A stretch of DNA of 63,098 nt, filler included, from Octopus bimaculoides (Eukaryota): assembly GCF_001194135.2 (NCBI RefSeq). It is 7 parts of 5 records of this genome, joined end to end, with 100 filler letters (N's around TTAATTAATTAA, not from the genome) between each part and the next. Parts side by side here need not be neighbours in the genome. Positions count along the whole stretch, not along the records: positions 38,001 to 59,391 come from NC_068993.1; 6 more parts are not named here. The stretch is one strand, 5' to 3'. The position numbers and the translations under genes were made by a program. Position 1 is the stretch's first letter, and each line of letters opens with the position of its first letter. Shown here piece by piece: positions 1 to 63,098 of this stretch. A model generated the notes under the pieces. It did no database searches. It had not been told where the DNA came from and worked only from the letters and a program-made list of their open reading frames with translations.

Positions 1-650
1 TATGTCGAACAGCTGCTGTCACGTGTGGAACGGATCCGTCTGTCGACCGACTCTGCAGTGATGATCGCACCGCCGCCCTCCTTCAATCGGGCAGTCAAGG
101 CAGTTTTCCTTTGCGTGGTGGCTGCGGCGAAAGAGGTTGTTTGGTGAACAAGACTGAAAAGCATGAGGACAGATACATTCTTCATTGGTAGAACTCTCAT
201 TGACTTCATCAAGTTTCACTTGGAAAGGAAATTGAGAGTGGAGAGGGAAGTGCTGTCCTCGAATGAGTTTATTGAAAGGCGGGGAAAGTTTCTAAAATGG
301 TAAGAGTGGATGGTATTTCTCTAAATGTAAACTTCTGAGTGGGAGAGAAGGAATTGGTGAGGGCACTTGCTCCTAGGTTTTCAGGGAAATCTCGGACAAT
401 GGGGTTCTTCGATTATCCCTAGAGGCCTTCCTGTATCAGGAGGGCCACATGTCTATCATCCTCCCCGCCAATTTTTTTCTAAACCTTTGTATGCTATACA
501 TATGTCCCTTCTTTTTCAGTGTATACCGTGTACACTTTCTTTCTTTCTTTCTTTCTCTTTTTTTTAATCATTCATTATATGTAAAACCCTACACTTTATG
601 TCTGTCTTTGTATTATCCCTCTCATCCTTCGCCCTTGTGGCAAATTAATG

Positions 651-655
<5 letters not shown>
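1..655 (+). mobile_element. 3' end of a degenerate Tx1/L1-clade non-LTR retrotransposon (ORF2 C-terminus plus 3' UTR) with a (CAT)n tail
   Basis: Frame +1 reads YVEQLLSRVERIRLSTDSAVMIAPPPSFNRAVKAVFLCVVAAAKEVVW*TRLK...FIKFHLERKLRVEREVLSSNEFIERRGK. This matches, from recall, the 'AK..+W..R' C-terminus of Tx1/L1 ORF2. It has an in-frame stop, then a pyrimidine-rich UTR and a (CAT)n array from about 653. Confidence 0.65.
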
Positions 656-719
<64 letters not shown>

Positions 720-723
720 CCAC

Positions 724-757
<34 letters not shown>

Positions 758-761
758 TTCA

Positions 762-799
<38 letters not shown>

Positions 800-822
800 A
801 TTATTATTATTATTATTATTAC
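653..822. repeat. (CAT)n/(TAT)n microsatellite
   Basis: Seen directly; it explains the poly-Ile ORF 449..1051. Confidence 0.95.
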
Positions 823-1519
823 TATGCTTCTTTTAGTTATTTTTGAGATGGCACTTTATATTCTGGACGGCAATAATTTCATCCGATTTCGGTTCAGAAT
901 GGATCTCTTTAACCTACACAGAGTCATTAGAAAAGGCAAAAAAAGAAACAAAAAAAAGAACGTATTTAGAATATCGCATATGGCATATTTACTCTCAACT
1001 GGTGATCATGCTTTTCGTAATCTCACTGAATATAAAGCAGTCGCTCAGTAACATTCATTGATCGCTTCATCTCGGTCAGCAGCTTAAACCTTTGGCTTCA
1101 TCGTCAATATCCGGAAAATGGAATTTCCTCATCGGCCAGACACTGATTCAATACCAGCAAATCCACATCAGTACTAATCGATTACCAACCGGCTAAATTC
1201 ATTATTCTTTTTCTATACACCTCTGGCGTGGTGTAAATATCAGGGCAATCCATAGCGACGAGTTATCAGTTGGAATGACAAAAGCCAGTTTGACATTTGG
1301 TAGGCTTTTACAGTGTCTGTAACACACAGTCATGACGTGTCATTTAAGTGTAAACTGTCTGTCTGTCTGTCTGTCTGCATGCGGATTATTCTCCTAATGT
1401 TGCTCTTTTAGGATATGCACCAACGCTTTGTTCGAATATAAACAGGCAGTTGCCGTTCTAGTCCCCGTTTTCCATTTATTCATGTAATTGCATCTACTTT
1501 TATGCGCGTGCGTGCATAT

Positions 1520-1980
1520 TTGAGAGAGAGAGAGTGGGGAGAGAGGGAGAGAGAGGAGTGAGAGGGAGAGAGAGGAGTGAGAGGGAGAGAGTGGAGTGAG
1601 AGGGAGAGAGAGAAGTGAGAGGGAGAGAGAAGAGGGAGAGAGAAGAGGGAGAGAGAAGAGGGAGAGAGAAGAGGGAGAGAGAAGAGGGAGAGAGAAGAGG
1701 GAGAGAGAAGAGGNNNNNNNNNNNNNNNNNNNNNNNNNNNNNNNNNNNNNNNNNNNNNNNNNNNNNNNNNNNNNNNNNNNNNNNNNNNNNNNNNNNNNNN
1801 NNNNNNNNNNNNNNNNNNNNNNNNNNNTGAGAGAGAGAGAGAGAGGAGTGAGAGAGAGAAGAGTGAGAGGGAGAGAGGAGTGAGAGAGAGAAGAGTGAGA
1901 GGGAGAGAGGAGTGAGAGAGAGAAGAGTGAGAGGGAGAGAGGAGTGAGAGAGTCTGTGTGTGTGTGTGTGTGTGTGTGTG
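1520..1980. repeat. GA-rich satellite (about 13-bp GAGGGAGAGAGAA unit) plus (GT)n, interrupted by a gap
   Basis: Seen directly. Confidence 0.9.
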
Positions 1981-2232
1981 ATTTTGAATTGTACTATAAT
2001 GTCATTTCTATCCCTAGTATAGAACATAACAACGTGGAACTCTATGCAGTTACACAACTGCAACTAAGTCCACTAAATATCACACACTATCGTCTTACAA
2101 AAAAGCAAAAAAAAAGAAAAGACTCATTTGGTGAGTGTAGTCTGAAGGCGAGATGGTCATGACTGAAACGCTTTTGACTATAGGTTTGATCGACCAGGTA
2201 TAATGAGCAGTTACAAAATAATAATAACAATA

Positions 2233-2692
2233 GGCGCAGGAGTGGCTGTGTGGTAAGTAGCTTGCTTACCAACGACATGGTTCCAGGTTCAGTCCCACTG
2301 CGTGACACCTTAGGCAAGTGTCTTCTACTATAGCCTCGGACCGACCAAAGCCTTGCGAGTGGANNNNNNNNNNCAGTCCCACTGCGTGACACCTTAGGCA
2401 AGTGTCTTCTACTATAGCCTCGGACCGACCAAAGCCTTGCGAGTGGATTTGGTAGACGGAAACTGAAAGAAGCCCGTCGTATATATGTATATATGTATAT
2501 GTATGTGTGTGTATATGTTGTGTATCTTGACAACCGATGCTGGTGTGTTTAGGTCCCCGTAACTTAGTGGTTCGGCAAAAGAGACCGATAGAATAAGTAC
2601 TAGGCTTACAACGAATAAGTCCTGGGGTCGATTTGATTCGACTAAAGGCGGTGCTCCAGCATGGCCGCAGTCAAATGACTGAAACAAGTAAA
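2233..2692 (+). mobile_element. tRNA-derived SINE, family A (most abundant family in the window)
   Basis: Head GGCGCAGGAGTGGCTGTGTGGTAAG with A/B-box-like motifs, CCTTAGGCAAGTGTCTT core, central (TA/TG)n and tail ending GAAACAAGTAAAA. Homologous to more than 10 other copies here. Confidence 0.85.
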
Positions 2693-3224
2693 ATAATAAT
2701 AACAATAACTAGTAAAAAAAATGATAAATAATCAGAGCACCTCCTGTAGCACAGAGCCAAAACATATAACGTTTACATATACACAACTTGATGAGAATTT
2801 GTCATCCAGTTTAGTCGCTGGAGAAGCTTATGCAACAGTATGCTCATGTTTTATTTCTTATGGTATGTCAGGTTTTTCTTCAAGTATTTTCCCTCGACTT
2901 AAGATTTATATCGCAACCACAGGAGTATTAATAAATGAGTCTTGATCGCCAACTTTGTGTGGATGTTATGTTAGAACAGAGAATGCCGCGTTATTTATCT
3001 TGGGAGGGCCTCTCATATGGACTCATGGTGCATAAAAGCACTCGTATTTATAGCGCTTACGGACAAGAATCGTCTGCTACGACCGCCGGAACTGCCAGGT
3101 CGTGTGATTTCTTTCTTCAATAGGTTCCTCAGTGGCAGATGTCCCGGGACTAAAAACCACATGGTACGTTAAAAGAGTCTTTCGACAGAAAACAGAAAAC
3201 GAAGACAAAAAAAAAAAATCTGAT

Positions 3225-3493
3225 AGGAGTGACTATGTGGTAAGTAGCTTGCTTACCAGCCACATGGTTCCGAGTTCAGTCCCACTGCGTGGCACCTTGG
3301 ACAAGTGTCTTCTACTATAGCCTCGGGCCGACCAAAGCATTGTGAGTGGATTTGGTAGACGGAAACTGAAAGAAGCCTGTCATATATATGCATATATATA
3401 TATATGCATGTGTGTGTATATGTTTGTGTGTCTGTGTTTGTCCCCCAACATTGCTTGACAACCGATGGTGGTGTATTTACGTCCCCGTAACTT
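3225..3493 (+). mobile_element. SINE family A, truncated by a gap
   Basis: High identity to the 2233-2692 copy. Confidence 0.85.
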
Positions 3494-3898
3494 NNNNNNN
3501 NNNNNNNNNNNNNNNNNNNNNNNNNNNNNNNNNNNNNNNNNNNNNNNNNNNNNNNNNNNNNNNNNNNNNNNNNNNNNNNNNNNNNNNNNNNNNNNNNNNN
3601 NNNNNNNNNNNNNNNNNNNNNNNNNNNNNNNNNNNNNNNNNNNNNNNNNNNNNNNNNNNNNNNNNNNNNNNNNNNNNNNNNNNNNNNNNNNNNNNNNNNN
3701 NNNNNNNNNNNNNNNNNNNNNNNNNNNNNNNNNNNNNNNNNNNNNNNNNNNNNNNNNNNNNNNNNNNNNNNNNNNNNNNNNNNNNNNNNNNNNNNNNNNN
3801 NNNNNNNNNNNNNNNNNNNNNNNNNNNNNNNNNNNNNNNNNNNNNNNNNNNNNNNNNNNNNNNNNNNNNNNNNNNNNNNNNNNNNNNNNNNNNNNNNN

Positions 3899-3945
<47 letters not shown>

Positions 3946-4576
3946 GATAATATAGACGGAGAGAAACATAATGTGAGTCACAGTGAGATGTGAGATGAAA
4001 CAAATTAGTTATGATGAAATATATGACCGTCAAAACAAATCGTTATTGCATAACTTTCTATATTCGGTTTTTGATAAAGTCTTCAAATGGTGATGATGCA
4101 ATTTTTACCTTCAGATCTTGATATTTGCGATCGAAAGCAAATATCCAGGAGGAAATTTGGTAATTCCAATGGGGAAATTTTTGTGAGGTTGAAATAATTA
4201 TTCATCATTATTATTATCATTTATAAGGTGGCGAGCTGGCAGAATCGTTAGTACGCATGTACTAGGATCGATAAAATCGACCAAACTCCTACTCTCGAAA
4301 CTACTGGCCATCTGTCTAAGTTACACACTATTATTTATATTTTATTCAAAATTTGTTTCCTTTAATTTCGACTTTTAAGGACGCTAGTGTTAAATTACTG
4401 AAGGGCGGTTAATGTTACGTAATAGATTGCATTATATATAAGATTACTTCTGTCTTAATGAGGGTATGTGTGTGGTGGGGTAATCCGGATCGTCATACGA
4501 TAAAGAAAGGAAATAATGATATAGCGTGTGATACTTTGGACCAATCAACAAGACAGAACTCATGCATGTGTATATA

Positions 4577-4790
4577 AAGGCACGTGGGGTTGATGATTAT
4601 AAGGTCGTGGGTTCGATTCCTGGAGTGGGCGGTGGATTTTGTCCTTGAGCAAAGTAATTCATTTCAGCTAATTTCAATCCACTCAGCTGAAAATGAGTAC
4701 CTGTAGCAATTGGTGTGGAATTATAACTGCGAGGGACTGGCGTTTCGTTGAACGCTGAATCACATACCCTCAATCACTTGGTGCGTGTGT
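4577..4790 (+). mobile_element. Degenerate SINE family C
   Basis: GGTTCGATTCC B-box, TGTCCTTGAGCAAAG core and CCACTCAGCTGAAAATGAGTACCTG shared with 5681-5861 and 55843-56150. Confidence 0.6.
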
Positions 4791-4816
4791 GTGTGTGTGT
4801 GTGTATGTGTGTATTT

Positions 4817-4818
4817 TC

Positions 4819-4856
<38 letters not shown>

Positions 4857-4895
4857 GGGGATAACACATCAAGGCCAATGTATGTGCGCATTTTC

Positions 4896-4928
<33 letters not shown>

Positions 4929-5067
4929 CAGAGACAGGTAGATCGATAGATAGATAGATAGATAGATAAATAGATAGACAGAGACAGGTAGATAGATAGA
5001 TAGATAGACAGAGACAGGTAGGTAGATAGATAGATAGATAGATAGATAGACAGAGACAGGTAGATAG

Positions 5068-5119
<52 letters not shown>

Positions 5120-5120
5120 N
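4817..5120. repeat. (GATA)n microsatellite
   Basis: Seen directly. Confidence 0.95.
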
Positions 5121-5680
5121 NNNNNNNNNNNNNNNNNNNNNNNNNNNNNNNNNNNNNNNNNNNNNNNNNNNNNNNNNNNNNNNNNNNNNNNNNNNNNNNN
5201 NNNNNNNNNNNNNNNNNNNNNNNNNNNNNNNNNNNNNNNNNNNNNNNNNNNNNNNNNNNNNNNNNNNNNNNNNNNNNNNNNNNNNNNNNNNNNNNNNNNN
5301 NNNNNNNNNNNNNNNNNNNNNNNNNNNNNNNNNNNNNNNNNNNNNNNNNNNNNNNNNNNNNNNNNNNNNNNNNNNNNNNNNNNNNNNNNNNNNNNNNNNN
5401 NNNNNNNNNNNNNNNNNNNNNNNNNNNNNNNNNNNNNNNNNNNNNNNNNNNNNNNNNNNNNNNNNNNNNNNNNNNNNNNNNNNNNNNNNNNNNNNNNNNN
5501 NNNNNNNNNNNNNNNNNNNNNNNNNNNNNNNNNNNNNNNNNNNNNNNNNNNNNNNNNNNNNNNNNNNNNNNNNNNNNNNNNNNNNNNNNNNNNNNNNNNN
5601 NNNNNNNNNNNNNNNNNNNNNNNNNNNNNNNNNNNNNNNNNNNNNNNNNNNNNNNNNNNNNNNNNNNNNNNNNNNNNNNN

Positions 5681-5861
5681 TGACATAGAGTGTGACAAGA
5701 CCGGCCCTTTGAAATACAGGTACTACTCATTTTTGCCTGCTGAGTGGACCTGGAGCAACGTGAAATAAAGTGTCTTGCTCAAGGACACAACGCGTCGCCG
5801 GGAATTGAACTCACGACCTTACAATCGCGAGCCGAATGCCCTAACCACTAAACCACGCGCC
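5681..5861 (-). mobile_element. tRNA-derived SINE, family C
   Basis: Reverse complement reads GGCGCGTGGTTTAGTGGTTAGGGCATTCGGCTCGCGATTG..GTGAGTTCAATTCCC..TTGTGTCCTTGAGCAAGACACTT, a tRNA-like head plus a conserved core domain. Confidence 0.85.
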
Positions 5862-7240
5862 TTCTGCTGCATAGACATATCGCAATTTCATTTGTATCTA
5901 GTTTCATTCATCTGGTCAATACTCTATGAAGCTTTATTCAAGGTTCAACCTCTGTCGTGTTTTGGAGCGAACTAAGGGTATGTAGTTTTAGCTAGCTTTA
6001 TATTTTTGCAAATATAGCCTATTTCTGTGCACTAGTCATCCTACCCTAGGGGCAAGTTATGTGGTGCTCGAGCTACTTACTCTGAATTAATATCAAGATC
6101 GCCCCTAATTAAAAGAAAAAAAATGGTCGTCAACGTTAGTTTTCCCAACACCAGAGGATGCACGCAGTATCTGATGCATGAACACTTTGGCAGGCAATTT
6201 CTTATCGGCTCGGCCTGCAGTCACAATGCATGTTTAACCGCCCTAAAACATTTGTAGCGCGAGAACATGATGCTGGAAGCAAGGGATGGTGCAAATCGGA
6301 TCATCTCCATCTAAAACAATTCACGAGAAGGCTTTGCACACACACACACACACACACGACGAGCTTCTGTCAGCATCGGTCTACCAAATCCACTCATAAG
6401 GGTGTATTCAGTCCGAGGCCAGAGTAGAAGACGCCCAATGTCTTTCATTTGTTTCAAGGGTACTGCCTTGAAGAATTTTAGTCGAACGATTCTATCTTAC
6501 TACTAATTTACCTTACTACTGATAGTATNNNNNNNNNNTAGATAGATAGATAGATAGATAGATAGGGATAACACATCAAGGCGAATACTGTTCAAGCACT
6601 CAATCATAGCCCAAGTTATAGCTAACCGCATCTAGTGACAAGGAACACCTAGGATTATTTGAGGTTAGCAATCCCTATATATTTCATCCGATGGTTAAAT
6701 CCTGGATTAGCCTCGCTGGATTATAAATAGGTTGCCAAGTGTATATCTAAGACAATTACAATGAATACGAAGACTAATACATCTGCATATTTTTTTTTTT
6801 TTTTTNNNNNNNNNNNNNNNNNNNNNNNNNNNNNNNNNNNNNNNNNNNNTTAATTAATTAANNNNNNNNNNNNNNNNNNNNNNNNNNNNNNNNNNNNNNN
6901 NNNNNGAGGAGGAGGAGGAGGAGGAGGAGGAGGAGGAGGGGGATGATGATAATAATAATGATGATAATAAGAAAAAGAAGAGAATAAGAATAAGAATACG
7001 GCTCACGTACTGCCCAATTCTTTGCTAAACAATGGAGCTCACACTCTGCGCAAATTCTTGTCCTTGTAATCTAAATATCTTTGTTTCTTGGTGTTTATTT
7101 TTTTAACTTAATAAGACCGGAAGCTATGTCGAACTGTAATATTACCCTGCATTGACGTCTCTATGATATGGTTGTCACTCGGCATGTATTTGTTATCTAA
7201 CCGATATGAAAGAAAATATTAACAGAAAAAAAATGATAAT

Positions 7241-7332
7241 AATTAGCACTCCACTACCAACGTGGCTCGAAAACATAGGTACAAATATAAACACAGGACA
7301 CCTACAAAAAAACATTACTGTTTGGAACTGGG
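7241..7332 (+). mobile_element. Short 3' fragment of an RLE-type (R4/Dong-like) LINE
   Basis: Translates ISTPLPTWLENIGTNINTGHLQK(frameshift)LLFGT, matching the 'LQK.ALLGT' C-terminus of RLE-encoding LINEs. Confidence 0.5.
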
Positions 7333-7680
7333 GGTTCATGAACCATGATTAGGGAGCGTGATCAGTAAACAAGTGTCACCTTAGTCTACAGCTGACACTT
7401 TCCATCATACCCTGCAAAATAAGTTGAGTTTTCATCAAATGAATAAATAAATTAATTAATAATAAGGTACTGAGAAAAGCATTATCGCTGTGAAAACAGC
7501 ATCCATTCATGAATTTATTTATTTATTAATTTTTCTTTTAATACATATTTTACCTGTGAATTTGCGTGTGTAAACTGGGAATGCATACAATGAGCTTCTC
7601 TACCCTAGGTGTACGGAAAACACTCGGCGAGAAATGGAAGAAAATTTGAAGAAAGAAGAAAAAAACAACATAATAATAAT

Positions 7681-8028
7681 AAGAGCACTCAGGGAGCGCA
7701 AATCTACGCCAAGGCAATGCCAATGATTAGACAGAGATGATTTTTAAAATGAAAACATTTGAAATAAACTCGATTTCTCTAACAAACGAGAATACTAAAA
7801 ATGAACCCGACCGCTCTCAAAGATTAAGTAAAAAAAAAAAAGACAGAAAATATAATCCAGAATCCTTGTCCGGTACCGGATCGATCCTAAAATCTAATCA
7901 GTTCGTGTCAGCCATGAGGCCAGACATTCCTGAAAGTTTCATCCGAATCCGTCCAGCGGTTCTCCAGATAACTTGCCTACGGACAAACAAACATCTGAAA
8001 ACAATACCTCCGCCTTCGCTCAGGCAGA

Positions 8029-8032
<4 letters not shown>
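7681..8032. mobile_element. Non-autonomous element with a terminal hairpin and subterminal inverted repeat (Helentron/HINE-like), inserted in (TAA)n
   Basis: Hairpin TACCTCCGCC-ttcgctca-GGCAGAGGTA at 8005-8032; related AATCTACGCC at 7701-7710; (TAA)n on both sides. The class assignment is inference. Confidence 0.45.
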
Positions 8033-8110
<78 letters not shown>

Positions 8111-10146
8111 NNNNNNNNNNNNNNNNNNNNNNNNNNNNNNNNNNNNNNNNNNNNNNNNNNNNNNNNNNNNNNNNNNNNNNNNNNNNNNNNNNNNNNNNNN
8201 NNNNNNNNNNNNNNNNNNNNNNNNNNNNNNNNNNNNNNNNNNNNNNNNNNNNNNNNNNNNNNNNNNNNNNNNNNNNNNNNNNNNNNNNNNNNNNNNNNNN
8301 NNNNNNNNNNNNNNNNNNNNNNNNNNNNNNNNNNNNNNNNNNNNNNNNNNNNCTTCAGTTCCTTCCTCCCTTCCTTCCTTCCTTCCTTCCTTCCTTCCTT
8401 CCTTCCTTCCTTCCTTCCTTCCTTCCTCCCTTCTCTCTCTCTGTGTCTATATATGTCCCTGACTGTTCGGCTTCCTCTGCCTGTCTGTTTCTCCAGATTC
8501 CTCAGTACAAAACAATTCTATCCATTACTAGCACACGAGCAGTTAAGTCCGTGAAGTTAAGCCTTCTCATAAGTCTTCCTAAACGGGAGACCATTCGAAT
8601 ATTGTCATGTAACCTTCGGGAGTCATTTGGAATTGTATTTCCATTGGGACTCCACCGAAAAGCATATCGCTTCTTGCCGACGCCGAACGCACCTCCTCCC
8701 CGTTCATTGCCGCAATGCTGCCGACGACCTGACAGTTAGTGCCATCGATCTTGACATTGTTTGTTCTACATCACTCGCGTCTTGGTAGATGTGTATCACA
8801 TTAAATCAGCATGACTGCACTCTGTTAGCAGTTTTCAAAGCAAGGTATATGGTTCCGTAATTCTTCCTTTGACACATAGAGGCTATAACACTTCACATAT
8901 GAACCAGGACTATCTCTAATAAATCATTTGAGCTAGAATGTATGAATACACCTGTTCCGCTTTTGTATGATGCATAAATCGGTAAATTTCCTTCCTTTCT
9001 AGAATTTAGAAACAGTCTGGAAATGATGCACCACTTTTTGTTCAACAACTCTGCCAAGCTATACTCTTTTCGACCAGTCGATTTATGGTCAAGATAAAAA
9101 ATATATCTTTTGTTTTGCCTGTTTTGTTCATATAACAAACTTGGGATGTATCTGTGCTACCTCTTGTTTTTGTTGTTGCTTACCTTCTTATTTTTTAATG
9201 TTCGAGTTCATATTACTGTTTTCTGTCAAAAAAAGTAATTTTTTCAATGTGAAGTGTTTACGTTCTGCTCTGTGATTAAATTTGTTTTCATTTTTTCTGT
9301 TCACTCTCTGTAAAATTGTGTTTGTCTTCGTTCGAGTACTTGAGGGCGTATCTGTTTACATAAGTGTATCCCCACTGTGACTAACGCCTGTTCCCGCTCC
9401 TTCATAAGGAGAAGCCCTCTTGAATTTCTAATAGCAATTTTATTTATTTATTTATTGAAAAGTTAAAAATATATAACCGTCGAAAGACAAACTTGTTTTC
9501 GACCATAAGTGAAGGATGTCACCATTTAAACGTTTCGAACCATCGTTAAGTAAAATTATGTAAGATGTCCATTGTACATGGTTTAAATGCGGGACACGCA
9601 ATAAGACATATTACCACAAATAACAACATTGATAACAACAACTGCAAGAACAAGAACGGTTTTAAATTTAGGCGCAAGACTAGTAATACTGAATGGAGGA
9701 TTTAAATCATACAACCTGATGCACTAATACACTATTTTGTGGATCCGGTAGGGATGAAAGTTAAAGATGTCGTGGGAAAGATTTGAACTGAGAATATAAA
9801 ATTTGGAGCATATACCGCAAGATATTTGAGCTAGAATATATGAATAAACCTGTTCCGCTTTTGTGCGATGCATAAATCGGTAAATTTTTGTTCCTTTCTA
9901 GAATTTAGAAACATTCTGGAAATGATGCACAATTCTGGGTTTCTCATTTGGGTACAAGTCTAACGGTTTTAAAAGGAGAAGATGCCGTATAAAATATATT
10001 TCAGTAATTGACTAGAGTTTTATTTTACTGACCTGTGCGAAGATGAAAGACAAAATAAACGTGACGAGAAGTGAATTCAGATACATAAAGAGCCGGAAGA
10101 ATTATTGCAAAGTACTTTTAACGACAATCAGATGATGATGACGATG

Positions 10147-10214
<68 letters not shown>

Positions 10215-10334
10215 CAGTTGAGGTCGATGAAAAAGGTGGTAGTAGTACCGATAATTGTCGGAACCCTGGGAACAGTGAGCAAAAATCTTGAGAAGTACGT
10301 GGAACAAATAGGGGCTGCAATAAGGGTGGAGCAC
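10215..10334 (+). mobile_element. 3' fragment of an RLE-type (R4/Dong-like) LINE
   Basis: MKKVVVVPIIVGTLGTVSKNLEKYVEQIGAAIRVEH is the 'PI++GALG' RLE C-terminal motif. It directly follows (TAA)n at 10147-10213. Confidence 0.7.
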
Positions 10335-11849
10335 TTTAACGGCATCAGCTCAAGAGTCTCTGATTGGTTCTGTGTTACGAAAATCATAATCGCTGCCATT
10401 TCCTACAGACCCAGGAAGTAAAAAAAAGTGAATGCTAACGATAAAATATACTGCAGTTATCCTAGGCACACAAAGCTGCGCTCTGTGATTCAGTGAAAAA
10501 CACGCAATAAAATAAACCAAAGCAAAGCAATAATTATGTCATAAACACGTTATGTTGTTTGTAAATCAGGCGACTCAACTTACAGGTTACTGCATATGCT
10601 TCCATTCGAAGAGCAATGACTGCTTTACTCTATTTGAAGGACATACCCAAACGACCCCTACCGATAAGAAAATACGGACAGCCGTATCACTGAACATAGT
10701 TGTTGACACACATTAATATTTTTTATGGTGACATTCTATCCTATTTAATTAAATCTAATGCGTAATTTAGCATTCTGCTCAGCTTTTTATTGATAAACTA
10801 TCATTCAAGTAGTACATAGAGATTTAAAAAAAAAAAAAATTATATTTTTTCACCAAACAATATTAATCCTGAAATATATGACTTAATTATTGTAAATTAT
10901 GCAGTCATGTTATGAGAAAAACTACGTTTGCTATATGATATTTATTATTTCAATTATATTTTATATAATTACGATATTTTGTTATATTGTTGTTACTGTT
11001 GCAGCTATCGTTGCTGTTTTGTTGTAGTTATGGTTCATTTTCTTATCCATTTTGCTATTATTTTAGCTTTCTTAATCGGATGTACTCAAAAGTTTTAAGA
11101 AGGTGCTTTTAATTTTACTAAAAATTGTCTGTAGTTGTGTCATTTCGTATAGTTTTAGTTTTAGAACTGTCAGTTAAGTATCAATGAAAGTTTCATGACA
11201 TGGTTATGAAATATTGTCAATTTCGATGTTTTTTCAGGCCAAATATCAGTATGTAATCTACAGGTAAATATAAGGACAGTTTAAATATTACATATCTTAA
11301 CTCTGAATTTTATAGTTATTCGATTTGATTTTTAAATGTGTTGTATTTTAGAAAAAACTGTCCTTATCAAAGCAATTTTGTTGATTTTAGAAGTTATTAA
11401 TGGTGCCCGACGAACAAATACCGGATTTATAGCTGTACCATAAATTGTTATAACTGATTTATAGCTGTACCATAAACTGCTATACTTAGGTTTGTCTGTA
11501 TCTTAACAGTAGTCATGCACTCAATCTTGACAAGATTAATCCGGACACTCACCACTTTGCATTTGCAGGTTAGTCTTTAATGAGAATTGGCAGGGTAGCA
11601 ATGGCATTCTTAACAGCAATAAGTCAAATTAGAGATTAAGCAACATCCATTTACAGACTCCGATACTATTCTCTTTTTCAGTTCTTTGAAAAGTGCTAGT
11701 AGAATAGAATCTGTTATTAACTAGATCAAGGCAGCTTACAGCCTAAAACAATCCGTCACCAGACACAAAAGATACTGAACTTGGTAAGGTTTTAGCTGAA
11801 ATTTTTCAATCTGTAAATCATTAAAAGCATCCTGGTAAATGCTACTTTC

Positions 11850-12196
11850 ATACTTTTGCACAAAGGTAGCAATTTCGCTTCAGTTCACTCAGCTGCAGAA
11901 ATGAGTTGCGACGCCACTGGTTCCAAGCTGTGTCGCCATAGACAACCAGCGACCACTGGTCTTCCGTAAACAACCTTGTGTGGACTCGTACTTCGGAGGG
12001 GGAAATTTCTAAGTGCAATACCATGGGCATTCGTGACCGAAGTGGGGTCTTTACCTTTCAGAGAGTTTATATTTTGTGTAAACTGAACATAAATGCTTGT
12101 TCAAGAACACATCACACGACCTGGTCCGGGAATCGAACTGACTACCTCATGATTGTGAGCCTGACGCACTAACCACTGAGCAATGCGTCTTCACCT
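11850..12196 (-). mobile_element. Composite SINE: family-C head on the minus strand joined to an oppositely oriented SINE body
   Basis: Reverse complement head GCATTGCTCAGTGGTTAGTGCGTCAGGCTCACAATCATGAGG..GTTCGATTCCC. CAGTTCACTCAGCTGCAGAAATGAGTTG at about 11880 is the family-C core in the other orientation. Confidence 0.55.
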
Positions 12197-12486
12197 AGCT
12201 AGTTGACTTATCACGAGGACGTAAGTGCCCCTCATACTTCTCTTCAAGAGGGATATTTATAATACTTGGAATTCAAATTGCTTACAAACCTGAACATGGC
12301 TTTTAATGCTGATTGGTTCAATAAACAGTTGCCAAGCAAGCGTTTGATGAATGCGTCGCCAAGGGAAACTCCAGGTTAAAAGCCGATAGATCAAGTCTGA
12401 TACATACTCAGACGTGCTGTTCAGTACAGTCTGTGTCTTTGATCTGGGTGTCATGCATACATACCCACAAATAGGCACACACACAC

Positions 12487-12534
<48 letters not shown>

Positions 12535-12621
12535 ACGCACACACGCACGCACGCACACACACACTCATACACACGCACTCTCCAAGACATGTACATACAC
12601 CGATATGAAATATTAGTGTGC

Positions 12622-12657
<36 letters not shown>

Positions 12658-13146
12658 NNNNNNNNNNNNNNNNNNNNNNNNNNNNNNNNNNNNNNNNNNN
12701 NNNNNNNNNNNNNNNNNNNNNNNNNNNNNNNNNNNNNNNNNNNNNNNNNNNNNNNNNNNNNNNNNNNNNNNNNNNNNNNNNNNNNNNNNNNNNNNNNNNN
12801 NNNNNNNNNNNNNNNNNNNNNNNNNNNNNNNNNNNNNNNNNNNNNNNNNNNNNNNNNNNNNNNNNNNNNNNNNNNNNNNNNNNNNNNNNNNNNNNNNNNN
12901 NNNNNNNNNNNNNNNNNNNNNNNNNNNNNNNNNNNNNNNNNNNNNNNNNNNNNNNNNNNNNNNNNNNNNNNNNNNNNNNNNNNNNNNNNNNNNNNNNNNN
13001 NNNNNNNNNNNNNNNNNNNNNNNNNNNNNNNNNNNNNNNNNNNNNNNNNNNNNNNNNNNNNNNNNNNNNNNNNNNNNNNNNNNNNNNNNNNNNNNNNNNN
13101 NNNNNNNNNNNNNNNNNNNNNNNNNNNNNNNNNNNNNNNNNNNNNN

Positions 13147-13179
<33 letters not shown>

Positions 13180-13541
13180 TATATCCATGTGTACATGTGC
13201 GTGTGTACGAATGTAAGAGTTACTAGTTATAAGCCTGAATGCGCGCATGCGTTTGTGTGTCAGCATGCGTGTCTGTATGTATGCGTGTGTGTATGTGTGT
13301 GAGTGTGTGCGTGCGGACACTGATAAAGAAGGCACAGTGGAACGGTGTTATATCAGAGAAGGACTCCAGAGTATTTTACTTTTAAAATGAGTTCAATGTT
13401 GCTCAAATGATAAATAAACAAATAAAAGAAACGCAGCTGCACACCGACACACACCGACAATCATACACACACACACACACACACATATATATACACACAA
13501 ACGCAGGCGCGCGCACACACACACAGCAACATGAAAATAGG

Positions 13542-13588
<47 letters not shown>

Positions 13589-14385
13589 GTGTGTGAGTGA
13601 ATGTATGTCTATGCGGAGAAGGTCTCCTGATGCATATATACGTGTTTATTTCTATATATCAAAAATACAAAAACTCAAAACCAAAAAGAATGTATATATA
13701 TATATGTACTTATATGTACTTACATATAAGAGACCAAAGTGTACGTATATGCATACATACATGTNNNNNNNNNNNNNNNNNNNNNNNNNNNNNNNNNNNN
13801 NNNNNNNNNNNNNNNNNNNNNNNNNNNNNNNNNNNNNNNNNNNNNNNNNNNNNNNNNNNNNNNNNNNNNNNNNNNNNNNNNNNNNNNNNNNNNNNNNNNN
13901 NNNNNNNNNNNNNNNNNNNNNNNNNNNNNNNNNNNNNNNNNNNNNNNNNNNNNNNNNNNNNNNNNNNNNNNNNNNNNNNNNNNNNNNNNNNNNNNNNNNN
14001 NNNNNNNNNNNNNNNNNNNNNNNNNNNNNNNNNNNNNNNNNNNNNNNNNNNNNNNNNNNNNNNNNNNNNNNNNNNNNNNNNNNNNNNNNNNNNNNNNNNN
14101 NNNNNNNNNNNNNNNNNNNNNNNNNNNNNNNNNNNNNNNNNNNNNNNNNNNNNNNNNNNNNNNNNNNNNNNNNNNNNNNNNNNNNNNNNNNNNNNNNNNN
14201 NNNNNNNNNNNNNNNNNNNNNNNNNNNNNNNNNNNNNNNNNNNNNNNNNNNNNNNNNNNNNNNNNNNNNNNNNNNNNNNNNNNNNNNNNNNNNNNNNNNN
14301 NNNNNNNNNNNNNNNNNNNNNNNNNNNNNNNNNNNNNNNNNNNNNNNNNNNNNNNNNNNNNNNNNNNNNNNNNNNNNNNNNNNNN

Positions 14386-14446
<61 letters not shown>

Positions 14447-16123
14447 TTGTGTGTGTATGTATATATGTACATGAACTCATATGTACATATATATATATGT
14501 TTGTATATATGCGTATAGACTCATATACATAATCGGTTTCTTGTATCACAAGATGAGTGGAGAACTTAACACAAACAAAAGACCCTTTTCTCTTCCTCCT
14601 CCTCTCTTCCGCCACTTTCTTCTTCTTCTTCTTCTTCTTCTTCTTCTTCTTCTTCTTCTTCTTCTTCTTCTTCTTCTTCTTCTTCTGACGCAACATTGTG
14701 ATAAGATTGTAGACCTCACAGAGCACAAAGTCCCTGAAATCCTATTCTTAGGGGAAGCGGGTCGGAAACGTTATCAGCTTGTGTTATCCTCGCTGCCAAC
14801 GCCAGCACCATCTGAACTGCCATCTATCTCGCCATACTATCACACTCACATATTTATCGCCTAGACTAAACTCCCCGCCATCATCGCCACTAACAACATC
14901 ACTCGTTCGTCTCCCATTGAATTAACAGAAGAAAAGAAGCATGTCAAACTGTTATGTATGCATGCATGCATGTATGTATGTATGTATGTATGTATTATGT
15001 ATGCATGCATGTATGTATGTATGTGTATGTGCGTATTCATGTGGGATAGTGTCGTCTATATGTATGTATATGTATTCGTCTGGAGCGTTTATTTATATAT
15101 ATATAAATGTATGTATATATATATATATGTATGTATATATATATATANNNNNNNNNNNNNNNNNNNNNNNNNNNNNNNNNNNNNNNNNNNNNNNNNNNNN
15201 NNNNNNNNNNNNNNNNNNNNNNNNNNNNNNNNNNNNNNNNNNNNNNNNNNNNNNNNNNNNNNNNNNNNNNNNNNNNNNNNNNNNNNNNNNNNNNNNNNNN
15301 NNNNNNNNNNNNNNNNNNNNNNNNNNNNNNNNNNNNNNNNNNNNNNNNNNNNNNNNNNNNNNNNNNNNNNNNNNNNNNNNNNNNNNNNNNNNNNNNNNNN
15401 NNNNNNNNNNNNNNNNNNNNNNNNNNNNNNNNNNNNNNNNNNNNNNNNNNNNNNNNNTATACACACACATTGATATTGTTCTTGGCAGAAATAAAGTATT
15501 TGAGATTAACCTTAGTAGGAATATAATATTTGAGACTTATTTTAGTATTTGCTAGCATTGTCATAATCAAAGATAGAATTCAGCAATGATCAGAGATCTA
15601 TTACTTGTAAGAACATCGTATTTTGTTACGCAACCTTAAATATACTACGAAGTATATGAAACGCTCTGTATATCCATACTGTGCGCTGTCGTGTTAGCAG
15701 TGCTATTACATCGCTTTTTAAGGTTGTCTTTACAGATTTTCTAGATTACTGGCTATAATTTCTATAGAAAATCTGTAGAGATAACCTTTAAAAGTGGTCA
15801 GAGATCAATTAACAACTTGTAGCCCATGCCAGCATTAATCCCAGACCGATCTGCATTCTGTAGATCTTGATTATAATTTTGTATTTTTATGTCAATGTGG
15901 AATCCTTATCTTGAAATCTGGAATCCGATAACAGTTTTTGAGGTCACCCCCTATTCACTCAAAACCTAGTAAAGTCTCGAAACTCTAGTCTCATTCTATA
16001 TTTGTTTCATGACAGCTGAACTTCATCTCTTCTCTTGACTGTCTTTCGAAATAATCAGTCTATGTTTATCTGGCCTTTGCTATATCCTATATTCCGATTT
16101 CCCATGTTTATTGTAATGACGTT

Positions 16124-16333
16124 GAGGTGGCAAAATTCTTAGCACGCCGGACAAACTGCTTAGTCGTATTTGTTCTTGCATTACGTTCTGAGTTCAAATT
16201 TCGACAAAGTCGACTTTGCCTCTCATCCTTTCGAGGTCGATAAAATAACACATCCCTGGCGACTTAATCCCTTTGTTTTTCCTTGTTTGTCTCCTCTATG
16301 TTTAGCCCCTTGTGGGCAATAAAGAAATAAGAA
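16124..16333 (+). mobile_element. SINE family B with a variant tail; a second degenerate copy follows at about 16345-16500
   Basis: GAGGTGGCAAAATTCTTAGCACGCCGGACAAA..GTTCTGAGTTCAAATT..GTCGACTTTGCCTCTCATCCTTTCG homologous to 39664-39876 and 53607-53798. Confidence 0.75.
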
Positions 16334-17388
16334 TCGTTACTGTTTGGCAGGTTTCTTTTGAGTTAAAACACCGCAAGGGTCGATTTGCCTTTCATCCTTT
16401 TGCGCTCGATAAAATAAGTAGCAGTTGAGCACTGGGGTTGATGTAATCGTTTATTCCTTCCCCTAGAATTGCTACCTTGGAGCCAAAATTTGAAGTCAGT
16501 GTAAAGGTACTTAACTCAAGAATTTTCTGTATTTTGTGCGAGTATCTTGCAATTTCCTGTCCAATACCACGGACGTAGATTCATATGCTGTTTTATATAA
16601 TTGTTTCCAAGTTCCAGTATATAATTTTCACGACTATTCATTGTAGGAAGTCAATGATAGCCATCAAAGACTATCCAATGCGGTGTCTTTTACCAAGGCG
16701 CAATGCACAGTTTCTGCTTCGATAAATGAATCTTCGACGATTTCGATGATGATTATTCAGTTTTTCGATCCACTGAAGTACCTTTGCATTGAATCAGTGC
16801 GCATGTGGCCAGGCTTTAACAAAAACAAAAAAAAAAAGTAATAAATACTGGAGTGGATAGAGTCGACTAAAATTCCAGGTAATGCCCCAACATGGTTGCA
16901 GTTTAATGAATGAAACAAGTAAAAGAATAAAAGAATTAAAGGATATATATATANNNNNNNNNNNNNNNNNNNNNNNNNNNNNNNNNNNNNNNNNNNNNNN
17001 NNNNNNNNNNNNNNNNNNNNNNNNNNNNNNNNNNNNNNNNNNNNNNNNNNNNNNNNNNNNNNNNNNNNNNNNNNNNNNNNNNNNNNNNNNNNNNNNNNNN
17101 NNNNNNNNNNNNNNNNNNNNNNNNNNNNNNNNNNNNNNNNNNNNNNNNNNNNNNNNNNNNNNNNNNNNNNNNNNNNNNNNNNNNNNNNNNNNNNNNNNNN
17201 NNNNNNNNNNNNNNNNNNNNNNNNNNNNNNNNNNNNNNNNNNNNNNNNNNNNNNNNNNNNNNNNNNNNNNNNNNNNNNNNNNNNNNNNNNNNNNNNNNNN
17301 NNNNNNNNNNNNNNNNNNNNNNNNNNNNNNNNNNNNNNNNNNNNNNNNNNNNNNNNNNNNNNNNNNNNNNNNNNNNNNNNNNNNNNNN

Positions 17389-17427
<39 letters not shown>

Positions 17428-18777
17428 TAGTTTTCCTTGTCTGAGTTTGGGGTAATTTGTATTTATATAGATGTAAGTTGTGTGTGCGTTTCATATGTAT
17501 ACATACACATACACACAGGAACACACATACAGAGACGCACACACACACATATATATATATGTGCCTATGTATGTCTATGTGACATTGTACATATGTGGCC
17601 ACCCTTAACTATGTATGTATGTTTACGTGTCTATGCGTATTTATGTGTAACCATGTGTGTCTATAATGGCCCTCTGTGGCGGTATATCTACATGTGTATG
17701 TGTACGTATGTGTATTCGTGCTGTTTGTATGTCCACCTGAACTATTTATGTGTGTGTGTGAGTACGTGCATCCACGTCTGGCTCGATGTCTATAGATATA
17801 TGTATGTGCGTGCGTATGTGCATGAGTATGTGTGTGTATGTGTGTGTGTGTGTATGTGCGTGTGTGTGTGTGTGTGTGTCCTGTGTCCCTTCGTCACAAC
17901 GTCTTGTGTCTTGTGTAGCCATTTTGTCTTTATCTTTGTTACCATATTTCCTAATTTGTTTTCCTTTCCACGCCACCCTCCACACAGACATATCCCCCAC
18001 CGACATAATACACCCACACCCCCACACCCTCTTCTATCCCACATCACATACCACAGAACACCTCCCACCCCACGCCACTCTCTCACACCTCACACCATTC
18101 CATCATTCCACTAACACATTTTTCTTTCTTTTTCTTGACCGAAATCTTAATTAGGTTTCCATGTTATGGAGTGGTGGCGTGGACGGTGCGGAGGGGTGTG
18201 GAGTTAGTGTGTGGTGAGGGACGGAGTTGTTGGGTAGGGAGGAAAAGGAAGAAGAGTACTGCTGGGATGTTGGTGCGACGTGGGGAGAAGTAAGAGGTAG
18301 GGTACAGCCAGAAAGAGTGCGACAGGGAGGATGGGTGGCAGGGAGACTGGAGAAGAGGGTGAGAGGAGGATAGTGTGTAAGCGGTACTTAAGGACGGGTG
18401 AGAGGTATATAAGAAAGACAGAAAGAAAGAGAGAGAGAGAAAGAAAGAAAGAAAGAATGATAGCCATAACCAGAAAGGAGGAGAAGAGAAAAGGATTAGA
18501 GGACAGAGAAAATAGATGACAGTGTAGGGAAAGAGACAAAGAGAAAGAAGGAGATGAAAGAGAGGAAGACAGAAAAAATATGACGAGAGAAAAAGATGAC
18601 ATAGAGAGAAGCAAAAATGACATGGGGAGAGAGAGATATGTAAGAAACGAGTAATTTTGGAAAAAATAGGCTTTGAGGATAGGGGTAGACAATAGTTCCT
18701 TATTGGAGTGTCCACGATTAAGGATGCCATTCTCTGAATATTTTTTGCTCTCTGTCATACAGAGGAGGAGAGAGGGA

Positions 18778-18809
<32 letters not shown>

Positions 18810-19842
18810 GTGAGTGGGGGGGGGCAGAGAGAAAGATAGACAGAATGAAGGAGGGAGAGAAAGGGAAATTGAACACCGCTACTGGACTGATGCTTTGTAT
18901 TTCTTTTAAGAGGGTTGTTTTTGAAAAAAGTTGAGCATTCTCAAAGTGGAATTCGAACTCGTAGAGCAAGGAACCGGATTAAATACCGCGATGTATTCTG
19001 TCTAACGACTCTAATAATCCAGTACATTGCAGAACTTGTGTATATATATCTCATGGGATCATTTGTTGATGTGGTTGGGTTTGTATAACAGGCTGAAATA
19101 ATTGGGAAGGCGAATGGTGTATCGAATATAATTATAAGTGGATAAAATCGTGGTAGCCCAGGTGTAAAAATTGAAAAGATAAGATTAAGGGACTTTATAC
19201 AGAAGACATGTGCCAAAGAATAACGTAAAGTTGTTGTCGGAATGGTAGAGAAAGCCTAATGATTTTGAGAAAATATTATTTTTAATAGTATCTCCCTTCT
19301 TTGGAAATTGCTAAAATTGTTCGGTTTTCGTTGAAATTTTCATAACCACGAAAGAGAATTCAATTGCGATCTCTTTTTTTTTTCTTTGTCAGTAGTATTG
19401 AGTACTGCATCACCTCTTCAAAGATTTATAGAAATATCATGGCGTTGGCTTGTTTAACTTATTTCTCTTGAGTACTTTTATATTTCCAATCATACGTACA
19501 TATACATACAAACACACACAGGCACACAGACATATATAAATATCTATTTATATAAATAATTTACGGTGATAAAATCACAGGTGCGATACGCTCCGTTAAT
19601 AAATAAGTTAAAAATTGTATAGAAAAAAAGACAAAAACAAACAGAATGGCAAGTAAACAGACGAACGAAAAAGGTCCCCAATTCGTCATCAGTTATCGGC
19701 CCTTGCAGGTGTCACCAGCGAGGAATCTACATTATCGTTAAAAGCATGAGGTTGCGTCAGACCCTTTGGCCAATAACGGATGAGGAATTGGGATCCTTCT
19801 GTGTCTGCTTTCCGTGTGTGCAGTTACAATTCACTTTTTTAA

Positions 19843-19879
<37 letters not shown>

Positions 19880-21289
19880 NNNNNNNNNNNNNNNNNNNNN
19901 NNNNNNNNNNNNNNNNNNNNNNNNNNNNNNNNNNNNNNNNNNNNNNNNNNNNNNNNNNNNNNNNNNNNNNNNNNNNNNNNNNNNNNNNNNNNNNNNNNNN
20001 NNNNNNNNNNNNNNNNNNNNNNNNNNNNNNNNNNNNNNNNNNNNNNNNNNNNNNNNNNNNNNNNNNNNNNNNNNNNNNNNNNNNNNNNNNNNNNNNNNNN
20101 NNNNNNNNNNNNNNNNNNNNNNNNNNNNNNNNNNNNNNNNNNNNNNNNNNNNNNNNNNNNNNNNNNNNNNNNNNNNNNNNNNNNNNNNNNNNNNNNNNNN
20201 NNNNNNNNNNNNNNNNNNNNNNNNNNNNNNNNNNNNNNNNNNNNNNNNNNNNNNNNNNNNNNNNNNNNNNNNNNNNNNNNNNNNNNNNNATATATATTTA
20301 TATATATAAGACATTATGCTGTTTTCCTTCTGGCTTTTATCATTGCTAACTATTGTTAGGGTGGCTAGTTGAGGGAGCAGTTAACACATCGAAAAACTGT
20401 CGTTATTAGCGTTTCTTTTGGCCTTTTACGTTCAGAGTTCAAATCCCGCCGAGGTTAACTTTACATTTCTTCACTTTGTTGCTCTTTGTACAGATTTTAA
20501 ATATCATTAGCCCCATGGATCAGAAGAAATTTAATGACATGTTGAGTAAGAATTTGATGTATAGAAGTGAGTAAGAAGATACTTTGTATAAGTTAGATTG
20601 TATGTCAGGTCAAAGGTTTCATCACGGACTGGATGAGACCTGCTACTGTGGCCATGTAAATTAGTATTACCTGTTGCATGGTCGAGTGGTCGCCAGTTAA
20701 ACCACTTCACCATTTGAGTAACTTGCTACTCTTGGTGGGAGGGTGTCTGGACACCAAGTAAGAATAAAAACAAGACTTGTCCAAGGATGGATGAGCTAGC
20801 TTCTTGTGGGCCAACGGCCATCCACTTGAGGAAGACACTGGCAAACCAACCTAATGTCCCTGCCAAGAAAACACTATGAGAAAGTCAGAATGAAGTAACA
20901 TTATGGCTTCATCCGATGGAAGATTTTACGCTTACCATTATTCTTAACACGCTGTACAAGACTACGATACTTGACGACAAAGACGAAAACGATGACGAGT
21001 TCAATAGTTTTTATTATCGATCTAGAGTCATCAAAACAGGTGAGAATGATGTCACTGATGACTAATCTAAAGATCTGTATGTCAGTGTCTTCATTTCAAG
21101 CAAAATTGGGTGAGAGTAGCCGAAGGACATGAGTAGCTACTTAAAGCACGCTTGGACAAAATGGCGGCGGGGAAAATTATAACGATGAAGATGGTAATGT
21201 TGGTGTTTGCGTGTGTGCGTATGTGTTTGTGTGTGTGTCTGTGTTTGTATGAGAGAGAGGGGGTAATACGTTAGAGAGAGAGAGAGAGG

Positions 21290-21326
<37 letters not shown>

Positions 21327-22013
21327 TGAAATAGAGAAGTAAAACAATATTAGTGAGGAGGAGTTGTCTGAGAGAAAATTAGAAATTGTTAGCGAGGAGT
21401 GGAAAGAAAAATGACGGTATTGGTGAAAGAGATATAGAGAAAGTGATTGAGAGAGGAAAACAGAGAGAAGTGGGTGGATATGAAAGAGAGGGAGAAAGAG
21501 AGAGGGAGAGAGAGAGAGGAGGAGGAGAGACGGGGAGAGAAGGAGAGAGTTGGGAAAATTCGAACAGAAACGGAGACCGTGAAAGGGAGATGCTGGGGAG
21601 AAAAACAATATGGGTGAAAGTATATGAGGGGAAAGAAAGGGAGCGAATAAGTTGAGAGACAGTGTTCTGCACTTGTGAGACAGAATGTGTGTGCATGAGA
21701 GAGAGGGAGAGAAGGAGAGAGAGGAAGAGGGAGAGAGAGTAATTATCTACACGTGTAGAAGTGTTTGTCCATCCGTGCCCAAATGCGTACATTAGTTTGT
21801 AAATGGGTTTAAATATGCGTACATATCTGTATCTGAGCACGTGTCAATGTACGTGTCTATATCAAAATGCGTGTGTATACACCTATGTACACATAGGCAT
21901 ATGACTATGGAAGCATATATATATATATATATATATATATACGTGTTTCTATCAATACATATATGTATATGTAGACATGCGTATGTATATATACATTTAC
22001 ACACACACATCTG

Positions 22014-22085
<72 letters not shown>

Positions 22086-22238
22086 TGCATGTGTGTGTGC
22101 GTGCCTGTGTGTGCGTGCCTGTGTGTACATGGATGTATACGTGCAAAGAAGCTATGAATGGAATGTAACAAGGTAACGGAGAGAGATAAAGTAAAATATC
22201 TTTGTTCTACTTTCTTTAAGTTTTGTTATCAATATATG

Positions 22239-22279
<41 letters not shown>

Positions 22280-22640
22280 TTATCTATCTTTTTATCTACT
22301 TATACATACATACACACATACTTGCACTCATACATACATGCATACATACATACATACATACATACATACATACAGTGCTCTCCTTGTTATGACCAGAAAT
22401 GGCTCTGATAGAAATAGCTTTAATTTTCTTAGGTCGTTCATATTTCCTCAATTTATCAATAGATTGAATGTATAAACCTATCTGTAATGTATCCATAATG
22501 ACTACTGGAAACAACTGTAATCTAAATTTGCTCCTATAAAGGAAAAATATGTAATGACCATTATTCTTAACTTGTTTATTAACCACACACACACACACAC
22601 ACACATACACACACACATACACACACACACGCACACAAGA

Positions 22641-22673
<33 letters not shown>

Positions 22674-22680
22674 TTTTTCA

Positions 22681-23100
22681 TTTCTTCTTTCCGATGAAGA
22701 GCCATGCTTGAAATGTTCAGAACGCTCTCCTTTCAGCGAGCGTCAAACTAATATAATTCATTTTTTTCTGTTTTCCTTCTCTNNNNNNNNNNNNNNNNNN
22801 NNNNNNNNNNNNNNNNNNNNNNNNNNNNNNNNNNNNNNNNNNNNNNNNNNNNNNNNNNNNNNNNNNNNNNNNNNNNNNNNNNNNNNNNNNNNNNNNNNNN
22901 NNNNNNNNNNNNNNNNNNNNNNNNNNNNNNNNNNNNNNNNNNNNNNNNNNNNNNNNNNNNNNNNNNNNNNNNNNNTATATATATGTGTATATAACAGAAA
23001 AAGAAAGAAAAGAGAAAGAAACGAATTATACTAGCTTGACGTTTGCTGAAAGGAAAGAGTTATTAACATTTCAAACATGGATCTTCATCGAAAAGGAGAA
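22681..23100. repeat. Diverged inverted repeat pair (22681-22782 plus, about 22993-23100 minus) flanking a gap and (TA)n
   Basis: Left CCGATGAAGAGCCATGCTTGAAATGTTCAGAACGCTCTCCTTTCAGCGAGCGTCAAACTAATATAATTC aligns to the right arm reverse complement TCGATGAAGATCCATGTTTGAAATGTTAATAACTCTTTCCTTTCAGCAAACGTCAAGCTAGTATAATTC. Confidence 0.75.
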
Positions 23101-24245
23101 AGAAAAAAGTTGAAAGAAGTAAAATGAAAATCGCCAACGGCCCACGTGTAGTTCATACATGCATGCATACATACATACATACATACATATATACATACAT
23201 ACATACATACATGCACACACACATATATTTATTAAAGTATATATATATATATATACATATGCATGAAAGTATTTATGTATGAATGTATGTATTTGAGAAT
23301 AGATTTAGTGTTTAGGATTAAGGACTTAATGTAAGAATACGGGCCTCAATGAGGGTTTATGTTTAGGATCAAATTTCGGTGGATATTAGAGATATGGTAA
23401 AAGATAGAAAGATTGATATAAATCAAATTTCTTGATCCCCCCCCCCCCATTTTTATGAACATAATTGCCTAGGGAGGTTTTATTCATTTTTCGAGGAACA
23501 GGAACATAAAAACAAAAGAATATTACCCATAATGTCTATTCCGAAACCGAATATATGTTCAGAAGCATTGTAATAACGTAAAAATGAAAATTAATTACTT
23601 CGCGATGTTAGAGTTGACATCCTCACTATATAGCCTGAGCAACGCAGTGTGTTGCGAATATATGTATGAGTCTACAAAACAGAGAGCGATGTATATACAC
23701 GCACATACACACATTTATTCACCTTATCTATAAGGATTTCCACACACTTTCTCTTGTATATGTTCTTTTCTTTCTACAGTTTATATGTTTATATTTACAA
23801 TCATTTTCAATTATTTATTATGAATATTCAACATAAGGACAAGCGTAGTAAAGCCCCAATCTCTAACGAAGCGGGCAAATACCAACATGACGGCCTGAAC
23901 TCAGTACTTTTGGCGAGACAGCAGTTTATGCATTTATGTACCTGTCGTGACCCAGACTGCAAATTTGATGCAACAAAATATGATGTACATTATCTCAAAC
24001 ATACAGGACAGCCGCACGATGGGTCGAAACGATCGTCATGGCGAATAAAGACAAATACTAAATCAATCTTCTCTTTCATCAATCGAGTTATATATATANN
24101 NNNNNNNNNNNNNNNNNNNNNNNNNNNNNNNNNNNNNNNNNNTTAATTAATTAANNNNNNNNNNNNNNNNNNNNNNNNNNNNNNNNNNNNNNNNNNNNAT
24201 ATATATACATACATACATACATATACATACATACATATATATATG

Positions 24246-25372
24246 CAGGGTTTGAGGGGTAAATTGTCAACATTTTATATTTTATTTTTAATTTCATGCA
24301 TGCACATTGTTTGTTTTTGATTTTGTTGACTCCACAGTATAGTAGGTTCAGCTGGGCACCATCTGTGAGAAAAACAGCACCATGATGCAATTCACTCTGC
24401 CAGAAATTTGGAAACAACATGCTGTACTACTTGCTTGGCATTCACACTGGAAGTTCCAATACAAACATTTCAGAGTGTATGGGTGTCAATGTGAGGACAG
24501 TGAAGAGAATTCGGAAAGAGTTAGCTGAATCTAATGGTGATTACTAACTCTGATCGTTCTGATAAGAGAAGAACTCCTGAATTTGTTGGTGAGATGCAGG
24601 CCATGATTGACAACAATGTCTCCAAGTCAATCAGGTCCATCGCCAGAGTCATGGGAGTGTCTGAGTTTCTTATCAAGCAAGTAGTACATGAAGATATTTG
24701 GTATTCCTCATACAAGATGAGAAAGGGTCAATTTTTATCCCATGCCATCAAGGACAAGAGGGAAGACTATGTTACAAAGCTTTTGAACAAAACTCAAATA
24801 TCCTCTCCAACTGAACACACTTTGGTTTTCTTCAGACAAGAAAAATTTCTACCAGGATCAAACGGTGAACACACAGAACAACTTTTGGCTTGGCGTGTCA
24901 CCAAAACATGTATCGAGAGTGATAAAAATCAAACATCCGGTCAACATCATGGTGTTTGGAGTGATCACTAGTGATGGCAATGTTATGCCTCCATTTATCT
25001 TCCCACACAGCCTCAGACTCAAAACGGAAGCCTACATCAAGTACCTGGAGGAGGTAGTGCTGCCCTGAGTCAAGAGGGTGGCTGCTGGAAGACCCTATTT
25101 CTAGCAACAGGACTCTGCACCATGCCACACAAGCAGAAGAACCCAATCATGGCTGTCAGACAATTTCTGCAATCACATTACTCCTAACATCTGGCCACCT
25201 AACTCTCCAGGCTGTAACCCCCTTGATTTATTATGTGTGGGGCGCAGTTGAGCAAGAGAAGAACAAAACTCTTTGTAACACCAAAGATGAATTGAAGGCA
25301 AGGATTATGGCAGCATTCACCAACTTAAACAGGGTGACCATCCAGAAGAGTTGCAATTTACCCATCGCACTG
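24246..25372 (+). mobile_element. Degenerate Tc1/mariner-superfamily DNA transposon, DD37D (maT-like)
   Basis: Transposase remnants SDKKNFYQDQ..HPVNIMVFG..QQDSAPCH..IWPPNSPGCNPLD(frameshift)YVWG, with 37 residues counted between D2 and D3. Imperfect TIRs CAGGGTTTGAGGGGTAAATTG (24246) and CAATTTACCCATCGCACTG (to 25372). Several stops and frameshifts. Confidence 0.85.
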
Positions 25373-25404
<32 letters not shown>

Positions 25405-27094
25405 TGTGTGTGTGTTTACAGACTTGTTAAATGTTACTTTGGTAATTGTTTTCCCCAAAATGGCTAAAATCAAGTAGTCATATTATTGTCTCACTTATCC
25501 AATTAGATATGAAAAAGTATAAATTATGTTGTGAATATGTCCTGAAGTTTCAAACTAAAGGAGGAGTTGTTGGATAATGTAGTGTGATATGAATTGTGTC
25601 TCAAAAGACAGGATGGCCATGGCTAGAATATCACTGATCATAGGACTGCTTGATCAGAAATGACTAGGGGCTAAACAGCAACACCATGACTCTTCCACTC
25701 TGGTTAGCTAGGACTGATCTTATTCATTTTCTCTTGTTATTTGCTAGGATCTATATGAACATAATCTTTTATTGGTTATTTGCTACTTCAAACTAATAGC
25801 CTTCAATAACAAATTCTCTACATTTATTCTGCAACCTCTTCCTCACAACCCAATAATCACTCAATGTCCAAAAATGCCTAGTAGCATTTCTTTAAGAAAC
25901 AGTAGTTAATAGAAAGCAAATACCCAACCAGAAATGTCCGTCTGTCTCCCTTTCATGTCTGCTTTACCACTTCCAATGTCTTTAGGCCTTACCAAGATCA
26001 ATGAGATACTTGAATTTTTACACAGTATGTATAAATATGTAACCAATATAAATAAAGTTTATTCAAAAGCTAAGTGATATCAACAATATGAATTCAAAAA
26101 AGCTTGTTAATGTTTAAGATCAAAAAGGCAGTGTTTTATTTGTTCCCTGGCAATACACAGATAGTCTACTTATTGTCTTTCCCTCTACTTATCAGCTATA
26201 TAATTTTTGCAGGATACCAGCTACAATATTTATGCTATTCATCATATCCCAATGTAAGCTAGTGGTACAAGAATGCATTTTAACAAAATGGAAAACAAGA
26301 AAAGCTTTAGAACACTGTATTGTTTGACTTTCTTTATTAACTTATTGAATGTAACAAAACAACAATGTGTTTGAACTCTTCACTACAGTTATGGCTCGTT
26401 AATCGAAATTGACAATAAGCTGTCATTAAAATATCCATTTGGTTAACTAGTTTATTATATCTATCTTTAGGAAAATGCTTTCTACCTGCAAAAGAGTTAA
26501 AACATTCAAAGGAATGAGAGAGGGGGGGTGCACGTGCACCCACCTACACATCTTCACAGGAGAAACATTTAAATATGGTAATTTGATGATGGAGTAGTGA
26601 AATGTTAGCTTTAAATCCTGTCTGCAGTTCTGTCTTATTAGTAATTACACACAAAGATTTCTTATCAAGAGGTTATTGTCATTGTAGTAATTCCTCTGTG
26701 TGCCAGCACATGTAAGAACAACCTCACTCACTTCATTCTGTAGTGATAGATGATAACCTTCCCAACATACAGATAATAATATAAAAAGAGATCCCCAACA
26801 TAGAGTAGATAGCATCTCATAGATTATTAGATGCTATCTGCTGCACTACAAAGTCAGACATACAAATAATAATAATAACAATCTTTTTAAAGTTGGCACA
26901 AGACCTTGTATATTGGTGGAAGACATAGTTAAAATGGCTCTTGCTCTGTCTATGACTAGTAATATTATCAACCCTAGAAGGATGTAATGCTCAGTCATTA
27001 TGATGAGATATAAATACAATGTGTAACAAAAGTGAACTAAATATATGACAACATTTTGTTTGATGTTCTATTGATTTTACCATAAACTATCCTT

Positions 27095-27141
<47 letters not shown>

Positions 27142-27363
27142 CAAGAANNNNNNNNNNNNNNNNNNNNNNNNNNNNNNNNNNNNNNNNNNNNNNNNNNNNN
27201 NNNNNNNNNNNNNNNNNNNNNNNNNNNNNNNNNNNNNNNNNNNNNNNNNNNNNNNNNNNNNNNNNNNNNNNNNNNNNNNNNNNNNNNNNNNNNNNNNNNN
27301 NNNNNNNNNNNNNNNNNNNNNNNNNNNNNNNNNNNNNNNNNNNNNNNNNNNNNNACTATCCTT

Positions 27364-27439
<76 letters not shown>

Positions 27440-27440
<1 letters not shown>

Positions 27441-27735
27441 CAAGAAAGAATTTGGAGAATGTGAACAGTAAAGGTTGTCCCTATAATAATTGGTGCGCTG
27501 GGAACAATAAGCCAAGATATAGACAAATGGCTGAAGGAGATTGAAACAGAATGCCCCGTAGAACTCTTACAGAATGTCAGTCTCTTAGAGATAGCAAAGA
27601 TTATCAGGAGGGTTCTAAGCACTTGAAAGATTGCTGAAAACTTGTGGATACGTCAGGTTACAGGTAGTAACTCGCTATTCACATAATTCCTACCAGGAAT
27701 AAGACCGAACCTGAGCCAAACCAAAACAATAATGG
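27440..27735 (+). mobile_element. 3' end of an RLE-type (R4/Dong-like) LINE
   Basis: Reads IWRM*TVKVVPIIIGALGTISQDIDKWLKEIETECPVELLQNVSLLEIAKIIRRVLST*. It starts right after (TAA)n. Confidence 0.8.
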
Positions 27736-28337
27736 TATACAGATGGTAGGGTATAGTCAATTAGACAGATTCCAATACCTGATTGATGCTTATTATATCA
27801 ACTTCAGATGGAAGGACTGCAAACTCAATTTCAGTAGAATTTGGACTGAAATGTAAAACCATGTAACTACATAACACAAAGCATTAAATCCATCATTTTG
27901 CCATTTCAAATATTCACTGCCTTTCTTAGTAGCGTAAACATATATATGTCTCATAGGAAACTGCAATTTAGAAGTAAAATTTCTTCCTCTAAACAGTTTT
28001 TCTATAGATATTATAGAAGACTGACTTGGATTTTCTTTAGTAGCACATTTTAAATTCTTTATTAATTAAGGTCAACAAACACCATAAAATTTAATATGAA
28101 ATAACATTCTAATGATCCATTTACCAAATTCCACTCAGTTGACAAATCAAACTGAGACTACAGTAGAAGCCAAGGGACTGCACAACAGGACTGAACCTGG
28201 ATCTGCGTGGTCACAAACTGATCTTCCTAAACCTCAGAACTATGCCTATGCTCCTCTGTGTGTTTGTGTGTATACATATGCATTTGAATGTATGTACACA
28301 TATAGATGAATACATGCATGTACATATATAGATATAC

Positions 28338-28398
<61 letters not shown>

Positions 28399-28417
28399 NN
28401 NNNNNNNNNNNNNNNNN

Positions 28418-28456
<39 letters not shown>

Positions 28457-29267
28457 ACAATTCATTTGAAAATCCTCCAGTAAAGCTAACTATTACTACA
28501 CTCCTATAGAAAGATTTTTCTCTGGAAGTCAATTATCCCTTGCAAGAGAAATTTGAATGATTATATTGGAGCATGGCAATTGAATGCATAAGGTGCTAAT
28601 CTATTCAATAAAAGGTGAATTTTTCAAATCTGGCTTCAGGCATTATATTACATCTCTATTCAAAGTACCCTAATGCAAGTGTTTTACTTTATATGGAAAA
28701 TAGACATTACTTTTACTCCACACTTTAAAATGGCATTCAGTGGTAAAATTCAGATCTAGTGGTTGTTGTTGCTGTTTTATTGTTACTGCTGTTATTTAAC
28801 CCTGTGTTATCCCTGATTGAACAGGTTTATGACCAGAGATGTTCATGCAGTAACCATCTCATCACTCTTGTATAACAGCAACTACATTGTCCAAATGTAT
28901 TTTTCATATTTGAGAATGAGTAATTGTAGAGATAAGTCGAGCAACAACGTAGGGGTTCAGTAAATGTCATGATTTTCACAAGCACTGAACCCTCTCATTC
29001 AGTGGTTCCCAGAGGGATAAATACCAGGCCCTTACCAACAATATTTCAGGAAAATGTCTGACCTCCTTCCCTCTATTTAATGAGAAGACAATAAGGGTTT
29101 ACAACCAAATAATTATTTTTTCCTCACCATGAGGTTGTCTCATTTAAAAAGTTTAATTTATTAAACATGGCTTTTCAATCCTCACAGCCCCATCTCCTAT
29201 GAGAAACACTACCCTCGTTAGCTTGCATTAAAATAATGTTATTTAATCAAATTCATCAATCAGTTTA

Positions 29268-29318
<51 letters not shown>

Positions 29319-30666
29319 CGCGCGCAATGATAAGTTAAATAATATATATCTTGTTTGGTATTGTACTAAATTTCATAGGTTAACTTCATTTTTCTGATTA
29401 TAAAGCCTTCAAATACATATAAAATATACTTCAACTGATTAACTTTATTGAATGTAGANNNNNNNNNNGTAGACTTTGATATAAATATTTTTCTAAGATT
29501 TAACAAAAAATGCATAAATTTTCAGAAACTTCTAGCATAATTAATACAAAGGAAATGGTTTTCTATAAGTTTTTTTTTTACCTTCTCTTTTCTTTCTATC
29601 CCTTCTTCTTTTTTTTTTTTTTCTTTTTTTTTTTTTACTAGAAAACAACTTTATAGGTCTCTCCCAAGATTGAAGGCAGAAAAGTTTTTTTAATTTTTTT
29701 ATTTAAATTATCATTAATTTAACACAACGTCTTTTTTTTAGGAATTAACATATAGTTAACAGTTTAAGAGCAGAAATATTAGGCAAAGATGCAATATAGT
29801 CTGATGAAACATTTCCAAAATTTTAGAAAAAAAATATGGCATTAACATTAACAGAAAGTTATGTAGTTTAAGCTTCTAATGTAACCTTTACCCAACTTAA
29901 CTTGATGAATTAGTTTTAAGTATATCAATTATACTTAATCCAAATTAACATGTAAACTTGCTTACATGTTTAATTTGGATCAAGCAAAATTGTTGACAAT
30001 TATATGCTAAGAAATATCTTAATGGAGACTATAGCTTCCTTAAATTATTTCTGATCATAGAATATGAGGAAATAATAACACATTTTCAAATAAAATATTT
30101 TCCATTAAATTAAAAGGTAAAAAGAAATAAAACTTTCAAAAGCTATATATGCAATACTTCCTAAAACAACTTTGTCACAGAAAGAATCCATTTAGTTTGA
30201 TTTTATCTGATTTAACTTTTAATTCTTCTCTAAAGATGATATAGCTACAGATTTATTATAATACAATTCTGCAAAACATTTTGCTTTTTTTTTTTTTTTT
30301 ACAAAATGAATGAAATTAGTAGTAAAAGTTGTTGATCAGTAAACTCTACTTTTATACCATGCTATATCAATATAAAATATTGTATATTCCTGGAGTTCTC
30401 AAACATGATACCTTTGATATTGAGTTTTCAGAAATAAAAACATACAACATTTATAAAAACCAATAAAGTTTTGAAATTTTGAGATTTCTTTGAATTGCAA
30501 TCTCTGCTCTTCCCACTACCCAATGTTTTATATACTTTAATAATTTGCCTGCAAACTTAGAACAGACAGGAGAATCAAGATCGATCCCAGCAGTTGCTAA
30601 CAATTTAATCCATTATAGAAACATTAGAGTAATTGGAAAAGAATGCCTTGCACTATTTGTTTCATA

Positions 30667-31070
30667 GGCACATATGTGGCTGTGTAGTAAGAAGTTTGCT
30701 TCCCATCCATATGGTTTGGGATTCTTCAGTCCCACTACGTGACACCTTGAGCAAGTGTTTTCTACTATAGCTTTGGGCCGACCAAAACCTTAAGAGTGGA
30801 TTTTAGATGAAAACGGAAAGAAAACTGTGTGTGTGTGTGTATATACACATATATATTATATATATATACACACATTTATGTGTGTATGTTTCTGTGTCTG
30901 TGCCCCGCCCCCACCCACTGCTTGTGTGTTTACATCCCTGTAACTTAGCAGTTCGGCAAAAGGGACTGATAGAAAAAGTACCAGACTTTATAACTTTACA
31001 TTCAACTAAAGATTCTTCAAAGTGGTGTTCCAACATGGCCACAGTCTAACGACTAAGACAAGTAAAAGAT
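30667..31070 (+). mobile_element. SINE family A, older full-length copy
   Basis: Head, core, central microsatellite and tail are all recognisable. Confidence 0.8.
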
Positions 31071-31606
31071 AAACAATAAAAAGTAACGCAGCCTGTCGGC
31101 TGATGAACCATGTCTCACATGGCCTGTTTCTCAAAAAAGGTTGCTCATGCCTGGCATAATCTCTTATCAGGTTTTACACTATCTAGCTCTTCAGTACCTT
31201 TAACAGAGTCTATCAGTACATGTGTACTTGAGTCAGCATTCACTGAAGATAAGTTGAGCCAGCTCTAGCCAAAAAAATCTCTATCATTGCAAAAAGAAAC
31301 CGACCATCTCAGGGATCACAGACACCTGACACAGAGATCATCAGATCATCACCCAGTCACAGTTTTAATGGTGGCCCCATTTCCAGTTTGAGAATAACTC
31401 AATAACTCGATGAGCTGCTTTCTACTTTAACAATACATGAGTCGTCTTTTTTTTCACCCTCACCTCACCCACCAGTCTCAAAAGCTCTTCAAAGGTCATG
31501 GATGCTTTCCTTCCTCTTCAAACAAACATTTCTTTTTTAAAAATAACATTTAAGATTTTATGAATACATTCTCCCACTCTCTCTTTTTCTCTCGCCTGCG
31601 CACACA

Positions 31607-31670
<64 letters not shown>

Positions 31671-32358
31671 NNNNNNNNNNNNNNNNNNNNNNNNNNNNNN
31701 NNNNNNNNNNNNNNTTAATTAATTAANNNNNNNNNNNNNNNNNNNNNNNNNNNNNNNNNNNNNNNNNNNNTATATATATATATATATATACATACTTGGA
31801 AAAGGATGCGTGGCGTTCGATCATATAATAATAATAGAAATAATATATAAATATATGCATATATACTTACATATATGTACCTACCTACATATATACGTAT
31901 ATATACATGCATACATACAGGACATCACAAAACATAGACACAATGAGAAAACGAAGACATAAAAATAAAAACATAGAAAACGAACCTTATTTCAAACAAC
32001 GAAAAAAAAACAGACAGAGAAACGAGGCATGCAACATAAAGAACATTCCCCTTCATCAGTTGTCGCCTGGTCGAGTATACATGGTTTTTGCCAGCATTTT
32101 CAAATTTGTAATCTAGAATATCATACTGATGACGGAAATGATTTTCTTTTTGTTTACTATTCTGATCCAGAAACACATCTATGATTGAATAAGACTGGTT
32201 AGTTTCGTTATTTTTTCTTCTTGTTTTGCCTCTTTGAGTTACAAGTATTTTTATATGTTGGAGACTTATTTTAGTAGTAGAATTAGCACTTTAACTGCTA
32301 TTTCTAAATTTCGCTATGTGGTGAAGCAACTGTTGCTGATCCCTTAATTATGTTTATG

Positions 32359-32396
<38 letters not shown>

Positions 32397-32459
32397 CATA
32401 GATAGATAGATACATAGATACATAGATACACAGATAGATAGTGTACTATTCCGTGATAG

Positions 32460-32750
32460 TAAGATGATAATGCAACCGATAAAAAGAGCTATATGGGAAG
32501 GCGAATTTAAAAACCGTTATGCTAATCACATATCTTCCTTCCAACACAGAGATAAAAGTAAAGCTACTAAGTTGCCTAGCTGCGTATGAGTTTTTAAATC
32601 GAACGCCACACCACTTACGATGAAGTGGAAAATAGTCGAAAAATCCACACCATATGTTAACGGAACAAAATAATGTAAGCTTTGCGTAGATGAAAGAACT
32701 CAGATTCTTTTCAGATCTAAGATCTCTCACATACAGCTGAATTCAATTGT
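32460..32750 (+). mobile_element. Penelope-like element GIY-YIG endonuclease remnant
   Basis: KKSYMG(frameshift)GEFKNRYANHISSFQHRDKSKATKLPSCV*VFKS..MKWKIVEKSTPY..CKLCVDERTQI matches the 'YIG..FK.R+.NH..SF..T.LS..W.LK..W.I+..Y..C.LC..EK' pattern of PLE endonucleases. Confidence 0.75.
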
Positions 32751-33206
32751 AAATCCAAAACTTTGAGCAGTTGTAAGCATATGGTTGAGTTCCTGTCGAA
32801 GAATTAGAAAGTGCCAGCCTCTCCGAATTGAAAATCTGTACCACAGACAATCTTTTCAGTCATATCTTTTCTCTCTTTTCAGCCTTATTTTATGGTTTAA
32901 GGAGAAATAACTTTTATTAACCGCTTTCGCTTTTTCTGTTTTCTTCTTCGTTTACCGGCTTTTCAAACTTCTACCTTTCATATCTACTTCTTTCTCGCCT
33001 TTTCTCACTTTTTCTGTCATCCCATCGTCACATTTTAGTTCGTTATGCAATATGAGCAGTGCCTGATGATTGTGTTACGAGAACAGACGTGTTAACAATT
33101 ACTGCCTGGCATGCTCTCAGCTAATAGGAGTACATAGCATGTAGTGTGTGTGTCAAATTATATATATATATATATGTGATATTTTTTTATTGCCTACAAG
33201 GGGCCA

Positions 33207-33283
<77 letters not shown>

Positions 33284-34685
33284 TGTGTGTGTGTGCCAAA
33301 TTATATATACATACATACACCTTCATTAACTCATGCATTCACACAAAGTTTATTTTTGCAGCTTATTCAAATGTAACTCCCGTTACTGTAACATGGGGAA
33401 AGCTCATATAAATTTATGTTCTTTTTATAATTTCAAATTCACTTACATGGAAATATTTTTGCTAAAGTAGTCACATGTCGTAACTTCCGCTCCCTTATCT
33501 TTTAATTTCATTCATCTATAATTCATCTTGATATAATGACTATATTTTGTCTCTATGATTTATCATTTTCTACCCTATGAATCCATCAAGATCAAATTTA
33601 TGCCAAAAATAATTAGGCCGTCTATTCATCCCTCTCCCTTTCCCCAAGTATCATGATTATAATTTTCTTTGATAGAAAAACAAATCTTCACAAAAAGTTA
33701 TAAGCATTCAATTAATTTTCTTTCCAGAAAATATGATTTAAAATCTAATCACAATAATTTATCAGAGATGTTGGCAAATGATCATACTTAATGGATTCAA
33801 AGGTGGTGAGACACAAATCAACACATTGCCTTCAATTATTGAGTCTCCTATTTTCTAATGTGCTTAATTAACAAACTACTAACCGATGTAGTATTCATTA
33901 TCTTCAGAATAATCTCGATCGCCATTTTGGCAGATTTATTAAGATGTCGGATAATAGGCTTGCAACAATTAATGTCGATCCATTAAAACCTGAATTCCAA
34001 TTACGCTAGTGTTTGCTATGAGTCTCATTTTCCGTCTTCGAGAAAATCATATATAGTACCCATAATCTGAGTGTTACGTTTATATCGTATGCCACACCAC
34101 TAAATTACTAGTTAAGCATCAATTTTGGAAATCATTAATATTAGGCCATGCCACGTGTACTAGTGTCACTGAATATGACTGATTGACAACATCATCTGTA
34201 ATGGTTCTCAGATCAAATCGTACTGAACTTGTTAAATCTATAGGCATATACTGCGGTTGAATCAGTATGTAACAATTAATATTTCTTCCAATAAGAGGAA
34301 TCAATATATATTCTTACGAACAGTATTGAAAACATGAACGGTTTTGCTTCAGACACTAGTACTGATGTATAGGAATCTCAAAATTCAATCAACATATATT
34401 CTTTGTTCCATTTTCCTATTGTTTGTTGTTTACTACAGCTGTCATGATAGATGATAGGAAATTGCTATTAAATATTCTACCAAATTATTTAGCACTTATT
34501 CATCAATCAAATCAACACTGAATATTGGCATCTTCATCTTTAATTTAATATTTCTGGAGAATAAATTACACACAGCAATTTATTGTTATTACAATTATTA
34601 GATTTGTAATTTCCCTTCAAAAACGTTACTTTTGTATATATGTCACAATATAAGAAATATAAGACACACTCACCCACACACACAC

Positions 34686-34723
<38 letters not shown>

Positions 34724-36031
34724 NNNNNNNNNNNNNNNNNNNNNNNNNNNNNNNNNNNNNNNNNNNNNNNNNNNNNNNNNNNNNNNNNNNNNNNNNNNNN
34801 NNNNNNNNNNNNNNNNNNNNNNNNNNNNNNNNNNNNNNNNNNNNNNNNNNNNNNNNNNNNNNNNNNNNNNNNNNNNNNNNNNNNNNNNNNNNNNNNNNNN
34901 NNNNNNNNNNNNNNNNNNNNNNNNNNNNNNNNNNNNNNNNNNNNNNNNNNNNNNNNNNNNNNNNNNNNNNNNNNNNNNNNNNNNNNNNNNNNNNNNNNNN
35001 NNNNNNNNNNNNNNNNNNNNNNNNNNNNNNNNNNNNNNNNNNNNNNNNNNNATATATCATGTGTCTGTATTTGCGTGCATATATACATGCTAGAAGGAGA
35101 GAGCAAGGCAGAATATTTCGTCTCCAATAAGATGAATTCCGTTATTTATTCTATTTCTATACGTTCGGTGCTCAATTCTTGACAAAGTCACCTTCACCTA
35201 TCATCTTCACAAAGTCAATAAACAAACTAGTATTGCGGTATTCAAATGGTTCTCAATTCTCTATTTCTCAGCGACAGAAAAATGAATTCGGATATGTGAG
35301 CATATATGTGTGAATGTGTGAATGTGTGCGTGTGTATTTACGTGTCTCTGCGTGAGTGTTTAGTTACACAAGCGTGCGTCCATGTAACATTGCATATATA
35401 TATGTTGAACCGTTATTCCCTACACATTGTTTTCTCTCTCCGTTATTTCCCCTCCAAATTCTTTCTGTAGAAAAGCATAGGGTCACACTTTCAAAGAATT
35501 TTCCAATCTTACAGTGCATTAAACACCTGCTTGTTGTTCTTTAAACTATCTTCCTCTTGTGTTTTCTGTAAATTTAAACTATATATATATATATATATAT
35601 AGGTCATTTGATTCTAGATGGCAGACACACCCAGTTCTTTAGAGATGAAATCCCCCATACATATTATACCTCACTTGTAAATTGTAAAACATAACTATCA
35701 CCATTACTGCATGAACTTGAATATTGCATACTTTAATGCATCCTAGTTCAAACAGAACGGACATTTAATATTCTATCATTTCATTATATTATATTATATT
35801 ATGTTATTTTAATATTGTAAATAAAACGGAATGTATAACATACGATGGTTATGAGACTCACTTTATCTTACACTGTCCACCTTTGGTTATATGTACTAGG
35901 TGTGTACGTACTTGAAGCTAACTTCATATACCAGGATCTTTCGGATCGTACTATCCAATAACCACACAGATACACACACATGCATAAATACACGCACATA
36001 CACACACACACAAGAACACATACACACACAA

Positions 36032-36073
<42 letters not shown>

Positions 36074-37589
36074 TCTCATATATAGCGAGAGGGAGATGCT
36101 TTTCGTAAGCGCTCTCTACTTCTCTGAGCCATATATCTATGTACCATCTCTGCAATTTCATGCAATTACCATATGTATTTCCATCGCCTATGCTGCACTT
36201 CACTCCAGAAACAGTATAATTAAAGACTAACCAAAGCTGTTTCTCTCATAATCTTACTATAGACATATTTTTATTGGCAACATTAAATGAAAGTTCATGA
36301 TCGATGCTACGTGTATCGGTAGTACATCTTTATTAATCGCCACTGTGGATATCTCTCTAATCGAATTATTTTTTAGATTATCTTGTAAAGAGTAATGAAT
36401 TTTAAAGTAAACATTCTCTATTTCCAGTGAGCTTTGTCACTGAATTAAATCTAACCGTCAGTAAATTATGTCTTTAAAATGAAATTGATGTCTCACTTGA
36501 ATATATTATTATCACAATAGATTTTTGCTTTAAAAATTATTTTGTCCAAAATAATGACTAATGTACTACAGGCACTAGAGTGTCTACCATAACTTAAGCG
36601 CATTAACTTATTTGTTTTCTTTTTATAGCAAATTACCTATATTATTGCATGACATTTCCTAGCCCATAATTAGCTGATTTAATGATAAAAGTACGAGAGT
36701 CATGATTAAGTGATTTGTCAAACTGCAATTTAAAGGAAGTCATCGGTCAGTGGTACTGATAATTGAATCATCTAAAAAACAAAAAAACAAAAAACAAGAA
36801 AGAAAAGAAAGCAGAGTATCACTGTTTTAACGATAGGAATATTTTCTTTCTGGCAGTCAGAATCCCTTGCTCGAATATTAATTAGCTTTCCTAAAATGTT
36901 TAGTGACTCATAGGAATCAGAATAAGAGTGTAGCTTAGTGCTAGTTTGGTTAGTACAATTGTGTCCTGATTGTGTTATCTTTTATATCTTTTAATTGAAT
37001 ATATTAAGAAAATAATTAACAATAAATAGAATGTTATCACACCGATTTAATCCACTTAAACAGAAAGAGAAAGTAATTACATGTCTTTTTTTTTTTCTGT
37101 GATTCTAGTATTTTTCATCACAAGATATCAAGATCAATTAAGTTGTTTTAATTATCAAATCTATAATCCGCTGTACTTGGTTATTTTCTCACAGCGAAGC
37201 TATAATACGCTCTTAATACATTTCATAAAAGAGTTTTAGTGCAAAGTCAAGTCTTCATTTCTTTATAGAAATTAAGGGCTCGAAGGAAAATTTGATTGTA
37301 ATTCGTAAGTGATTTTCAAGAATCATCATTAACAAAAGATATCGCCCTAAAGCAAACCATTTAATTTTTTCAAAAGGCTAAAGTTAGTACTGCAAATTCT
37401 ATTCAGTAAATAATTGGTACTTATAATGATTAAATGCAGCCAAGATTCTTACAGTTGTTTTGGCCTTAACACGCACACAGGCATACACACACACGTTCCT
37501 GTATACAGGATACAGACAGTATTTGAGGACACGTATTTTTAGTCATCATTTTATTTGGCTAACTTTTATTGAACTTCTATTTCAGAAAA

Positions 37590-37770
37590 TAACAATGACA
37601 GGCCCTATGTTTACTAATGAAGTGAAAAGGCACGTTGTGATTGTGGCTTTGAAGGCTAAGCATAGTGATATAGTAATTTCTCGTTTGCTGAAAGTTGCAA
37701 GATCTTCTGTCCACAAGTTTCGGTGTGAGTTAGAGAAAGAAAATGGAAGTTTAGAAAAGCATTGAAGACC
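37590..37770 (+). mobile_element. N-terminal (HTH) fragment of a Tc1/mariner-superfamily transposase
   Basis: EVKRHVVIVALKAKHSDIVISRLLKVARSSVHKFRCELEKENG resembles a transposase paired/HTH N-terminus; it is truncated. Confidence 0.55.
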
Positions 37771-37900
37771 GACCATTCAGGAAAACCAATGAATACAATT
37801 GCAAATAAAGCTCGCCACCTTTAGATTTCTGCCTGTGCTATTAGGTTCTACACGTACTTTCAGACTCTGTATAGTGTCAATTATATATATATATATATAT

Positions 37901-38000
37901 NNNNNNNNNNNNNNNNNNNNNNNNNNNNNNNNNNNNNNNNNNNNTTAATTAATTAANNNNNNNNNNNNNNNNNNNNNNNNNNNNNNNNNNNNNNNNNNNN
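37901..38000. other. Synthetic 100-bp assembly spacer: 44 N, TTAATTAATTAA, 44 N (the 12-mer also occurs at 6850, 24143, 31715, 59436 and 61687)
   Basis: The identical 12-mer, with stops in all six frames, is centred in N runs six times. Confidence 0.95.
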
Positions 38001-38520
38001 CGGCGTTGTTGTTTCTCCCGTAGACGGCGTTGTTGTTTCTCCTGTAGACGGCGTTGTTGTCTCTCCTGTAGACGGCGTTGTTGTTTCTCCTGTAGACGGC
38101 GTTGTTGTCTCTTCTGTAGACGGCGTTGTTGTTTCTCCTGTAGACGGCGTTGTTGTCTCTCCTGTAGACGGCGTTGTCGACTCTTCTATCGGCGTTGTTG
38201 TTGTTTCTCCTGTAGACGGCGTTGTTGTCGACTCTTCTATCGGCGTTGTTGTTGTTTCTCCAGTAGACGGCGTTGTTGACTCTTCTGTCGGCGTTGTTGT
38301 TTCTCCCGTAGACGGCGTTGTTGTTTCTCCAGTAGACGGCGTTGTTGTTTCTCCAGTAGACGGCGTTGTTGTTTCTCCCGTAGACGGCGTTGTTGTCTTT
38401 CCTGTAGACGGCGTCGTTGTCTCTTGTGTCGACGGTGTTGTCGACTCTGGTGTCGACGGTGTTGTTGACCCTGTTGCAGACGGCGTTGTCGACTCAGGTG
38501 TTGATGGCATTGTTGACTCA
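38001..38520 (-). repeat. Coding minisatellite, 24-bp unit (GACGGCGTTGTTGTTTCTCCTGTA on plus) with 27-bp variants
   Basis: Seen directly; all unit lengths are multiples of 3. Confidence 0.95.
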
Positions 38521-38764
38521 GGTATCGATGGTGCTGGAGACTCTGATGTTGGCGGTGCTGTTGACTCTTCTGTAGAGAGTGTTGTTGTTTGGCCTGTTGC
38601 CTCCGTTACTGGCGTTGTTGTTTGCTCTGTAGAAGTTGTCGCTGTTTGCGTTGAAGCTGATGTTGTTGGCGTTTGTGGAGAGGACGTTGTGGAATGTGAA
38701 ACGAGCGGTGTTGTCCATTCAATAAAGCGTGTAGTTGTAGTAGTTGTTGTAGGTTTAATCTTCT
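38001..38764 (-). CDS. PAN-PAN-mucin gene, exon 5: Thr/Ser/Pro/Glu-rich mucin tract; 3' end lost in the gap
   Basis: Acceptor ttttgtctttttcttctttag|AG at 38764 (phase 1). Open frame KIKPTTTTTTTRFIEWTTP... then many 24-bp TPSTGETT units until the Ns at 38000. Confidence 0.88.
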
Positions 38765-39235
38765 CTAAAGAAGAAAAAGACAAAATATATAATGTAGGTA
38801 TTATTTGAAGGCTGTTATTTTCATAACTTAAGACAATATTGACATAAAAGCGATGAACGGAATTTAAGCAAGAACTGGTTTGACGAGTCTGAGATATGAT
38901 ATCCGTTCCCAATGGAAAACGATTTCGCCTCACATTACACTAAGAGCAATATTCACTCATTAAAGGGGAAAATATCATGAATGTCCATTTGTTCAAGGTC
39001 TATTCGTGTGAAAATTAAAATAATCTAGGAGAAAATTAAATAATGGATATTTAATTGAAACATGGTAAATGTGTTCGTTTTGAATTGTTTGAACTTTGGT
39101 TGATTTGCTTTAAATTTGAATTTATTTCCTGATCTGAGTGAGTTCTACAATTGTGTGTTTCGTTATGGAAGTCAAAAACTCAGTTTCCAAGCATCGTTTG
39201 TTTATTTCGAATAACAAGTGTTATTATTTCCCAGG

Positions 39236-39287
<52 letters not shown>

Positions 39288-39663
39288 CAAAAGTAAGCAA
39301 ACGTTGCCCATACAAAAAGTCAACATTTAAAATTCGTATGCGTGTTTTGCGTGAAAATGAACGAGATGTGGAATCCATTGTTGTTGCAGATGGTGTTAAG
39401 AAGGCAATAGTCTATACTTGGGTAGTCGGGGACCAAGCATCACATTTGTATCGTGGAAGTCTTAGTAACGAAGTGAAGAATAATGAGTTAGATATTTAAT
39501 TGTTGAATGAATGCCCTCAATTAATATTGAACAATTTTTGCGATCATTTACATTTACTGCGTGGTTAATATGGTCCCAGAGTGGGTTCGAAAACTATAAA
39601 TAAGTGATTCTGATGGAAGACTGTTTACATCGAAGCCTGTTTTCGTTTAGAAATGCTTTATAA

Positions 39664-39876
39664 TATTTTCTACTCTAGGCACAAGGCTCGAAATTTTGGG
39701 GGAGGGAGTCAGTCGATTACATCGACCCTAGTGCGCAGCTGGTACTTAATTTATTGACCCCGAAAGGATGAAAGGCAAAGTCGACCTCGGCGGAATTTGA
39801 ACTCAGAATGTAAAGACAGACGAAATACTGCTAAGAATTTCGCCCAACGTGCTAACGATTCTACCAGCTCGCCGCC
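39664..39876 (-). mobile_element. SINE family B, full length, with a 17-bp target-site duplication, in intron 4 of the PAN gene
   Basis: TTAGAAATGCTTTATAA is present at both 39647-39663 and 39877-39893. Confidence 0.92.
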
Positions 39877-40179
39877 TTAGAAATGCTTTATAAAACGATT
39901 TAAAATCCCAACAAATTTCCTTTCTCGCTTGTAAAATTAAAATTTCTAGTTTCACGGCCGTCTGTAGCAGACGTAGATCGATCCTCGTAGCTGACTTTGG
40001 TCACTTCTTTCTGTGTAAGGTTTATTTTTTACTTGTATATAAACCATGGTTTATAGCTATAGTTGCCCTCGAGTAACTTCGTACTAGCACTTACGTTCGT
40101 ATTTCTTACGATCTAAAAACATATCTATGTATAATAAAACAATCAGATCTTGCCTAAATGTCTATTTGTCATCAATAGC

Positions 40180-40245
<66 letters not shown>

Positions 40246-40266
40246 GACAAAAGAAAAAAAACTCAC

Positions 40267-40494
40267 GGTTGAGTTCATAATAATTCCATCCTTTGTTTTT
40301 CACTTTAAGTTTGTTAGTCTGGTGTGTGGCAGAAGACAAAGAGCATTTTCGTTTCTGAGAGTTAAATTCGACAGAACGGCATTTTGGATGTTTCTGACAT
40401 TCGCGTTTGCAGTTCCTGAGGTTAGTTCGTTTGAATGTATAAAAACTCTTCTTATTCTTTAAGCGGGCTCCCAGCAATGTATTTATGCCATTTA
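40267..40494 (-). CDS. PAN-PAN-mucin gene, exon 4: PAN/apple domain 2
   Basis: CKRECQKHPKCRSVEFNSQKRKCSL..WNYYE is the C-x3-C-x5-C-x-S-x-x-F...C-x-L PAN pattern. Donor C|GTGAGT at 40266. The most likely acceptor (aaaaag|TA at 40494) gives a 228-nt phase 1-1 exon; the acceptor is less certain. Confidence 0.85.
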
Positions 40495-40697
40495 CTTTTT
40501 GTTTGAAAAACAAAGACAATAAAGAATTAAAGCAAGGATATAATATTATTACTCACTCACTCACTCACACCCCATCACTCATTCACTCGCTCACTGATTG
40601 ACTGACTGACTCACTCACTCACTCACTCACTCACTCAATGAATGAATGAATCAATCAATTAATCAAACAAGCTATCAATTGAATGTTTGTTACTCAC

Positions 40698-40931
40698 AGT
40701 TCTCTAGTTGGTAGAAAGTAGTATCTTTTTCCCTCTGCAGAACTTTGGTAGAAGCATCATCGCGAAAGAGACGACATTGTTTCTTATTTCTTGTGAACTC
40801 AAAAGATCTGCAGTTTCTCATTTTACGACACTTTGAAGCACAGACTTGAGGATTTCTGCCACGCATTGTTTTCAATGGTTGACCATTAATCGAAGCACGT
40901 TTGACCTCTATAAACCAGTCGGTTGGAACTT
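40698..40931 (-). CDS. PAN-PAN-mucin gene, exon 3: PAN/apple domain 1
   Basis: CASKCRKMRNCRSFEFTRNKKQCRLF..FYQ. Acceptor ttgtag|AA at 40931, donor T|GTGAGT at 40697; 234 nt, phase 1-1. Confidence 0.9.
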
Positions 40932-41069
40932 CTACAATATACATAACATACACATGTACATACATACATAGATACAAACGTACATACATACATACATACA
41001 TACATACATACATACATACATACATACAAGTGTGTGTCAGTGGTTAGAGCGTCGGCTCACAATCATGCT

Positions 41070-41245
41070 TGGGCACCGCCTTTTAGTCAAGCAAATCGAC
41101 CCCGGGACTTATTCTTTGTAAGCCTAGGGCTTATCCTATCGGCAACTTTTGCCGAACCGCTAAGTGACGGGGACATAAACACACCGGCATCGGTTGTCAA
41201 TCGATAATGGGGCACAAGCACAGACACACAAACACACACACACAC
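41070..41245 (-). mobile_element. SINE family A 3' half, fused to a short plus-strand family-C head (41036-41067)
   Basis: GCACCGCCTTTTAGTCAAGCAAATCGACCCCGGGACTTATTC.. is the reverse complement of the family A tail, preceded by GTCAGTGGTTAGAGCGTCGGCTCACAATCATG. Confidence 0.75.
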
Positions 41246-41247
41246 AT

Positions 41248-41306
<59 letters not shown>

Positions 41307-41513
41307 CTCTCTCTTTCTCTATATGTAACTGTCGTCAACAGAAAACTTTCGAAGGTATATTTGTTGAAAAACAACAAAACTACCGATAAGACGACATCTT
41401 TTCGTACTGAAGCAGTTAATGACAAAGGATTATACGAGAAGTAAGTACAAAATATCAAACGGGAAAAGAAAAAAAAAAAAGAAACATTAAAACGAAAATG
41501 AAAAGAAACTCAC

Positions 41514-41555
41514 CCCTATCTTCGGTCATATGTGTATGGACATATTCGGCGGCAA
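41514..41555 (-). CDS. PAN-PAN-mucin gene, exon 2 (42-nt micro-exon completing the signal peptide)
   Basis: Strong acceptor gttttatcttcgttttctgccctag| and donor G|GTGAGT. Phase 1-1, reading (V)[13 protein letters not shown](E), joins exon 1 and exon 3 in frame. Confidence 0.75.
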
Positions 41556-41605
41556 CTAGGGCAGAAAACGAAGATAAAACTTTAAAACAAAGAAACAGAA
41601 AGGGC

Positions 41606-41667
<62 letters not shown>

Positions 41668-41698
41668 GTCTGTCTGTCTGTCTGTCAGTCTGTCTGTA

Positions 41699-41729
<31 letters not shown>

Positions 41730-42861
41730 ATGTACTGATTTACCTACGTCATTACTCGGAATTTCATATCTGGATTCTTGCAGAATCTGTTAGATAAGTA
41801 ACGAACTGTTAGATAAGTATTTCACTTGCAATGAACCGCTGCACATTTATTAATTGAAAAATTCGACAACATCTCTGACAGCTGTTTCGATTCCAGACCT
41901 TTATAAATTAATTACCATAATTAAAACTATTTAAAAGTCGAATATCATCAGAGTTGGCTAAAGATATACAAAAACAGAAAAATGGGGAAGAAGTGTAAAA
42001 AAATAAGCAATAAGAATGTAAAGTAAAGGTGTAAATATGTTCATGGCGAGCGCGTATGCGCGCATGTCCATACATACACATGCGCGCACGCACACCCACA
42101 TATACGTACCTGTGTGCATATGCTCGTCCACACTCGCTTGAAACACACACATGCGCACCCACACATTCGCCAAAAGTAATTCATACATACACGCTCAAGC
42201 GCTCGCGCGCACACACACACGAAAAGGTTCATATACACGTCTATATACGCATATACTCGCATGCACGCACGCACATTTCTGTTTTTTGCCTTTAGCCCTG
42301 ATAATATATAGATATCCTGATAACATATAGATAATATATAGATAATATATAGATACATAAGTGTGTGAGTTTAGTTGTGTTTGAGTGTGTGTGTATGTGT
42401 ATGTGTGTGTGTGTATGTGTTTCTAGATGTTAGTATAACTGTGTAAAATGGGGAAAATTATAAAATTCTTCGACAACTGCATCTAAATATACATAAATTC
42501 TATTGCGATCACATAACAAAAGGAAAGAGCGAGAGGCAGATATCGCTGTTTGCGGTAACACCCTGAGAAAGATTAGACCTGATGTCAGGCATCGTAGTAT
42601 TTCAGAGTTCAACGTCAGGAAACACGAGAATTATTAAGTGCAGGCATACTTATGGACGGATGGTGTAGTTGCTTACTTATGATGTGGTGAAAATTGTATG
42701 ATTCTAAATATATTAACGATGTTTGTTGTTTAAGAAAAAAGACCGATTTAACATGTAGGAGAGGTGGCGCTGGCGGTGGTTGTGGTAGTTGTGTATTATT
42801 GCAAAACTAAAATGAATGTGTTATTAAAGATAATAGTTCTCCTTTTCCCTACCAAATATGC

Positions 42862-43159
42862 AACACGAGCACTCCACAGACACGTGTACCCTTAACATAG
42901 TTCTCAGGGATATTCAGCGTGACACAGTGTGACAAGGCTGACCCTTTGAATTACAGGCACAACAGAAATAGGAAGTAAGAGTAAGAGAAAGTTGTGGTGA
43001 AAGAGTAGAGCAGGGTTCGCCACCATCCCCTGCCGGAGCCTCGTGGAGCTTTTTAGGTGTTTTCGCTCAATAAACACTCACAACGCCCCGGTCTGGGAAT
43101 CGAAACCGCGATCCTATGGCCGCGAGTCCGCTGCCCTAACCACTGGGCCATTGCGCCTC

Positions 43160-43160
<1 letters not shown>
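42862..43160 (-). mobile_element. tRNA-derived SINE (family D head with family C tail) in intron 1 of the PAN gene
   Basis: Reverse complement GAGGCGCAATGGCCCAGTGGTTAGGGCAGCGGACTCGCGGCC..GGTTTCGATTCCC. The tail is shared with 61743-61958. Confidence 0.85.
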
Positions 43161-43200
<40 letters not shown>

Positions 43201-43395
43201 AATAATAATAATAATAATGATGATGATGATAATGATGATGATGATTACGATGATAGTAACAACAATAATGACAATAATAGTGATGAGGATTATGATAAGA
43301 ATTAGGCGGAGGAAGATGAAAAGGGCAATGATGATGATGATGATGATGATAGCGATGACGATGATGGTGATGAAGATGATGATGATGATGATAAT
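43160..43395. repeat. Compound (CAA)/(TAA)/(GAT)n microsatellite; (CAT)n also at 43640-43800
   Basis: Seen directly; these flank exon 1 on both sides. Confidence 0.9.
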
Positions 43396-43413
43396 CACGA
43401 TGTCAGAGCTCAC

Positions 43414-43450
43414 CGACGAAGGTAAGAGTCGCGAGGATTTGCTTCAACAT
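43414..43450 (-). CDS. PAN-PAN-mucin gene, exon 1 coding part (MLKQILATLTFV, start of signal peptide)
   Basis: aagATG with A at -3, a basic residue then a hydrophobic stretch, and phase-1 donor G|GTGAGC at 43413. A TATA box lies about 50 nt upstream. Confidence 0.72.
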
Positions 43451-43467
43451 CTTGGCAAGCAGGACCT

Positions 43468-43508
43468 AAAATGGCGACGAATCTACATCTTGGCGCTCTG
43501 TTTATATA
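43468..43508 (-). promoter_or_regulatory. Core promoter of the PAN gene: TATA box (TATATAAA, 43508-43501) and a YY1-like CGCCATTTT near the expected TSS
   Basis: Motifs are seen directly, with TATA-to-TSS spacing of about 25-30 nt. Function is inferred from position relative to exon 1. Confidence 0.6.
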
Positions 43509-43720
43509 GAGTCACCTTTGGCAAAAGGATCTGTTTGTTCCCACGATTCTACCCCCACCCCGCCATCCTCCACCCATTTGCCGTGAAAAGAAGGTAGAGA
43601 TCCTCTTCATTCACTACCACTAAGAACACCACCGTGTCAATCATCATCATCATCGTCGTCGCCGCCGTCGTCGTCATCATCATCATCATCATCATCATCA
43701 TCACCACCATTATCACCATC

Positions 43721-43778
<58 letters not shown>

Positions 43779-43848
43779 CCGCCACTACAGCTATCATCAT
43801 TATCTTCCTCAAATGTTAATAGANNNNNNNNNNCCGCCTTAAAAAAAC

Positions 43849-43889
<41 letters not shown>

Positions 43890-44377
43890 TAAAAATGATG
43901 ATGATGATGATGATGATGATGATAATGATGATGATGATGATGGTTTCTTTAGTTTACCACAGGGGCATGGATGAAGGGAACAGCCCAAGGACGGTTTACC
44001 ATTTATGAAGAAAACACATGTCGATAATATTTAGTTGTTACCGTGTTTTAGTTCAAATAAAGTTAATCTAGGATTATGAAATAGGTGTCCATAAATATCT
44101 TCAAATATTTTCTAGACTTGCTATTCTTTATCTAAGCCACTGTAAATAGATACATACACGTGCATACACGCATACACACATGCGTACATAAATACATGCA
44201 GACATACAGATATAAATACATACATACACACACGCACACCCATATCATTTGATGTACAAAGTATAAAGATATCAACTATAAATAGTTTCTTGCTTTGGAG
44301 ACGCGGACCTTTGCCTTATGTCTTTAAGCAATTTCTAGGTTCAGGGCACATTATAAAAATCTGACCAGATATATATA

Positions 44378-44543
44378 GGCATAGGAGTGGCTGTGTGGTA
44401 AGTAGCTTGCTTACGAATCACATGGTTCTGGGTTCAGTCCTACTGCGTAGCACCTTGGGCAAGTGTCTTCTACTATAGCCTCGGGCCGAGCAAAACCTTG
44501 TGAGTGGATTTGGTAGACGGAAGCCGAAAAAAGAAGCCCGTCG

Positions 44544-44545
<2 letters not shown>
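44378..44545 (+). mobile_element. SINE family A 5' half
   Basis: High similarity to the 2233 copy; it ends in (TA)n. Confidence 0.85.
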
Positions 44546-44575
<30 letters not shown>

Positions 44576-45364
44576 GTAGGTAAGTAGAGTTCGAATAACC
44601 GTCTAANNNNNNNNNNNNNNNNNNNNNNNNNNNNNNNNNNNNNNNNNNNNNNNNNNNNNNNNNNNNNNNNNNNNNNNNNNNNNNNNNNNNNNNNNNNNNN
44701 NNNNNNNNNNNNNNNNNNNNNNNNNNNNNNNNNNNNNNNNNNNNNNNNNNNNNNNNNNNNNNNNNNNNNNNNNNNNNNNNNNNNNNNNNNNNNNNNNNNN
44801 NNNNNNNNNNNNNNNNNNNNNNNNNNNNNNNNNNNNNNNNNNNNNNNNNNNNNNNNNNNNNNNNNNNNNNNNNNNNNNNNNNNNNNNNNNNNNNNTATAT
44901 ACAATTGCAGCGTGGAAGGTGTTTATAAGCCATTTAAAATAATACACAAAAACCGTTAGATTGACTTCAACATTTAAATTTGATTTGTCAAAATAATTTC
45001 GTCGCTTAGAGACGCGACCTGTTCACTGACAAAATTCTGTGCTGCATACTTTTCATAAGGAAGGCGGCCTTTTTTTTTTTGTAGAAACCAAATTAGTCAT
45101 TTGGGATGTTATTTCTTAGCTTTCACGGACAGTAAAAACTCCGATATGAACGATATAAGTTATAAACTGGTATAGAATTTCCAAAGTAATATATTGTTTG
45201 GGACTATAAAAAATATTTAAAAAAAAAACGAAAACTGAGTGAACATTAAATAAAAATAGCATAAAAAGTATTTTGATCTAAGCCGATCAGTTACGGCTGC
45301 TTTCTGGCGTTAATAACCTCCGGTGTAAGGTCTTAAACATGCTGGGAATTAGGATGATATATTA

Positions 45365-45500
45365 GTTTTAAATTTTTGGTACAAGGCCAGCAATTTCGGG
45401 GGAGGGGATAAGTCAATTTCATCGACCCTATTGCTCAAATGATTCTTATTTTATCATCTCCGAAATGATAAAAGGTAAAGTCGACCTCGGCAGAATTTGA
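45365..45500 (-). mobile_element. SINE family B, 5'-truncated
   Basis: Homologous to 39664-39876. Confidence 0.7.
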
Positions 45501-45539
45501 CTTGTGGAACAGTAAAAAATTCGATCTGCAATACCTATC

Positions 45540-45790
45540 CCATTGATAAGTACCCCTGTACAGAGTACAATTGTGTTGTATGTAGGATGAACCAACGGGT
45601 TAACTGCAAGGTTAGGAATGTAATGTATATCTTACGATGTACTGAGGGATGGTGCAGAAACATGACAACTACCCTCATTGGAGAGACTGCACGCAACATA
45701 GGAGAGCGTATAGGTGAATATTGGCGAGAGCTCAAAGAAGGAAAAGCTCGTCAGTGCTCTACCAACACACACACACAGAGGAATACAGGA
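45540..45790 (+). mobile_element. Penelope-like element GIY-YIG endonuclease remnant
   Basis: CVVCRMNQRVNCKVRNVMYILRCTEGWCRNMTTTLIGETARNIGERIGEY is a Cys linker plus the 'V+Y.+.C..C...YIGET.R.+..R..EH' GIY-YIG pattern. Confidence 0.8.
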
Positions 45791-46052
45791 ACTGTACCAT
45801 ATTTTCGTGTCTAAGGACAGCAGCAGCACAATGGAATGAATGGATGGGGCTGCTGCTAAAAACTATGACACACACACACACACTCACACACACACGCACT
45901 GCTGCTAAAAATTATGACACACACACACACACACACATACAAACACACACATACACACACAAGGACACAAACGCATGTGCACATAAGGATACACACTTTA
46001 GAAGAACAGAATGAAGTAAGTGGAGTAAGAACATACACGAAAACGAAAAGCG

Positions 46053-46092
46053 CCGCTGAAGAGGTCACAGATGTGCGACGAAAAATTTCTGG
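46053..46092 (+). ncRNA. Minimal type I hammerhead ribozyme-like motif downstream of the Penelope GIY-YIG remnant
   Basis: CCG-CTGAAGA-GGTCACAGATGTGCGAC-GAAA-AATTTC-TGG: intact CUGANGA and GAAA boxes, imperfect stem II, palindromic AAATTT helix III, UUC cleavage triplet and a short stem I. Confidence 0.55.
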
Positions 46093-46543
46093 ACAATAGA
46101 CATGAGTTTAAATAATAAAATAAGAACAGTAATAAACGAGTGAAGGAAAAATATATAGTACGTGTGTTTATTTGGCAAAAAAATGACCGTCCCAAAATAC
46201 AACAATATATATATACACATATATATNNNNNNNNNNNNNNNNNNNNNNNNNNNNNNNNNNNNNNNNNNNNNNNNNNNNNNNNNNNNNNNNNNNNNNNNNN
46301 NNNNNNNNNNNNNNNNNNNNNNNNNNNNNNNNNNNNNNNNNNNNNNNNNNNNNNNNNNNNNNNNNNNNNNNNNNNNNNNNNNNNNNNNNNNNNNNNNNNN
46401 NNNNNNNNNNNNNNNNNNNNNNNNNNNNNNNNNNNNNNNNNNNNNNNNNNNNNNNNNNNNNNNNNNNNNNNNNNNNNNNNNNNNNNNNNNNNNNNNNNNN
46501 NNNNNNNNNNNNNNNNNNNNNNNNNNNNNNNNNNNNNNNNCTC

Positions 46544-46602
<59 letters not shown>

Positions 46603-46700
46603 CAGTCAAGTACTGGGTCGATGCGATCACTTAGTCTCTGGTCTCTCCTAAAATTGTTGGCCTTCTGCCAGAATGAGAAAACACAAATCTATCTATCTAT

Positions 46701-46750
<50 letters not shown>

Positions 46751-46780
46751 AATCTATCTATCTATATATTTGTGTATATA

Positions 46781-46950
46781 GTAACCCCTCGCACTATCGC
46801 GGTCACCTATCGCGGTTTATTATTTAAGCTTACGTCGATTATTCCGTGGTGTTGTTTTGCATTTATAATAAAACAAATATATACAAATTATAAAAATGAT
46901 TAAAAAAATGTACAGTACAGTACTGTTTCTACTTCGCGGATTTTCAGTGC
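46781..46950. mobile_element. pogo/Tigger-like MITE fragment
   Basis: TA-TAGTAACCCCTCGCACTATCGCGGTCACCTATCGCGG and TACAGTACTGTTTCTACTTCGCGGATTTTC resemble Tigger-type CAGT-initiated TIR sequences (from recall). Confidence 0.4.
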
Positions 46951-47024
46951 AATCATAGGATGAATTTGATCAGATAAAATGCTTAAATAGTCTTGACTGT
47001 TAATTCTGCTATGAAGGAAAACCA

Positions 47025-47290
47025 TTAGGCTGGCGGATTTCCAAGATACAGCTTCCCCCAGATCATCACAGATTCTCCTCCATATTTAACAGCTGGAAGA
47101 AGGTAGTCTGGGTCAAATGCTTCTTTTGGCTGTCCCCACCCGTATATTCGGCCAGTGGTCGGAAATAAGGTAAAGGATGACTCATCCGAGAAAATAACAT
47201 TCTTCCACTGCTCTAGGGACCAACTCGGTAGGTTTTTACTCCACTCTAAACGCTTTGCAACACACACACATCCGGTTACATTTTTATCAG
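47025..47290 (-). mobile_element. Tc1-type transposase fragment (first catalytic D region)
   Basis: KRLEWSKNLPSWSLEQWKNVIFSDESSFTLFPTTGRIYGWGQPKEAFDPDYLLPAVKYGGESVMIWG contains the Tc1 'W..V+FSDES.F' and 'K+GG.SVM+WG' motifs. Confidence 0.88.
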
Positions 47291-47329
47291 AAGACATATA
47301 ATCATTGAGAGGAATTAAGAGATCCGGTA

Positions 47330-47905
47330 GTTGTTGGCAGCATTGGATCCACTGCATGCGATGGATGAAGTGTTGTATGTATCTTTCCAATTCCATAGGG
47401 TCGCACATGCGAAACACATTCCTCATCATTCTCTAATTTTTTACAGGTGTCCAAAAACAGTTGTGCGAGATGTTTGGAGTTCTGATGAAAGTTTTTAAAC
47501 CTTTGTTCTCGGATTTTGTTCAACCAAAGCTTTTTATCCACCATGCCGAATAACTGATTTTAGCCTGCTCCTTGGTTTATTTTGAAGGCTATCATCTCTT
47601 GAAAGAGAGCTTTGGAATCATCCCTGAACAGTTCTGATGTCAACAAAACCATTACCAAAGGACCGCTTGATATTCCGTAGAGCTACTGCGGCAGAGTGAC
47701 TCAGTTTGTACTCTTACGAGAAAATCACTCAACATAGTTCGCTTGTTGTCATTTTCATAAGGTCTGTGGGTACGAATTTTGTCTACCAATATTGTTGGGA
47801 AAGAAAAAGAGTCAAGATTAAATGCAAAGTATACATAATTGAGTTTTTAAATGACTGAAATTACAAGTAATTTAGAATGCAACATTTCATGAGAAAAAAA
47901 CCTAA
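47330..47905 (-). mobile_element. mariner-type 5' half (TIR-like TA|TTAGGTT plus HTH N-terminus), degenerate
   Basis: Reverse complement about 47750-47560 reads EYKLSHSAAVALRNIKRSFGNGFVDIRTVQG*FQ..DDSLQNKPRSR, resembling the mariner N-terminus 'EFKLGHSA.EA.RNI..AFG...V..RTVQRWF..F'. Confidence 0.6.
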
Positions 47906-47919
47906 TATATATATATATG

Positions 47920-47980
<61 letters not shown>

Positions 47981-48109
47981 ATTTCGATCTAGATAAATAT
48001 TTTGGGTAGAGGAATGCCCTGTATTTTAACAGAACAAACACAGGAATGGAAATAATCATGGTTAACATTATATATTTGAGTATAGTACTAAGTATAATTA
48101 GTTGATATT

Positions 48110-48143
48110 AATTATAAATAATAATAACAACAACAACAACAAC

Positions 48144-48175
<32 letters not shown>

Positions 48176-48216
48176 CAACAACAACAACAATAATAATAAT
48201 AACAATAATAATAACG

Positions 48217-48278
<62 letters not shown>

Positions 48279-48279
48279 C

Positions 48280-48373
<94 letters not shown>

Positions 48374-48375
48374 AT
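48110..48375. repeat. Compound (AAT/AAC)-(ATT)-(AGT)n microsatellite
   Basis: Seen directly. Confidence 0.95.
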
Positions 48376-48846
48376 ATTACAGCAAGTATCAATTTAAAAT
48401 TCCTACCGAAAATAATTAAAATTTCATACGCTTATTGCACTCGTTAAGAGAGAAGAGAAATATGAAACACATGTTTGTTATTTAGAGGTATTTCATTGGA
48501 AATTGCTTAGCTTTTCAGCCATTTTATTTTGTAGGTCTCTAGCAAAGCGCTGCATCGTTTTATGGCGATGATCACGCTCGATTTTTAATAGGCAAACACG
48601 TTCTTTCTGTTTCTCTTCTCTTCTTCATTAGACGACTATTTTTATTAACCCTTATCTTTTCTTACCGTTTTTGTTTTATTTGTTCCAGTCATTACACTGC
48701 AGTCATATTGGAGCACCATCTGGAAGAATTTTAGAGGAACGAATCGACCTAATTTCTTATTCATTCTATCGGGGACGTAACCATAATACGTATTTACATA
48801 CATGCATACATACATACATACAGACAGACAGACAGACAGGCATATG

Positions 48847-48887
<41 letters not shown>

Positions 48888-51455
48888 ATATTTTTGGACT
48901 AATGGGAATATGTTGGTTAGTGTGTTAAGTAGAACACTGGCACGGTTTGTACCACCTGGTGTCATCTGTATTTGGGGTATATTACCGTTGCATCTACTTC
49001 AGGAATTCCCCAGTGTTANNNNNNNNNNNNNNNNNNNNNNNNNNNNNNNNNNNNNNNNNNNNNNNNNNNNNNNNNNNNNNNNNNNNNNNNNNNNNNNNNN
49101 NNNNNNNNNNNNNNNNNNNNNNNNNNNNNNNNNNNNNNNNNNNNNNNNNNNNNNNNNNNNNNNNNNNNNNNNNNNNNNNNNNNNNNNNNNNNNNNNNNNN
49201 NNNNNNNNNNNNNNNNNNNNNNNNNNNNNNNNNNNNNNNNNNNNNNNNNNNNNNNNNNNNNNNNNNNNNNNNNNNNNNNNNNNNNNNNNNNNNNNNNNNN
49301 NNNNNNNNNNNNNNNNNNNNNNNNNNNNNNNNNNNNNNNNNNNNNNNNNNNNNNNNNNNNNNNNNNNNNNNNNNNNNNNNNNNNNNNNNNNNNNNNNNNN
49401 NNNNNNNNNNNNNNNNNNNNNNNNNNNNNNNNNNNNNNNNNNNNNNNNNNNNNNNNNNNNNNNNNNNNNNNNNNNNNNNNNNNNNNNNNNNNNNNNNNNN
49501 NNNNNNNNNNNNNNNNNNNNNNNNNNNNNNNNNNNNCTCCCCCTCTCCCCCCTCTCTCAACCTCCTTCTTTTCTATCTGCTGCCAATATATGACCTGTGA
49601 AAGGTCACGCGTATCTGCGACTTAATTGTCAGGTCGTGTCTCCATCAATCGCTTTTTTTCAAGCTCTAATGGCTAAGTTGTTTCTGAGAAAGCCTTGAGA
49701 CGTCAGAAGAAATCCGATATTCCAACTCCTATGTTGACTTACTCCCATTCTTCCCTGTTCCCTCTGCCGCTCTCCCTGTTTCTCACGTCTGAGTAATAGT
49801 GTCCTTGTTTCCATGCCGACCCCAGACCACCTGTAATATAGGCACCACATTCCTAAATGGCCAAGCTGGTTTGCGAAAGTGTAGGAAAAGCTACCTCTTT
49901 GTTTTAAGCGTTGGTGACTCGAAGTTTTAGACCTGTTTGTTCTGGGAACGTCCTTTGTCAAGGATGTAGTGCACCTTTATTAAGGATTTTCGACTGCAAA
50001 TTCTTCCTAACACAGGCGTTCTGTGTACACTTTTGATGTAGTTTGTATCATCAGTCATAATGATACAAACTACATCAGAAATGCACACAGAACGTATGTG
50101 TTTAGGGGTAGTCATCTTGCATTTTACCGCCTCTGTTGTCTGCAGATTTCGTATCAACTCTCTCTTGTCCTTCAAAGCAGGAGAGAACTTGTACAGAATT
50201 AATTGAAATTTATTAGTTTCTTCGACACAATGTCTGAAATTTGGAGCAAGAAAACACCAATTATATCTTTATTTCATGTACCTGGTACTTATTTTATCGA
50301 CCACAGAAGAATGCAAGTCAAAGTCGATGCCTACGATATTTGAACTAAGAACGTAAAGTACTGCGTTAGATCAAGCAGGACATTCTTTCGATACTCATCC
50401 AGCGCCTTTAATAGTAATATATGTTATGAATGTAATAATTTATCAAAGCCATTATACATGTACATGTACTTGCGGTAGGTAAACAAAATTCATAGAGCTA
50501 TGAGTGATTGTTAATTTCAGTAAACAAAGGAAAAAGTTGAAAAACAAAGCAAAAAAAAAAAAAGAATAAAAGAACGAAAACAAAAGAAATAAATTGACTG
50601 TTACACAATTTATGCAAAAAAACTTTATCGCTTACGCAAGCATTTGATTCAGAATATTATTTTATGCAAGGTTGAACTCAAAACACACGCCAAGGTAGAC
50701 ATTTATGCGGAGACACGACCAGCTAAAGCGCACCATTACAAATCCTTTACTACCATGTTATATAAAAAGAAAACAAAACAAATAATGCAATAATACAAAG
50801 TCGTTTGTGTGTTGTACTTGTGAAAAGGACATGATGGTCGCGGGTAGAACACTTTTGATCATAAATGTGCTTGATCAACGACTCAGTCTATCAGGGGCTC
50901 TCACTCTCTGTCTGTCTGTCTGTCTCTTTCTCGGACTGTCTTTGCACAGGGTACATCCGGACTCCCGCCTTCGCCGCGAACAAGAATTAATCTTCTTTCT
51001 TTACTTCTTTGCGCCACATGGGCTCAACTTACCTCCTCTCTTCATTTGATACCAACCCCACACCACTCCATGTATATGTACATTAATCATCTACAATCAA
51101 GAAATGTTCTCGCTTTAATATTTCACAATTTATATTTCACATTTCAATATCCATTGTAATCTTGAATATTCATTAATTTGACATTTCTCAGTTGTCATAA
51201 AACTTACGATTATGCAAACGGTTTTACGTTGACATGTACAAATTCTTATCTCACATTCCTTATAGTTCATCTCCCTCCTTCTTCTCTGCTTAACTCCATT
51301 TTCCCGCAAGAAAAATTAATAGAAAAAAAGAATTCTCCTCACCCAAGGTAACAAAGAACTTACTAGATCTATTAACTAAAATATATATTATTAAAAAAAA
51401 AAATAATTAAACTGATTAGAACCGTCAGTGAAGTCATTCTTTTTCTTTTTTCAAA

Positions 51456-52032
51456 GGCGCAGGAGTGGCTGTGTGGTAAGTAGCTTGCTTACCAACCATA
51501 TNNNNNNNNNNNNNNNNNNNNNNNNNNNNNNNNNNNNNNNNNNNNNNNNNNNNNNNNNNNNNNNNNNNNNNNNNNNNNNNNNNNNNNNNNNNNNNNNNNN
51601 NNNNNNNNNNNNNNNNNNNNNNNNNNNNNNNNNNATATATATATATATATATAGTTGGAATTTACAAAATCAAAAGACGAAGACAGGTATGTAAACAACA
51701 AACAGGTGCATTAGTTTAACGCTCGGGAAGGTGAGAAAGTCTTTTACGTTTCGAGCCTACGCTCTTCGACAGAAAGGAACACGAAGAAATAAATCGTGAA
51801 AGAATAAAAAAGAAAGCTTTAGTAGCCAGCGGTCAATCTGTCTGTGTTTGTCCCCCAGCCATCGCTTGACAACAAATGTTGGTGTGTCTACGTCCCCGTA
51901 ACTTAACGGTTCGGCAAAAGAGGCCGATAGAATAAGCACTAGGCTTACAAAGAATAAGTTCTGGGGTCGATTTGTTCGACTAAAGGCGGTGCTCCAGCAT
52001 GGCCACAGTCAAATGACTGAAACAAATAAAAG
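51456..52032 (+). mobile_element. SINE family A interrupted in its central (TA)n by an unrelated repeat (about 51655-51815)
   Basis: Head at 51456-51498, then gap, (TA)n and insert, then the family A 3' half at 51835-52032. Confidence 0.75.
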
Positions 52033-52068
52033 AATATATATATATTATATACACACACATACACACAC

Positions 52069-52262
52069 TTGTTTGAGTCATTTGACTACAGCCATGCTGG
52101 AGCACCGCCTTCAGTCGAAGAAATCGAACCCAGGACTTATTCTTTGTAGACCTGACTCTTATACTATCGATCTGTTTTGTCGAACCGCTAAGCTTCGGCG
52201 TTCGTTGTCAACCGATGGTGGGGGCCAAAAATCGATTGCCAACCGATGGTGGGGTACAAACA
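52069..52262 (-). mobile_element. SINE family A 3' half, inverted relative to the preceding copy
   Basis: GTTTGAGTCATTTGACTACAGCCATGCTGGAGCACCGCC is the reverse complement of 51985-52023. Confidence 0.85.
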
Positions 52263-53305
52263 CACACACACACACACACACACTTGTGTGTATTAACAGT
52301 AATAATGAGTATGAAAATACACAAAACTTATTTCTAGCATATTACAATGACCTCGACGTGTTTTCACTGCAGCGACTGCACATTGTCTGCACATTGTCGC
52401 CAATACAACCTTGCAATGTTATCAAGGCAGTTCCACAAGGATCTGTCCCTTTGGGTTTCGTCGAAGTGAAGTGGTTGAAGTAAATATTTCTCAGTTAGTG
52501 CCCTGTGGGAGGGAGGTAGGTGTGCTGTTATCAGTATATGATGCGAACCTTGATTTCACCTGGTCGCTGCCTGAAGCTGAGCTTGGTCTTAAAATAGGTG
52601 AAGGTTGAAGCTTTTCGTTCTTCGATCGTCTTAATAGCTGTGTGTGTTTTTGTTCGACGCTCTGACGATTTCACAAAATAAAAACGGTTTGTAACATTAA
52701 CACGATGCTTCCGATATAGGGGATGGGTTGATCTGTGCCGTGTTTTATATATAAAGCTACACACATACATCTTACTTCATGTGTGTGTGTGCGCGTGCGC
52801 ACGCATAGAGGGATTTCAACTACATATGTATAAAGTGACAGAGTTAAACAGTCAAGTAATTGGTTAGCATCATCTAAACAGACTCAGATATACATTACAG
52901 TTTTTGGATTATTAATATCATTTCTAACATTGTACATATGTACACGCACGCACACACACACACACACACACATACACACACACACACACACACACANNNN
53001 NNNNNNNNNNNNNNNNNNNNNNNNNNNNNNNNNNNNNNNNNNNNNNNNNNNNNNNNNNNNNNNNNNNNNNNNNNNNNNNNNNNNNNNNNNNNNNNNNNNN
53101 NNNNNNNNNNNNNNNNNNNNNNNNNNNNNNNNNNNNNNNNNNNNNNNNNNNNNNNNNNNNNNNNNNNNNNNNNNNNNNNNNNNNNNNNNNNNNNNNNNNN
53201 NNNNNNNNNNNNNNNNNNNNNNNNNNNNNNNNNNNNNNNNNNNNNNNNNNNNNNNNNNNNNNNNNNNNNNNNNNNNNNNNNNNNNNNNNNNNNNNNNNNN
53301 NNNNN

Positions 53306-53590
53306 TTATCTCTCACTTGTTACAATCACTAGACCGCGGCCATGCTGGAGCACTGCTTTAAAAATTTTTTAGTCGAATGAATCGATCCGAGTACTTATTT
53401 GTTTTTAAGCCTTATTTGTTCTTAAGAGTCACCCTATCAGTGACTCTTGCCGAACTGCTAAGTTATGGAGACGTAGCACACTACTGGTTGTCATGTGGTT
53501 GGTGGGGGAGAAATACACCCTTCCCCCCCCACCCACATTCACGACGGGCTTCTTTCGGTTTCCATCTACCAAATTCACTCACAAAGCGTT
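53306..53590 (-). mobile_element. SINE family A, degenerate
   Basis: Tail and core are recognisable on the minus strand. Confidence 0.75.
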
Positions 53591-53606
53591 GTTTAATATC
53601 TAATTA

Positions 53607-53798
53607 AGGCGGCGAGCTGGGCGAAATGCTTACCGGTATTTCGTCTGTCTTTACGTTCTGAGTTCAAATTACGCCTAGGTCGATTTTGCCTTTCATCCTT
53701 TCGGAGTCGGTAAATTAAGTACCAGTTGTGTACCGGGGTTGATCTAATCGACTGGCCCCTCCCCAAAAATGTCGGGCCTTGTGCCTTGAGTAGAAAAG
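53607..53798 (+). mobile_element. SINE family B with a probable 12-bp TSD
   Basis: AATATCTAATTA (53595-53606) versus AATATTTAATTA (53799-53810). Confidence 0.85.
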
Positions 53799-54719
53799 AA
53801 TATTTAATTAAATTACAACAGAAGAAGGCAGCTCGAGGCCGTCATAGCCGGCATTCCTGTTATGTTCAACACAACACAGATCAGCCCATCTCCTAAATCG
53901 GAGGCATCGTGTTCATGTTACGAAGCATCATTTTGCGAAATCGTTAGAGCGTCGAACAAAATGCTTTATTCTATTTACTTACAGCGCCTTACATGCCGAT
54001 TTCAAATCCCGTTCAGACTCGTTTTGCTTCTCTTCGCTCTGGAGTCGATAACAAATCGGTTAAATACTAGATTGATTTTATCGATTACCTTATCCCATCC
54101 GGTTAATGTTTACAATATTACCTTGAAACGAAATATAAAAAATAGTGCAACGGATGTAAAAGAAATGTGTAGGAAACAAATATGAAAACAAAAATGCGCG
54201 GAAAGCAACGGGGTGGGGAGGGAGAGGACTTCGGAAAATTCACAAGATCCGAATTTTTCCCTCATAACTTTTAGGAATTTCTTTTTTTTAAATAAAATTT
54301 TATATAAATACCTTTCAAACGGCATAGATTACGATTATGAAGAAAATTGTGAGTAAAATCTTTTCGGAAGGGGTGGGGAGAGGACTTCGGAAAATTCACA
54401 AGATCCGATTTTTTCTCTCGTAACTTTAAGGAAAATGGATATCTTTTAATGAAATTGTATATACCTTTCAAGGGGCATGCATTACGTATGCCTAATGTGC
54501 TGAAAACCCCTTATTTTTGTTCGGAAAAAGAGATGGGGGAGAAACCGGAATTATTAGAAAATGCTTTTCTTTTTCGATGAATGAATTACGGTGGCCTAAT
54601 ATGCCACAATCAGCCATCTGGGATTAATATATCCAATGATGTTTAAGAGGTATGTAAAAGATATTTTGTTTTAATGTTCGTTTAGTCGTTCCGCAATGCG
54701 CCTAGATGTTTCCGCTATG

Positions 54720-54763
<44 letters not shown>

Positions 54764-55337
54764 CGTGGTTTTGGTAAGGATTTTGTATCATTCTTTCTCT
54801 CTCCTGTTCAGACTTCATTACCACTAATTTTTATAACTTCAGCATTTTCACTTATTATTCTTTTCAAACTTGTTTGAATTTTCAATCTAATGTAATCCAC
54901 ACTCCAGAAAACGTATTTCTGCAAAATGTTATCTTAAAATATGGGTAAAGAAAAGGGGCTAATGCAGTTTCNNNNNNNNNNNNNNNNNNNNNNNNNNNNN
55001 NNNNNNNNNNNNNNNNNNNNNNNNNNNNNNNNNNNNNNNNNNNNNNNNNNNNNNNNNNNNNNNNNNNNNNNNNNNNNNNNNNNNNNNNNNNNNNNNNNNN
55101 NNNNNNNNNNNNNNNNNNNNNNNNNNNNNNNNNNNNNNNNNNNNNNNNNNNNNNNNNNNNNNNNNNNNNNNNNNNNNNNNNNNNNNNNNNNNNNNNNNNN
55201 NNNNNNNNNNNNNNNNNNNNNNNNNNNNNNNNNNNNNNNNNNNNNNNNNNNNNNNNNNNNNNNNNNNNNNNNNNNNNNNNNNNNNNNNNNNNNNNNNNNN
55301 NNNNNNNNNNNNNNNNNNNNNNNNNNNNNNNNNNNNC

Positions 55338-55600
55338 GGAAACTGAAAGAAGCCCGTCGTATATATATATATATGTATGTATGTATGTGTTTGTGTGTCT
55401 GTGTTTGTCCCCCCAACATCGCTTGACAACCGATGCTGGTGTGTTTATGTCCCCGTAACTTTGCGGTTCGGCAAAAGAGACCGATAGAATAAGTACTAGG
55501 CTTCTAAAGAATAAGTCCTGGGGTCGATTTGCTCGACTAAAGGCGGTGCTCCAGCATGGCCGCAGTTAAAAGACTGAAACAAGTAAAAGAGTAAAAGAGT
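55338..55600 (+). mobile_element. SINE family A (5' part in gap)
   Basis: Near-consensus tail ending AGTAAAAGAGTAAAAGAGT. Confidence 0.88.
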
Positions 55601-55842
55601 ATATATATAGTAATTATCAAATTACTACTAATTGTAATTATTAAAATACTGCTAATTATAATTATAGTACTAATTTTGATGTCGTTTAACTACTTAACTG
55701 CCTGCCTGTTAACTGACAGCCTTATAAACCTATTTTAGTTGGCAGCATTCCGTCATTACATCTTCACATCCTGTTTGTGTGGGAGGAGGAGAACATATGT
55801 CTCCATTTATTTCCTCTTTCCTCAAGACTTAATTCTCGTCAA

Positions 55843-56150
55843 CTAACCGGTACTCCGTCGGTTATGACGATGAGGGTCCCAGTTGATCCGATCAACCGAA
55901 CAGCATGCTCATGAAATTAACCGAAAAGTGGTTGAGCATTTTTACAGACACTCGTACCTTTAATGTAGATCTCAGGTTGATTCGATGTGGCATGGAATGT
56001 AACATAGCTGGCCCCCTTTGAATTACAGGTACAACTCTCATTTTTGCCAGCTGAGTGGACTGCAGCAACGAGAAATAAAGTGCCTTGTTCAAGGACACAG
56101 CGCACCGCCAGGTACCAAACTCATAACTTTACGATCTTGAACCGAATACT
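55843..56150 (-). mobile_element. SINE family C
   Basis: Homologous to 5681-5861, extending through the tail (GTTGATCCGATCAACCGAACAGC). Confidence 0.82.
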
Positions 56151-56974
56151 TACTCACCTACCCGCAAAGCTATATCCAACGTAGTGCTGTCTTGTGGTAT
56201 GGACACTCTGGGTTGTTACCTGGACACCTCCAGGACCCAGGGGTCCAATTCTGATCTGTGCATATAGTGGCTATCAATAAATAAACTCTATAGGACCCAA
56301 TGCTTTGATTTGTCTGGGAGCCTCTTGGCTGTAGGGGCCCAATTCTTATCTGTGTCTACTGTGGCGTGCATTGATTTGCCTTGGGTCCCTATAATGCGGT
56401 TAAGATGGTCTGGGTCCAATAACCAAACATGGTAATATTGATAATTGGTTCTGATTTAGATACAAGGACAACAATTTTGAGGGGGTGGGTGGTTTATCGA
56501 ATCTATTGACTCCAGTATATGACAAATACTTTATCGATTCCGGAAGGAGGGAAAAACAAACTCGACCTCGACGAATCAGAAGGTAAAGAGTCGAGAAATA
56601 AATCGCTATTTATCCAACTCCGTCTTATACATGAAATCCATTTGTTATATCTTACATAAAATATTTTGTTGTGTAATCATAATGATTTTAATAATCATAT
56701 CAAAGACTTCCAACATTATATTTTAATTGATTAATAAAGATCATATTTTGTGGGAAGAATTGTAATCAAACTAAATCAAAACTTTATTTTATTGACATCA
56801 AAAGGACGAAAGAAATAAATATTAAAAGCCAAGGGGACATAACTGAAAGCGAGCTACCGAGTTACTTCCCTGTATTCACAAGAGATGGAAAACAGGGAGC
56901 TGAATCGGATGCTGGGACAACAACGCGCAGAGCTCCAGCATTCGATCCTCAGAAGAGGAGAGGTCAATGGAAAG

Positions 56975-57031
<57 letters not shown>

Positions 57032-57118
57032 TAGTTCTTGATACACCTAAAAACATGAGATGGTAATGGGTTTGCCTAATTAAACCTGACCTGCAGTTAA
57101 ACAACAGTAGTAATAACA

Positions 57119-57538
57119 ATGACACAAACAATCAATTTATCTAGAATCTCTCTTCTCGTTTCAGAGACAACACATACAGAGACTATTGAAACGTTGCTGA
57201 AGCAATGTGGCGGTTTCGGTCCCTATCAGAAGAAAATCGTTTCTTTACTTGTCTTGTTTTTCCTCCTCAGTCCTCTACAAACCATGAGTATGGCATTTAT
57301 CGGGGCCAAAGTTCCTTTTTCTTGTACTCCTCCGAATTTCAATTCTTCACTCGTGCCAAGAAATTTTAGTATAAAAACCTTCAAAAATTTGCTGTCACCG
57401 GAAGATGATAGATGTTCTGTTTATGAAATTAACATGGATGGGGATTATTACCAAATACCAACAAAGAATTCAACAAGAATGCAATGTAGCCAAAACAGAG
57501 AATTTTATACTGAAGATATATCAACGGTTGTATCGGAG
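57119..57538 (+). CDS. SLC22 / organic cation transporter-like protein, first recognisable coding exon (TM1 plus large extracellular loop)
   Basis: ETLLKQCGGFGPYQKK..TM1..FIGAKVPFSC..DDRCSVY..MQC..ISTVVSE, with N-glycosylation sequons NSS, NFS and NST; donor GAG|GTAAGT at 57539. The true start may be the ATG at 57119 or an upstream exon spliced at 57165. Confidence 0.9.
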
Positions 57539-58707
57539 GTAAGTGTTGAATTTTTGTCTGTAATATCAAACTAAATATTAGATTGAAACTATCACAAGAT
57601 TTTTACAAGACCACATGGTCATTGGGTTCCTTTAAAGTAACCATTCTGTTGAGTGGATTTAGAGTAGCATTCCAGTCCGAGGATAACCGATGAATCGCGA
57701 AATTTATGTTCTTTAAGTAAAAGATGAAGAATTTCAGGAAAGAGTCGAGCAATTTAATTGTATACAATACCTGTGTTATCAAATTCGCAAAATAATGACA
57801 TATTTTCAAAATTTTATCCCGGGACACAAAAATATATTTCAAAAATAAAATAAAATAAAATAAAATAAATTAATAATAAAATTTTCACTCATTTGAAAAT
57901 AATTTTACTATTAAAAAATTACTTGTAATTAATACCAGTAATTAATAGCGACACTTAGCAGATGATTCTGCCTTTTTTTTTTTACTCATAATTTCATGTC
58001 CATGTTTTGTTTCAAAAGGTTTTGGAAAATTATAGAAATCGTTTTATAAGCAAAAATTCTCAGAAGTAAACTGCTTCGTTCTTTGGAACTGCAAAAAAAA
58101 AAAAAAAAAAAAAAGAAAAAAAAAAGAGAAATCTAAAGTTTGCCTTTTTTTAATAATTGCAACGGTTTTCGAATTTACAATCTTTGAAGCTGAATCCCAT
58201 GCTAACAAGAAAACAACAGCTGACCATATTTTATAAACGGTCAATTCAATATGTTGCCATTCCTCATAATTATAATCCTGTTAGAGGAATAAATTAAAAG
58301 ATTTCACATGCTGATTTTTATAATTTCCTTTCTATGTTAACTGTGAGAGGATAAAAATTGTGGTACGATTCAAGATTTTAGCCGCTACTTCTGGAAATTA
58401 CAGCTCAAGTAATGAGGTTTGGAAATTCTATCCAATACCTATTGCTAACATTTTATCAAGTCCAGGACTGGAACATCCAATCAAAAGCAAAATATAAGAT
58501 TAAACACCGCTAGACTTTTTATATGATTCTCTTACACCACTACGTTCCTCTCAGTGATAATTTCTAACATAAGCAAAATATCACAAGTTTTATAGAGGAA
58601 AAAATGCATTAAACTGGTCTCTTCAATATTAATGAAAAACACAATTTAGAAAATAAACAACTTTGTTAATTTGTTTTCTTCCTAAAGGATTTCTCTTTCT
58701 TTCTCAG

Positions 58708-58811
58708 TTCAACTTAGTTTGTGAGAGAAGATGGCTGAAGAGCTGTTCAAAGTCAGTGTTTTTTGCTGGTCGTCTGTTTGGTGCATTTGTATTTGGGATC
58801 TTAGCAGACAG
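58708..58811 (+). CDS. SLC22 / organic cation transporter-like protein, next exon (104 nt)
   Basis: ttctctttctttctcag|FNLVCERRWLKSCSKSVFFAGRLFGAFVFGILADR|gtagat contains the SLC22 'FNLVC' and MFS 'G.L.DR' motifs; phase 0 to 2, as in animal SLC22 genes. Confidence 0.92.
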
Positions 58812-60249
58812 GTAGATATACATCGAAATCTTTTTTTAATTATCATATTTGATGAACAACAACGACCTTGGTTGAAGCTTCTCAACAGACCAATCGCTAA
58901 TTCACTGCATTTCTGACAGTTAGAAATACAAAAGTGTGTGTGTGTGTGTGTGCGCACGCACGTGCTTGAGTGTGCAATTTGAGTGAAACAAGGAACAAAA
59001 AGTATTTTGGATTGAAAGGGCAAGTTTATCATTGTTTTTGTTGATATTTAGGAATTTCACCGAAAGGCACACACACACACACACATATACACACATGCGC
59101 ACACACCCTGACAAATACTAATCACACACATACACAAATGTGCACACATATACTCACACCATCCTACCAAATATAAAACACAAGCACATGTATATATATA
59201 TACACACGCACACACACATAGAGACGTGCACAGAGACACACACACTCACACAGTTCCGACCTCTAAGAGGTCAGAATGGTGTGAGCCACTTGCACGTTAA
59301 TTTCACGAGCAGGCAGTTCCGTTGATCGGATCAACTGGAACCCTCATCTGTATGTATGTATATATATATATACATATATACATATATATATNNNNNNNNN
59401 NNNNNNNNNNNNNNNNNNNNNNNNNNNNNNNNNNNTTAATTAATTAANNNNNNNNNNNNNNNNNNNNNNNNNNNNNNNNNNNNNNNNNNNNATCAACATA
59501 CAGACGGATAGGTACATAGGTTATATAAACAGACAAGCACACACACATAAGCAAATGGAGACTGAAACACATGACCATATATATATACACACACTTTACT
59601 TCAGACAAGGACACATATGGAGACACGTGTCCACACATATGGAGATGCACATCCATACATACAAACACGGTATATAGTTGCAAAACACACACAGAGAGAC
59701 ATGCACATACAGAAACATGCACACACAGAGACATGCACACACAGAGACATGCACACATACATACATAAAAAATACACAAACACGGACATGCAAGCACATG
59801 AATATGCAGAATACATACATACATATGCACGCACATACATAAATATATACATATGCATGCACGCACATATATACATACACACACATGTATACATACATAC
59901 ATGCATGCATAGGCACACACACACACGCACACACGCACGCACGCACACAAACACACACACACACGCACACAAACACACACACACACACACACTAACCCAC
60001 AGACATGCGCACAAACAGACAAAAAGGACCGCAGTGTAAATAACGGACAGAGTCAAGACTATTGAAAAGGTTGCAAGACACATCGAAAATTTTAGGAAAA
60101 TAAAAATAAGAAATAAGTGGAAATTTTACCGGTGAGTGTCTTAAATTATAAGGCACAAAAAGAAAGTGACTCTCCCAAGACACAATAGAATATGCTTCAA
60201 CCAAATCCAAACCAAATCCCAAAACGAAATACATATACATATATATGTG

Positions 60250-60330
<81 letters not shown>

Positions 60331-61497
60331 TGTTTCAAATATGAATTAGAAGCAGCTCGAGAAATATAAACAATATCGAACATACAACCACAGAGTATGT
60401 GCTTTGTTAGTTCGTGGGTAGGCTGCGTATATAGGCGTAAGAGAATATATTCTTAGCAATGCCCCTGGTGTTAAAACACCTGGAAGTCATAGACAAGTAA
60501 GTTAACTGGCATCAGGTCCCATTCAGGAGCGATAGACATCGATGTTTCGTCATTTTTGTGACTTGTCAATACTACGTACCCGAATGAGGCCCGATGCAAG
60601 TTAAATCACTGTCTATGACTATATGCAAAACAGTGTAAGAATCATCTGCTGATTCATACCATTCAAACCATACATCTGCTGATTCATACCAACGTTTCAT
60701 ACAACGGAAAAAATTCAAATATGAATTAGAAGCAACTCAAGAGATATAAACAATATCGAACATACATACACAGGGTAAGTGTTTTGCTACTTCGAAGGTA
60801 GGTTACGCCTATAGGTGTAAGAGAATATATTCTCATCAAAGCACCTGATGTTAAAACACCTTGAAATCATAGGCAAGCGAGATAATATTTGATATTACTA
60901 GTGGCTGTTTATCCACGAAGGCAAAAGTATACTTCCAATGTTGTCCGTCATATGACGGGTAGCTCTCTAGTATATGTATGAAATAGCCAATGTAAATGTT
61001 GTTTATATGGATGTTTCTCCTATCACATTTTACGTCATGTTCAAATAACGAAAGAGAAAGTGAAAGTAAGATACAAAGAAAGTCACGTAAAAGGTACAGA
61101 CTGAGTGTCTTATAATTTTCTAAAAAATGTTAATGAAATTTTGCGGAGATAAGTTTTCGATGGAGTAGATTGTGATTATGTTGATAACATTTAGACAAAT
61201 TCCATAAATTTATCGCAAATAAACATGAGAAATTTGTTTTAGCTAATTTTATTTTATTTTAAGGCAATAGATATTTTTCTTTCGAAAATTTGTATTCATT
61301 TCATTATATTGAACAAGCGCAAAAAATTTGATAAAAGTCAAATTATAATTATTTTATATAAGCCACCTTTGCTAATGTACCCATGGTGGGAAAAATACTC
61401 TTCCAAAAATTACTCATCATATAACGATAAACACTCTCATATATATGTATGTATGTATGTATAAACATATTATATACACACACACATATATATATAT

Positions 61498-61567
<70 letters not shown>

Positions 61568-61742
61568 GCATACATATATATCTACATACATATACTCATA
61601 TCTGTATCTAAGTATGTATATACTCATATATAATATATATATNNNNNNNNNNNNNNNNNNNNNNNNNNNNNNNNNNNNNNNNNNNNTTAATTAATTAANN
61701 NNNNNNNNNNNNNNNNNNNNNNNNNNNNNNNNNNNNNNNNNN

Positions 61743-61958
61743 TGGCGAACCCTGCTGTACTCTTTCACCACAACTTTCTCTCACTCTTTCTTCCTGTTTC
61801 TGCTGTACCTGTATTTAAAAGGGCCACCCTTGTCACACACTGTGCCACGCTGAATCTCTCCAAGAACTATGATAAGGGTACACGTGTCTGTGGAGTGCTC
61901 AGCCACTTGCACATTAATTTCACGTGCAAGCTGTTCCGTTGATCGGATCAACTGGAAC
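61743..61958 (+). mobile_element. SINE family D/C 3' part
   Basis: Homologous to 42862-43020; another tail fragment lies at about 59268-59350. Confidence 0.82.
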
Positions 61959-62399
61959 AGTGCTTAGTAGTAGAATATATATATGTGAAGATGTATACAC
62001 ATGCATATATTAAACATATTTATACACATCAACACCTACACATACAACACTTACATGTATATGCACATACGTACACCCATATATACGTGTATCTGTATGT
62101 ATTATAACTTCCTCAGCATTACCTGACACCTTTGGGTCTAATTGACACCATTACCTCTCATAACCTACATATATATATTCAGTTATCTCAAGATTTCTTG
62201 CCAATAGAGAAAGAGCTGGTTTCTAACCTAGATCGAAAGCGTCTTCATTGGAATTTCAACATCAACAACAAGGTATTTGTGCATGTTTATGCGTATATAT
62301 GTGCAGTATTTGGAGTCAGTTCATGTGCAGATGTGCATATTTTGCTTTATATATACATCCTCATGCATATAGTTACATGTGTAGACATGCGCATATATA

Positions 62400-62955
62400 C
62401 TCGAATAATAAAATTCTGTAAGTTTTACAGATTATTACAGTTCTCCTGATGGCTTAAATCTGTAATCTTCCAATTAACATTCTCCTTTCGGTTTTGAGAA
62501 GCCTAATTTCTCAAGATTGATCCGTAGGTAATTTGTTACCTGAAATTGTAATCCGGGTAGAGTAACTGTAAACTTCTCAATAGTCCATCGTAGGTGTTCT
62601 CTTTTATACTAATATTCTGCTTTTTGTTGACATCCGCCAGGCAGTTGATTTTCACTACTGTACACAGTTTCTCGTCTCTATCCCAAATTCTTATGTCAGA
62701 TCTATTGCGTAGATTTTATTGAGGTTTTCACCCTTATTATGGGTGGTTACGGCCTCTACCGTACTATGGGTCCTTATTTCTTCGTCCTCGGGGTTATCCT
62801 TTCTTTGGATCCCATTATAGAGAGTCCTAGTTAAAACATCATGTCTCAGCGGTAGATAATACCGTGATGACATTTTTTGGAAAACTGCTTATGATGTGGG
62901 TGATGTCTTCGGTGTTAACCCCTGAAGACCTGCGTCGGTTACCACAGTTTAGTGT
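62400..62955 (-). mobile_element. 3' end of an RLE-type non-LTR retrotransposon (zinc-knuckle remnant plus restriction-like endonuclease)
   Basis: Reverse complement reads EDITHIISSFPK(frameshift)SSRYYLPLRHD..DL..IWDRDEKLCTVVKINCLADVN..KENTYDGLLRSLQLLYPDYNF..LEKLGFS..LIGRLQI, the 'RHD / PD+..E' RLE pattern, with frameshifts. Confidence 0.8.
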
Positions 62956-63098
62956 ATGTATGTATGCATACATAACTTCTTTATATATATATATGTATGC
63001 ATATATATTTATATGTGTGTGTGTGTGTGTGCGCACACACACATATACATGCATATATGTACATGACGAATTTATATATATACACGGAATATATATAT

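Follow-up and report, generated by a model that had tools for sequence, protein, structure and literature searches.

Probable 5′ part of an apparently unannotated PAN-PAN-mucin-type gene of Octopus bimaculoides

The closest relative of the gene reported here is Octopus bimaculoides LOC106869731 (XP_014771072.2; UniProt A0A0L8HMG8), an uncharacterized "WSC domain-containing protein" with a counterpart, LOC118765861, in O. sinensis. It consists of a signal peptide, two PAN domains, a 52-aa Thr-rich linker and three WSC domains (Pfam PAN_1 and 3 WSC), and WSC domains are carbohydrate-binding. Ligands of other PAN domains include heparin, for the basic N domain of HGF, and galactose, for apicomplexan PAN lectins. 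In C. elegans LET-653, the PAN domains tether the protein to the luminal matrix and the mucin-like region forms a linker between ZP-N and ZP-C (PMC4970718). Mucin domains can arise by exonic repeat gain, that is, "mucinization", the described cases being mammalian proline-rich proteins (Pajic et al. 2022, PMC9417175).

The window, the whole stretch of O. bimaculoides DNA analysed, comprises 63,098 nt, filler included; the piece considered here (nt 38,001–43,508, from NC_068993.1) did not overlap the LOC106869731 locus. The explanation developed below, which taken as a whole we consider probable, is that the minus strand of this piece carries the 5′ part, from promoter to mucin exon, of a secreted-protein gene of the PAN-PAN-mucin type.

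Gene structure and exon plan shared with LOC106869731

The features of the gene were as follows:
43501–43508, minus: candidate TATA box TATATAAA, 58 nt upstream of the ATG
43414–43450, minus: coding part of exon 1, 37 nt, MLKQILATLTFV and, after it, base 1 of the following codon
41514–41555, minus: exon 2, 42 nt, end of the predicted signal peptide (likely cleavage VAA/EY) and a short linker
40698–40931, minus: exon 3, 234 nt, PAN module 1 (Pfam PAN_1, 52.8 bits)
40267–40494, minus: exon 4, 228 nt, PAN module 2 (Pfam PAN_1, 47.6 bits)
38001–38764, minus: exon 5, Thr/Ser/Pro/Glu-rich PTS (mucin-type) by composition, at least 255 aa, cut by the piece edge
38001–38489, minus: tandem array of 24-nt units within exon 5, 20.4 copies in view (TRF)

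Joined, the five exons gave 1305 nt, or 435 codons, that were translated without a stop. Every intron began with GTGAG, ended with a pyrimidine tract followed by AG, and was in phase 1. The exon coordinates and the junctions 43414/41555, 41514/40931, 40698/40494 and 40267/38764 of the preliminary description were recovered exactly on recomputation, as was the in-frame join. Its view of one spliced gene, encoding a signal peptide, two PAN modules and a mucin tract and invisible as a single ORF, was upheld, and an annotated paralogue that shares the exon plan lends it further weight. LOC106869731 was the best di-domain match (phmmer, 85 bits; BLASTP, E 7e-25, 33% identity over 138 aa), with the same order of signal peptide, PAN-A, PAN-B and Thr-rich exon. 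Its exons are 37, 36, 228, 234 and 162 nt versus 37, 42, 234, 228 and at least 764 nt here; in both genes all are in phase 1, the first coding exon is 37 nt and each PAN has an exon of its own. The domain boundaries also coincided (FYQLEN/LNG.. versus YYQRI/FPG.., and YYELN/QKIKPTTT versus YYQIDR/AMITTT). This common plan, including the 37-nt first coding exon, supports all four junctions. The introns of LOC106869731 are 4 to 37 times longer, and its three WSC domains follow the Thr-rich linker, whereas the present gene could be read only up to the piece edge.

At the 5′ end, the start ATG had a purine at -3 and an in-frame TAG 15 nt upstream. In this AT-rich DNA a TATAAA is met roughly every 0.95 kb of strand and, within the piece, the octamer TATATAAA every ~5.6 kb, so that its position is only suggestive of a TATA box. 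An Inr-like CCATTTT was observed with its A at nt 43472, and an ATG-TAG at nt 43488–43483, upstream of the start codon, probably also lies upstream of the transcription start. Judged by eye and from composition, the hydrophobic N-terminus is predicted to be a cleavable signal peptide of ~15 residues split across exons 1 and 2; exon 1 supplies the n-region and the greater part of the hydrophobic core, and the likely cleavage at VAA/EY obeys the -3/-1 rule (hydropathy). Relatives begin with comparable signal-like peptides.

PAN modules and the octopod di-PAN family

Both Cys-containing exons, proposed earlier to be PAN modules, scored above the Pfam PAN_1 cut-off (gathering score, 21.4 bits), exon 3 at 52.8 bits (E 3.5e-14) and exon 4 at 47.6 bits (E 1.5e-12), and the whole protein reached 85.1 bits. 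Their AF2 models (pLDDT 93.5 and 88.2) predict a PAN fold of the plasminogen/HGF type: in Foldseek comparisons both had the plasminogen PAN as their best match, module 1 with a TM of 0.91 (rmsd 1.4) and module 2 with a TM of 0.84, and module 2 also matched the HGF N domain at ~0.8. Matches at that level included the HGF N domain heparin complexes 1GMN, 1GMO, 3MKP and 3SP8, and the SML-2 galactose lectin was likewise matched. The fold and the four-Cys core are thus shared with the N-terminal PAN domains of plasminogen and HGF, whereas identity is 14–22%, the kringle and protease domains are absent, and no correspondence of heparin contacts is implied. The preliminary description had read the four Cys of each module as loss of an outer pair; the count was correct, but the plasminogen/HGF-type core has the same four, and 8 Cys per pair were counted in 54 of the 85 related di-PAN units, which makes this number the rule in the family and not a loss.

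The charge counts given earlier were exact, 18 K/R versus 9 D/E in PAN1 (pI 9.96) and 19 versus 3 in PAN2 (pI 10.35). The 154-aa pair carries a net charge of +25, the highest among the 86 di-PAN units compared; the related units averaged +3.3 (sd 7.6), with a maximum of +22. In LOC106869731 the pair is near neutral (+4, pI 8.6) and has two N-glycan sequons, whereas no such sequon was present in the gene described here.

In an exhaustive search with PAN1, octopod multi-PAN proteins ranked at the top. Sequence comparison places the gene in an octopod family built on a di-PAN cassette (PAN-A plus PAN-B), of which it appears to be a real, fairly ordinary and apparently unannotated member. Family proteins share with it the alternation of PAN-A and PAN-B, four Cys in each, and the conserved FxKV...YYQ and W.xY motifs; identity is 27–30%, and they differ in that the cassette is repeated many times or joined to other modules. 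Examples are O. sinensis XP_036361601.1 (20 PAN hits), O. bimaculoides XP_014770598.1 (PAN and Sushi), Argonauta hians GAB1601772.1 (signal peptide and 4 PAN) and the A. hians zonadhesin-like GAB1605714.1 (signal peptide, PAN, PAN, VWD, C8, TIL, VWA); modules attached in the nearest relatives were WSC, VWD-C8-TIL-VWA, Sushi or ADAMTS. A rough NJ tree, drawn with no bootstrap, put the pair at the base of the octopod clade. A long PTS repeat was found in none of the octopod multi-PAN and di-PAN proteins inspected.

The Thr-rich exon and its proposed expansion

The 255 visible residues of exon 5 include 110 T, 37 S, 34 P and 30 E and no D (pI 4.05, net charge -26), which bears out the acidic Thr-rich tract described before. 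S+T made up 58% and P 13% of this PTS domain, and each 100-aa window held 52–63 S+T and at least 12 P. The first ~90 aa (KIKPTTTTTTTRFIEW...) are non-repetitive and are followed by a tandem array of the STGETTTP type. Since none of the three sense frames of the repeat contains a stop, an open frame by itself is no proof of coding. Units within the array are 21, 24 or 27 nt only, all multiples of 3, and of the 15 differences that separate 12 core units, 13 affect third codon positions; such unit lengths and substitutions argue for coding constraint on the repeat.

In position and phase, exon 5 is homologous to the 162-nt Thr-rich exon of LOC106869731, which is phase 1-1 and encodes a non-repetitive linker versus the expanded acidic PTS array seen here. 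The gene looks like a diverged LOC106869731 paralogue in which the linker exon became a mucin domain and the PAN pair became extremely cationic. This resembles the lineage-specific, mucinized orphan mucins (PMC9417175), in which a secreted scaffold that was not a mucin acquires PTS tandem repeats inside a single exon, and 162 nt versus at least 764 nt would fit that route, although the precursor would be of PAN-WSC type and not a proline-rich protein. The direction of the change we infer from two paralogues only.

Proposed function and alternative readings

The product would be a secreted extracellular glycoprotein in which a signal peptide and two PAN modules precede a Thr-rich PTS domain, encoded by a 24-nt tandem repeat that is expanding within its exon. 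By analogy and from its net charge, with 14–22% identity to solved PAN domains, the PAN pair would act as the binding head; its ligand would probably be a polyanionic or sulfated glycan, or else another molecule of a matrix or of microbes. The acidic PTS tract, if O-glycosylated, would form an extended hydrated spacer or brush, and the protein could be a component of mucus or apical extracellular matrix. Self-assembly, a place in mucus, egg coat or cuticle, and tissue-specific use of a TATA promoter, all put forward in the preliminary description, are conjectural.

The piece edge at nt 38001 falls inside the repeat, and by paralogy WSC domains are the best guess for the C-terminus. It is possible, to a lesser degree than the mucin-type reading, that the protein is a multivalent lectin and not a mucin, with WSC exons past the edge and the PTS tract serving mainly as a long spacer between PAN head and WSC tail. 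LOC106869731 has exactly the order PAN, PAN, Thr-rich exon and 3 × WSC, and ~1 to 41 kb separate its Thr-rich exon from the WSC exons downstream, a distance that would put such exons outside this piece; the 1-1 phase of its Thr-rich exon suits a gene that continues. However, the match to LOC106869731 reaches only 33% identity, the piece contains no WSC sequence, and in other relatives the cassette stands alone or is combined with VWD-C8-TIL-VWA, Sushi or ADAMTS modules.

We regard it as unlikely that the gene is a silent or decaying di-PAN duplicate, with expression absent or confined to an unsampled stage and hence no protein in practice. A word search of a 5.8-billion-cluster collection that contains the proteomes of O. 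bimaculoides, O. sinensis, O. vulgaris and Argonauta hians gave no matching annotated or transcript-derived protein, an exhaustive search of representatives gave nothing above 40% identity, and an orthologue was not found in the O. sinensis locus examined. Against silence, the five exons lack stops and frameshifts, the splice signals are canonical throughout, the PAN modules retain all of their eight Cys and their core F/Y/W positions, repeat variation is limited to 3n indels and third positions, and a TATA/Inr-like promoter candidate is present; mucin genes are, moreover, under-assembled and under-predicted (PMC1552070).

Charge might also drive assembly, the +25 PAN head of one molecule binding the brush of the next, which is Glu-rich and would probably carry sulfate or sialic acid as well, to form an electrostatically cross-linked gel or adhesive. 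The opposition of +25 on the pair to -26 on the visible tract suggests this, but composition is its sole basis and 11 of the 85 related di-PAN units have a pI of at least 9.5 with no acidic tract attached; we consider it rather improbable.

The preliminary description likened PAN-PAN-mucin to the front half of LET-653, which is imprecise. Like the secreted LET-653, the present protein, itself predicted to be secreted, has a PTS-rich region and a pair of PAN modules at its N-terminus, but in LET-653 the mucin-like region is flanked by ZP-N and ZP-C; here PAN2 leads directly into the PTS tract, without ZP-N, and no ZP part is visible up to the piece edge. The statement that no ZP exon lies downstream is void, since the piece ends within the repeat and the C-terminal exons of LOC106869731 are spread as given above. 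The analogy is weak, and a LET-653/NompA-like apical-matrix protein with a ZP domain beyond the edge is very improbable: PAN modules, mucin-like region and ZP domain do co-occur in LET-653 (PMC4970718) and a ZP-C domain was present in 1 of 90 PAN relatives scanned, but none of the octopod di-PAN relatives inspected had a ZP domain.

Two introns of the PAN-PAN-mucin-type gene contained SINE-like interspersed repeats:
42867–43159, strand not assigned: intron 1, non-coding, 87.7% identity over 293 nt to a copy at O. bimaculoides locus L001
39666–39879, strand not assigned: intron 4, 88–89% identity to copies in loci L001 and L002

Exon organization and its counterpart in a paralogue

The window gene, located on the minus strand of the piece of about 21 kb that starts at 38001, showed five exons encoding a predicted signal peptide, two PAN modules (PAN1 and PAN2), and a threonine-rich (PTS) tract.

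Exons of the window gene
43450-43414, minus: exon 1, coding part, 37 nt
41555-41514, minus: exon 2, 42 nt
40931-40698, minus: exon 3 (PAN1), 234 nt
40494-40267, minus: exon 4 (PAN2), 228 nt
38764-38001, minus: exon 5 (PTS tract), 764 nt, truncated at the piece edge

In the minus-strand reading of 38001-44000, GTGAG was present at all donors and the acceptors consisted of a pyrimidine tract followed by AG; the introns were 1858, 582, 203, and 1502 nt long, all of phase 1, and a scripted join of the five exons gave 1305 nt, an open frame of 435 codons. A TAG in the same frame was located 15 nt upstream of the ATG, which had a purine at -3. The five-exon join proposed in a preliminary description of this DNA was thus confirmed, with the peptide start as written there, canonical splice signals, and an open frame.

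The locus of the O. bimaculoides paralogue LOC106869731 (L001; GCA_001194135.2 CM046613.1) was examined, and its exons of 37, 36, 228, 234, and 162 nt, with phase-1 introns throughout, gave when spliced the first 232 residues of the protein. For the window gene, the corresponding lengths were 37, 42, 234, 228, and at least 764 nt, and its phases and domain boundaries were those of the paralogue; both genes possessed a 37-nt first coding exon, a small second exon, one exon per PAN, and a Thr-rich exon, and the fifth exon started with a Thr run in both (QKIKPTTTTTTT in the window gene versus AMITTTLSTT). Since the exon plan is the same, all four junctions of the window gene, including those of the small signal-peptide exons, are supported, as judged by sequence comparison, by an annotated paralogue. 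The WSC exons of LOC106869731 lie about 1 to 41 kb past its Thr-rich exon; by analogy, the C-terminal part of the window gene could easily fall outside the 21-kb piece. Neither the window gene nor an orthologous PAN exon was present in L001 or in the O. sinensis counterpart locus (L002), where SINE copies alone matched. In both species, the PAN-WSC paralogue was followed by a tiny single-WSC gene model running off the fetched locus; these models may be fragmentary annotations of another WSC-bearing gene.

Tiny WSC gene models
L001, 98745-101061, minus: 79 aa
L002, 46827-54209, plus: 77 aa

The N-terminus of the predicted protein was hydrophobic, with 9-residue hydropathy up to 2.6, and its VAA/EY junction fits the -3/-1 rule, a composition-based prediction of a signal peptide. 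A candidate TATA box, TATATAAA (43508-43501), is plausibly placed, and an Inr-like CCATTTT follows 36 nt downstream of it; the TATA motif, previously read as suggesting regulated, tissue-specific expression, is frequent in this AT-rich DNA and was rejected as a strong sign of regulation. The decamer GCCAAGATGT occurred twice on the minus strand, 35 nt apart, at 43447-43456 and 43482-43491; the downstream copy contains the start codon of the window gene, and the upstream copy opens a one-codon ORF (ATG-TAG) probably lying upstream of the transcription start. Trinucleotide microsatellites flanked the promoter and first exon at 43640-43778, 43849-43942, 43281-43392, and 43160-43199, with (GAT)46, (AAT)16, and (ATG)16 upstream and (ATC)n and (ACA)13 in the first part of intron 1. 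An assembly gap of 10 N was located at 43824-43833, and six larger N gaps were found elsewhere in the piece. In their variable length these gaps resemble the O. bimaculoides assembly, L001 having 20 N runs and L002 none.

PAN modules and the octopod di-PAN family

Similarity to Pfam PAN_1 (PF00024) was well beyond the gathering score of 21.4 bits, taken as the threshold for membership, for the whole peptide (85.1 bits), exon 3 alone (52.8 bits, E 3.5e-14), and exon 4 alone (47.6 bits, E 1.5e-12); the assignment of both Cys-containing exons to PAN, which the preliminary description had left to a profile search, was therefore upheld. The two modules shared 31% identity. AlphaFold2, supplied with small alignments of each module with its relatives, gave pLDDT values of 93.5 for PAN1 and 88.2 for PAN2, and the top Foldseek match in the PDB was the plasminogen N-terminal PAN domain for both (TM 0.91, rmsd 1.4 for PAN1; TM 0.84, rmsd 1.6 for PAN2), followed by the HGF N domain (including NK1/NK2-heparin complexes), the Sarcocystis galactose lectin SML-2, the factor XI and prekallikrein apple domains, and EtMIC5. 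In these models, both modules have the PAN fold, a beta-sheet packed on one alpha-helix. A tblastn search of the rest of the piece with the two PAN exons revealed no further PAN exons.

The core cysteines, C57/C61/C67/C79 and C132/C136/C142/C154, fit the pattern C-x3-C-x5-C-x(11-12)-C and, when the relatives were aligned, occupied columns with little or no variation. As noted previously, each module has four Cys and lacks the third, outer disulfide of classical apple domains (6 Cys). This is not an oddity: exactly eight Cys were present in 54 of 85 related di-PAN units (adjacent PAN-A and PAN-B pairs). The factor XI and prekallikrein domains ranked below plasminogen and HGF in the fold search. 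A third disulfide is an addition seen in the apple domains of blood coagulation and not a general feature of PAN modules. Since plasminogen and HGF domains lead the fold matches, the four-Cys pattern is the ordinary plasminogen/HGF-type PAN core, and its reading as the mark of a degenerate apple domain was rejected.

No matches were obtained for the spliced 205-aa N-terminus in a word-indexed protein search, and none of 8000 low-complexity candidates retrieved there with the exon-5 peptide was significant; exact-product look-ups of the ORFs of the window found none on record. When 1.84 billion cluster representatives were searched exhaustively with HMMER, the PAN1 exon had 184 matches at E <= 1e-3, none above 40% identity, the highest scores being sums over many PAN repeats. 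Cluster look-ups showed octopod proteins at the top.

Top matches of the PAN1 exon
O. sinensis XP_036361601.1: 2643 aa, 20 PAN stretches
O. bimaculoides XP_014770598.1: PAN plus Sushi
O. vulgaris CAI9728792.1
Argonauta hians GAB1601772.1: signal peptide plus four PAN

These octopod proteomes are therefore included in the collection, yet the window gene had no entry there. Comparison of the spliced PAN pair with the hits showed that the relatives carry a two-module unit like that of the window gene, consisting of a PAN-A ending in YYQ and a PAN-B ending in W.xY.xN. The best single unit was that of LOC106869731 (XP_014771072.2, UniProt A0A0L8HMG8), which scored 85.1 bits in phmmer over query residues 20-154 and E 7e-25 in BLASTP, with 33% identity over 138 aa; its order is signal peptide, PAN, PAN, a 52-aa Thr-rich linker, and three WSC domains. 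Other partners of the cassette were VWD-C8-TIL-VWA (in an A. hians 'zonadhesin-like' protein), an ADAMTS protease, and Sushi repeats. In a rough NJ tree without bootstrap, the window pair fell at the base of the octopod clade, with LOC106869731 nearest by distance. Similarity in register over both PAN modules thus places the window gene, at the level of sequence, in the octopod di-PAN cassette family. This alternating PAN-A/PAN-B family is large and essentially uncharacterized, and a single protein can have as many as 20 PAN modules; no paper on it was found, and literature searches yielded nothing specific on octopus PAN, apple, WSC, or mucin proteins or on the LOC106869731 accessions.

The charge counts reported previously were exact, with 18 K/R versus 9 D/E in PAN1 and 19 versus 3 in PAN2, giving pI values of 9.96, 10.35, and, for the pair, 10.26. 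The pair had a net charge of +25, and none of the other units in the comparison of 86 was as basic; the relatives had a mean of +3.3 (sd 7.6, maximum +22), and a pI of at least 9.5 was found in 11 of 85. No N-glycosylation sequon (N-x-S/T) was present across residues 1-435, as compared with 1 to 6 in each of the 23 octopod di-PAN relatives counted; the recurrent sequons of the latter, NVT before the first Cys, NVS before the fifth, and SNAT/SNVT after the eighth, corresponded to GRNPQ, RTNLRN, and SSATH, respectively.

The PTS tract and the predicted glycoprotein

The visible 255 aa of exon 5 contained 110 T, 37 S, 34 P, 30 E, no D, and 4 K/R, with a pI of 4.05. S+T thus made up 58% and P 13% of a stretch of at least 255 aa, with 52-63 S+T and at least 12 P in every 100-aa window; by composition, with tandem repeats included, exon 5 satisfies the usual notion of a PTS domain, a long Pro/Thr/Ser-rich domain (PMC1552070, PMC9417175). 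TRF identified a 24-nt unit in 20.4 copies at 38001-38489, with 82% matches. The repeat was open in all three sense frames, so its openness says nothing on coding and was rejected as evidence. No unit lengths other than 21, 24, and 27 nt occurred, and third codon positions accounted for 13 of 15 differences between 12 core STGETTTP units; these multiples of three and the third-position bias suggest that the proposed frame is under coding constraint. No VWD/C8/TIL or SEA domain of canonical gel-forming or membrane mucins was found by Pfam in the visible 435 aa.

The best-supported reading is that the piece contains the 5' portion of a gene encoding a predicted secreted di-PAN/PTS glycoprotein. 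Within the octopod di-PAN family, this gene would be a diverged paralogue whose linker exon grew into a mucin-type domain through a 24-nt tandem repeat, as in the 'mucinization' by repeat gain that has been described in mammals for orphan mucins (PMC9417175). The HGF N domain, which is basic and binds heparin, and the PAN lectins offer an analogy for the PAN head: its probable ligands are polyanionic glycans, or else some other component of matrix or microbes, and the PTS tract may serve as a hydrated acidic spacer. That the gene is instead a silent copy would agree with the failure of any transcript-derived protein in the collection to match it, but its exons are intact and its repeat is constrained, and this is considered improbable. 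Another reading, considered quite unlikely, is that of a lineage-specific 'charge-block' mucin of octopods that no octopus annotation has so far recorded. It would have arisen from a lectin-type PAN-WSC gene when a repeat expanded within an exon, and its +25 head would bind the polyanionic glycosylated brush of its neighbours, or sulfated glycans or microbial surfaces, to form a reversible electrostatic gel or adhesive.

The likeness to LET-653 and other ZP proteins suggested earlier proved loose. In LET-653, the mucin-like region is a linker between ZP-N and ZP-C (PMC4970718), whereas in the window protein the PTS tract directly follows PAN2, with no ZP-N between. Pfam detected no ZP domain in the visible 435 aa, the piece ending inside the repeat at 38001, and a ZP-C domain was found in only 1 of 90 scanned PAN relatives. 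Thus, the structure given in the preliminary description stood, but its ZP analogy and functional ideas were not established.

If expressed, the di-PAN/PTS gene would enlarge the extracellular or mucus repertoire of cephalopods by a secreted glycoprotein that is unannotated, and would provide an invertebrate case in which a repeat expanding in a linker exon turned part of a lectin-like protein into a mucin domain. The gene draws notice to an octopod-expanded PAN-A/PAN-B family with WSC, VWD-C8-TIL-VWA, Sushi, and ADAMTS fusions, and to spliced repeat-bearing genes that escape ORF tracks and apparently current gene sets too. Existing ideas are not overturned, because PAN modules and PTS repeats are both common building blocks of animal extracellular proteins.

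Other features of the piece

SINE-like repeats, 82-92% identical to copies in L001 and L002, were found at six positions, two of them within introns 1 and 4 of the window gene.

SINE-like repeats
42867-43159
39666-39879
53616-53810
44375-44581
55478-55601
51908-52030

No tRNA was detected by Rfam or ARAGORN, nor by ARAGORN within these repeats. Rfam matches to microRNA families (51947-52146, 40953-41025, 50006-50105, and others) were far below threshold, mostly in repeat-rich stretches, and were taken as chance; MIR841, for example, scored 79.6 bits versus a gathering score of 200, and the matches at 40953-41025, 42038-42105, and 43729-43948 lay on microsatellite or simple repeat. A 151-aa ORF at 57119-57574 (plus strand) had no match in Pfam or in the word-indexed protein search; its residues 25-76 resembled the extreme N-terminus of SLC22A6/OAT1 (residues 5-55, first transmembrane helix) with an E value of only 0.34, and it is possibly the initial coding exon of a transporter gene of the SLC22 type that leaves the piece. 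A Tc1/mariner-type transposase remnant was located at 47025-47429 (minus strand), together with an ORF at 47302-47544 (minus strand); residues 74-130 of the remnant matched the catalytic domain of Sleeping Beauty SB100X (5CR4) with an E value of 9.5e-9, and its reading frame is short and probably decayed.
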